64,000 nucleotides of DNA from Lytechinus pictus (taxonomy: Eukaryota), in NCBI RefSeq assembly GCF_037042905.1, contig NC_087251.1:9984001-10048000 (forward strand), in the 5' to 3' direction. Below, piece after piece: positions 1 through 64,000 of this stretch. The position numbers and the translations under genes are program-made. The notes under the pieces were generated by a model. That model had not been told where the DNA came from, searched no databases, and was given only the letters and a program-made list of their open reading frames with translations. Every line of letters starts with the position of its first letter. Within the stretch, counting starts at the first letter, position 1.

Positions 1-3000
1 GCAGAAGGAGATTGACTTTGAAAAAAAAAAGTCAACCCCAAATTGTAGCTGACTTTTGATTGTCAAAACTGGTTTTCAAAAAGCTTCTTCCTTTTATTTA
101 TGACATTGCAGACAAAATGGTATAAATTTCTCACTCATGTCGAATACATCTTTTTTATGAGAAATATTGTAAAGTCATATTTTCAAAAAGATGAATGAAA
201 ATAGATTGAGTTTTTTTTTGAAAATCATTGTTTTAATGAATTATAACCTTTTTTTATTAACTGAAATATTACAACCCTATTTGAAGTTCTTAGCAGATGG
301 TTGTGCTTTACAGAAATCGTGATTTTTGTAAATTTATCAAATGCCCCTTGATATTTTTAAGAAAGAAAGATAAAAATATGTCACATCGTGATGTCATCAT
401 CAAATTGGCACGACTACCAAATATCCAGGGTGGTATATTTTTGTAAGTTACCCTGAGGGTGTAGATTAGATAATGATGATGATTAATTATTCCATCATCG
501 CTGAATGTCTCTCTTTGTCACCATTTTCAATAACAACATACCTGGGCCCATTTGTTGAGCAGGGGACATGAAGGGAAATTTCAAGGTGAACAATTCTTCC
601 TTCTTTTGTTGAGTTATCAAACCTTGTGATGATGAATATAAATCATGTTTAATGAGGAATGTTTTCCTTTGATGTAGATGTTATGATTCATAATGGTTCA
701 TAGTCCTGATAGCCTACTGGGAAGTAAGTGCACAGAAAAAAAAATTATACTACGATATAAATCATTTGATATTTGTAAAGGTTTATTGTTGTATTTTCTA
801 AGTTTGATATCGGATACAGAATTGATTTGATATAAGACCATTTAGACTTTGCAAATGTATTTTACCCTTTTCATGATGCATGATAAACAAGTATGTAAGA
901 AATATAAGGAAGCATGTAAGAAATCTAAAGTATGTCACTCCTGTCTGTTAGATATTATACTAACCAGACTCCTAGCAGTCAACAATAATTACTCTGACCT
1001 TAGTTCAGCATAGCTGCTTAGTGGTTCTATTGCATGTTCTGGGTCATATTTGGCAAATCCAGACCAATGCATTGCCAAAATACTTAAGAGGGATTTGAAC
1101 TATGTATATTCAAAGACCATATTGTTATCTACTAGACCAAGACACCATTACATCTGATTCTCGGTCAACACAAACCTATGTCCAGGTATACTCCTTGATT
1201 AAGAAGTCCTTTGACATTTTTCACTCTACACTTTCTATTCTTAGAATCCTATATGAGGTAGTTGTATGCACCCATGAGAGTATCTCTGTCATCCTAAAGA
1301 CCCATTGTTCTTAAGTTTCCTTTTTTTTCATTCTCATACCTACATGCTAAAGGCCAGAGATCTTGTCAGAGTTTCCCCTTCTAAATCTTTCCTCACTCTC
1401 CCATCTCTTTCCCATCTACATAATGGATCAATAGTAGTAAGTATTTAATCCCAGGTTCCGAAGTGAATCCAGAGTTATTCTCATATTCTCTATCTTGGTG
1501 TTAAAATCAGTTGAAAGTCGATTTGTAAATTATCAAATAGTGCAAGACTTTGCATTACAGGTTGTTTCTCAAAGATTTTTTTTCTTCCTTAATTTTGTCT
1601 GAATTTGTTATGAATTTCAGATATCTATGATTTGTATCCTGGCAGAGAAAGTGCTCTACTTCAAAGCGTATTCCTGTGAAGATTAAGTTTGCCTTGATTT
1701 TCCCCTTTCCCCTTTCAAATAATTCTGGGACAATGTTAAAAGTGTTTGCTCACACTAGAGAGGTATCCTTTTTTTCTTTCGCTCTTATATTTCTTTGAAT
1801 TTTATAAAAATAACCTTTCCCTTTCTTCCTGTGTGCTAACAACTTACCCTAGGTGAAACACCTTAAAAACTCAGGTGGCTCTTTATCTTGGCTTACAGCC
1901 ATATTTGCTCCAGTTTGGATTAATCTTTTTTTTCGGCCTTATGATTTTTGTGGTTTGTTTTTCAATATTGGAAAGTAGAAGTTGTGTGGTAAAGAAAATC
2001 ACTGACAAAAATGACCTAACACAAGAAATATATATTCAGATTATGAAAATGCATATCTGAAATTTAGCAACATCAATAATGTTTCATTATTGTCAGAAAC
2101 AGTTCAAGAAATCAGACTGAGTATCAAATTACATATCAGATAAAAATTAAATTTGGCCCTCACTGAACTTTCAGGGAAGAGGAAATCATTTACATGTACA
2201 ATGCTGGCAAAGAAAAGTTTGAAAGAAAGAAAAACTGACTTTACGTTGTATAAATATGTAGTGTATGAAAGATATTTGTGGAGTCTTGTCTCTCAACCAT
2301 TGATCATGCTGATGTTTTATTTTAGATTTGTCCTTGTGGTGATCTGAGATTAGGGAGAAGAGAAGAAAGAAAGGAAAAATCTATATTTATGTAATCTTAT
2401 GTTATGTTGCTATAGGGGTAGTAAAATTCACTTGGAAAGGAGATGGAGGAGAGAGAGAGAGAGAGAGAAGGGGAGGCTGAGGGGGGGGGTGGGAGATTAC
2501 AAGAGTTAGTGGTGATCTTGAAGGGTTGCCCAATAATCTGGCCCATTGGAATAATAAAAATGGTGCATTTCCTGGCTTGGCACATGACTGTATACATGAT
2601 GTTAATCTATTGACGTCAAAAGCACCAGGAAGAGTGTGAATAATCACCAGGTCACTTCTTTCTTGCTGATGTTCCAGGGTAGTCAGAAAGTCAGAAGTTT
2701 CCAACTTCGGATCTAGATGCTCCCCTAAGAGAATCCAACCGCTCATTTGTTTCTAGACCATGACTATCGCAATGCTTTCTCATGGTTTCCTATTTCTGTA
2801 GGTTTTTGTATCCCTCAAACCTGTTCCTAATTCAAGCTTCCTTCGTTCTTTGCCATTGTATTATTTTCTTCAATTCATCATGCAGGCATCTCATGAACAG
2901 GAGAAAATACGGCATATTTTCAGCTATTTTGTAGCTATACAGTTTTTCATGAATATCAAACTTTCAGTGTGCCTTTGATATTTATTCCAGTTATTATTTT

Positions 3001-3440
3001 TATGTAAAGGGGTCAGTTTATATAAAGTAGAGTAAAAACAATATTATCAAGTATCAAAGATGAAAAGAAAATACAATTTGTATGTCATGTCCAAGAACAA
3101 TTGGAGAAGGGGGACAAGATAAATGATAATACTGAGAAGAGTGAAAAAACAATTATTTATGAAGGAAGGTAGAACGTGAAGGACAGTCAACATGTAAGTG
3201 TATTATCTCGTTTTTAAATGCAGAAATATATTTCATAGCAGGGTATAAGTAGTATATTGTATTAACGTTATGGTCTGTAGCCCCTTCTCATTCCATCACA
3301 TACTCTGAATATTTGCACTATTTCAATCGTAGACGCTTCCTCCACCCCCTTTGCATCTCAACAGTGAGAAATGGATAAATCATTTATCAAATAACCATTT
3401 TTTTCTCTATGTCTTTGATCTGTTTCTTTTGTCTGTTCAG

Positions 3441-3599
3441 GATATGATGAAGCATTACAAGGAGGAGCAGGGGCGGGACGTTATCGCCAGGGCACTTAAG
3501 TCAATGACTAACGTGGCATGGCACATCAATGATATGAAGAGAAAACATGAGGCCTCCGTCCATGTCCAGGAGATACAGAGTCAGTTACATGGATGGCAG
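3441..3599 (+). CDS. PLEKHG1: PLEKHG1/2/3-family RhoGEF, internal exon (end of DH domain and linker); gene 5' part not seen in window
   Basis: Polypyrimidine tract + ttcag acceptor, 159 nt, donor gtaggt. Encodes DMMKHY...SMTNVAWHINDMKRKHEASVHVQEIQSQLHGWQ, matching the recalled PLEKHG1/3 motif VAWxINDMKRKHE..EIQS. The symbol denotes the family; the exact vertebrate paralogue cannot be resolved. Confidence 0.9.
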
Positions 3600-6500
3600 G
3601 TAGGTTTGAGATGGAGAGAGAATGAGGAGTGGATAGGGCTTTCTTACACCTGACCCCCTGAGGGCACTTTGTTACATTTGTTATGAAATAACAAATGCTA
3701 GAATTTATGAAAAATTTTCCCTAAAGCATGTCAAATTTGATGATTTTTGTACCTTACAATAAAAAATACAAACGGAGCATGCAACTTGCTGTTGATATCA
3801 CGCTTTGGGAAATGTGCTCAGAAATATATGAGAAAATCCAGTTCCTTAAAAGGTTTTGACATTCATTCTTTTTGTTGCAGTATCCTGCAAAGTTGCATGA
3901 CTATCTCAATTTAGGGAGAGGATTTGGAGATACTGTGAAAGTCCACATGCTCTTACTTTTGCATTGTATATTTTCTGAAGTTCAGATTTGTATGTTTGAA
4001 AAACTTTTAAAAGAAAATGATTTGTTGCGAATGCCTTAAAACATTAAACAATATCTGTTGTTGGCATTCCTTTGCGCTTTAAAAGGAATGAGGAGGTGAT
4101 TCATTTTAGTTAAAACACCTGTTTTTATGAGCTGGGAGGGAAGATGTCTGCACAGTGATGTGAATGAAAAAGATCCCCCAATGTTCCCCTTTGCAGACAT
4201 GACGCATGAAGCAGGTAAGATGGCAGTAACCATGGAAACAGATGACTTTCATGGATATTATAACTAGTTACTAGTCATGAGTAACCATCTTCTGGTATTT
4301 TTCTAAAATGTCTAGTGTCTAAGACCTGGGCCACTGGGGTTGACATCATATACTTTTGAGGAACTGGATTTATCTCAGCAATATTTGTAGTTTGATAAAA
4401 GTCAACATCAATAGTAAATCACATTCTGAATTCTGATTATGATCCATCACTGTATATTAGTTTGGTAACATTTTTGAGAATTATTTTTAGAACAGTACAC
4501 ATTGGGGCAAAATGTAGTTTGTAGATTCTTCATATTTTTGTCATTACACCATGCATGAGATTGGTTTCTTCCAATCAATAACCAGCCTGGCCATTCTGGA
4601 GTCAAAGATCCCACCAATTTTCCATGTTCCGGCAAGAAGAGTCTGAAAAATCATGGCTTCCTTACAAATATCCTTCCCTGATTTCTCCTTCTGATGCTGT
4701 CTCTTCCTTTCCTTTTGGTTTGTTGTAATTTGGAGTTGAGACTTTAATCTTTCAATCTAAAGGATGTGTATTGAGAAGATGACAGAGGCTCAACTATTTT
4801 GACCCATCATGGATGCCTTGGATGTTTGAAGAGTGTCTTAAAGGTACCACTCTGAAGGTTGCCATTAAAACTGTTTCTGTTGATTCATATTATTCCATCA
4901 ATTTGTAAGGAATATCCTTGATGTAGTTGTCAGGTTTGGCTATTTCTAGATTTTTTTAACATATTTTGTTTTTTATTTCTCTGATATAAATAGATTTCCA
5001 TGGTGTGGGGGGGGGGGAGGATTTTGATCGAATCATATTGATGAAGTAATACCCTTTACAGTATTCACCCAAGACCGAGACCTAGGTGTCTTTTCATGAG
5101 TTCACTCAATATCTTCATTTGAAAAAATCTACTTTGATCGTTGGAATTTGTTTGGTTTTTTAAATACCAGTTTTCCTTTAAATATATCTGCAGTTTGTAT
5201 TTTGTAATTTCTCTACACAACAGCTCTTAAAAGTCATTCAAAGGTTGAAATAAAAGAATTATACTCTAAAGGTGACTGAGGTGAAGCAATTTATGAACCA
5301 TAACAGAGAATAAGGAAGTGGGTGAAATGTTTTTGAAGACAACCCTCTACTTCCTTGGGCTGGCCATGATAACGCACGCCTAGAATATTTATGAGACGCT
5401 TTACAGAGAGGGTAGTTGGTTGTTCAGGTTATAAAACAACACATATCAAGTAGTTGTGAAGTTTGTTTTTCTGGAGTGGTTTGGATAGGAAAAGGAGACT
5501 GGGAGTGTCTTATCTTCATCTGATGCAAGCATTCTAGGTTAATTGGGACAGGGTCAAGGAACATTTGTCATTGGAACATCATGTTCTGGGAAAATCTCTC
5601 TGACATTTCAGATGAAGTTCAACAGGCAAAGGATGAGAAAGTGATATGTTTTTTTTCATCAGTACTTTGTCTTTGGTTAATATTTAATGCCTAAATCTTG
5701 TCAATAATGTACTAAAATAAGAAAATTATGATAAATTGTTTTGGTGTTGTAAGGTTTTTCCACAATAGAAGAAATTACCATTATGGGGCAGCATATGCAT
5801 GACAGTCTTAATGTACATGATTGTAGTTCTAGACTGAACTTGCTCAAAGGATTTTTACTTTTTGTTTATAATCACCAATTCATGTACGTTAAGCAGTGTC
5901 TTGATAGAGCATTTTAGATCTTGCAAAGTTAAATTGTCAAAGGATTTTTTTTATTTAGGCATCAGGAAATTGTGGAAAAGTTTACTTAATTTGCCCCCTA
6001 ATGTGCTTGTCTTTTTACAGTATGAATCCCCAATTGTGTATGTCTCATCAGAAAAGCATTCATTATTGCCTCCCCTTCTCTGGGTTTTTTTTATCTCAAT
6101 GATTCTCTGTCCCACCCTTACTTGTTTGGTTTTACATGTTTAAGTATTGCATGTTTGCTGCTCTCCCATTAAACTTGACTCTTCCAACTAATTACTTAGT
6201 TCTATTCTACCTATTTTGATTTTTTTACTTCTCATTGATGATCAATCTTTTTTCTTTCCCTTTTTTAAGTTTTTTATCTCCCATTCTCCCCAAATACTTG
6301 CTTTTCCTTTCCAATACTCATTTCTCCCTCTCAATTTATCCAGATCCATGTGCTGTATTTATTTTTCCTTTCCTCTTTTATTTCAATATTTCTCTCCCTG
6401 TGTCTCTGTCTGTCATTCTCTCTCTCACACACTGATTATTAACCCCATTCCTTCGTTCTTCATTTATCGATGTCATAATTATCTTAAGATATACCTCTCT

Positions 6501-9500
6501 GCAAATAAGTACAGCTGTTGTCTCTTTCCCCCATTGATTGAATTAACCCATCCAGTTGTCTCACCAATTCTGTATGGTTGCTATGATTGGAAATAGCACA
6601 TTTTTCACCGCAGATTCTCTGTTGATTCAATTCATTTTTATCTGAGGGACTTTAAACTGTGACTGACGAAAATTTTACCTTTTTATTTGTTTCTTTGTTC
6701 CAAACTTTTCTCTCCTAGATTCATTCACAAAATTATTTATATTGATATCTTGTTCTGTATGTGGTAAATAACAAATGTTATTTCCTTGCAATTTACCATT
6801 GAATAGAAATCTTAAAGACAATTCCATTAGCCTACAGACTCATCTTATCTCTGCTTGGATAAGAATTAAAAGTTGATGATTTAAGGAACATCTCTAGTAA
6901 GTAAGGAACTGAACCAAGATGAGACTAATATCCCTTTAAAAACAAGGTTGATAAGTGTGTTATTATGCCCTTTCATACTCATACCTGTACTTTAAAGATG
7001 AAAGAGTGATCTTCTGTTTATAATTGAGTTTGCTGACAGATGAAATACATCCTTAAAGAATACCCGCAGATTAGAACAAGATTATAGCATGGGGATGTTT
7101 CAGAAAGATGCTTGTAAAGTTACCCCAGTCATTTCTTATTGCATGGGATAAAAGTTAAGAGTGCACATGCTATGCACCATTCTAATTTCTTAAAACACAT
7201 TTTATTGGAAAGCATATTTGCTATAATGAAGATGAAATTGTTTGAAATAACAGCTAAACTTTGTTAATGGTTAAAAGAAAATTTGAGTTCATAATGAAAA
7301 AAAAATAGATTTTAATAGTTGGATAAAAAATTATTTGTATTACTGATAATAGAATGTAGGAAAACTTGTAATTCTAAATGGGGGTTTGCAGAAATTCTGC
7401 AATGAGCTGATTACCTTATAGAGAGGGGGATTTAGTATTAAGAAAGGGTGCTATGAAATGAGATACGTGAATTTCAGCTTTCCTGTGAGATTAGAGATAT
7501 TGAATGAATATAGAGAAAAGATTTGACTTTACCAGAAGATGCACATTGTGTAGATATGAGAGATAGAGTATAAAGGGATCACTTTTATGTCAAGTATGTT
7601 TAAAGCCGAAGCTGTAAGAAAATATGTCAGGCAAATCTAGGGTCTTTCCTGTTCCAGAATTCATGAATATTGAACTTTTTTATAAATTGCATGTTATGCC
7701 ATGGATTATGGATTTCAGTAGGGTACGAGTGAAGGAAAAGAAAGAAATAGATACATTGGTAGGTTGATACATTTAGGAAGGTAACAAGAACAAGTGGATG
7801 GAAAGATAAGGGGACAAAATGAGTCAGTGAGAGAGAGAGAGAGAGAGAAAGAATGAAGAGGAATCAGAAAAGTTAAAGCACCCTAACGAAAAATAGTATT
7901 GAATGTACTGGGTTAATATGTTGGTGAGCTAAAATTAGCTTGATATTGATATTTATTTCCCTTGAGGGTAACCTAATAACCTTATTACTCTTTGTCATAA
8001 AACCTTGGAGAAACATAGATCAAGTAGAAGTTCCTTTCACCCATTTTCGAAAATTCTAAAATGTGTACTTTTCTTTGCAGCTTAGTATACTTCTGAAGGC
8101 AATGTATGGCTTTTAGAAAGTTCATTGACTCGTCCCTCTTTCCTCCATATTTTAATGAGGGGGAGAAATGTGAAATGAATATAGAAAGTTATTATTTTTT
8201 GAAGAACCTCAGTGATACAAATCAGTACATGATGTATATTTAGGCTTTGAATATTCACAAATTAGAAAATAATCATTGTGATCATCTTTGATCATTTAAT
8301 GTTCATTTCTAGATTTCTGTCCATTGATAATCTCAAATTCTCTTGTTAACCTAGGAACGCATTAGAGGAAAAAGTCCAATTTATGGGCTGGATCATTCAG
8401 TAACTTTGTTTTCTGATCTTAGAGACAGTATGAATTAGCACTAATTCTGTTCTTTCAGCATACCCTTAATAAGTCCCCCTTTGCTAGGAACTCTCATAAT
8501 GTAATCAGTTTGTATCACATCAGACTACCAGAAGTCTTTGACCATCCTTGGGATACAAGGAGACAGCTTGAAGAATTAATTTAGTAACCTATCACTGAGT
8601 CGTGGTAAGACCCTAATAGAAATAAACTAATCCAATAGCTCAAACCGGAAGATATCCTCAGGCCTGGCTAAAGCCGGGATAGGAAGAGTTTGATCACTGA
8701 ATTAGATCACTAAACACTCTCAAGGTTTTCCTTCTATCTTGTGGATGGTATGGGCAGAGAGATTTCCACCTACCTCATGTGGATTTATGAAAACTTTGAA
8801 AAATAAAATCCCTGTGTCGATATTTCAAGGTGATTGGGAAATATTTACAAATATTCAAGAAAATTCTTAAAGAACTTAGAGACATTGCTTATATATCATT
8901 TGTTATATAAAAGCAAAGTATCTTTATCACTTTCATTCTATATTTGAAGGAAAATTAGAAATCAGTCTTCAGAGATCAATTGAAAATCATTTATTGAAAT
9001 TGAATAATTAATTTTTACTCATATGACTATCCATGCAATTGTAAAATTTCTGAATGGGGATTTCTATATATGCAGTCATGTTTTAGACAGGTCATGTATT
9101 TTTTCTTAAAAATAATGAGTGACAAACTAAATTGGGTTTTGAATTCAAATATTGCTTTATGTGTATAAACATGTACATAAAAGATGTCATGTTTTCTAAT
9201 ATCCAATCAATCATTAACAAGCAATGAACCTTGGAACTAGGCAGTAAAAGAGAATTTGTTATATTTCCAGATACCTTGGGTAGACAAAGTACTACTAAAG
9301 GTACAGTTATCGTGTGCTGAAATGTCATGTCAGTCTGTAAAAGGAGCTCATCTAAGGCCCTAAATTCTAGTTTTCAAGGAAGAATGATATTAAATCCTTC
9401 ATAAACAAAGACGTTACCAAGGTAACTGTACAACACCAGCAATATGAGTGTGTTTGGTGATGACAATAAAGTTTGATATATTGTGGTTTCTTAATTGGAG

Positions 9501-11607
9501 GATTTCCTATGTGCTAAAAGAATGGTCTCCTTGAACATGATGTCTTCCCTAAACATGAAATTCCAGGGTTGTATTTTGAGTGATACTCCCGAGGTCATTA
9601 ATGTGAAGAGAGTAATTTTGACAAAAATTGATCCATAACAAAGAGAGAGCAAGATAATTGATGGGCATTATACCCTCTCAGCCAGTGTATAATTATGTCA
9701 AGTTCATTCTCTTTTGAGTAAAACAACTCCTTTTCATCACAGGACCCCCCCCCCTCCTCCAATTTGTAGTTTTAATTTGTTTTCAGTTTTATCACATCAA
9801 TATTACAGAGAGATTTGTAGATTGGAATTGCTCTGCTATCAGAGTTAGATCTGAAATCATTGTCTGCAGATTTGATGAATCTTTTTTTACCCCTTTCATT
9901 TGTCTTGAAAATGTGAAATTTACTTCAACATGACTGTAGAGATGATTAAAATATTATTCAGATGGTATAGTTTGAGTTTCTGAAATATTAAAATATTATT
10001 GGGCCAGTTATGTTTTATCCCTCATTACTTCAATGCTATATAATTTTCTCATCAACAATTGCTTGGAAATAACCCTTCCCCCTTCTCTTTATCTCATGAA
10101 TTACCCAGGAAATGTTCTTTAGGACCATCATCAATATTTGAATCATGGTCCATGTTCTGGTATTATGAACCATCTAAAATTTGTTTAATATTTGACTTTA
10201 TCGTTTTCTGATCCAGTTTCATCCAATTCACCTTCCTTCTGATAGTCATTAGCACTATTGAAGTTTGTTTGTTTATCTGTCTGTCTGTCTGGGGAAAGGA
10301 ATGTCTCACTGTCGTGATGGCATTAGTTATAAGCAAATAGCTGACTGGACAGAAAAAATAAATGATAAATAATATATTTTTGTGAGTTGTGCAGGGATTG
10401 AGGTTCTAATGAGGAAGCTTTAAAAACATGAGATAGTTTGACTTGACAGTTTTCACTACCTAGCCTATCAGATTCTCATCTTGTGTAACTCTATATGATG
10501 AAGCCTAAGTATATAGTAATCAAAATAAAATATTTGATTTTTTACTACTTAAATATTAGAACTTTTTATTCCTATTTTGTCTATTTGCCACCATCCCATG
10601 CCATAATCTGTGATGTCATGCTATGTATGACATATCAACAAAGTGTCACTTCTTAAATGTCAAACAGAAAATAAAGAAATACCGTTTATGCAATATTCCA
10701 CATTTTAGGTTTAAAGCTTCTGTAATAATTCTGCTATGGATGCAATTAAAAGTGACAAGTGTCCAGCTCATATTGGTTTGAAAATGCAGGAAAAGGAAAA
10801 CTCCAAGTAGGTTACTGAAACCATCTTGAAATAATACACAGCTGGAGACGGAGAGTAGGAGTAAATGTAAAACAGCTTTCTTCATCTTACAAGTTTGAAT
10901 TCAAGTATTTTTAATGCTAGCAGACCTTTACCCTCTCTTGTCTTGAAATACTTTTATTGGCTCCTCATTTGTGTATTTTGATGCTTTAGTCCAAGTTATA
11001 GGGAGATTTCAAACATATGCTAGGTGGTAGTCGATGTAAGGTATTTTACATATCTCTTTGTTTTATTCTGAAAGAATAATGAAGGTGGTGGTTAAAACTT
11101 AAAGCAAAATTACATTAGGCAGACAATCATTGAAAATATGATGTTTGAATTTAATCCTGTCATATTTACTGAGTATTATGTCTTCAAATTTAAAAATAGA
11201 ATAGTTTGAATATAAAATTTAAGACTACAACGCTTTCAAAATTAATGAAAAGTGGAGTTGTTAGGCTAATTTTCCCCACCCTTGGCTTTTTATTTTTAAT
11301 AGCCCAAATGAAATAAGATACAGCTTACTTTAAAAAAAAGGTGCTTTGATGCAAAACAAAAACAAAATGGATTCTACACAGGTCAATCTTCAGCCATATT
11401 GGTTTGAACTGGGCAGGCAGGAAGCCCTCTTCTCTCCTGTCAGATCTAATCGAGGTGAGGAGGGGGGCCCCCCTTACTCTCTGGTTAAAAGGTTTAGTTT
11501 CTGTTCTTACTTCCTCTCCCTTCTTCTGACTCACCTCCTCCCAGTGGGTGCAGACTTCTTATCTTATTACCCCATCAGTTTAACTTGAACTTAGCCAATC
11601 AAAACGT

Positions 11608-11715
11608 ACAGAGACATAAAGAGAGAGGCAGAGAGAAAGAAAGAGAGAGGGAGAGTAGGGGAGAGAATAGGGAAGAGAGAGACAAGCAGAGAGAGAGAGA
11701 AAGAATGAAGAGAGA
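11608..11715. repeat. GA-rich polypurine tract
   Basis: Degenerate (GA)n; shorter tracts occur near 2449 and 7829. Confidence 0.8.
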
Positions 11716-12432
11716 TTTGAAGTTGTATAACAAAACAAACATTCAAAAATCCGTGGTCTAAAATGAAATATCAAAAGGGAAATTGATACCCTAACCACTA
11801 AAAACGACAGGAATTCTATTTCATAATGTACAATTTTTGAATGATGACAGATGAAAGTTTGCTCTCAGATATCTTCAAAGTCCTTTCATTAAGATGATGT
11901 TGTCACTCTGATATTCATATTTTTGAAATGTGATGAGGTACTGCATTTGTGCCTTCATATGTAATATATTTGCAGAAACATGATTAATGATGAAAAGCTA
12001 ATATGGTTGTTCCAACATAGATCAATGATATCAAAGAAAAACAGGATGAATGAATATGGAAAGATGATTGATGCATATAAATACAATTACTTCGCCTTAG
12101 TTGATATGTCTGTTATGGAGACGCCAAATAATTCAGTGTCTTTTAAATCAGTCTTCTTAAATGATTCACAGATGTATAGATGAACAATAAGGTTTATAAA
12201 CTATTTCAATATTAGTTGAGAAGTCTACATCCTACCCTACAAATTTGATAAGGAAATTTGACATTGAAAAATATTTTGGGGACCTTTTGTTATGACTGGA
12301 CCATCTAAAATTTCATTGTAGTTAAATTTTATGGAAATCAGTTGAATTCTTATGATAAATTTACTTAAGGAAATGATATCACTATTCAAAAAAAGAAAAA
12401 AAATGATTGCGAGGCCTACTCTTCATTATAAG

Positions 12433-12597
12433 CAAGGGTGGATCCAAGATTTTACATTAGAAATATATGCTTTAACTTTCAAAAGGGGGGGGGGGCACAC
12501 TTGTATAAAAACAACATATTTACACTAAAAATATTGACTATGTCTCTCAAGGGGGAGGGGGCACAGGTGTGCCTCCCCCTCCCTGGATCCGTCACTG
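12433..12597. mobile_element. hAT-like MITE with 8-bp TSD
   Basis: Imperfect TIRs CAAGGGTGGATCCA / TGGATCCGTCACTG, internal poly-G tracts, ATTATAAG repeated at 12425-12432 and 12598-12605. Confidence 0.8.
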
Positions 12598-14024
12598 ATT
12601 ATAAGTATACAGTTTTTCATTTTCTATAACTGCTATTTCATTGTAAGTTACATTTATTTTTTATCTGTATTGGATCGTCATGAAAGAAATAAGTTTTGAT
12701 TTTTTTCAGTCCAGAGTGGGCATGAGCTTGAGGATGAGATTGATATTTCAACCACCCAAATAGGAAATTTAGCAGTAATGGTGAATTTACAATACAAGAT
12801 TAGATTTCAACGATAGTTAATGATTGTTTTTAGAACCATCAAGTGATCTTGTTTAGGATATTTTGATGCATCTGTTTGACAGTTGTTCCATCCCCATATC
12901 CCATGTGGAGTATGTTATGTGGGTGAAGTTCAATTCCAAGTGATATTAATGTCTTGTTATTTCTCTTTTGGGAATAGTCAATGCCATGGTTGATGTTGTT
13001 TGGTCTAACATTGGCATCTCAAGGATAGGTGGATATAGTGTTGCATTGCTCTGAGAAGAAAATTGAATTAATTAAACCATTTGGACTTACAAATTATTTC
13101 TTGAACAAGTTGGGGGAGTAATGGATGGAAGAAAAAGTAATTGAGAAAAAAAAGATGGGTGAATTCAAAAGTTGTTCTTTATTGCTTTTGTACATGTAAT
13201 CACAATGAGTATCAGAGCGAAATAGGGTCATTCAATTTCTTAGAAATGTAATTGTATATTGGACAGACATCAGTGATTCTAAAGTATTTGAATAATAAAC
13301 AATGCCTCTTTGAATGTAGTCAATTTATAATTATTGTACCTCTATTTACAAGTTTGCTTAAATCAATAAATACAAAAATGGAATAGGAAACCCGGCAATA
13401 TCAATTTTTGGCTTAGATATTACCTATGATTTGTAAATATTGTAATTTTGTATGATTTAATGAAATGCAGAAAAAAAGTCTGCTCATCTTATCAGGGAGA
13501 TGAAACTAAAGGAAGTCTCAAGGATGCACCAAGGTCACTTTAGAGTCTATCTCTTTTTTGTGTTGCCTAAAATATTGTTGATATGAAAATTATCAGTGAT
13601 CTCCAACATCTTGCATCAATGCCATTGATCTGTCATCTGTGTTCATCCTAGATTGACCATCTCAGGGATTTTGACCATGTCCAGTCCAGGATGACCATGT
13701 CTTCTGGGAGGGATTAAAAAATCTTTCTCCTTGATCCTTTCCTGTTATAATTTGTCTTTAAATCTGTGACATTTGCCCCAAAGCCTAATATGTTTTGAGC
13801 CATACAAACAAGCAAAGTCTCCACTCTAACTTTGGCTTGAATTGAATGTAGATTTCATTATAATCCAGAGGGATAATAACACATTTTTGTGTATTGAGTA
13901 CTCTTCAGATAATTTCATTTCCATTATTCTTGTATGGAGCAATCATGCATATGATGTTCTTGGTGTAAACAAAAATGAGAGAAATATATTAATAATTTTG
14001 TTTGTGTCTCTTTTTATATTTCAG

Positions 14025-14060
14025 GATGATCTGAATACTTATGGAGACCTTGTATTGGAG
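14025..14060 (+). CDS. PLEKHG1: PLEKHG-family exon, 36 nt, start of PH domain
   Basis: tttcag acceptor, gtaggt donor, phase 0-0. Encodes DDLNTYGDLVLE (family motif DLxxYGELVLE). Confidence 0.9.
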
Positions 14061-15783
14061 GTAGGTTTGATTTAAAATAAAAATCTTGTATTGAAAAGGC
14101 TTACATGTACATTAGATGAACAATATGATTTATGGGAAAAATGATATTGGCACTAATCATAGTTGTCCTATGGCCAGCAATGCAGATTTCTAAAATCTTA
14201 AACGTTCAGAAATGGGTATGACTAGATGAATAACTCCATTATCACTTTAGTTTATTAGTAACAAAAATAGATGGACAATTTTGTGTACAAATCCTGAAAA
14301 TTGAGTGGACTAAAATTATAATTTGATAAAAAACCAGATTATATGTGGGGTGAAGGGGAAAGATATGATAAATGAACTAGTCAAGTCTTGCCCTTGGCTG
14401 AAGATTAAGAGGGTGGTGGTAAAGGAGGGGGTTAGGAACCTTGAATGATAAGAAGAGAAAAGTTAGGAAATCTGTGAACTATAAAGAATATTTGAAGCTT
14501 CCTGTAGCGACATCATTAGCAAGAGGTCTCCCTCTAAAAACTATTTCTGGATCTAGATCTTGGATTACTGCCATGATGGCTTCCTTGGTCAATGTTGGAA
14601 TATTATGGGTTTGGTTGGGTGTTTTTTTTTGTCCTTTTATGAGTGTTATTTTTTATTTAAGTATTTTACTACGCACATTAATAATTGAATATTTGATAAA
14701 GTTTTGCTAATTGATACTTACAGATAATTTCAGAGATAGGAATTTCTGTCATTCATTTATTACTGACAAATTTATTCTTAAAATAAGGAACAAATTTACT
14801 TCCCCTCTCAAAAATTGTTTGATAAAAGTTCACAATCAGTGTCTATTTTAATTATAATTTGTACTTTGTGTTTCTGTGGCTTGTTTGATGGCAGTAATTT
14901 TTTCAAAGTAATCAAACATTCAAATATATTTCTAGTAAGAACGAATACATGATTGGAATTGTATGTGGTAAAATGAAAAATTATTCTTCAAAAGTATTTG
15001 TGAAGAATTGTAGACATCTTAGTCATTAGTATACATTCATCTGTACAGTGTTCTTGAATGAATTCCGATATCAGTTTCTCTTGTGGAGTTATAGATTCCA
15101 ACCTCATTCTGGTCATGTAGCAAAAGTGACCCAATTTGTTTTATTATTAAACTTGCTAGATGGAAAAAAACAAAAACAAGTAAAACAAATTAATATTGTC
15201 ATGCCATCAATTGAGGAAATGATCCAAGACACAAATTGCTACAATATCAAACTAGGTCACTCTGAGCTGATTCGGGTCAGAAATCATAATTAGTAAACAA
15301 TGCAACCAAGTATAAGTTTAAGGGAAAAATGAAATAATTAGTCAATCACACGTTTATTTCTGTTACACTCAATGAATATGAAGAATTTACAAATGAGAAA
15401 ATAACACCACAATGGACTAGTGCCAGAGTACATCTTGGCAAAAAGGTCATATTTGTGAATATGTTTGTAGATTATTAGATTCAACAAATTTATATGATAT
15501 GCCTTTACATTTGTTCAGTTCATAGTGTTTTTATTTGCATTTGTGTAGCAAACTATGTGTATTTATATATTTTTAATGAGGGGATAAATTCATATTAGGA
15601 CTAGTAACATTTATATTTGTTTTTGTTTTTTTAATCAAACTAATGAAAATAAAGAGTAATTATAATACAGATATTGACTATAAGTAACAATTTGGGAAGT
15701 TGCCTAAATGATGTTTTGTTCATACACTATATTAAATGAGCGAATGAATTAATTTTCACATACTTTATTTCTTGTTCAAACAG

Positions 15784-15903
15784 GGTATAATGCGTATGCA
15801 TGGAGCAAGGGGCGATCGTTTCATCTATCTATTTGAACGGGCGCTTCTCATTGGAAAGAAACATGAGAACACAAATCTCATCAGTATTAAGACTCAAATC
15901 ACA
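15784..15903 (+). CDS. PLEKHG1: PLEKHG-family exon, PH domain
   Basis: aacag acceptor, gtaaga donor, 120 nt, phase 0-0. Encodes GIMRMHGARGDRFIYLFERALLIGKKHENTNLISIKTQIT. Confidence 0.9.
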
Positions 15904-18057
15904 GTAAGAAACCTCTCTTTTTTACTTATACTGCTAATTTATGATCGAATGGATTCCACTTTTGTTATGTCATGTGTAGCACTTTTTAACATAGTAACTT
16001 GGTAACATATAATAATAATAATAATGATAATAATACAGGTAAACTTGCATAAATCATTCCTCCTTTCATCATAGACACAACTAAGGCAGAGTTACTTGTA
16101 GATATTACATTTTGAGTATCTAAATTAAAGTTTGACAATTATTTGTCAATTGTACAGTATTCATTTTTATGTTTGAGCAAGGGTTGGCTTGTGCAGACTG
16201 AAATGTCCATCTAAAGAGACTAATTTGTTATTGAAGGGACAGAGGACTATTGGATATCATCTAAAATTGGAATGTTATTACCGACTAAAGAACAACAGGT
16301 CCACACCCATGAAAGGATATCACTCAACTTTCAACTTATTAGGCCTATAGCGACAATCTGTCTACATACCCTGCATACTAGACAACATATTCACCTGTAT
16401 GTAGGATGTAGGAATTTCTTTTCATTTCACCTGCAGTTAATGTGTTTCCTCTCTTGAAATTATTTAACTTAAGTTGCTATTAAAGTTAGTTATTCAAAGG
16501 AGTTTCATTCCCTTGCCTATTCAATATCTTGGGTTTTGAAAAAAAAGAAAATAAAATATAGTAAAATGAGACTGTTTATGAAGAACTCCCACCCTCCTCT
16601 TTCTGTCAAACTCAATGAAATAAAACTAGATCATAGAATATACATTACTCTGAAACAAAAAGTAAATACATTATCTATCTATTGATAACAGAAAGAATAG
16701 TATAAATAAGCTTTCATGTGTAAAGGATAATCGGATATTATGTCTGCACCCATCGCTTCTATTTTATTTACATTTGTTTGAAGGTTAGTTTACCAAGTAA
16801 CTTTCACTTCAGTATAGGGTGGGTTTATTGAATCAAGACTAACACAAATGTTAGCTAAAACATTCCAGTGTAAATCAGATTGTTATTTTTCTAAACTTCA
16901 ACATTCTATCTAATATTTCATTTGTAATTTGTTATCAGTGAAATAAAATTGAATTTGATATTGCTTTGTCATATCATATCATAAAACACTCTATGTGCAA
17001 TACATTTTTAAGTTTTCATCACAATATTTGAGAAAAGGTGTGTGTATTCTATTATATTCAAATTCCGCATTCAGGAGACAGTGTTTATTCATTTCATCAT
17101 GTTATGATTGCATATAAATATCTTGTGAATGATAGGACTCCATACTGTTGAAATAGAATTTAAAAAATTACATATGCTGCAGACATTGTATGAATACTTT
17201 CTCTCTAAACAACACAACAAAACACAGTTTTTAAATCAGATTTATGATTGCGAATGTTGGTTTTAAATGTCCCTTTACACACCGATATGGGTCCCAGAAG
17301 AAATAAAACTGCTCATTCCATGATTGTGGATTAAACTAAACTTGTCAAATTCTTCAGTCATTCTTCAGTATCTAATGTACTCGGTCTCTTTGACTTCGAC
17401 TCTCTATTCCCTTAGAGCAAAATTCCAGCAATATCTGAATAACATTCCAGACATGAACCATGTTTGCTCTTGAGGTTATTTGTTTGACTTTGGGGTAATG
17501 TTTGCTAAGTAAATATGACAAGGGAAGTATGTCAGAGATCTTACACTGTAGATCCTCAAGCAATAATAACTAGATAATTGTCTGTCAAATCAAATGCAAC
17601 TTGCAACTTATGAATTTGCAATTGTTGACAGGAACTATTTTTTGCTGGAGGCTGTAATAGTCCTCATTCAATGTAGGCATTCCAGTATGATGCTAAGAAT
17701 GTTAAGCAATAAAGTATATTATCTATTGCTTCGCTATTGCATGAGCTACTTTGATTCCTGTTTATAAGAAAGTGGAATATTGACACTTTACTGGGAAAAA
17801 ATGGACTAAACTATCTAGGAAGATGGGAAATTATGTTTTTTATACCAAATAGTTTCTTTGTCCATTTCCAACAAACTCTTAAATTCTCTCCATCTACTTA
17901 CTAACAATGCAAAATTTTGTTAATGATAAGAACATTTCTCTAAATTTTGTCAATTTTTGAAAAGGAAATTATCACAATTATAGTTTTGATTCAATTATCC
18001 TTGCATTAGTTGATAACCTGATTACCAATGTTTCATATCCTTTTGTTTTATTTACAG

Positions 18058-18153
18058 TGTGCCAATTTGATGCTTATAGAAAGCGTACCCAAAGAACCTC
18101 TCGGCTTCAATGTGATTCCTTTTGATAACTCAGACTTACAGTACACCATTCTT
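18058..18153 (+). CDS. PLEKHG1: PLEKHG-family exon, PH domain
   Basis: ttacag acceptor, gtaagt donor, 96 nt. Encodes CANLMLIESVPKEPLGFNVIPFDNSDLQYTIL (family motif CxNLMLxExxPKEPLSF). Not in the ORF track; translated by hand. Confidence 0.92.
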
Positions 18154-18621
18154 GTAAGTAATCCTTTCTTTCTTCAATTATCCTAGGAACGGTTATTAAT
18201 AGTAGTTTTTTGACGTAATCTTGATGCTCCTAATTACAACAACTACTTTATATCTATTATGACTTTCTATCTTGTTCTTTTTCAAGCAGCAAGAAGCAAC
18301 TTAGAAATGTCATACATTTTCATCTAATTCTTCTACTTTTGCTGACACTTTCATTTTTTTAAATCAAACTTGTTGTACCAGTACCCGCTAACTTTCCTTC
18401 TTTTTTTATATGTTATGTGTACATCAATTAACTCAAATGGTTTTCATTAACATTTGTCTGACATACTTTCAAGCAATTGATTTAAAAAAATTTGCAAAGT
18501 TTTTGAAATACTGTCTTGACAACTAGTCCGGACACGAAACAACTGGGTACAGTATCATTTTTTTCATTATTAGAGTTCTCTATGGAAAATGTGTTCATTA
18601 TGTTTTTTTTCTACTTTGTAG

Positions 18622-18733
18622 GCTAAATCTCAGGAGCAGAAGAAGCAATGGACCCATGAAATAAAGAGACTTATCCTTGAAAACTACCAGAGCAACATTC
18701 CTACCAAAGTCAAAGAACTTATCCTCGGTACAA
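18622..18733 (+). CDS. PLEKHG1: PLEKHG-family exon, end of PH domain
   Basis: ttgtag acceptor, gtaagc donor, 112 nt, phase 0-1. Encodes AKSQEQKKQWTHEIKRLILENYQSNIPTKVKELILGT (family motif AKSxxxKxxW..IKRLILEN). Confidence 0.92.
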
Positions 18734-21700
18734 GTAAGCATTGTATTTGATCTTAAACCCTTGTAAATTTTGTAAGATGATTTTACATTTGATAAAGGCA
18801 TTATACCTTATCACCAGGTCCCGTAGAAATGACCTTTGGCCATCAGTCCTCTGGGTCTCTTCTAACAAGCATGCATGCTTTGATGATAGGAAAATTTGAT
18901 TGCTTTGAAGTAAAGCAAGGGATATTGGTGAGAATAAATGCCTTACCAAAGACTTCTTGCAAATCAAATTGGTTTTAAGACTGGGTTATGGGACCAAAGC
19001 TCCAACAATTACTATACCAACTGAGCTACATTTTCTCTAGTTGATGCTTCAGAATATGAATGAATAAATCTTCATGTATAGATCTATTGCTACTTGTACT
19101 TGTTGGTGGTCACAGCAAATGATGTTAATCAATGTTACATCAAATGGGTGGAGTTAATTGTTCTTAGGAAGGAAGTGAGAACCATTGTCTAATGCACAAG
19201 ATTGTGTGGCTTAATCTCAATGCCCTTGTTATGTACAATACAACTCCATGATAATAAGATGGTATTGCTTTGAGATGCCCTCTGTGACGTCACAGAATGG
19301 CTTAGGAGATAAACATCTGCAATGACTGCGGTTGATAAATCATCAATGACATTAGATTTAGAAGAGCTTGGCTGTTTAGGGGTCCCTTGTTTCCAGAGTG
19401 AGATTCCATCGGACAAAAATTGAAGTTGAAGAGGAAATGGTGATTTCTGGTTGCTTCCATGATGGACTTGCTTGTCATGGTCTGTACCACAGGATCAACG
19501 CCTACCCCTTCTGTGATTCATACTTCCTCTCAATTAGACACCCTTAACCATCCTCCAGATTCCTAAAAGGGTATATGGTGGGAGAGGGAGAGATCAAAAC
19601 AAAGTGGGAAGAAATCGAGGGAGGGTAAGAAAAGATACTTAAGCAAGTCTATGGATGAGAGGGGTTGAAAAAGACAGGGAATATGGAGAGAAAAGATAGA
19701 AAAAATATATAAAAACAATTTGTAAGATTTTAGAGAAAACAAGAAAGAGAAAGATAGGATAATTGAGACAAAGAAGAAAAGTTGTAAAGATAGTGAGGAT
19801 AGGAACAAAACAATATAAAGCAAGGATGAATGACACAAGAAAGAATGGCATTTGTAATTTCATCAGTTTCAGGATTGAATTTGATGATTATAGTTAAGGT
19901 TGGTAAAGATGCTTGATTTAGGGTGAAAGAACCATGTTTCAAAGCAATTGCTAGTCTTTGGAGTGAATAAAGTATTGCATGAATGAAGCGATTGACTGGA
20001 AGAATCTAAACAAAAATACATTCTGTCTAAAAAATGTATTTATAATTTTGAAAGTCATAATCACATTATGGCAGCCTCAGCAAGAACGGGTCAGATGTTA
20101 CTCATAACACTCAAGGATGTTGATCGTGAGGAAGAAAGGTGATTGGGGAAATAAGGTTGGGCTTCACATAACATACTGTTGCTTTCAACATTTGGATCTC
20201 ATTGAATCCAATGAGATGCTTGAGGGTTTATAGGTCATGTGATATCCTTTCAAGCAACTGTTTAAGATTATTAAACCATATTTAAAATTAGATAATGATC
20301 TGTATGTGAGTTTCATGATGTATCCTTTAGCTGCCATTCCAATTCATCAAAAGCAGGTGTATTTTGTTCAATGTTTTAATTTAAAAAGTCAATCAGTGTG
20401 ATAACGATATAAAAAATGGTTTGAAACTGGTAATAAAATGTTTAGGTGTGACTACATACCTTTCTAGCTTTCCACAGCATATTCTTCAATACCATCAATT
20501 ATGATCATTCAGAATTGAGATAAACCTATCATTGTGACTTAAATTGGCCAGTTAAGCATTCTTCCAATTTTCAAATAGCAGAATTGAAATGATTTTGATA
20601 TTATTCTATGAACAGGTAGATTCACAAACTAGGAAGTTAATACATTTCTAGATTATTGGTGAAACCAACTTGGAAGGGTATTACCTTGATAAAGGTAGTG
20701 TAGATAGTTTGGTTGTAGAATTCACTCGCATATACATCATCAACAACTTCACTTCTCTGTCAACATCATGTACCATTGAGAGAGCTTAATTTATTAAGTT
20801 GATCATGTATCATAATCTGTCTTGAATTATTGCAATAGTCATGAACTTATCAAAAGACCATCTTTCCAGCCAATGAAATGTTTCCTACAACTTACTTCCT
20901 TTGCTCTGTAATAGCTGGGCTTAAATCATGATAATTGCCTTGCATATGGGAAACATCCTGTGATTATAGACTTATTCAAGATTGTTGGGAAGTGATCTGT
21001 GATTATCTCCCAGATGTGGGATCAGAATTCTAAAAATGTCATCGTTCTGTCTGTCAAATAGAAGTTAGCAGATAGAAAATGTTTTAAAGATGTAGAATTT
21101 GTTTTTCTTTATATTCATTTCATGGAGTCTGAGGGCGTGTCATCTTGTTAGAAGAGCTACAATGTGATCAATTCAGTGAGGCGTTGATTACTTTGACCTT
21201 GACTTCCTGACATCTGAGGGGGCGAAATAGTGAAGAAACATCAAGAAATCCCTGTTTTTACTGTCTAGAACCAAAATTTGTCATCTTGAATTTGATTTTG
21301 TGTGTGTGTGTGTGATTGTGAAATTGTGAAATAATTTCTTATCGTTAGAATATAATAAGGTTTCCTTCAGAGGTGACTAAATTACCTCACCTGGGATCTT
21401 GATGAATTTATTCTTGGAAGAGACTTTGTCTTGAGTTGTGATACTTCACTCATCCAATCAATAAACTGCTTCTAGTCTCGGCTTCCTTTACGAGTGGAAG
21501 GGCTTTAATTTGTTACCAATCTATCCAACTTCTGTTTTACCTTTCTCAAAATGAATAATTTCCCCATGGGGGTATAGAGATTGCTTCTTAAGAATCACAT
21601 GGCTCAAGTCCAAGTTGGCATTTGTCATCAACGCTAAGACTTAATGCAACCCAATGAGGTGAGATGAATAGGGAAAGAATGGGTTTTGTCCCGTCTGCAT

Positions 21701-22297
21701 GGAGAGCTTCCTAATCATAGAAAGACGGATATGGGTCATACTTTACAAATCTAAAATCTATTTCAGACCTTCCTCTGTTTGTGATGGTGATTAGTGGGAA
21801 GGGCTTATTTTCATTCTTTTGTTCATTTTCAAATTCAATTTTGTATTGAACTGTTAGTGCTCAATATAGGGGGGGGGGGCAGCTTGTGGGATATGGGATA
21901 TTTTTTACATTTGTTTGGTGGATTGTCATGAGCCCCTTCCCCTACAACTGTTTCCCCCTATAGTTTCATGATCTAGTATTAAAAAACATTCCTCTCTAAC
22001 TCTGATTAAAGGCAATTGTCACTCAGACATAAAAAGATTGTAATATCCCTTCAAAGTAAATAAATATACGAGAAATAAAAGCAAATTACTGATGACTGAA
22101 GTTCGTAGTGCATGGTACAATCCTTGTTGTTTCGAGCGTGGAGGACATGCAAGAAATCTTATTGATTTTTTAAATATTTCCTTTGGCAATAGGATATAGG
22201 GCTCACAGCCAATCAAAATCAAGGCTCCCATGGAATTACCGTTGATGGTAAAATTGTTCCCAATTGTCAGTTTAATGCAATGTTCTTTGATAGATTG

Positions 22298-22592
22298 GTG
22301 GAGCATTGTGGCTCAGTGGATTGGTCTTCTGACTTTGAGACGGAGGGTCATGGGTTCGAATCCCAGCCATGGCGTTATTTCCTTCAGCAAGAAATTTATC
22401 CACATTGTGCTGTACTCAACACAGTTTAGGTGAATGGGGACCCAGCAGGATTAATTCCTTGAATGCATGAGCGCTGAAAGGCAGCTCGAGCTAAAGCCAG
22501 GGTAATAATAATAACAACGCGCCTCAGAATAGAATATTTCTAGATAGATGGCGCTATATAAATACCTATTATGATTATTATTATTATTATTA
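22298..22592 (+). mobile_element. tRNA-derived SINE
   Basis: Pol III A box TGGCTCAGTGG (22309-22319) and B box GGTTCGAATCC (22353-22363); 3' tail GATGGCGCTATATAAAT plus (TTA)n. Head homologous to the copy at 44483. Confidence 0.88.
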
Positions 22593-22716
22593 GATTTTGA
22601 AAAAAAGGTATTCTTTAAAAACTGTTCCCCTACACAATCATTTTGAAGTTCTAGTTATAATGATTTATATTATAACGTACATCTGTTTCTTATATTCACA
22701 ATATTTGATCAATCAG

Positions 22717-22890
22717 GAGCAGCTAAGAATGCTAAAGACGAGATTGAGACGGAAAGCAAAGCATTACCATCATCACCTCAAGAGCCTTCCATGTCAAGGG
22801 ACAGGAAAGAACGCAAATCTCGCAAGAAACACAAACGACGCAACTCTGAACCCATGGGCAAGCTACAGAGGGGACAAAAACAGGTCAAAG
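22717..22890 (+). CDS. PLEKHG1: PLEKHG-family exon after the PH domain
   Basis: atcag acceptor, gtgagg donor, 174 nt, phase 1-1, open in the continuing frame: (R)AAKNAKDEIETESKALPSSPQEPSMSRDRKERKSRKKHKRRNSEPMGKLQRGQKQVK. RRNSEP recalls vertebrate RRQSEP. Confidence 0.85.
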
Positions 22891-23674
22891 GTGAGGAGAT
22901 TTATTAGGAATAGAGTCGCATCATATCATTTGTCATCTTGTCAGACGTGCCAAAGGTTGCATTGGAATTAGATTTTATGGGAGATTCAACTTCACACAAA
23001 AGGTATTTGGTAAGGTTTAAGTAAAGGAGACACCATCTGTTTAAATGAATTAAAATTTTGAGTTTTGTTAGAATTTTTTTTTGTCAATTTCATAGGGGTT
23101 GAAATCTACAGCAAGTTTCTTGAAAAATGAAATTCAGTGAACAACTTGACTGGAGCAGATTATTGAATTCCCGGTTTTCGTTGGAAATAGAAACTACCCT
23201 GAAGTAAAAAAAAATGATGATGAAATGGTCATTGTTATTCATTTCTATGGCAATCAAGGTCTGGTTGTCCTACTCTCCCATTAACCATGCCCCCTGCCTA
23301 CATCCATTCTACATTCCTTACATCTTTTATCTCCCCTTTAAATTGGCCTTCAGACGGCCTAACTGTTTGACATTTGGACTTGATACTCTGAACAGAGTGT
23401 AATTAATCCAACTTATTTTTAGAGACTGTCGGTCGGTAATAGCGCATGTCACAGAGCATCAGCCAATTAAAGGAGCCCATGGTTATGACATGAGCTGTCA
23501 GGGAAGCACGGTAGCAGACAATTCTATCCCCCCTTGCTCCTCTCGACTGGTTTGTGAACCCAGGGAATAGGGAAGTCTTATATAGAGAGGGGAAGAGAGG
23601 GAGGGGGAGAAGAGATGAGAGGGTGAAGGAAGTGAATGGGTGAGGCAGGAAGGCTTAATTTATATCCAATTTAT

Positions 23675-23829
23675 GATGGTGATTGTGATGATCAACGATG
23701 ATGGTAGTGATAATGGTGCTTATGATGGTAGTGATGACGACGATGGTGATGATGATGATGGTGATGATGATGAGATGGTGATGATGATGATGATGATGAT
23801 GATGGTGATGGTGATGGTGATGGTGATGG

Positions 23830-23909
<80 letters not shown>

Positions 23910-23955
23910 GTGGTGGTGATGGTGATGGTGATGGTGATGACGATGATTATGATTG
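23675..23955. repeat. (GAT/GGT)n microsatellite
   Basis: Directly visible; source of the poly-M, poly-D and poly-H ORFs. Confidence 0.95.
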
Positions 23956-25717
23956 ATGGAGCAAAAATTCATTGGAATATTGAAAAGAAGAGAACCCCTG
24001 CAAAAAGCACAACAGCTTGTTTGTAATCTGTCTTTATTTGGTATGCAGAAAAGAACGAGAATTCAGGATGAGTGAAGAATGTTTACGACTCGTGAGATAT
24101 ACAGACAGAGAGGAAGAACAATAATTGTTTTTTTACCATGCTTCTTCCCTTTCACAATAAATATTAGTGTATAATAAGAAGATGAAAGAGAGTGGGCATC
24201 AAGAGATTTCTACCTGAGAAAAAATAGAGACACTGTCTGCACTTGTGTCTGAGTCTTCACCTCATAGCATGAAATTTGACTTGAGTCCAAGTTAAGGGAG
24301 AAGTGTGTCTGTCATTATGAATAAATACTCACGCCCCCTAACGACTAAGGAGTTGTTTTGCTCCTTAGACAAGAGCCCTGGATGAACTTCCTCTGACCCT
24401 ACTCAATCAGGCCCGCATTTTTGTCTTTTGTTTGTTATTGGAGAATAAAGGCAATATAAATTTGTATTAAAAAAAATCATTTAATTTTGGTCAAAAGAAT
24501 ATCAGAACTTTCATTATGACCCATATTTTCTTTGGTAAACAAATTTTGCATTTACTGGAATCAACTTCTTTTCTGGTACTCCAACGAATCACTTTTGAAT
24601 ATTTTTGAAAGGTTACCAAAATTTAGAGGTTTTAGTTTGAATTGGTCATTATTTCAATTGTTTCCTCTGCAGATTTTTTGTCTTCAATTTTTATGAAAAT
24701 TCACAATTTTCCAAAATGTAACATTCATTCAGGTAACAAAAGTCACATAAATCATTCCAGAACATGACCTGTCTCAAAACCTCAGGGAATAAAGACAACA
24801 TCAAGGTAATCTCTAGGACATCATGAAAGTTTTACTATCAAGGTCCTGCCTGGCATAGCGCCATCTGACAATAAGAACTTGTTTCCTGTCCATATCATAT
24901 GACTTCATGCTCCATCTTCCAAAAGATAACTTCTAGTTGCTAAGATTTCATTCTATCAAAGATTGAAAATGTATAAAAAGGTATATAAATGTCATCAGTA
25001 ATGCAATAGATGATTTATACAAATCTCATGGGAGTGAGAAAGTATGTATTATAATGTGGTTAATCATAAAGGATAAACAGTCTGTTGTATGAAAAATGGT
25101 TTAATGCAAGTGGTATGTCTGATTTGAAATGTAAAGTTGGCAAAGACTGTCTCTACTGTTTGAAGCTTAAGATATGAAAACAACAAAGGAATAGGATTGG
25201 GCAACCCATGATGAAGAGGAAACATCAGTTTTATAACCAAATTCAAATAGAAAGTGAAGTGAGGAAAGGAGATAGAGGTAGGGATAGATGGGCAGGATTA
25301 GAGTTCCAGGGATATAGCTCTGACACAACTTCCTCTCAGACAAGGTATACTTCTCTGCCCCCTCCCTCTCGACCCCTCTACCTCTAACAAGGCCCCCCTT
25401 CACCTTACCAATGGGGTCTACCCTGCTCGTAGCCCCTGGAAACCACTTCCTGTGCGTAAAAACAAACCTGACTGAATTTAGAAGGAACACCCAGTCACAT
25501 ACGGATGATTAGAAGGGATGAAAATCAGAAATGAAATAAAGCTGAATTGGTTTCAGTGTAGTGATTCATGAGACTTTCAGTTTCATTATTAGGGTAGTAT
25601 AGATCTTTATAAATTGTTTGTGGTCAGTAATTTCCTTGTTGCTTACAATGTATGATATATAGGGGGGGGGGGTCGTTCATTTATTTGAGAGGTTTAAGGA
25701 TCACATTAATTAAAGGT

Positions 25718-26025
25718 GTATGATGATGACGATGATAAATATTAATGATGGTGGTGATTGGATATTGGTATCTGAGACTGTGGTTCTGGTGGTGGTGAAG
25801 GTAATTATAATGATGTTGGCAATGAATATGATGTGGAGGAAGAAGATGATTAAGATGAGGAGAATGAGGATGATGATGATTTGGGCAATGATTATGAGAA
25901 GGAGAATGATGATAATGGGGTGGGGGATAAGAATGATGATGATGATGACTGTGGTGATAATAGTGATGATGGTGAGGAGGAGGAGGATGGTGATGATGAT
26001 GATGATGATGATGATAGTGATTATG
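25718..26025. repeat. Degenerate (GAT/GAG)n low-complexity tract
   Basis: Directly visible; source of the poly-M, poly-I and poly-D ORFs. Confidence 0.85.
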
Positions 26026-27176
26026 TATTTTGTAGTATTTTTTTCATTTTTCCTATGCAATCTTAAACTTTGATTTTTTTTCATATTTGTGTCAGCTGCT
26101 TTAGATCATTATGTTGTTTTATGTTTATGGCATTATCTGAAGTATTCCTTTTGGTAGTTTGCAGTGTTCTTATGTTGCCGTTCCCAGATTGGGCTTTGTT
26201 CTTGAAGTGTTTATGAAAGTTTTTAGTCTTTTCCTATTGCAATTCTGTCGCAACTTCCAGATGTTTTGATATTCTGCCTGTTCAAATCAAATGCAATTTG
26301 GATATTTGAATCATGATAAACCATTGTTTTACCTTTCAATTAAAATTTAAGTTATGAAATTGTCATGGAAGAAAAATGATTTGAAATCTTCTCCCCCTCC
26401 CTCTCAAAGAAACAATAGAGTTTCAGTTTCCTTTGAATGTCACAGCACAGGGTGATGGGAAATTGTAATCAGAATTAATTCTGCTTTTGCAAATGATTAT
26501 TATTGCTATTTATATAGCCTGAATATATACATGTATGCTAATTACACAGCTGAATTGATATATGCTACATAAGACCGCTCAATAAAGCAGTCTGCTTAAT
26601 TATTCTGGCATGTTGATAAGATATTTGACAAAAGAAGGATGAAGCATAAAATGATCCCAACCAGTTTGTTAAAAGTAAATTTATTTTAATTTCATTGATA
26701 TCTAATGAAAAGGATGTTATAACATACCGAGGTAATCATGGAAAGACATTCTCATTTCATATTGTTTTCATGATAACAAAGTATGTCAAAACATTCTTTT
26801 TGGAATTGAAATGAAATAGCTGTTACAAAATGCAGAGAAAACATACAGGAATTTCATTAGTTAGAAGATTAATGGTAGGAACATGATTCCACTCATATTA
26901 ACTGGAAATCAATGTGTGTTTTCTCTCCTCTTCAAACTTTCCTATTTGCCTATCCTTGGTCATGATATCTACACACATTCTGTACCATCACTCCGTCTTT
27001 ATTGCCTGTCCACCTTGTAATCTTCCATTGCATCTAACTTTAATTTCTTTACATTTTTGCATCATTTCATTTATTATCCTTTATACCACACAATATTCAT
27101 ACATTTACTTCACTCTTTTCATATCTTATATTCCTTCATTCCATCCCACTTCCACTATCTATCTATCATTTCACAG

Positions 27177-27200
27177 CCGCTGTAGAGAACATAATAATTG
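27177..27200 (+). CDS. Probable 24-nt alternatively spliced microexon of the PLEKHG-family gene
   Basis: tttcacag acceptor after a very long AG-free pyrimidine-rich tract, strong gtgagt donor, phase 1-1, frame-preserving. Encodes (A)AVENIII. Confidence 0.6.
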
Positions 27201-29890
27201 GTGAGTAATCTGCATTTCATTACCTTTTTGAAGACAAATGATAACATACCCTTTTAAAAAGAATAGAAAATAAATGGAAAAATATGTTGTGGTGTAAAAT
27301 ATCTTTTTAGATATTGTTTACTCTAATCAGTGGCTTTGAGCACTAGTACTTCCAATTTTCTTAACAAAATTGACTGACTTGGGATATGTTGTCATTTCTT
27401 CTTGAAGGATTTTTCCATTATTGGATTTAATATGTCATGTATATTTGAAGTGTATTAATGCATGATAGTTTGCACTCCATGATGAAAGTAAGAGATGTTT
27501 TCTAAGCATTCATGTAAAAATTGGATGAGCCACAATACCTGAGTACAAGATAAAGCCTTAATCTACAAGTATCACAGTGACAAGTCAATTCTATTTTTAT
27601 TTCATTCAAGTCAAAATTTGTGTCTTCATCCCTGACAATGCACATAAATTGCAAACAAAAAGTTTTAAATGGTAGTCCACTTTACCAAAAACACAAATCA
27701 AAGAATTTCTTGTAGTTTGTTCATTTGAGAATTATAAAGGGCAAATCCTACCAGTTTATATCACTATGAATATTGAAAAATTTAAATGTATGTATGTGGC
27801 TCTTAATATTGCATAGAAAACTTTTTTTCTTTCATTTACTTTAGTTTGTTGTTACTTGGTGGTGGTATATCTCTGTATGCTGCAAATAAAATCCTTTAAC
27901 TTTTATAGCTTTCTTTTGAAATGTTATTTTGATAACAATTATTGTTTTTGGTTTGCTTTGGTAATCCTCACACCTGACAGCTTTACTACAAGACTTCTGC
28001 TCTGTTATACTAGTACTTTATTGCTAAATTTGCTTTACCTATTCTGTATTTCTCTGTTTGATCTTTCATTCTTATTCTTCTCCTTGTATAGATGAAATAT
28101 TGTGCATGTTGCATGTATGAAAATGATTTATTATGTTGTATGCATGCCGCAAAGTGTACAAAAAGTATGAGTGGGGGGTTTATGATTTTTTTTTTCAAGT
28201 CAAAGGCGTTTTGTTGTATACTAGTTGAATAATCTTTGATATACCTTACCGTATAAAGAAAAATATACTTAACTTAACAATAACTTTAAAAAATCATTGT
28301 ATTGAGGTAGTGACTAATATCGATGGTATTATTAATTGCAAAACATTTGCTACACTTAGCCTTCCTAAGTTTCTGGCATATAACTTTCTATTTGGGACAA
28401 TGAATTATGCATTGAAATTGCATAGTCACCTTATATGCCACCCCAATAAAAGCTTTCTATGCTCTGCCTGGTTCCTTGCATGCATCAAGAATTGTTGATG
28501 GTCCAATGATGGATCTACAAGGAAGGGTGACTCAGCTCAGACATGCCAATGGAATAATTGATTTAGGGTCACTCACTGAAATCAACTTTAAGTGGTATGC
28601 TGACTCTGCTCTTGTCCATCATGCTCCATTGGTTTTAATTTACACTTGACGCTTAAATTTTAGGGTTGCATGGAAATATAAATCATTGAAGTAGTTATTC
28701 TTGTTTAAGGTCCTTCTTTTTTTTTCAAAGAAAACAGAATAATTATGATCTTAAGGAAGGGACAAAATAGGGTGTTATTGACAGGAGATTTAGAGTACTG
28801 GAATACAGGATTAGTCGTTTGGACTTCCATAACTTATAACTTCAGTGAGCAGTTTACTGAAATTAATATGAAAGAGAAATGCAAGTCACTTTTCATTTGA
28901 CATTTTTTCTGTAAATATCAGTGGGGAGGATTAAGGAAGGCTTATATTTGGATAACATAAGTGTCTGAGGTTGATTTTCAGGTGAATGGTATTTGACATT
29001 GTGGTATATCATACAGATATATTCACATTTATTATTTCCCCTTCAATTTGTGATAATTTCCCTAGTCAAAACCTCTTAATTATCATTTTTCAAAACCCTC
29101 CCCTATACTTTTCCAAACACTTGTGTTTAATCAGTGTTTCAGATACTAAATGATTTAGATATTTTGGGTATACAGAGCTTATCCATTATCACACATGATA
29201 GATTTTAAAAAAGGGGGAGATAAGGTCATTATTTCAAACTCTTACTTTCAAACAAACCTTTTTTGAACATTTCTAATGTTCCAAAGAATGGATGACTAAT
29301 ATGTCTGGATTGATATAATTTCAACCAAAAAGAAGAATCTAAATTAACTAGATCAATCTATTTTAAGATACCTATGAGTATGACGTATATCATTTTCAGT
29401 GCAGCTGCATGAATGCAGATGGTTTCTTGATTCTACAGCTGTTACTACTCTCCCTTAACATCATTTAAGACCTTGATCTTTAACAAAGATGATATTTTGA
29501 TTATGTTTGGCCAGTTATCTTGAGATAAAATTACTTTTTGATGGCGGAGTTCCAGTTTGTGTTTCAATTAACATCATTGCAATAAGTTTTCCATTCGTTC
29601 GTTCCTGTGGCATTTTGGAATGTTTCTCACACTGCATGGGCATGGTTCATCCTAGAAATAGCCCACTTCACTTTTGCAGAAACAAAATCAATGATTTGAA
29701 TTCTCTAGTACCAAAAGAGGCTGCCACCCAGGCCTTGTAAATAAAATAAAGCATTTAAAAAGTATTTAAAATCCTATCTGTTTTCTTCTTACTTTTTGTT
29801 GAATATGTTAAGGTAATTTGATCTGTCCATACACCCACACAATCAAACATTTTTTTCTGTAATCCCTTCCCCCCCCCCCTCTATCCCTCT

Positions 29891-30135
29891 GCGCCTCGGA
29901 ATAGTTTACTAGATAGATGGCGCATAATAAATGCTGTGTTTATTATTATTGTTATTATTATTATTATTGTTATTATTATTATTATTGTTATTATTATTAT
30001 TATTGTTATTATTATTATTATTGTTGTTGTTATTATTATTGTTATTATTATTATTGTTATTATTATTATTATTACTGTTACTATTATTATTATTATTATT
30101 ATTGTTACTATTATTATCATTATTATTTATTATTT
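29891..30135 (+). mobile_element. 5'-truncated SINE/LINE 3' end with expanded (TTA/TTG)n tail
   Basis: GCGCCTCGGAATAG...CTAGATAGATGGCGC matches the 3' end of the SINE at 22519-22555, followed by about 190 nt of TTA microsatellite. Confidence 0.75.
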
Positions 30136-30664
30136 ATAATAATATAGTTTATTTTGTCAAATGCAATCCGCCAAATAGCTGCAGCTGTCCTTCTGGTACT
30201 TGATCTTCCTTTTGACCAATCTACTATTTAGAACAATGGATGTCAGCAGACTCATTTTCTTGACTATTGTAGATTGCACATCCCTGATGAAGAAAAAAAA
30301 TAGATTTGCAATGAAACGAGTCGGGATGTGAATTAGATTTTAGTTATTCTTATGATTTCAAGCTGCATATGGATTAAGCTTGAAACAGTTCAATACAAAT
30401 GTTTCTTTTGAACATGCATAACAGCTTGTACTTCATAAGAGACAAGTACAGGTGACTGCTGATAGGGAAATTCACGTTGAACTCAGTTTTGGGGACAGAT
30501 ATAATACAGTATGCATGATTGTATCTTTTAACATTGCATGAAAACTTGTATCCCTTTTGATAGTGGAATAATTTAGCATATATCATGAATTGAAGAAAAT
30601 AGTGTATTACTAATTTATGCAACACTTCTAATGGAAGACATTTCTTTTTTCCTTATCTTTTCAG

Positions 30665-30693
30665 GGATGAAAAGGCCAGATTTATCGAAACTG
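30665..30693 (+). CDS. PLEKHG1: PLEKHG-family 29-nt exon
   Basis: Strong polypyrimidine tract + ttcag, gtaagc donor. Supplies the phase 1-to-0 change needed to join the flanking exons. Encodes (G)MKRPDLSKL. Confidence 0.8.
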
Positions 30694-32627
30694 GTAAGCT
30701 ATCTTATTATTTGTCAATTTGTCTTTCTTTAAAGAGGAATTTTGGTTTATATGGATTTTGTGATAGATTATGTAAATATAGTGCACATTTTAAAAGTACT
30801 TTGTATGAGATGTTGTTAAGGGTGTAAGGAGATTATGGTTTAAGAGTAGGTACCTTGACCCTGGACCCCCTTCAGTTGGAACGGTTCTCGATGTTGCTCC
30901 ATGCATTAGGAGGATGGCTCTTTGGAGAGAAGTATCGGGCAATCTTTTTATCTCTGCATCCATGCAGATCATCCAAGTAGAGTGTATCATCATTGGTTGA
31001 TTGTTTTGTAAGGCAAGCTTAAGAGATTCTCAGCCGATCGGCTTTCCATGCCCCTTCATGAACCTGGAACATTCAGGGAATGGACGTGAATCGGAAGAAC
31101 ACAATTGGAGCAATTTCCCGTCTGGAGGGTCTAAGAAACCTTCTTCATGTTCTTGGCCAAGATCCCCTCAAACGGAGACATTGGAAAGACCTCGGATGAC
31201 CTCTCTGGGAATGTAGTCTAATTTTCATGAGGTTCTTTACATCGTTGACATGCTGCTTTCCCCTCAGATCAGATTGTGTTTACTTGGGAGTATAGAGACA
31301 GGAAGGGGGGTAACATTGCCCTCGGCAGATAATGTCTCGGACTAATAGCTCCCCCACAGGGTGGGAAGAGAAAAAGGGTAAGGGGTGTCTTCAAATGTTT
31401 TGTGAAATTAAAAATAACAGAGTTCTGATGAGCCCAAATTATTTAGTGACGTTAATTATACATTTCAGGAAATTCAAGTGAAGATAGCAACTATTCTAAA
31501 TGTATCCTGCAAAGATCAATGCTCTGATTTTTTCTACGTGTATCATGAGGATGTTCAAGAACTAAATGTCAACTTTATATACTTCATATAGATAGCGCTC
31601 ATTTTCCTTCCCTAATATGGCAGCTCTGCCTTCATTAAAGCAGAGATGATGATGATGGTGGTTGTTGTGGTATAGCACCTGTGTTTGTCATGGCTGGATA
31701 TTCATCCTTACTCATCCGTCTTGATACAAAAATACATCTTTGTCTCAGAAACTTACAGTGCTTTTATTATGCAGTGATTTCCGTCTATAAGTCCTCTAAA
31801 TACTTACTCGCTTTGAAAATCAACAATTCCAGTATTTCCTTAGAGATTTTGATCTATATTTCATAGAAAAGTTTTTTTGTAGAATGTGAAATAAGAAGTG
31901 AAAACAAAATTCAACATTTTTTTTTAGTGGTACGATTGCTATCGAGGTGTCTGCTCTGTTGGGAATTTTGCCATGTTGGCTCACGTTCTGTTCAAAGCAA
32001 GGTCATGCTATGTGATGAAAGCTGTATTTTTAGAGATGTGTTTGATGTTACTGATAGTGATGTGACTCAAATGTTGAGAGATAGATGACATCATCAGTGG
32101 TATTCACCTGAAGTCTTACCTCTGTTCATTCTATAAATGCATTCTCTCTTAGACTTTCCCTTCTAATGATTCTGTGTGAGACATACAAATTGCAATTCTG
32201 TCCATTTACTTGTTTAAGGCATGTAACATATATGGCATCATACTATACTGGGCAGCTGTACTTTATATGAGAAAAAGAAATGGCACATTTTAAAGAAAAG
32301 TTCATTACTTTCTAAATTGTTTTTGTTATCCATGAGAATGAAATGATTATTGTAGCGTGAAGAAAATTCACTCTAGATTGTTACTGTCAATGCCTGACTT
32401 CTAATCCTTCTCGTTTACTGTGTCTGGATTTATAAGTAACATTTCACAAACATTGTCTATTATATTAGTGGAAGAATGTTTAGGAGTTGTACTTACCCTT
32501 TGATGGCTGCAGTAATGGTGCAACCATTTTAGTGCAAATAAAACCTAGATATATATAATTGATGTTTTCCTCTTTTGACTTTAAGATGGTCCTATCAATG
32601 AAATTTGTTTTTCTCCTGATAATCCAG

Positions 32628-32729
32628 GCAAGCAAGAGATCAGCAGACATTCCCCATGATGATGGTACAGAAGATTCTCTTGATGAGATAGAAACCAACA
32701 AGACAAGGAAGAGTGAACCAGTTACTCCA
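32628..32729 (+). CDS. PLEKHG1: PLEKHG-family exon
   Basis: tccag acceptor, gtaagt donor, 102 nt, phase 0-0. Encodes ASKRSADIPHDDGTEDSLDEIETNKTRKSEPVTP. Confidence 0.8.
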
Positions 32730-33290
32730 GTAAGTATTAATATCCAGATAATAGGCAAGTAATTACCATAAGTGAAGGTGATTGTACAGATCAGGATGTA
32801 GCTGTTTTTACTAAGTGAAGTTAAGAAATAAAAGTGTATATATTCATGCTGTGTATAAGACGATGATCATGGATGCAACTGCTCAGATAAAAGTAGGAAT
32901 TTTTTCAATTTAAATTTTCAGCCATAGAAATACATATTTACCTACTTTACACAAACGAATAAGTGGCACCCCTGAGTAATTTTTTGTTTCATTTTCTGAA
33001 ACATAGAGGTGATTTTTACCTTTATATTTGACCTTTTTGAAACTATTTAATCACAGCAGGAAAATAATATATGCATATTAAGCTATAACCCTAATTCTCT
33101 CCAAGATAATGGTAATCTCAAAGTTTCACATTTTTCAGTGGATTTGTTTTGAAATGGAGAAGGACCTATTAAAGCTAAATAAAATAAAACAAAATATGTT
33201 ATGTTGTTAATATCTGGAACCAATGTAGAGTAAGAGGATGTGCTAAGGATGAATTGACTGGTTAATATCATTAATCATATTTTATAACAG

Positions 33291-33366
33291 GATGAGAAAG
33301 GAGAGAGCAGCTTAGCCCCTCTTGCAAGACCAGAAGAAATGAGAGATGAATATGGGGCTCACCAAA
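33291..33366 (+). CDS. PLEKHG1: PLEKHG-family exon
   Basis: aacag acceptor, gtaagt donor, 76 nt, phase 0-1. Encodes DEKGESSLAPLARPEEMRDEYGAHQ; phase fits the final exon. Confidence 0.8.
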
Positions 33367-34062
33367 GTAAGTATTCATGCCATTTTCATTTGAATTCTTA
33401 ACCTGGATATCAATATAACCCAATATGTTAAATTACATTATAAATCATTTTGGGATAAAGATGTGAGAATAGATAGGTTGCTCTTATTGTTTAATGAATT
33501 TTATGTACATTGAAATACATGTTTTCAGTTACAGATGATTCTTAATTTCCATGAGCAAAGGCTATTTTCTTTTTATTATTTTATTGTCATGATTTTTTGA
33601 AAATCAAATATAGTATGGAATATAATTGCCTGCTTTTCATATCATTGATTGGATTACTGTATCAGACATCCTTTGGTTTTTCAAGGTAAATAAGAATTCA
33701 TCATTCACCATCCCTTGACAGATTGCCAAATGATATCAAGCTTTCATGTTTAGATGAACATTCAATGACACCCAGTTACCATGACGGTTTCTGTGCATCT
33801 GACTAAATGTTAAATCCCTTGTTTGCAATTATTATAATGGTACTCATGATTCCACTCACAGTAGAAATACAAGAGCCCTTCAGTTTAGGAGTTTTATCCA
33901 GTGTTCCCAGTAATTATAGCAAAGTGTGTAACAAACTAACAGAAATTAAACATTTACTGTTTGTAAAAGTTAGTAATATTTGATTGCTTTTGATATCGGA
34001 TAACTGAGTTTTGTGTGAGAATCATCAAGACTGGAATGCCATTTATTATTTTCACTATACAG

Positions 34063-36680
34063 ATACCAGACAAGACACTTCTCCATCATCATCCAAAAAA
34101 CTGGTTCTATCAAAGAGTCTAGGAGACAAGAAGGAATCTAACAGAGACTCTGGAATCGGTAGCATGAATCTCTCTGAACATCTTAAGCTTGATTCTGAGG
34201 ATAAGAGCAGCGCTGATGAGGCCAAGGCTGGAGATGGTAGGACAGGAAAGAAGAGGGGTGGAGCAGTAAGGAAACGAGAGAATGGGATCAATAGACAAGA
34301 TGGTTTGGATGATACAGAAGAGGAGGAAGGGGAAGGAGCTAAGGGAAGTGAAGGAGAGAGTCCTGATGAGTTGGAAGCCTTGGAGCAGCTCTCAGACGAT
34401 AATCATCTTGATAGAGATCCTCTCCTTGACATAGAGCTATCTCCCAAGCCATCTAGAAGAAGCTTGAGCACTATTCATGGTCCAGAGCTCTTTAAACTGA
34501 GAAGAGTTAATCTCAAGGAGTACCGTCCACTCAATGATAGATTCAGCAAAGACCATGATGATGTCTGGGTTCCTATGACAAGCAAAACATTTGGCAGAAA
34601 TCGCTCATTCTCGCACATTCCAACGAGACCTCAGAGTGCAGACGTCGCCACCCATCCACACTTCCAGAAACTTAGACTCTCAAGGACACGCAGTGATGAC
34701 AGTTCTCTCCATACTTGGGCAGAGCTGGCTAAATGCCGATCAGATCCAAATATCACAGACCACAAATCGGATCTTGGGGATTCCATAAAGAGCAATAATG
34801 GGAAGGAAACTGCTCTTGGCTCATCTGCATCTACGTTTGGGACAGGGGATGGGGACCTTTCTTCTTTGTCATCTCATGAAAACCTTACAGACTCCATCAA
34901 CATGGCTTTCCAACAGCTAGGGGCCAAGTATGCTGCCAAGGCTGAAAGTGAGAGTGGGAACTCTACACCTTGTTATAATGAAGAAAAAGTCAGAGACTCT
35001 GAAGCTGCAACACGGAAGGAGAAAGTATCAATTATTTTAAATGATGAGGATATACTGCTCCTGGACAAAGAAGATACAGAGTCTTCACACAAGGACTTTA
35101 GTAATGAGACATGTTCAACCAAAGATGATGATGATGATACTTCATTTGATTCACCAGAAGAGGAGGAGCTCAATGCTGCAAAGAAGAAGGTGCAGAGGCT
35201 GGCTAGAAAATATAGTAAAATGATCAAACATCAACAACAGCAGTCTACTATTGTTGTCACTAGGAAGAACAGTGAGTCTTCATCTTCAGAAAATGATGGG
35301 AAGCAGGTTGCTTGGGCCGTTACACACGGTCAGGGTGGAACTGTCATTAAACGCTTTGAGATCGACAGCCCTTCTGGTTCCTTGAAAGGAAATTCTGTCA
35401 GCAGGTCGACCACAGATTCTGAAGATGATAGATCCAGTGGCTCAAGACGTTCCATTACTCGAGGAGCACAGAACAGGAAATCTGTCAGAGACTTTGTTCG
35501 GAGATTTGAAGTCACAAAGTCAACTAAACCAGAGCCCAAAGTTGTAACACCTGTTCAGGATGGAATCAAGGAAAGACTCAAGAGCTTCCAACAGGAAACT
35601 AAGCAACCTAATAAATCTCCTCAACACCGATCAAGTATGGGATTCAAGAAGTTGTCAGAGAGGAGAAAGGAACTTGAAGAATGGGTAGCTAAACCCAAAC
35701 AGAGGTCTCGTCATAACTCTGAAGGTAAAGACTCTACTGATGGTCTTTCATTCAGCAGCAGTGCTTCAGATGCTGGTGATTTATCATTCACCTTCAACAG
35801 CAGTTATCAAGGTAGCTATGCATCTAGCTTACATAGCAGCGGACGCAGCTCTCCATGCATTGAAGCTCGTATTGCTAACATCAATGCTATCAAGGATGGT
35901 CTTTTGGAATCCATTAGTCGCTTGACCAGCCATGGGAGTGCCACTGAAGATGAAGAAGTGACTCCGGCTATGTTCAAATCCATCCGAGAAAGATTCGAAG
36001 AGCTTGAAAAGGCTGCCCACAAACCCATCCCCAAAACAGTCAGTGATCCTCAGGAGGAGATTAAAGGCGGTAGTGTGGTTGAAGGTGATGATGATGATAC
36101 TATTCAAGATATTACAGACATTCACTCTTGTGGAGAAACTGACACAAATACAACCCTTCCAAATCTTGATCTCGATCTTCCATTTCCTGAAGTCTTTGAC
36201 ACATCGTCCAGTGAACTATCGGCAATGGGTTTGAAATCTTCAGAATCTCTCAATACCCGTCTTGATGCGCTCGATATATCTAGTGACAATTCTGCATCAG
36301 ATGCCAAGCAGTTCTCATCATCCTCCGACCTTCTCTTTCCAGAGATTGAAAAGTTGGAAAGTGGACCACCTGTTTCAGAGACAGCCTCTACCAAGCCTGT
36401 CAGCAATGTAGAGATCACTACGGCCAAGCTATCAGATTCATGTCATCAGGTAAGCTTGGAGATTTCCCTGACATCCAAGAAGAGAGAGTCTGCTCATCCA
36501 ACCACCCTGGATGTTCTTTCACTCTATGAAGGACTGTCAGAAGAGGAACAGAAGATGTTGTCTCCAGAGCCCGCCCTCAACAGGTCAGAGTCTTCCGAGA
36601 GCAGCTACAAAGATGCCATCTCTGTCAGTCTGACTTCTCCTACTTCTGAGGATTATGTCACCGCACCGGAGGAGCACTAA
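34063..36680 (+). CDS. PLEKHG1: PLEKHG-family terminal coding exon (2.6 kb), long S/D/E/K-rich probably disordered C-terminal tail
   Basis: Lies within the 889-aa ORF 34011-36680. The tacag acceptor (AG at 34061-34062) gives a phase-1 entry in the ORF frame; stop TAA ends at 36680. Contains KVQRLARKYSKMIK, resembling the recalled vertebrate PLEKHG1/3 motif KVYxLARQYS. Confidence 0.88.
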
Positions 36681-39600
36681 GAATTAATAAGTGTGCATAC
36701 TATATAAACCATCATTTAGCAGTGTTGCAATGCCTTTCACGATTCAATTCCTAACCATGTTATTTCAAATCTTTCATTTTTTGACAACTTGTTCTTTCAC
36801 TGGGTGACCATTTGACAAATTCAAATACAATACTAAAATTGCCAAAGGGATTTGGGTTTATTTTCATATAAAACCAGTGCTTCAAGAGAAGCAAGAATCA
36901 TTTTGTATTCATTTTTTATCACATAATCAGTGCCTTGATTTTGCACAAGTTAATTTTCTATTCTTTTCATTGTTTTACTTGAGATGATTACTGCTCGTGT
37001 TCATTACATCAGTGAAAAGGTAATGTTAGTTTGAAAAAAAAAATTCTTTATAATGTAGGGAATGATACTTTTTTTTTTATAAAATGTTAAAATAATTTGA
37101 TTCACTTTGCTGTCAAAGTGTCATCTATCGTCAGTTCATTATCCTCTTTTTATAAATGAAAATCAGAGCAAGTATTATAAACAAGAACCTTTCTGTATTG
37201 GTATTTCTATTTTGCTATTCCATAATGATATTTTCTTCTGTTTCATTTTTTTGAAATATCAAGGTTTTTCATAGCTGACCGACATAGTTATCACAAAACG
37301 TTAAAATTCAATTTTATGGAGTGACCTTACCAATATCCCTATCATTGATGGACCTGTCTTCTGGTTCCTGTAGGATGAAAAATATCTATAGTTTCATCCT
37401 GTCAAAGTTATTAGCATCATTCATGTTTCAGAGAAAGAACAGATTCTAGTCTGTTCTATCGTTTGAATGTTTTTGGCCTTGACGCCGCCTAATCGCATCA
37501 TGAAACGGTCATGTGATAGCCATGTGACTGACTTGATCAATTAGGAGGAAGTCATAAGGTCCGGATTGTTCAAGCAAAGATTAGATCGTTTGCTTGCTTA
37601 TAGTATATGTCTGATAGAAATTTCATTCTGTTAGATATTATTCTTCATTTTTACAGAACTATTCAAAATTTCTTTTGCTTTTCAAAAATGCAAAATGCAT
37701 TCTTATACTTTTTCTTCATAACCAATTTTCATAGAAATCATGAACAGGCTTTGATCTTTCTAATCATCTCATTTTGTCATTTCCAAATCATGAATTATAT
37801 TATCTGCAAGTCAGTGTTATAATTTACTGATGACTCTTCTTTATTTATGATAGTTTCATACTGAGAACAATTGAAAGCCAAAGCCTTAAGATAAATTATG
37901 ACAGTATTGCTTCATGCAAAGTGCCTTTCAGCTATTGTAAACATTTCTCATATGAGCAATCAACAATCACCCACTCAAGTTTACCGTATAATCATGTTTG
38001 CTGATTTGAACAACACGAGTACATGCTTATTTTGTTTACATGACAATGGATGATAATTAGTCCCCCATTTACATCAAAGAAGACAATGTGCGTATTACCT
38101 ATCCCAATGATATGTATGGTAAAGTAAATGTCTTCTTTATAATATATGATATTGTTTCTAAATGCAGAATGCTAGAAAATATGTTGTTTTCTGTTTCATT
38201 GGATATCCATTGTAATTTTGTTTAGGGTTTTTTTGGCAGACATTGAACAAAACAATGTTCTGTAAATCAAGGATGCACACATATTTATCTTCAAGAAACA
38301 TGAGATCCAAGCTTATAACTTTTGGTTATAAGTTGCATAGATCTTACTTTGGTTCCACCGGAGTAATTAACAAAACTAGAATGATGAACAAATCTTGTTA
38401 AGTGATGTCCTTAGCTACATTGTAGTAGTATTGGTTTATTTTGTCTTGCTAAAGTGTTTTTAGCTTAAAGGCATGCGTGTTGTGTATATTGTCTTAGAAA
38501 TATTTAATATATATAGATGGTATGTGTATTCAGGCTTAACTATGTATGCTCTGAAGCTTTGTATAATACTTAATCAAGGATTTGGCATGTATATTCATCT
38601 AAATGTAGTTATGCTATTTGTGTACATTTCTACTGTACCCATCATGGTCATTGTATATTTCATGTAGATTGCTTTTGTGAAGTCTGAGGGTGGTCGTGTA
38701 TCAAACTATAAAGAGTTCTGTCAAAGCACCTTTACTTCTTTCTACTTTTCTTGCCAAATAGATTGATAAAGAATCTCAGAATTTATTAATACAAAGAAAG
38801 TACCTTCTGATTCAGATTTACTGTAATGTAGTGTGGATATTTTCTATCTTAATAAAACTATTAAAAATATCATTCCTGATCTATGTTCATAGTGTACATT
38901 GCATGATATAATAGGAAGACCAGCCAATTGTACTTCAGTAGCAAAGGCAGCTATTTTTTCACATTTTGTACAAGCTATGAAGTAGTAAATATGAGGAATG
39001 ATGTGTGTTAAATTAATTATCAAATTTCAATTGTGATTTAATGTTAGTAAGTAATGTGATCTTTATATTTATGAACTATTATTAGCAATATTCATTTTGC
39101 TCATCTACGCAGGAGGGGGGGGGGTTACAGAAAACATTTAGAGTAAGGAACAAAGTAACCCAGCACTGTCACATGGGCTATTTGTATTTTTGAAATTGAA
39201 TTCTGAAGATCTGTTGTACAATTTGGGTGGATTTAGGGGAAATTATCAGTGTTAAAAGTATTGGTACTTGGTAAATTGTAACAGTTTAAACTTCTGACTA
39301 GTCGATTAAAGAATTTGAAAATAACAATGACTATTTTCACAGATCAATTTCACTTTCATTTTGTCAAATTGAGTAGACTTTGAATGATGAATTTCTTTTT
39401 CACTGAAAACGTTAACATTTTATGTGTAAAAACTAAAATAAGGTGCTATGAGTCTTTCCACTCCAAAGTTCTTCTAAAATGTCAATAGGGAGATTTTTGT
39501 ATCCATATTTGACACATAAGTTAGTGGTGCTATTGCTACTGAGGACCTCTGTTCTGAGAAATATCAAATGTCAGCATTTAAATCCATGCAACACAATATG

Positions 39601-42600
39601 AATTAGTTTGCACTTTCAATCATATGAATTTTTTACAAAAGACATAAAATACTGTTACCAGGTAATTTGATTTTGAAGAAAAAAATGAATTACACATGTA
39701 TTTGAATAGCATATTCTGCTTTCCTCAAGTAAAAGATATCAAGTGACTTATTTTATCTATTTTCTGGATTTATTTTTTTATTTAAGAACATGAATGGACA
39801 TGTACAACTCATTTTGATGTGTAAAAAAGCCAATGCATTTTGTATGAACTGTTCATACGCACTATTTACGAGAAATTATAATTTACATGGTTTTACAGCA
39901 CTGAGAAAATCCCTTGACTTAAATGAAAATCTGTTTTACAACTTATAATACTTCAAGAGATCTTTTGTTTATGATCATGTTGGTTCGCAAAGATGCATTT
40001 GATGTAATAATTTGGTTTAGTTCGCTACACAGAACGGTAATAATTTTATAACCGCTCCGTACTTAATATTCCTTCTTTGAGCCAGATAATTATTTTAATC
40101 CTCTACATTGTTGAATGTAAACTCATTATTCTTGTTAATCTGGTATTAGTTCATGCACTTAAAGCTTTCAGTTCATCAAGTATGTGTACTTAAAAGTAAT
40201 GAAATAAATCATGTCATCTCAGTAAAAATCATCTATCTGATTGTTTATGAATAAGACTACAAATATTAAAAATTGTATTTCATTTGCTTACAATGTGGCT
40301 GTATGAGTTGTATTTATTCATTTGAAAGCTAAGCAATGTTATGGTTTGTATGATTTGTAAGAGGTATGTCTATTATGTCTTTTCATATCCCTTGCTTGAC
40401 GTCGCTACCTCTACCTTCAGGTAGTGAAATTTACCATCATACAATAAAAACCAGGCGTCCAGATTGGTAACAAAAATAGTCCGTTTCTTGTCTAGTTCTT
40501 TCATGTCTTATCTACATTTTACTTTTATATGTGTTTTGCAATTCTGTGAAATGTATTTCATTCCATACTCAAAATCATTATTTGTATCCTCATAGTATTA
40601 TAAAGTTGACCTTAGCTCAACTGAGACTATACTTTCATGGAGTACTTGTCAACTTAATTCATAAATTAATTCATGACTCTGAAATGAAGTTTAAAAATAT
40701 ATGCAGTGAAAGAAGGTTTAAAATCTTTTTGTGATTATAATGGTAGTTAAGGAAGACTAAACCTGACATTTGGTAGATATATGGAATTCAGTTCCTAGAG
40801 GCTGTTGGATAGATTTGTTATGTATGACTTTACATACGATTGGTGACCTTTTCTTGTGCGAAATGATATATAAATATATATGTAGCTGACTTAGCACTCC
40901 AGAACGTGTCACCAGTCATGTGCAAATCTATTAGGTTGTGTTAAAGTTATAAACAGCTTTATACAATTCCCACTTGTAAGTATGGATATAAACACTGGTC
41001 AACTTATGAGAATACCACCTATATATATTTGTTAAGAAAATATTTAACATATTATTAAATAGACATCTTTTAAGAAAACTGCCAATAACAATTTGTTTTC
41101 CAAATAAAAAAAATCTTCAGTTTTCGAAGAAATATTTTCAAGAAAGGAATTGAGTTAATTGGGGAACATTTCACAAATTGCAAAATATCACTTCTATAAA
41201 GCGATCTGGAGTGACATTGGCAAATCAAAAACTAGTACATGTAAGCTGTGAATCTGAACACTTCAAGTTTCATGCATTTTCAATCACTGCTTGCCAGAAA
41301 AAGCAATGGGCCTTATTGAAAAACTCATTATTTTTGTCGCTTTGAAAATAGGCTCTGTTGTGCTCCTCACCGGCCTTTATTATCAGACATCATATAGTGC
41401 AACCAGCATATGTCTGTATGCAGAAAAGTTCAATTATTTTCTTGTTTCCAGGATGATCAATTTTTTTAATGGTTTGCAGAGGAAAATTAGTGAAAATATT
41501 TACTGTTGAAAAGGATGAAAACTTACAGCTCTTCATATGTTTTGGGGATTTCTGTATTTGGCTCTTTATTGCTGTGTCAAGAAAAACTGTTGCACACAAT
41601 CTGAATGCAGTTACAGCTAGATAGCTGTGCCAAGTAAGCGGCAAATAAATATTTTAAAAAAATCCCTCTAAAACCACAACCTTACACAGTATAACATCAG
41701 AGAGTTCAGGCCAGTCAGAAGCACAATAAAGCCTATTTTTGAGCCCTGCTATTTTGACTTTCCAAAGCTAAATACTCAGCTGGCAAGCAAAGAAAATGCA
41801 TGAAACTTGCACCATTTTTTTTTTGTAGCAAAGAAGCATTAATCGATATATACAGTTTAACTTGCGTATTAAAGTCAACCATCCATAAATCCAATATTCA
41901 TTGAAGTTGAAGCAAGTTTTAGAGTACCGGTATGCAAAATGTTACAATGCATCTTCTGAGTCAAAATTCTCTTACGTGTACCAGATCCTCTCTTAGGTCA
42001 AGGTGGTGTAGATTTGTTTTGAATATTCAAAATGTAAGAACCACATATCTACTATAATTGTAGCTCTAATGTATTCAAATAAAGTGCTCATCAAAGGATG
42101 TTTAAAAAGAAAAGTGAGAGGGAAGGTGTGGATAATGAGGAAAGAGAAATGGGGATACACTAAATTATTTCAGTTAACAACCATTGTTGAAGTGAAAGAA
42201 GAGGGAAAAAATGATGAAATTGAATGCAGTAAAGGGAAGATACAAATTTTCAATTGAAAGATAAATGGGTAATTGTATGAGATAATCCCAGAAAAGCAAC
42301 TAAAAAGGAATAGTAAACAGAGAGGAATGTCTTTGAGATCCCAGAAAAGACAACAATATTAGTACAAAATCAGCTGTTTTATTTTTTTTCTCCCAAAGCT
42401 ACATGTATTAAGGGATTGAACATACAACACAAAGGATACTATGGCAACAGCATTCTTTAGTTCAGATATGAATATCAATTCATTTTATTTCCACATTAAA
42501 ATACATACATCGTATAGGCAGGTCTATTAATTATATTTTGAAATACAAAGGATTTAGTAGCACAAGCCGAGGACTGCCATATAAAACCTGAGAAAGGATA

Positions 42601-44482
42601 TTTTCTACATAAATGGCAATATATCTTGTTTCCCCCAACAACTAGATTTCATGCATACAACTGTACATAACAAAGTATGCCAAATGATTTCTGATATTTC
42701 AATTCATTTGCTATTAAACAGATTAAGGGATTAAATTACTGGTCTTCAGAAAGAACATCTATAAACTTGATAGGGTCAATTGTATATTTTGTTTGCAGTG
42801 TCGGGTTTGGGGAAAATATGTAAATAATGACTAATATGCACAACCTACTGTCATTAAACACCATGTATATCTAGCATACATGTGTCCCTATTGCAATCAA
42901 CAATTTGAATTTGAATTTCTGGACCACATATGGAATATCACACACATAAAGGCAAGCAATTTTTAGTGCATTTGATAAAAATCAGAATAGAGTCAACTAA
43001 GATGAGTCAACCTTCAAATTAAGTTCATTTAATATAATGGGTACATATTGTACAAGGAGCCAGCCTGTCAAAACTTACTAGCAAATTCTGGTAAAAGGGT
43101 CAGAAATTTATAAAAACATTATCAAACACAAAGCTAATTCCTTGATGTATTAAAGATGGAAACTTTAAATCATTCATTAATATTTTCTTGTGGGATTTTA
43201 AGGATTTTCTAAAACATTCCCTGATTTGGGGTTGTTTCAAAAATATGTTCAAAAAATGTTACTGAAGATCATACAAATGCCTGGAATATATAAAGCATGG
43301 ATGATTTCATATTTTCAGACACACTAGGTGTAGACGAAATAAGAGGTTAAAAATTAAGCCTCTTTTTTATAGCAGAAAGTATAACTATTTCAAAAATTAC
43401 ATGGAATTGCATGTCATACTTTGGGCACTTTGATTTCAGTTCTAAAAATTATGTGTAACTTTTAAATCATGTTAAAATATCTCTATGAAAGAGCCCCTTA
43501 AGCCTAAAGCAAATGTGGAATTAAACAATTGAAGAATTCATAAAAGGCTTGCGTACATATCGCTCAAGAGGCACACAAAATTAAAAACCAAAACAACATA
43601 AAGATACAGTATTAAAAAAATTGTTGATCTTGCATATTACATCATCTACATGAACCACTTCTATGAACTTCCCAATGACAAACCATTTACATAATGTAGT
43701 TGTTACAACACAATACACAAGCACATAGCATGTCAAACCCAGTATAAAACTCATTAAAATGTGTATAAAATGTATTTTATGTCTAATGAAAATCTACATT
43801 ATATGCTTCATTTATTTCCTGTACTTGAAATTAATCAAATGACTAGCATTCATATCAATTCACATTATACCACTTTACTTGATTGCAATTAAAGTGACAC
43901 ATCAAGTTAATTTTACACTGTTAAAAAGAAAAGGTAGAATTTAGAGAAAGCAGACAGAAAAGTAGCGAGTCCTTGCTTAAATCAGACCTCATTAATTCTT
44001 ATAGTTATTCATTCAATATTTTTTCTAAAGTGGATTTTTCAAATAAATCGATGAAAATAACGAGAAAGTAAATTCCATCTTTATTCCGTAGGATTCCATA
44101 CTAAGTGATTTAAACATGGAAAAGAAAAGTACATTCTTCTCAAGATGGCACTTAAAAAGAAAATGGGATGGACATCATGTTGCAACAACATACCTTACAA
44201 ACATCTCACAATTGGTTTTCATTCATTTGTGAAATTACACAAAGCATATGTTGAACATGCATTGCAGAAAAGTAAATAGTTGAAGAAACGTAAAATAAAA
44301 TCTACATTATTTTATGGAAATTAACATACATGTATTTCAGGTTGTTTTAGTTTGATTTTCAGCCTAGGAAAGGCAGAGCTCCATTTCATTCTAATGTTGG
44401 TACAATACCTGCAATTCATTATATTGTGAAATACAAAGTATAAAACAGGAACAATTACTGAATTTCTTATCTTGTATCTCAT

Positions 44483-44756
44483 GTGGAGCGTTGTGGCCCA
44501 GTGGATTGGTCTTCAGACTTTGAAACAGAGGGTCGTGGGTTCGAATCCCAGCTATGGCGTAATTTCCTTCGGCAAGAAACTGATCACAATGTACTGCACT
44601 CAACCCAAGTGAGGTAAATGGGTACCGGTAGGTAGTAATTCCTTGAAAAGCTGTGTGCGCTATGAACGCCTAGCTTAGCCGGGTAATATAGGAGCGCCTT
44701 GAGCACCTAACAAGGTGGATATGTGCGCAATATGAATACCCTATATTATCATTATT
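44483..44756 (+). mobile_element. tRNA-derived SINE, same head family, different 3' tail
   Basis: A box TGGCCCAGTGG and B box GGTTCGAATCC. The first ~150 nt align with 22298 onward; ends in a short TTA-rich tail. Confidence 0.88.
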
Positions 44757-44903
44757 TAATGTGTTTACTGTTTAGCATTTTCAAGCAATAAAAGAGGAAA
44801 TCAGGGTGATGATTAGCTTTTCAAATAATACATTTTTTAAAAATAGTATTCCAGTGCAATCATTAGCATGCGATACTGTTAGTTTTAAAACATTAACATT
44901 ATA

Positions 44904-45055
44904 GGGTCCATTTCATAAAGAGTTACAACTATTATAGCTTTGCCGTTATGACAACTACCATGGCAACAGGGCTCGGCGACCAATAACAATCAAGGTTTCC
45001 ATGGAAGTTACAATAAATGGCAAATTTACTATAGTTGTAAGTCTTTATGAAGTGT
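44904..45055. mobile_element. Short palindromic MITE
   Basis: TTCATAAAGAGTTACAACTAT...TTTGCC pairs with GGCAAA...ATAGTTGTAAGTCTTTATGAA. Confidence 0.65.
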
Positions 45056-45269
45056 CAATCTCCCATCTTCTATACCAAAAGACCTCCATATAAAAAATGC
45101 ACAAAAGGTATAACATGTTAAAAATATCCTTCATTATTACTAGCCTCTTCGTGTGTATAATTGCAGCATAATTATAAAGATGGTTGATTGATACCCTGAA
45201 CATATCATCAATATGTTCCAACAAAAATTCTGTTATCAACATTTTCAAATTTGTGTCATTTTTAGCTTG

Positions 45270-45561
45270 TGTCATCACATCGGGCTGTCTCATCGGGTCG
45301 GGCAATCATTCGAGAAAAGGATGCCTTCAATTCCCGAAATGTCAGGTCCAATTTACCTAACCATTTGAGAAATGGACACCCTAAATTCCCACAATGTTGG
45401 GTCCAGTTTACCCAATATTTTTAAAATTAAAGCAAAATTATTGAATGGTCGGGTAAACTGGACCTGACGTTTAGGAATTTAGGGGGCCCTTTTCTCAGAT
45501 GGTCGGGTATTATACGCGAATGGCATTACCCGACCCAACGCAACAAACTGATGTGATGATA
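45270..45561. mobile_element. Degenerate MITE with internal direct and inverted subrepeats
   Basis: TCATCACATC...GGGTCGGGCAAT vs ATTACCCGACCC...GATGTGATGA; internal GGTCCAGTTTACCC / GGGTAAACTGGACC. Confidence 0.65.
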
Positions 45562-46161
45562 AAAACCTAATTTTTTGTGCTTTGCCTTTCTTTTCACTAT
45601 TTAACACTATGAAATATGACTTTTGTATCACCTGTACTTTCATTCCAATACATTCATGATTCTATGGGATGCAGAAAATGCATTTACATAGCATTAAAGC
45701 AATACTTAAAATCATAATGGAAATTGATGTTTTTATATGATTTTGCTCATGTGGAATTGACATGGAGAGAGATTATAATTTAAGCTTGAAAACTTTTGAT
45801 TTAATAATGTATATATAATGCAGTATCCAACACAAAATTAATGAATTGAATTTATTCAAAACAAATTACACATGAACAGTAGTTTCACATAAATGTACTA
45901 GTAAGCTTCAAAAGGGAATTGCACAAAATGTAGTTTTTTTACTGTGTGAATCTTCATCATTCGATGGATTAACATGTGTACCTAATTCCACAATGAGTAA
46001 GAAACTGTGATAAATAGTCAAAGGAAACATATTACTATGGTGTACATGTATATCAAGGTATGCCAGCACACCTGTACTTTCTCTCAATACATAACAGTGC
46101 ATTTTACACAAGAGAAGTGGCTTGTGATATATGAGAGTTTGTGAATTTGAAAAGCTTATCT

Positions 46162-46302
46162 GGGTCCAATAACACAAAGGTTAGTGATTTATTGCTACAT
46201 GTAACAGCCTATCATTTTTGTATGTGTATAGTAGACTAGGAACCAATCAAAATTATTATTTTATATTAGCAATAAATCGCTAATCTTTGTGTAATTGGGC
46301 CC
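46162..46302. mobile_element. Short palindromic MITE
   Basis: GGGTCCAATAACACAAAGGTTAGTGATTTATTGCTA vs TAGCAATAAATCGCTAATCTTTGTGTAATTGGGCCC; ATCT on both flanks. Confidence 0.7.
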
Positions 46303-48353
46303 ATCTTGTCAAGTTGTATCACAGTTGAAAATATAGTGTACATTTGCAGCAAAGGCAAATATTCCAATATGTGAGGCAAATTTCTTGGGATCACAGAAAC
46401 GCATGTAAGACTTACAAGGAGAGATATATGTAAACAAAATACCACATTTTGCATAATATTCTTATTCTGGTCAAAATAATTGCTTCGACTTTGGACATTA
46501 ATTGACTGATGGAAAGTTGACTTATGCAGACTAAATTGTACTCTAACAGTGATTACTGGTAAGACAAGTACAAGTTTTCTTTGATAATGCTATGCTCTTT
46601 TGGCTATGGCTACTGAATAAAGAAATGGAGGGGGAAGTACACATACATGTACTTCATCGAAGCGGGCATATCGACTTATAGCAACATTGCATGACTTCAA
46701 GGATTGCATGACTTCAAGGATTGAAAAGAGTTCTCTGTTTTACTAGGGGAGGAAGGCATTATCTTTTGTGGGGGCACATCATGTTACCTTTTCATATTCT
46801 CCAATAGTCATACATGTACATGTGTGTAATGATTCAGAAATGAAATCTGCAGCATTTTTCACTATTCCAGGCGATAATACAATTTTCTGGAAAAAAAAAA
46901 TCTCTACCGAGATCAAACTCACAGATGACTGCAAGATTTTAAAATGACATACATGTATGGCTAATTGGTAACTGCACCCCCTTCAAGTAAAAATATTTCC
47001 AGAAAATTTGAACATGAAACAATTCAACACCATGTTGTTCACCTCTGACTTTAGAACCAGGTAAAATTGACGATTGATTATTCATCAAAAAGTTGACGCT
47101 ATGGACTCCTGAGAATTTTTAATTCGCACAACGAAGATAATCTCTGGGTGTTATACATTGAAGGTGATAATGTACCACAAATCTGAGAGGACAATATACA
47201 TGTTTTTAATACATTTACTTCACAACAATTACAGATAATCAGTTCACACATGACACTTGAGGTAAACCACAATAAAATGGTGTTGCTATATTTCTGCTTA
47301 GAAATCAGATCAGTGGAGCTTTTGTGCGGTAATTTTTCCCTTCAGCACCTTTCATTTATTTCAGCAGTTTTAACCCTGTGTTCAGAATATTTTCTGGAGG
47401 GAAGGAAATCCCCCATGCATACATGTAGGAGAATCCCCCCCCCCAATTCTTGTAGTTTTTGACGATGCAGTCCCTCTTTATAAAGGGGTTTATGATCCAA
47501 TATTTGGAAAAGAGATTGACCCTGAGTGAAAATTGATGTGGCACAGCTGTTTTCATTGATGTGTGTGAAAAGCGGTGCAGGGATGACATCCCGACAAGTG
47601 CAGTATGATCCCCATATATATAATTTGCATATTCTCTCTACCGCTCAGAGTCTGCGTCCGAGCGGTGGAGACTGGCATATATGCTTGATCATACAATGAA
47701 TAAGCTTGGGAAGAACTTCCTCTTCACTCACGTATTAGTCTGAATGAGTCGGAATGTTCTTCATCCCTGCAGCAGCCTCTTTCAGACAATAACTAGAAGA
47801 CATAAAACACTGCATACGTATAGTCCTATTCTGATGTAAACCTACATCACTTGGAATTGCATACCAGAACCCCATACTGAAACCAAGCTTAAAAAAAAAC
47901 CTCTTGAACAGTTGTGTTTTGACATCTTGATTGCTCCATCCCATATCTTCTCAAACCACCTTAAAACCACCCAAGGGTTCATTACATGCTGCCGCGCACA
48001 GAAAAATCAAGCCATAGAAGTCGTGTGTTGTGGACACCAGAAGTGAGATCCCAGCACGCGCAGTCCACTAGTTAGAAATCCACTGCCAAACGCGGTTCAT
48101 GGTTCGAGGTTAGTATACTAATACTAACCTCGCGAGGTTAGTATACTAATACTAACCTCGCAATACGTGTGAGTGCTTAAAACTACAAGCCATGTGCAAA
48201 TATTCTTATAAGTTCAACTTAAACTTCCCAAAGGTGCTAACTACAAAATATAATATAAGTTTGCTATATACAAGATATATAAATATAACAAGAATTATTG
48301 TTCTATCTAAAACTTTACAAAGATAAAATGAGTTTGAAGAATGTTCAGCAGCA

Positions 48354-48719
48354 TCATATGTTACCAACTATTACATGTTCCTCCATGCCTTCGCTTTCTG
48401 TGATGAGAGCTCGTTCTAAAATCACTTTGCCTTCCTTGTACCTCTGAGATTCCTCTGTGGCAAATTCATAGATCCAACCAAGTTTTGAGTCACAGTTCTT
48501 GCAGAAGACATCTCGTACCATGTGACGTCCAGTTAACATGATCCTATCTTGGACCTCACTAAATGAGAGGTTGACCACTCGTTTGAAGAGGTATGCACGA
48601 CCCGTTGACCCTGTAAAGCGAGTGGACATTAGTTCTGCCCTGTTGGTCAGTACAGTATCACAGTTTGCACAGGAGAACAATCTTGTACCTCCTATATGCT
48701 CAAGGAAAACTCGCCCCAT
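48354..48719 (-). CDS. YPEL5: Protein yippee-like 5, copy A, 121 aa, uninterrupted CDS
   Basis: [20 protein letters not shown]...[14 protein letters not shown]...[17 protein letters not shown]: typical YPEL5/Yippee sequence with both CxxC pairs. A 5'UTR splice acceptor (ttccccag, minus strand) opens the exon at 48742. Confidence 0.96.
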
Positions 48720-49220
48720 GATAGATGCTTGCTATAAATGCACTGGGGAAACAAAGCAAAGAATATAAATTTGTGGTTAAGTATGTGACTGTTAGAATTC
48801 AAACAGTAAAAATGCATAAATGGAATATGGAAAATGTACTTTCTATTGCAAAGATATTTTCCAATAAAAAACATACAGAACAAAAACCATTTGTGTGTAC
48901 ATAACAAGAAAATACCATTCAACAAAACAAGAAAATATCAATGTTGTTTTTACTCTCTAGTTTCTTTAAACCGTTTCTATTTGAATATGTTCATATTGTA
49001 AGTCATGTAGTTCATAGATAGGAAATCAATGAGTGTAGGGTTATGACCTACTAACAATAATACTCTAAGAAGATTAGATCAAGTAATTCACATGAGAAGC
49101 AAGCAAGTGCACTTTCTCAAAGCTGATTCACAATAGATTATTATTGATTGCAAACAACAATAACTCAAATTGCACCTTAAATGACCTTCTTCAGAACCCT
49201 AGTAGCAAAATTGATTCTTT

Positions 49221-49332
49221 CAGTTCCCCTAGAGTGAACATTTGCCTCAAGTCCATTTCTCGTGACCGGGTGGAGCTAACAACCCGGTCACGAGAAATGG
49301 ACTTGAGGCAAATGTTCACTCTAGGGGAACTG
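49221..49332. mobile_element. 112-bp perfect hairpin (51-bp arms, 10-nt loop), probable MITE
   Basis: 49221-49271 is the exact reverse complement of 49282-49332; flanks TTCTTT / TCCTTT. Confidence 0.75.
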
Positions 49333-50929
49333 TCCTTTCACAGGATAGATAGTCTCCTTTACTTGTACATTTTGATTAAAAAGAAAAGAGCTCACAACTA
49401 AGATGGAAAAGAAATATACTTTTGATTGAATGCACTATTCACAATTACCAAAGCAATGTATTGATAGTGTGAATTTTGTAGAGGGTAGCATATAACTATC
49501 ATTTTATTTCTAGTTGTATACAATGCTACATTATGGGTAATAAATCTAAGACAAACCTACATGTATCTTTGTTTAGCACATTTTGCAACAAAGTTGAAAA
49601 ATTATAAGTTTAGTGGTAGAAAATAAAGCAGCAACTCAAATTAATCAATCATCAAACCAAATGGGAAATAAGTGAAACTATATGAGACGCAAAATGAACA
49701 GAACTGCAACCGATGGAGTCTGGTAGTGCACTGTTTAATCTCTGGGCTACTTTTCCTCAGCTAAACTCAGAATCACATAAATAATTTACATATATTGAAA
49801 TCAAGTAGAGTCAACCAATCAAAAACAATTAATGGAAGGATCGAACTAAAATGTAAGCATCCAATTCATAAAATAAACCAATAAGGAATGAGACGAAGAT
49901 GACAACAATGTCTGAGGATTATGTAATAATGGAAGTAGAAATTATGGAGTCAGGTGATCGAGGGATGGAATGAGTGGAACACCTGAAGAGAGAATAGAGA
50001 AGGAATGAAGATGACAAAAGAGAATGAGAGGAAAGGCATTCAGACTAGAATGAATGACAACTGAATATCATTAAACTCAAATAACCTAAGTTCAGACAGC
50101 AAGGGCAGTGCTGAAAAGAAATGCAAATGAACTCGCGTCTAGACTGAACAGACATAACAGCTGAAGAGACCACAAGTCAAAGGAAATAAACAAAATAGCA
50201 AAATGACAAAATAACCATCCTACATTTTGATCCCATTACATGAACTGAAGAAGTCTAGTGGAGGCCCTATAGCTAATCTCTTGATTGCATAATTTCATCG
50301 GACTTATTATATTAAATTATAATTTGGCAAACTTCAAAGCCTGATAACACATGACCCTATCTGAAATATATGTAAATCTAGAGTCTACAGTACAGTACAT
50401 ATTTTTCCCTAGGCCCGCCGCCCCGGCCCTAGGCTATCTATATACATGTACATGATGTAGGTTGTATTCCCGGGTTGTATTATCCAAAGACCAAACTATT
50501 ATGACATGTCAGACTTCCAAACAAACCTGACTGACACAATTGCAGCAGCCTCTGTGCAAAGTAAATTTCATTTTTACATTGATACCACAAACAAAAGTCA
50601 CAAAGGCAGCAGGAAGTACATGCAACTGCAAGTCGAGTTTCAATCCCAGTCAGATAAACCCACACACACAGCACAGCTGATCATTTCACAAAGGCAGGTA
50701 CAGACTACAGTCACAAGTGTGCCTGGGCTTACCAGATCCAAACAGAGCAGAAAGAAACACAGATCTTGGAGTACAAAAAACGTTCCCAATTATCATTTAG
50801 ACATTATTGTGATACACCTGTAAACTTACATGTACTTACACTATCATACAACTGTCTTTAGGCCTTCGTCTGCTCTGCCTTTTCAAGTAAAGACTGGAAT
50901 GATGGTTATTAATTGCAGCCAGCTACCAC

Positions 50930-51300
50930 CTAGTACACATATCGCCGATCCGATCGCGAGCTATAATTGGGCAGGCCACATAGGCACGTCAGTGTACTCA
51001 GCTCTGTGTACGATCAATCGAGATCGAGAATTACTTCCGCAAACATACGGTGACATCATCATCGTCGGTTTGGCTCATAACAAAACCACGTGCTCAGCAG
51101 CGCGCCAATCGCACGCTTTGGCGCGTTTAAATGGTCATTATTATGCAAGAATAAATTATTTCGGATGAAAGAGTGAATTACAAGTTGAAACAAGCAAGTT
51201 AACAAATGGAAACCTCTAGCAAACTGCCCGCATTAATAACGAAATTATCGGTGCGGGGAAGGGGGGGGGGGGGGAAGTGCGGGCGCACCTTGTAAAAGTA
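50930..51300 (-). promoter_or_regulatory. Candidate promoter / first-exon region of YPEL5 copy A
   Basis: Local CpG enrichment in CpG-poor DNA, CCAAT at 51105, CACGTG at 51087, TGACATCA at 51051, ACTTCCG near 51033. A minus-strand donor-like site CTG|GTAAGC follows 50733. TSS not determinable. Confidence 0.45.
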
Positions 51301-51595
51301 CTAAAATTATAGATGTATGACTATCGATTCAGCCATTACCCATTAGCTAAAATGCGCTTACTTGTGAGTGACGACTTTTTTGCTTGCTTGTCCCTATGAG
51401 GCGCCGAATGTACCAATATTATATAGAACAATTATTTGTTATATAATCATTATTTGTTAAATAATAACTATTATTTATATATAATTTACATTTTATTTGT
51501 AAATAACTACTATTATATAAAATATCATTTCTAATTATTTATATATAATTCCAAGTAATACTTCATTATTTGTAAATAATAATAGTTCGACATTC

Positions 51596-51936
51596 CATTA
51601 TTTATAAATAATGATTATTTGTTTTTCATTATTTATAAATAATGATTATTTGTTTTTCATTATTTATAAATAATGATTATTTGTTTTTCATTATTTATAA
51701 ATAATGATTATTTGTTTTTCATTATTTATATATAATGATTATTTGTTTTTCATTATTTATAAATAATGATTATTTGTTTTTCATTATTTATAAATAATGA
51801 TTATTTGTTTTTCATTATTTATAAATAATGATTATTTGTTTTTCATTATTTATAAATAATGATTATTTGTTTTTCATTATTTACAAATAATGATCATTTG
51901 TTTTTCATTATTTATAAATAATGATTATTTGTTTTT
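51596..51936. repeat. 31-bp tandem array (11 full units) in the left arm of the foldback element
   Basis: Unit CATTATTTATAAATAATGATTATTTGTTTTT; unit starts counted every 31 nt. Confidence 0.9.
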
Positions 51937-54704
51937 CATTATTTATAAATAATTTGTTGAGTTTTCCATTATTTATAAATAATGATTATTTGTTAAATAA
52001 TGAAAACGTCTACTTCATTATTTATAAATAATTTTTTCGAGTGCACCATTATTCTCATTATTTATAAATAATCATTATTTAATGTTCGAGTTTTCCATTA
52101 TTTATAAATAAAGATTATTTGTTAAATAATGAAATATCTACTTCATTATTTATAAATAATAATTTTGTTTCAATATCCCATTATTTATAAATAATCATTA
52201 TTTATAAACAATTTTTACAGTTTGCCATTATATACAAATAATCATTATTTATATACAAATAACCATTATTTATTATATAATGCCATTATTTATTAAATAA
52301 TGCCATTATTTATTAAATAATGCCATTATTTATTAAATAATAGAAAACTCGCTATAACATGCAAATGTGGGACCGCCCATGATATGAATATTCATGATGC
52401 GATTTCCTTTTTCGTGATTTTTCTTCACAAATTTTTGTCCATTTCCTCTTCATAATGACATTTCTTGAAGCAATTTTCTAGGGATATGGTCTGATTGTAA
52501 TATTCTTCATTTTCTATATAACTTCGTCTTCGTAGAAATATCAAAAAGTGTAATTTTATACGATTTTTCCTACAGTTCACAATCCCCATAGGCGCGCGTG
52601 TACGGTAGGGACAACCGGTGAATCGACGGAGTGCTCTTCATCGAAATACTACGTTGGTTGGTCCCCGGAAGTGGCGGGCGGAATTTAGCCCGAATCCTCG
52701 ATGGAAGTCGATCAAGTGCATATGAGCTGAGAGAGTGAAATATCAGTGTACTTGTACAGGCCCTTCTACTTTTTATAAATATTTCTTGTTGCTTTTTTTG
52801 TTAAGTTAATTTTTCCTGGTGTAGAGATAAGTTTCAGTTCTAATAATGCACTTCAAATACATTTTGGAGTGTCTGTTTGAGGCGTTTGGGGCGATTTCAC
52901 CCTGGCCCCAAAATGCTCGCAACGACAATACGGGGGCATGATGACCCCTAAATTTTTAAAAACTTATTTTTCTATTGAAAATTATCACAAAATTCACCAA
53001 AAGTGTGCACGAAAGCCTTCGTATTTCACTTTTAAAACTCCGAAAAGTGCCCAAATGACAAGCTTGGTCGCTTCGCTGTGTCGCTTTCAACTTGAGAACG
53101 TTTACGCGTCTGCTCCCCCCCCCCCCTCCTCCGAAAGAAATTCTGTATACGGCCATGCTCTAAAGAGCCTGGCACATTGATTTATATGTACTTTTCATTT
53201 TCATTATTTTTATCACATTATCATCATGGCCTTACACAGAATTTTTACCGGGGGGGGGGGGGCAGCTAGGACGCGCGTAAAGTTTCTCAAAAAAATCTTG
53301 AAAGCGAGACAGCGACGCGACCAAGCTCAAATGACAAGCTTGGTCGCTTCGCTTTCTCAAGATTTTTATGAGAAAGTTTACGCGCGTCCTGCTCCCCCCC
53401 CCCCCCCCCCCGGAAAAAATTCTGCGTAAGGCCATGATGATAATGAGATAAAAATAATGAAAATGAAGTATACATAAATCAATGTGCCAGGCTCTTTAGA
53501 GCATGGCCGTATACAGAATTTCTTTCGGAGGAGGGGGGGGGGGGGAAAGCAGACGCGTAAACGTTCTCAAGTTGAAAGCGACACAGCGAAGCGACCAAGC
53601 TTGTCATTTGGGCACTTTTTGGAGTTTTAAAAGTGAAATACGAAGGCTTTCGTGCACACTTTTGGTGAATTTTGTGATAATTTTCAATAGAAAAATAAGT
53701 TTTTAAAAAATTAGGGGTCATCATGCCCCCGTATTGTCGTTGCGAGCATTTTGGGGCCAGGGTGAAATCGCCCCAAACGCCTCAAACAGACACTCCAAAA
53801 TGTATTTGAAGTGCATTATTAGAACTGAAACTTATCTCTACACCAGGAAAAATTAACTTAACAAAAAAAGCAACAAGAAATATTTATAAAAAGTAGAAGG
53901 GCCTGTACAAGTACACTGATATTTCACTCTCTCAGCTCATATGCACTTGATCGACTTCCATCGAGGATTCGGGCTAAATTCCGCCCGCCACTTCCGGGGA
54001 CCAACCAACGTAGTATTTCGATGAAGAGCACTCCGTCGATTCACCGGTTGTCCCTACCGTACACGCGCGCCTATGGGGATTGTGAACTGTAGGAAAAATC
54101 GTATAAAATTACACTTTTTGATATTTCTACGAAGACGAAGTTATATAGAAAATGAAGAATATTACAATCAGACCATATCCCTAGAAATTGCTTCAAGAAA
54201 TGTCATTATGAAGAGGAAATGGACAAAAATTTGTGAAGAAAAATCACGAAAAAGGAAATCGCATCATGAATATTCATATCATGGGCGGTCCCACATTTGC
54301 ATGTTATAGCGAGTTTTCCATTATTTAATAAATAATGGCATTATTTAATAAATAATGGCATTATTTAATAAATAATGGTTATTTGTATATAAATAATGAT
54401 TATTTGTATATAATGGCAAACTGTAAAAATTGTTTATAAATAATGATTATTTATAAATAATGGGATATTGAAACAAAATTATTATTTATAAATAATGAAG
54501 TAGATATTTCATTATTTAACAAATAATCTTTATTTATAAATAATGGAAAACTCGAACATTAAATAATGATTATTTATAAATAATGAGAATAATGGTGCAC
54601 TCGAAAAAATTATTTATAAATAATGAAGTAGACGTTTTCATTATTTAACAAATAATCATTATTTATAAATAATGGAAAACTCAACAAATTATTTATAAAT
54701 AATG

Positions 54705-55014
54705 AAAAACAAATAATCATTATTTATAAATAATGAAAAACAAATAATCATTATTTATAAATAATGAAAAACAAATAATCATTATTTATAAATAATGAAA
54801 AACAAATAATCATTATTTATAAATAATGAAAAACAAATAATCATTATTTGTAAATAACGAAAAACAAATAATCATTATTTATAAATAATGAAAAACAAAT
54901 AATCATTATTTATAAATAATGAAAAACAAATAATCATTATTTATAAATAATGAAAAACAAATAATCATTATTTATAAATAATGAAAAACAAATAATCATT
55001 ATTTATAAATAATG
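54705..55014. repeat. 31-bp tandem array (10 full units, inverted) in the right arm of the foldback element
   Basis: Unit AAAAACAAATAATCATTATTTATAAATAATG, 310 nt in total. Confidence 0.9.
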
Positions 55015-56721
55015 GAATGTCGAACTATTATTATTTACAAATAATGAAGTATTACTTGGAATTATATATAAATAATTAGAAATGATATTTTATATAATAG
55101 TAGTTATTTACAAATAAAATGTAAATTATATATAAATAATAGTTATTTAATAAATAATGATTATATAACAAATAATTGTTCTATATAATATTGGTACATT
55201 CGGCGCCTCATATGTCCCCGGGCCTTTTCTAGTTTTTCCAGGGGACTGCGAGACGAACTGTCCTGTTATTTTTCGCTGGAGACCCTTGTTTATTTTTTGA
55301 TTTTTTTTTGCTTATCTAGATTCCTGGGAAACAAATTGCAAAATGGCCTTTAATTTTTCTTTGCTGAAGTACCTTGTATTTTTTAATTTTTATTTATCAT
55401 TATTATGTATTTTATTGTTATTATTATTTTTTTGAAGTTTTGCTCTTTATGCTATCACGCCAATTTACACCCTGTAAAAGTTCGAATCTGAAACCGCCCT
55501 TGCATTCGATATGTTGCATCATGTGACATTGGAAAATAATTTTTTATTTTTCTACAAGCTCTAATATACAATGCAACTAATAGTCCAAGGCAATTGAAGT
55601 GCAATGCCAGTGGCCACTCTTATTGCCCTGGGAACTGGATATTCCTTTTATATAAGCTTCATGAAATATGAAAACAACTAAGATGAATCATTTTTCAAAA
55701 TTAGATAAAAACATATTTGATAACTAAACTCTAATTTCATTGACCTAAAAAAACATGTGACCTTAGCTAAGAAACACATCTGATAACCATATCAGTTTTA
55801 TTTCATTTGATAGTTTTATCAGTAAATTGATCTGAAATTACATTTTACCTTGACCCAGTGACCTATCTCAGGCCAAATAATAAGTTAAAAGTTTCATCAA
55901 ATACTTTCATCAAGGTCTTTATGCTTTCATAGTTATGCCAGTTCAAAAACTTAACCTTGGTTAAGTTTCTATGTTGATGTTGCTGCCTTTGGATACATCA
56001 TCCCAAATCATCTTAAACATTTTTTTTCTCTGTACAATACATTCAAAGAATTATCAGTATCCAACTCGTAACTAGACTATAATTCAGGGGCAAGTTGTCA
56101 GGTACAGATCCTCTCCAAATGAAGGCATCATGCTCATAGAATGATGTTAAAGGAAAATAATAAATTCAAGTTCTCTCTTGCCAATACATCAGTATCACAA
56201 AAATCTTGATCTCGCTAATTTTGCATTTCTCTTAATCTTTTCTTCATTCCACAATCCCCATGGTCCCGTAAACTTCATTTTATGTTATCTTATCATAACC
56301 ATAAGACATTCAAAGATCATCAAGTCACTTCTGTTGGACCTATCTGTTGAGACATTCCCTAAATATATCAGTTTGCTTGTAATTTTCTACCCCACCCCTT
56401 GAAAAAAATAAAACAAAAGCAACGTAACATAAATTTGTTAAATTATCTGTAAAAATGACAATCGTTCTATTTACACTACAGGTACGATACATGCAAATAA
56501 ACAAAATGGAATCTGGAGATGTGTGTATATATAAATATATATATATATATAGAGCCTACATCCTACGAAAGGGCGAAGTCTATGAATGGGTTTATTCCGT
56601 CATAATACACATAAAGACGTTAAGACGAAGGTAGAGGGCATTAAGGCGCATCACAAACAACAAAAGAAGACAAAAAAATTTGCCTTAAACTCAGATGTAG
56701 AGAAATTATATATATATATAT

Positions 56722-57421
56722 AAACCCCTCAAAAAAGTTTGGAAATCTGTGTTTGGCCATTAATTTCTCCCAACTCCCGATTATACACAATGCATATTTT
56801 ACATCATTCAAAAGATCATTTAATTCTCTTTAAAATGATACCATACTTGTTATGATCATGCCATCACGAAAAGAGCAGGATTCAAAAGTGTTGGATGAGG
56901 TCTGAATTGAAAAGATGCAAAACGAGCAGAAATAGTCATGAAGGGTCAATACAGAATATGATTCTTTTGTCTGTGTCTATTTGAAAATCCATTCAAATCA
57001 AGCCCCTGCTTGTGTAGTGATGGTTCTGTGAGATAACATGGTTTGTGTCGTGGTTTGAAATACCCATGCATGTTTGTTTGTTATGTGTTTGCTTGAGCAG
57101 AGGTGTGTTTCATTCCATGTTAATGTTGATGTTAAGGTGTGTGAAACCAATTAAAAGAAACCGCTGAGAAACTCACTCATCACCACTGAAAAAAGAAGTG
57201 ACTTTCAATATTGTGTCATTTTTGCAACTTTTGAATTTTGAACTTGCCCCACATTTCAAGGCACTGCATCTCCATGTGAACCATAATCATATCATGTAGG
57301 GTATCATTTTAAAGAGAATTAAATGCTCTATTCATTGATATTAATTACATATTGATATTTACTTAAACCGAGGAGGTATTATCAATCAATATCAGATTTC
57401 CAAACTTTTTTTAAGGAGTTT
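56722..57421. mobile_element. Tc1/mariner-like non-autonomous element within a (TA)n tract
   Basis: Ends AAACCCCTCAAAAAAGTTTGGAAATCTG / CAGATTTCCAAACTTTTTTTAAGGAGTTT. A further inverted match TTTAATTCTCTTTAAAATGATACC / GGTATCATTTTAAAGAGAATTAAA lies inside; TA runs on both sides. Confidence 0.78.
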
Positions 57422-59849
57422 ATATATATATATATTGGTGCAAACAGAATACACACAAGTAAAACAATAATGCACTGTTTTAAAAAATCTAAGAAAATGA
57501 GGGAGAAAAAGCATTAAGCATGCCATTTATTTACTATTTTCCGGAGAAAGGAAATCTAAAAGTACTTGTATGTAATGTACATGACATATACTGTGTATGC
57601 AAAGCACTAGGAATAAACATTGGGAGTAAATGCCCATGCAAAAATGTGACTTATGAATGATAAAACCAAGTTAGGCAAGGTCCTTGGAATCATCCAAATT
57701 ACCTTGTTATAGCAGAAATATCAAAGTACTAAAAAGTCTAATTAACATTACAGAGATGCAATTAGGAATATTATCCACAAAAATTAGGCAGGAATATGGA
57801 GCATCTAATCAGGGAGTTGGCATGGCCGGCTTAATTGTGGGTCAAAAGTTTTTTTTTAATTATCACATTCTGATGGTAGCAAATATTACACTGCAATAAT
57901 TTTAAAGGGGAGAGCTTTGGGAGTAATTGCAATTGTTCTGGCTTAATTTGATCATTCAATGAAGGTCTTCAATACAGCCACTACTAGATTGAAGGGTTAA
58001 CCTATCAATTCATAAGAAGTTCACAGGGTCCTTGATCATAAAAGATACAATCAATTGTACAAATGAGATTAACTGTAAAGTCTGACACACCATGTACAAG
58101 ATTTAAAATCAATAGTAATAAATTGAATGACTTCTCATTCAAAACACTCAAATCAGTCCCTCTTTTTTAAGAGGGTACCCTTAGACTTAAAAAAAACATA
58201 TGAAAGATTACAATAGAGTTTTAGCTCTCTTAGAGGTTAGAACCAAGTCTATACACTTTTGTATAATGTTTAATTTTAGAACAGAGGATAACATACCAGT
58301 ATTAAAGTGCGAGAGCACCCACCTCAATCATGATTGAGAGGTTCTTAAACAGATAATCAACAGTTTCTGCATTTACTCCATTTACACACAACTTGGGCCT
58401 AATTCGAAAGAGAAAATGGGATGCAGTAGAAACTTTGGTATTATGGAGTAATTAACTGCTTGATTTCAATGAAAAAATAGTTCTTCATGACATATTCTTT
58501 ATAATAAAAACTTTCAAGTGTTTGCTTTTACATATATTATACAATGGAAAAACACTGAACTGAAATTGAAAGTCACATGCATCACCTTATTTTCATGAAG
58601 GAAGGATAGAACACAGAAAAGAAGTTCATTTTATAGTTTTTCTGCTACTATCAATTAGATTTTTACAACATTCTACCTGTGCCATATTATATATATGTAG
58701 TAATCATCTAAGAATTGTCCAAAATTCCAAATAAGGCACAATTAATGGCTCCAAGTATAATAATATTTTTTTTTATTTGTGCACTGTTTTTAAGTGATCA
58801 CTTTAAGTGACATCTTATATATACCTACATTACATGATCATTATGAAATAAATGAAACATTTTACCATTTTGTTTAGGAACCACATACAATGTCCACATT
58901 TGTGCACAAATTGAATATAGGAGGGAATAAGAAACCCATGCAGATGACAAAATAAAGTGCTGCTGGATAAAATGAACTGCAGTTTCTTATTTCAAATAAA
59001 TGCCAAAATATTGGATAAGTACATATCAATCATTGGAAAAAAATATATAACTGTATGAGAGGAAGTAAGGGAATGTACTTTGAGGACCACAAATGCTAAC
59101 TATGATGGATTCAAAAGCACATACCTCAATAGCTTGTCAGTTGCTTGAATAACTATAAATGTATTTGTAATCTGTGAATCGAAAATTAACATTGTCCAAT
59201 TAAGAATTTCTAAAGTATTGATTTACCCTTAATCTTATTACATCAATGATTTAAGCCAATGATTTAACAGTGAAATGGTTAACTGCTACTTTTCTTATAA
59301 TTTCATGCCACTCTTATTTTTCAGCTCCCTATCCAAAGCTTGAGCCATTTTTTCAGCATCTTTCCGCAGGATTCCCATCCAGCCTTTGCCTATCTTATCC
59401 TATTATTTCTGCATAGACATGTTAAAAGTGGGATTGGGCAAGCAGATACGAAATCCTGCATGCAATGCAGTCACCAACAGACAACTTGTTATGCTACCTT
59501 ACATCTCCAATAAAGTAAATTTAACGCTTTCAAATATTTCCTATATTTTTATAGAAAAAAATATACATGTATCTATGTACAAGAAAATAATGTAATAATA
59601 TATATTTCCCAATCCCATTATAACATCACCTGCTCCTTACCCAACCCATCACATACACCCACACTCTCTCTCTTTATCTCAAATAATAAAATTCATTACC
59701 CTCAATGACTAAAGTTCTTTCAGATCAATAGCTACGTCTCTCCAGCAAAATATTAACCAATTCAGTCTTAGCAATGAAACATACATTTCAATATGATTAC
59801 CAAATACTCACTAGTCCTTGTAGTAATGTTATGAAAGTAATCATTTCAG

Positions 59850-61104
59850 CAGGCCTCTACAAAAAAAATTTTCGTCACTTGCCTTGTCGGGCAAGTGATG
59901 AAAAAAATTGCTTTCCAAATAGAAAAAAATGCTTGCCCAATTGTTTTATAATTTTTTTAATTATGACTGCACTACTCTTATTTTCATATGCCATACAAAA
60001 TAAGAACAATTGAGAATCGTGTACAGTATAAAAGAACACACATTTAAAAGGGTATTTTCAGCAACGTAGGCCTGAGTCATTACGTTTATTCAAAAAAAAA
60101 ACTTTCGCTATTTATAAATGGGCTTTTAAGGTTTAAAAGAAAACCTTCACCAAAAGTTGCTAAAATTTCATATTTTGCAACTTTAAATCCACAAAATGGT
60201 TATCTGTTTGCCATACTTCCTTAGAATTGTTTTCAATTACCTAGTTGAAAACTATAAAGAAAGCCAGTGAAAAATATTCAGCTCTTTATTGACTCTGAAA
60301 AAATCGTTTAATAATGTTTAAAAAAAAAATCAAAAGTGGAGTGGCTAAAATTTAACATTTTGCATCTTTAATTCCATGAAATGGTCATTTATTTTCCATA
60401 TTTCCTTAATTTTTTTTAATTAGTTGGAAACCATCAAGAAAATTAAGAATATTCACCTCTCTCTTGTCTTTTCTTCATCATTTTATGATGTTACACTTGG
60501 TCAATATTTTTTTTATTGTAGTCCCACATGTACATGTAGACTTTCATGATTTTTTTCATGGTGTTACAACATTAACAGAAAACGATCGTTGATCGTTTTG
60601 AACTTGGTCAACACCATGAAAGTCTACATGTGGGACCACAATAATAAAAAACATTTACCGAGTGTAACATCATCATAAATCAGAGTTAAGAAAGAGCTGA
60701 ATATTCTTCATTTTTTCGGTAGTTTCCAACTAAATCAAAACAATTTCAAGGTAATATGGAAAATAGATGGCCATTTTTTTTTGGTTTGCATCGGCAAATT
60801 GTGCAAGATAGTAGCGCATGCGCAGTCATTGCACACATAGAACGTAAAATGCGATGGCATGGTTTTTCGAACGAGGTACCTGGCGATAAACTATTGGTAA
60901 CTGGCGCTGATTTTACATCAGTTTCAACTATTTTTTTTTACTGTTTGACATAATATGAGATATGTGTGATTATCCAAAAGATATTGAAATTTTATTATTT
61001 TATTTCTAAAACAACCACTTGCCCGATCGGGCAATTGACTTTGAGAAATGCTTGCCCGCACGTCATTTTCACTTGCCCCAGGCAAGCGGGTTTGTTGCGC
61101 CCTG
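59850..61104. mobile_element. Degenerate non-autonomous DNA transposon (hAT-like CAGG...CCTG ends) with internal palindrome
   Basis: Repeated subterminal ACTTGCCC/GGGCAAG motifs at both ends; internal direct and inverted repeats; no clear TSD. Confidence 0.55.
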
Positions 61105-62090
61105 CTTTTGTTTCTTTCAATTCTGATTCACTGATGAAAAAAAATAGTACCTACATGTAAAACCAATATTGTTGCACAAACAATTTTTTTTAAAACAATT
61201 AATTAAGAAATTAAAAAAAAGTTTAATAAGGTTTTCTACATGTAAGTGAATATGTTTGTTTATTCTGTAAATTTTTCGATCATAAATTTAGACTATATCA
61301 CAGTGCTTAAATGTCGCATTTTTCATACACATTGTCTTGTCAGTGCTATTAAGAGTTCCGAGTATACATGTAGCTAATGAATGAAAAAATATAGATCCAC
61401 TGAAGAAGTTGGTCTACATTAAACAGCATATTTTGAAAGTAGGCCTATAACAAAAACCTGGATGCATTTTCCCCTCTTAAATTCGAGAATTCCTTAAATC
61501 TTCACATATACATGTACATGATCAAATAAAAGGGACATATATCGAAAAGGTAGAAAGGTTCAAATGATGGATCATGTCTTGAAAATACACAAAGATCAAA
61601 CAATACTGCATTTATGTACAGACATTCAATCACAGGTAAATGTATCTTCATTATCATTTTAAAGCTAACATCTTCATTAGATTCATCTTGGCATTCTCAA
61701 TTGACTGCTAGATTGTTGGGATTGAGAAATGGACATTTCTATTAAAGTTGTCATTAAAATTGTTACTTTGACTGGAAATCGATGGAAGCTGTGTACAAGC
61801 CAGTGACATTCCGATCTGTTGTAAGAGCAGTCCGATAGAACTATAATGACAGGTCTTATTCTCATATCCAAATAAAGAAGAAATATACAGAGTAATGTAT
61901 ATATGTACACAACATGACTCCTCCCAACCTTCTACACTGTGAATTGCCATCTGGATACAGTCAATCCTTCTCTCTTCGAATCTACTTCTTCATATTCTCT
62001 CTATGTCCATAGCATGGCACCCATCTTATTCATAGAAGTTAACCTTCAAGTTATGAATGCTTTTTGCACATGTTTGGAGTAACCAGATCT

Positions 62091-62321
62091 TCAATTACTA
62101 CTTGTATCACTTGTGTTGGGCTCCTCAAAACCATCTCTTTCGGTGATCAGTGCCCTCTCCAGAATTGTGCGACCTTCTTTGTACCTCTGGTTGTCCTCTG
62201 TTGCAAATTCATACATCCAGCCTAACTTGGTGTCGCAATTCTTACAGAAGACATCGCGCACCATGTGCCGGCCAGTGATCATCATACGATCTTGTACATC
62301 ACTGTATGATAGATTAACAAC
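62091..62321 (-). CDS. YPEL5: Protein yippee-like 5, copy B, coding exon 2; spliced protein 123 aa
   Basis: ttttccag acceptor, phase 0. Encodes [29 protein letters not shown]...[11 protein letters not shown] then TGA. Confidence 0.95.
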
Positions 62322-62749
62322 CTGGAAAATAGAAAACAATTGTAATAATCCTTAAAGATAAGAATTCACTTGTGTTATCGAAACATACGATTATGTTACC
62401 TATATTAACAGAATCCAACAAAATGACTATCAAATGTTGCATGTAAATACGAGCCAAATGAATCTGGTAGAAAATTTCTTTAATAGTCTCATGATGAATA
62501 GTAAACTACTGATGAATCCTTTATTTAGACAGGTGATTTCAAGGCATCTACTGGTTCAATGCACATCTTTTAATCATCATGATTTGAACTTTTCAATGAG
62601 AATTTTTGACATCAATATTTCACAGAATTTGATATTACTTTAGTCTATAAAAACCCCAACAATTCCACATTTCTGTTACAAGGAATTCACTTGCGATTAT
62701 AAAAAAATAACTTTACTGAAATTAATTTATACAAATTACAAAGAATTAC

Positions 62750-62890
62750 CTTATTGAAGAGGAATGCTCTCCCTGTTGAACCAGTAAACCTTGTTGATAG
62801 CAACTCGGCTCTGTTGGTGAGATTGGAATCACAGTTGGCGCAAGAATAGAGTCTGGTGCCACCCATGTGATCAAGGAACACACGACCCAT
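62750..62890 (-). CDS. YPEL5: Protein yippee-like 5, copy B, coding exon 1 (47 codons)
   Basis: [20 protein letters not shown]...RAFLFNK followed by donor gtaatt. The 5'UTR acceptor gttttag opens the exon at 62915. Confidence 0.95.
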
Positions 62891-63659
62891 CTTGGCAGAT
62901 GAACAGCGTTGAGATCTAAAACACGGAAATATAAACCCACATCTTTTGAATTACATGCATATTCATGCCGTTACAGTCCTTTAAAAATGGACAGGTCACT
63001 TTTCATTAACAAAAAATTACTCAAAATAACAATGAGATATACCTGGCTGGTGAGACATCTTTTCCTTTAATTTTCCATTAAAAAAAATCCAACTTAAAAA
63101 GTTGTGAGGTATCATTTGTGAAAGTATAATAAAGCGAAAGTCCACCCCAATAAAAAGTCAATCTGAATAAAAACAGAAAAAGTCAAACAAGCATAACACT
63201 GAATTTTCATTGAAATTGGATGTGAAATAAGTTCTGAATTAATTTTTTTTTTTAAATTCTCGCCTACATGTAGATCTTTCACAAAACAGTTCAGTCATAC
63301 AGCAGCATTTCGGCTTCGTTAGAATTCTCAGTCACACATCACTTCGCTTGGATTTGTTCTAATTTTTAAATGGACCGAGGGTAGTGACCAAAATCATGCA
63401 AACATGAAGCGAACAAATGAGTGAGCTGCTGGTGCCCCAGGGAGATCTTTCGGTTGCTAACTTTAGCCTGTCTATGGCGAAGCCAAGCATTGCCAAGCAA
63501 AGTGATGTCTGAATAAGAATTTGACAATGACCTGCTCAAGATACAACCGAGATCTACAGCCGTTCCCAATTGCGATATTCGGAAAAGTGGTGGGCATAAC
63601 AGATATTGGGTGATTTCAAGTTAGGTATTCAGTGTTGATGTTGAGAACGTAAAAAGGCA

Positions 63660-63760
63660 GCTGAACCGAGCTCCAACACCGAGCTGAGTTCAGAGGAATG
63701 TTACCAATCGCGTTATCGATAGCATATGACGTCATGCCTCTGCCCTGCGTTGCTGATCAT
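63660..63760 (-). promoter_or_regulatory. Candidate promoter elements upstream of YPEL5 copy B
   Basis: Perfect CRE TGACGTCA at 63727-63734 and CCAAT at 63704 in CpG-richer sequence about 0.8 kb upstream of the ATG. Confidence 0.35.
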
Positions 63761-64000
63761 CTAAACTTGTACACACGGGTGGCCAAATTATTTCCAAACA
63801 CCCCCTAAAAGAGTTTTTCTCTGTGTGCAAAATAACCCCCTTAACAAGTTTTTTTGCGGGCAAAATTTATTTACACATTTTGGCCCCTTAACAAGTTGTC
63901 GCCCGTAGGACAAAAAAAACGAAACGGCATTTCTACTAAAAAGCATCACCTTAATATATTCTTTATTAGCATTATTGTCAAAGAAATTGCTCAAAACTTA

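What the first reader, a model, noticed from the sequence alone, without database searches (positions are those of the whole stretch)
51389..55218. Giant almost spacer-less palindrome with a 6-bp TSD and TATGAGGCGCCG termini: unassigned foldback element
Seen: 3818 bp whose two arms (1933 and 1876 nt) pair almost to the centre, leaving only a 9-nt spacer (CAAATGACA, 53328-53336), with a perfect TGTCCC duplication and no recognisable protein. Known: Drosophila FB and sea urchin TU elements have modular long TIRs (repetitive outer domain, unique inner domain), but as I recall they make 8-11-bp TSDs and often carry a middle segment; 6-bp TSDs with long TIRs typify Polintons/Mavericks, whose termini start AG-rich, unlike these. 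Inference: a recently inserted non-autonomous member of a family whose transposase is not identifiable here, able to form a cruciform or ~1.9 kb of dsRNA if transcribed.
Basis: partly seen in the sequence, partly recalled or inferred. Interest (0 to 1): 0.8.

Follow-up and report, generated by a model that had tools for sequence, protein, structure and literature searches.

The report
Gene-less hairpin IS3EU-type transposon, sea urchin
This 3.8-kb gene-less repeat in a sea urchin genome is almost wholly a mirror image of itself; its ends and 6-base landing scar match the little-studied IS3EU transposons, whose enzyme likely moved it, and RNA from this repeat family carries strand-specific A-to-G changes that likely come from editing of double-stranded RNA, which makes it a tidy variant of known foldback elements rather than a new kind.

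Summary
In detail: 51395-55212, arms of 1933 and 1876 nt (1852 matches, 17 substitutions, 9 indels), 9-nt spacer, exact TGTCCC duplication, no coding sequence. The host is a sea urchin. 'Unassigned' does not hold: TA..TA ends with a 6-bp duplication are the published hallmark of IS3EU/GingerRoot, and Polinton fails. Independent runs hold the family at 99-100% identity, with other flanks joined exactly at 51395. The spacer is likely left over from duplication of a 276-bp hairpin core, now inverted. In an RNA run, 224 of 296 variant places are A>G or T>C, and the four best sites absent from DNA split by strand, as ADAR editing predicts. Not shown: the empty site, other copies' duplications, the partner transposase, or transcription of this copy. 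Unchecked scan notes describe similar IS3EU-type hairpins elsewhere in this genome; I could not confirm they are the same family. New variant of a known kind; interest 0.33.

The parts
51389..51394 (+). Left target-site duplication TGTCCC
51395..53327 (+). Left arm (long TIR, 1933 nt), beginning TATGAGGCGCCGAATG
   Evidence: other flanks join at exactly 51395 in runs X1 (1 contig) and X24 (25 reads of mixed sequence)
51422..52341 (+). AT-rich repetitive outer domain: 14 x 31-bp array (51562-51994) whose unit contains the perfect 18-bp palindrome CATTATTTATAAATAATG, degenerate repeats, about 6 x 20-bp units (52223-52341). Candidate secondary transposase-binding sites (inference from Galileo).
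52342..53048 (+). Non-repetitive inner domain, with no ORF of note; 52962-53033 matches a far more abundant repeat in runs X2 and X13
53049..53324 (+). Core unit 1 (276 bp): an imperfect hairpin (76 matches, 19 substitutions between its own arms) around a 69-bp asymmetric loop at 53158-53226, the likely ancestral middle of the element
   Evidence: (family D13)
53328..53336 (+). 9-nt apex spacer CAAATGACA, a direct repeat of 53052-53060; in the other runs 53-100% of depth or reads have C at 53327, which restores the 12-mer found at 53049
53337..53613 (-). Core unit 2, inverted relative to unit 1 (loop 1 against reverse-complemented loop 2: 61 matches, 3 substitutions; direct: 33 matches, 29 substitutions)
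53337..55212 (-). Right arm (long TIR, 1876 nt), with a 13 x 31-bp array at 54647-55048, ending CATTCGGCGCCTCATA
55213..55218 (+). Right target-site duplication TGTCCC

Best explanation
This is a gene-less 3.8-kb palindromic repeat with TA..TA ends between two copies of a 6-bp target, likely a young non-autonomous IS3EU/GingerRoot-type DNA transposon that a transposase encoded elsewhere cut and pasted as one unit, and transcripts of its family likely fold into about 1.9 kb of double-stranded RNA that ADAR edits. Steps: (1) shown: mirror arms, TA..TA ends, 6-bp duplication, no gene. (2) Shown at family level: many near-identical copies and different flanks at the same boundary. (3) Inferred: an IS3EU transposase acting in trans recognises the ends, with the 31-bp palindromic arrays as possible extra binding sites. 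(4) Inferred: the TIRs grew inward by arm-to-arm copying until only a 276-bp hairpin core was left; that core was duplicated in tandem and one copy was flipped or overwritten, leaving the 9-nt spacer as a remnant of arm sequence. (5) Shown in one RNA run, for the family and not this locus: A-to-G changes that follow the RNA strand; attribution to ADAR is inferred.
For: [quoted passage not shown] Chance of the 6-bp match is 5e-4. Run X1 has contigs of 196, 253 and 368 aligned nt with 1, 0 and 1 differences, and a centre-junction contig at depth 44 against about 90 on the arms, as expected for one junction per two arms. Loose ends with other flanks begin at 51395. Core duplication: direct repeat at 53049/53325; a joint 53325 to 53051 in X13 (depth 60.7, 51 letters on the short side); 11 X24 reads that continue past 53358 with unit-1 sequence; a strand-switch joint 53064/53320 in X2 and X13. 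Arm homogenisation: 0.40% outer against 5.9% inner divergence. Editing: A>G at 103 and T>C at 121 of 296 variant places in RNA run X24 (76%), against 24%, 29% and 23% in three DNA runs. Site 52808 A>G is in 10 of 10 reads of one mate direction and 0 of 7 of the other; 52841, 52852 and 52870 T>C are in 16 of 18, 16 of 19 and 19 of 22 against 0 of 10, 0 of 11 and 0 of 12; all four are absent from the three DNA runs. Library strand was calibrated on the minus-strand YPEL5 exon, and both classes read A-to-G on the RNA.
Against: No transposase was found or linked to these ends; no genome is held. The 6-bp TSD rests on one copy. The ends read TATGA, not the fungal TAYGG, and the TIRs are more than ten times the 100-150 bp of GingerRoot. 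The empty site was not seen. No record spans the locus, and the X1 centre contig has only 26 letters beyond the start of the spacer (31 are needed to call it bridged). The window's exact sequence right of the apex is rare in X1 (depth 5 at 53358-53393). Joints were called at 82% likeness and may come from related repeats. The RNA and DNA runs are different individuals with different organism labels, only 40 of about 415 variant rows were shown, and one shown A>G site (52502) occurs in both read directions and in DNA. Almost no RNA reads cover this locus's left flank (depth 0-0.27 at 51229-51355), so there is no sign that this copy is transcribed from the left.
Confidence: 0.8

Rival explanations
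1. Same element class, but the apex is an older 212-bp hairpin MITE (53225-53436, CATGGCC..GGCCATG), and the arms were extended by conversion until they met it; no core duplication.
For: The inner pair is only 87 matches with 7 substitutions and 4 gap runs, and it has MITE-like ends. Both alleles at 53236 and 53247 occur in runs X2, X13 and X24, so the two halves come from older variants. An unchecked note on a similar element reads it this way (e1-9209898).
Against: It does not by itself explain the direct repeat at 53049/53325 or the direct-tandem joint and reads in X13 and X24. The 212-bp segment shows no depth excess over the arms.
Confidence: 0.3
2. The true ends are TGAGGCGCC.. and the TSD is TA (Tc1/mariner-like MITE); the TGTCCC pair is chance or an earlier duplication.
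For: Loose ends at 51395 include the TA, so they cannot separate a TA terminus from a TA target.
Against: It needs a coincidental 6-bp duplication right beside both TAs (about 5e-4), while IS3EU predicts exactly this pattern.
Confidence: 0.04
3. The spacer is the 9-bp TSD of a nested 267-bp Mutator-like MITE (53061-53327). This was my first reading of the centre.
For: CAAATGACA flanks 53061-53327 on both sides, and that segment has inverted ends.
Against: There is no depth excess on the segment in X1, X2 or X13, and no varied flanks at its ends among the loose ends shown (23 of about 273). Much of the depth has C at 53327, which breaks the supposed terminus and extends the direct repeat to 12 nt.
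Confidence: 0.07
4. The palindrome is an assembly or library fold-back artefact.
For: No spanning long read was available; hairpins trouble assemblers (general knowledge).
Against: The arms differ at 17 bases and 9 indels. For the 8 of the 17 substitutions that appear in the shown rows, the right-arm base is the majority in independent run X1. The sequence returns to unique flank after a 6-bp duplication, and a junction contig exists in X1.
Confidence: 0.03
5. A Polinton/Maverick remnant.
For: 6-bp TSD and long TIRs.
Against: Polinton termini are AG-type (PMC6839031); no polymerase or integrase trace.
Confidence: 0.02

Closest known systems
IS3EU/GingerRoot superfamily (PMC10045372: passages, supplement passages and part 16 of 18; PMC6839031 and PMC12730594: passages)
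   Same: TA..TA termini, 6-bp TSD, TIRs, and a GC-rich target (4 of 6 bases, one site only).
   Different: TIRs of 1.9 kb against 100-150 bp in GingerRoot, modular and repeat-filled; practically no interior; no transposase; TATGA rather than the fungal TAYGG. My searches found no IS3EU foldback in print.
Foldback elements: Tetris of Drosophila virilis, FB, sea-urchin TU (PMC4079207: passages and section 17; TU details recalled only)
   Same: Long modular TIRs with a tandem-repeat outer domain and a unique inner domain; non-autonomous.
   Different: Tetris has 8-10-bp TSDs and a middle domain, and most foldbacks are assigned to Mutator; here the TSD is 6 bp, the ends are IS3EU-like and the middle is replaced by a duplicated core. 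Sequence relation to TU elements was not testable.
Galileo 2-TIR and recruited-TIR copies, Drosophila mojavensis (PMC3573991: passages)
   Same: Non-autonomous copies made almost entirely of TIR; TIR growth by tandem-repeat expansion and by recruiting internal sequence; arms differing in repeat number.
   Different: P superfamily, 7-bp TSD, TIRs up to about 1.26 kb; no 9-nt apex seen in the passages read.
Palindromic Harbinger repeats of Xenopus as ADAR hyper-editing targets (PMC5625713: passages)
   Same: A self-complementary DNA-transposon family that yields edited dsRNA without a neighbouring inverted copy; the same paper lists hyper-editing in purple sea urchin.
   Different: About 200 bp against a 1.9-kb stem; different superfamily.

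Membership tests
IS3EU/GingerRoot | TA..TA termini | tested here: met
   TATGAGG..CCTCATA; boundary at 51395 in other runs; criterion
IS3EU/GingerRoot | 6-bp TSD | tested here: met
   TGTCCC on both sides, chance 5e-4; one copy only
IS3EU/GingerRoot | Terminal inverted repeats | tested here: met
   1933/1876 nt, far longer than the published 100-150 bp
IS3EU/GingerRoot | Mobilised by an integrase-like DDE transposase of the IS3EU clade | not testable with these tools
   This copy encodes none; no genome is held in which to seek an autonomous partner; unchecked notes report IS3EU transposases in this genome
IS3EU/GingerRoot | TAYGG..CCRTA ends of the fungal TET+ families | tested here: not met
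   Ends read TATGA; the motif is stated only for rust-fungus families
Foldback (structural class) | Long modular TIRs with tandem-repeat outer and unique inner domains | tested here: met
   definition
Foldback (structural class) | Middle domain between the TIRs | tested here: not met
   9 nt only, itself a repeat of arm sequence
Mutator-type foldbacks (Tetris) | 8-10-bp TSD | tested here: not met
   Exactly 6 bp; criterion
Sea-urchin TU elements | Sequence similarity to TU TIRs | not testable with these tools
   No TU sequence or primary paper in the library
Polinton/Maverick | AG-type termini | tested here: not met
Polinton/Maverick | Polymerase and integrase genes | tested here: not met
Tc1/mariner MITE | TA target duplication, TA at the empty site | tested here: inconclusive
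   Empty site not seen; the 6-bp duplication argues against

The most novel reading that the evidence does not exclude
In this urchin lineage IS3EU transposition itself copies one arm onto the other, so whole-element palindromes are regenerated at each jump rather than arising as rare repair accidents. The family would then be a mobile source of kilobase-long dsRNA, and this copy, about 0.3-0.4 kb upstream of the YPEL5 start, would alter that gene's expression.
Probability: 0.12. Interest if true: 0.62.

Novelty: new variant of a known kind. Interest (0 to 1): 0.33.

Why it matters
It extends the foldback architecture, mostly tied in print to Mutator and P/Galileo, to the barely studied IS3EU group. 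It also offers a young family with defined ends for finding and assaying an IS3EU transposase. The family's hairpin RNAs are a natural long-dsRNA substrate for ADAR in echinoderms. Each ingredient has precedent (foldbacks, TIR recruitment, edited palindromic repeats), so a specialist would find it neat rather than surprising.

Tried and rejected
No own genome is held, so copies, TSDs and partners could not be tabulated. BLAST of the element against the rest of the window gave no hit at E 0.01. Metagenome scans: the 32-nt terminus gave 0 hits; the 20-nt terminus gave 1 hit, L001, with nothing alike beyond those 20 nt, rejected as chance. The 3-mismatch terminus at 49681 has no matching inverted end nearby. 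Sequence look-ups in earlier findings were blank. Pfam gave 3 sub-threshold hits among 16 element frames; Rfam gave none. The look-up of sequencing runs listed no RNA holder on record, which is no evidence either way; 5 of its 24 runs were laid (X1, X2, X5, X13, X24). The nested-MITE reading of the spacer was dropped. Flank-against-flank BLAST showed no enclosing element. Literature: searches found no description of this family or of an IS3EU foldback. Repbase, Dfam and the 1980s TU papers are outside the library, so a catalogued family is not excluded. Supplements other than that of PMC10045372 were not opened and could list non-autonomous long-TIR IS3EU families.
Full report
Observation. The element spans 51395-55212 (3818 bp) between two TGTCCC hexamers, with arms of 1933 and 1876 nt around CAAATGACA. 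The arms align with 1852 matches, 17 substitutions and 9 indels. Two random 6-mers of this window agree at 5.0e-4, and the duplication cannot be extended. Each arm has an AT-rich outer domain with a 31-bp array (14 copies left, 13 right) whose unit holds a perfect 18-bp palindrome, then a unique inner domain. None of 16 scanned frames, out of 49 of 35 aa or more, reaches a Pfam cut-off, and Rfam is blank.

Host and setting. The neighbouring 121-aa protein is 98-99% identical to YPEL5 of Strongylocentrotus and Lytechinus, so the host is a sea urchin. RNA run X24 covers the YPEL5 coding exon, and also 50467-51101 with a peak at 50848-50974, in one mate direction only. Two GTAAGT donor motifs lie on the minus strand near 50820-50840, and CpG is enriched at 51000-51250. 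The insertion therefore likely sits about 0.3-0.4 kb upstream of the YPEL5 start (inference). A second YPEL gene lies at 62890-62121 on the same strand.

Is it mobile and real? No genome is held, so I laid public runs on two parts of it. Run X1 holds contigs with 0-1 differences over 196-368 nt, so its copies are nearly identical to this one. One X1 contig and 25 X24 reads of mixed sequence leave the reference exactly before 51395, which marks the boundary and shows other insertion sites. X1 has a centre-junction contig at depth 44 against about 90 on the arms, though it does not meet the tool's bridging rule. For the 8 arm substitutions that appear in the shown rows, the right-arm base is the X1 majority, and several left-arm bases also occur in other runs, so the arm differences are real alleles. 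The tool warns that summed depth is not copy number; I claim only 'many copies'. I did not see the empty site or a second TSD.

Classification. I recalled TA ends with a 6-bp TSD as an IS3EU trait and then checked it. PMC10045372 (passages; supplement) states that complete IS3EU families always have TA..TA termini and usually 6-bp TSDs, and unites them with GingerRoot. PMC6839031 (passages) gives 72 of 77 TA..TA, GC-rich 6-bp TSDs, 100-150-bp TIRs, and AG-type ends for Polintons. PMC12730594 (passages) gives TAYGG..CCRTA for fungal families, which this element matches at 4 of 5 positions. The element thus has IS3EU-type ends on a foldback body as defined in PMC4079207 (passages and section 17). 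Membership is shown for ends and TSD only; the enzyme is inferred.

The centre. The spacer also occurs at 53052 and, inverted, at 53602. A 276-bp unit starts at 53049 and its beginning is repeated at 53325. The unit is an imperfect hairpin around a 69-bp loop, and the second unit is the mirror image of the first. I first read this as a nested MITE with a 9-bp TSD. One search argued against that: no depth excess, and C at 53327 in all of X1's depth, 58% of X2's, 53% of X13's and 17 of 29 X24 reads, which lengthens the direct repeat. The same call shows a direct-tandem joint (53325 to 53051, X13), 11 RNA reads continuing with unit-1 sequence after 53358, and an arm-to-opposite-half joint (53064/53320, X2 and X13). 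An old apex hairpin is the main rival. Arms differ by 0.40% over the outer 1763 nt and 5.9% over the inner 170 nt (P=2.4e-7). This fits arm-to-arm copying that stops short of the apex, as proposed for TIR recruitment in Galileo (PMC3573991, passages). These joints were called at 82% likeness and could come from related repeats.

RNA. Prompted by note e1-7811427, I laid stranded RNA run X24 (about 6% of it read) on 52350-53400. A>G and T>C make up 224 of 296 variant places, against 10 of 42, 36 of 123 and 36 of 160 in three DNA runs. The four shown A>G or T>C sites that are absent from all three DNA runs split fully by read direction (Fisher P from 5e-5 to 8e-7), and with the YPEL5 strand calibration all four are A-to-G on the RNA. 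This is what ADAR editing of a fold-back transcript predicts; alleles would not split by strand. Limits: different individuals and organism labels, 40 of about 415 rows shown, and reads cannot be assigned to a locus. Coverage of this locus's left flank is near zero. Precedent exists in palindromic frog Harbinger repeats, and hyper-editing is listed for purple sea urchin (PMC5625713, passages). The computed fold of 53000-53660 is a single hairpin with a 9-nt loop.

Novelty. Searches of the held library found no IS3EU foldback and no description of this family, but Repbase, Dfam and the original TU papers are not held. Within this scan, unchecked notes describe several IS3EU-type hairpins of 3.4-27 kb and autonomous IS3EU elements in the same genome. 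Sequence look-ups were blank, so I cannot say which, if any, is the same family. Verdict: a real, young, non-autonomous IS3EU-type foldback element with a duplicated core and family-level evidence of edited dsRNA; a new variant of a known kind, interest 0.33.

Noticed in passing
window 48354-48719 (-) and 62890-62121 (-): Two tandem yippee-like genes flank the element: YPEL5 with a single coding exon, and a paralog with a split coding region about 79% identical to S. purpuratus YPEL5. Read-through from the paralog could reach the hairpin 6.9 kb downstream (untested).
   Followed up: partly
window 50820-51250: Likely YPEL5 5' exon and CpG-rich promoter with a CCAAT box at 51105; minus-strand RNA reads and two GTAAGT donor motifs.
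   Followed up: partly
window 47968-48175: A repeat of about 210-216 bp just 3' of the YPEL5 stop, very high-copy in X2 and X5, absent at this site in both runs (joint skipping 216 bp with 8 letters fitting either side, a possible TSD). It holds a 2 x 28-bp near-palindromic tandem at 48105-48160.
   Followed up: partly
window 49613-50202: A high-copy repeat of about 590 bp in the YPEL5 intron, skipped in contigs of X2 and X5; no terminal inverted repeat found.
   Followed up: partly
window 52962-53033: A short part of the inner domain matches a repeat about 100-fold deeper than the rest of the element in X2 and about 50-fold in X13, but shows no excess in X1, so the inner domain likely contains a piece of an abundant MITE-like family.
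   Followed up: no
window 51395-51590: In run X2 the terminus is about 7 times deeper than the inner domain (9305 at 51456 against 1288 at 52808), hinting at other elements that share these ends.
   Followed up: no
window 52359-52395: An octamer motif ATGCAAAT and the near-palindrome TATGAATATTCAT at the start of the inner domain; the octamer label is recalled and no function is shown.
   Followed up: no
window 3333-36680 (+): Exons of a large gene that looks like a RhoGEF (DH/PH-type; label recalled, not tested), ending in an 890-aa open frame at 34008-36680.
   Followed up: no
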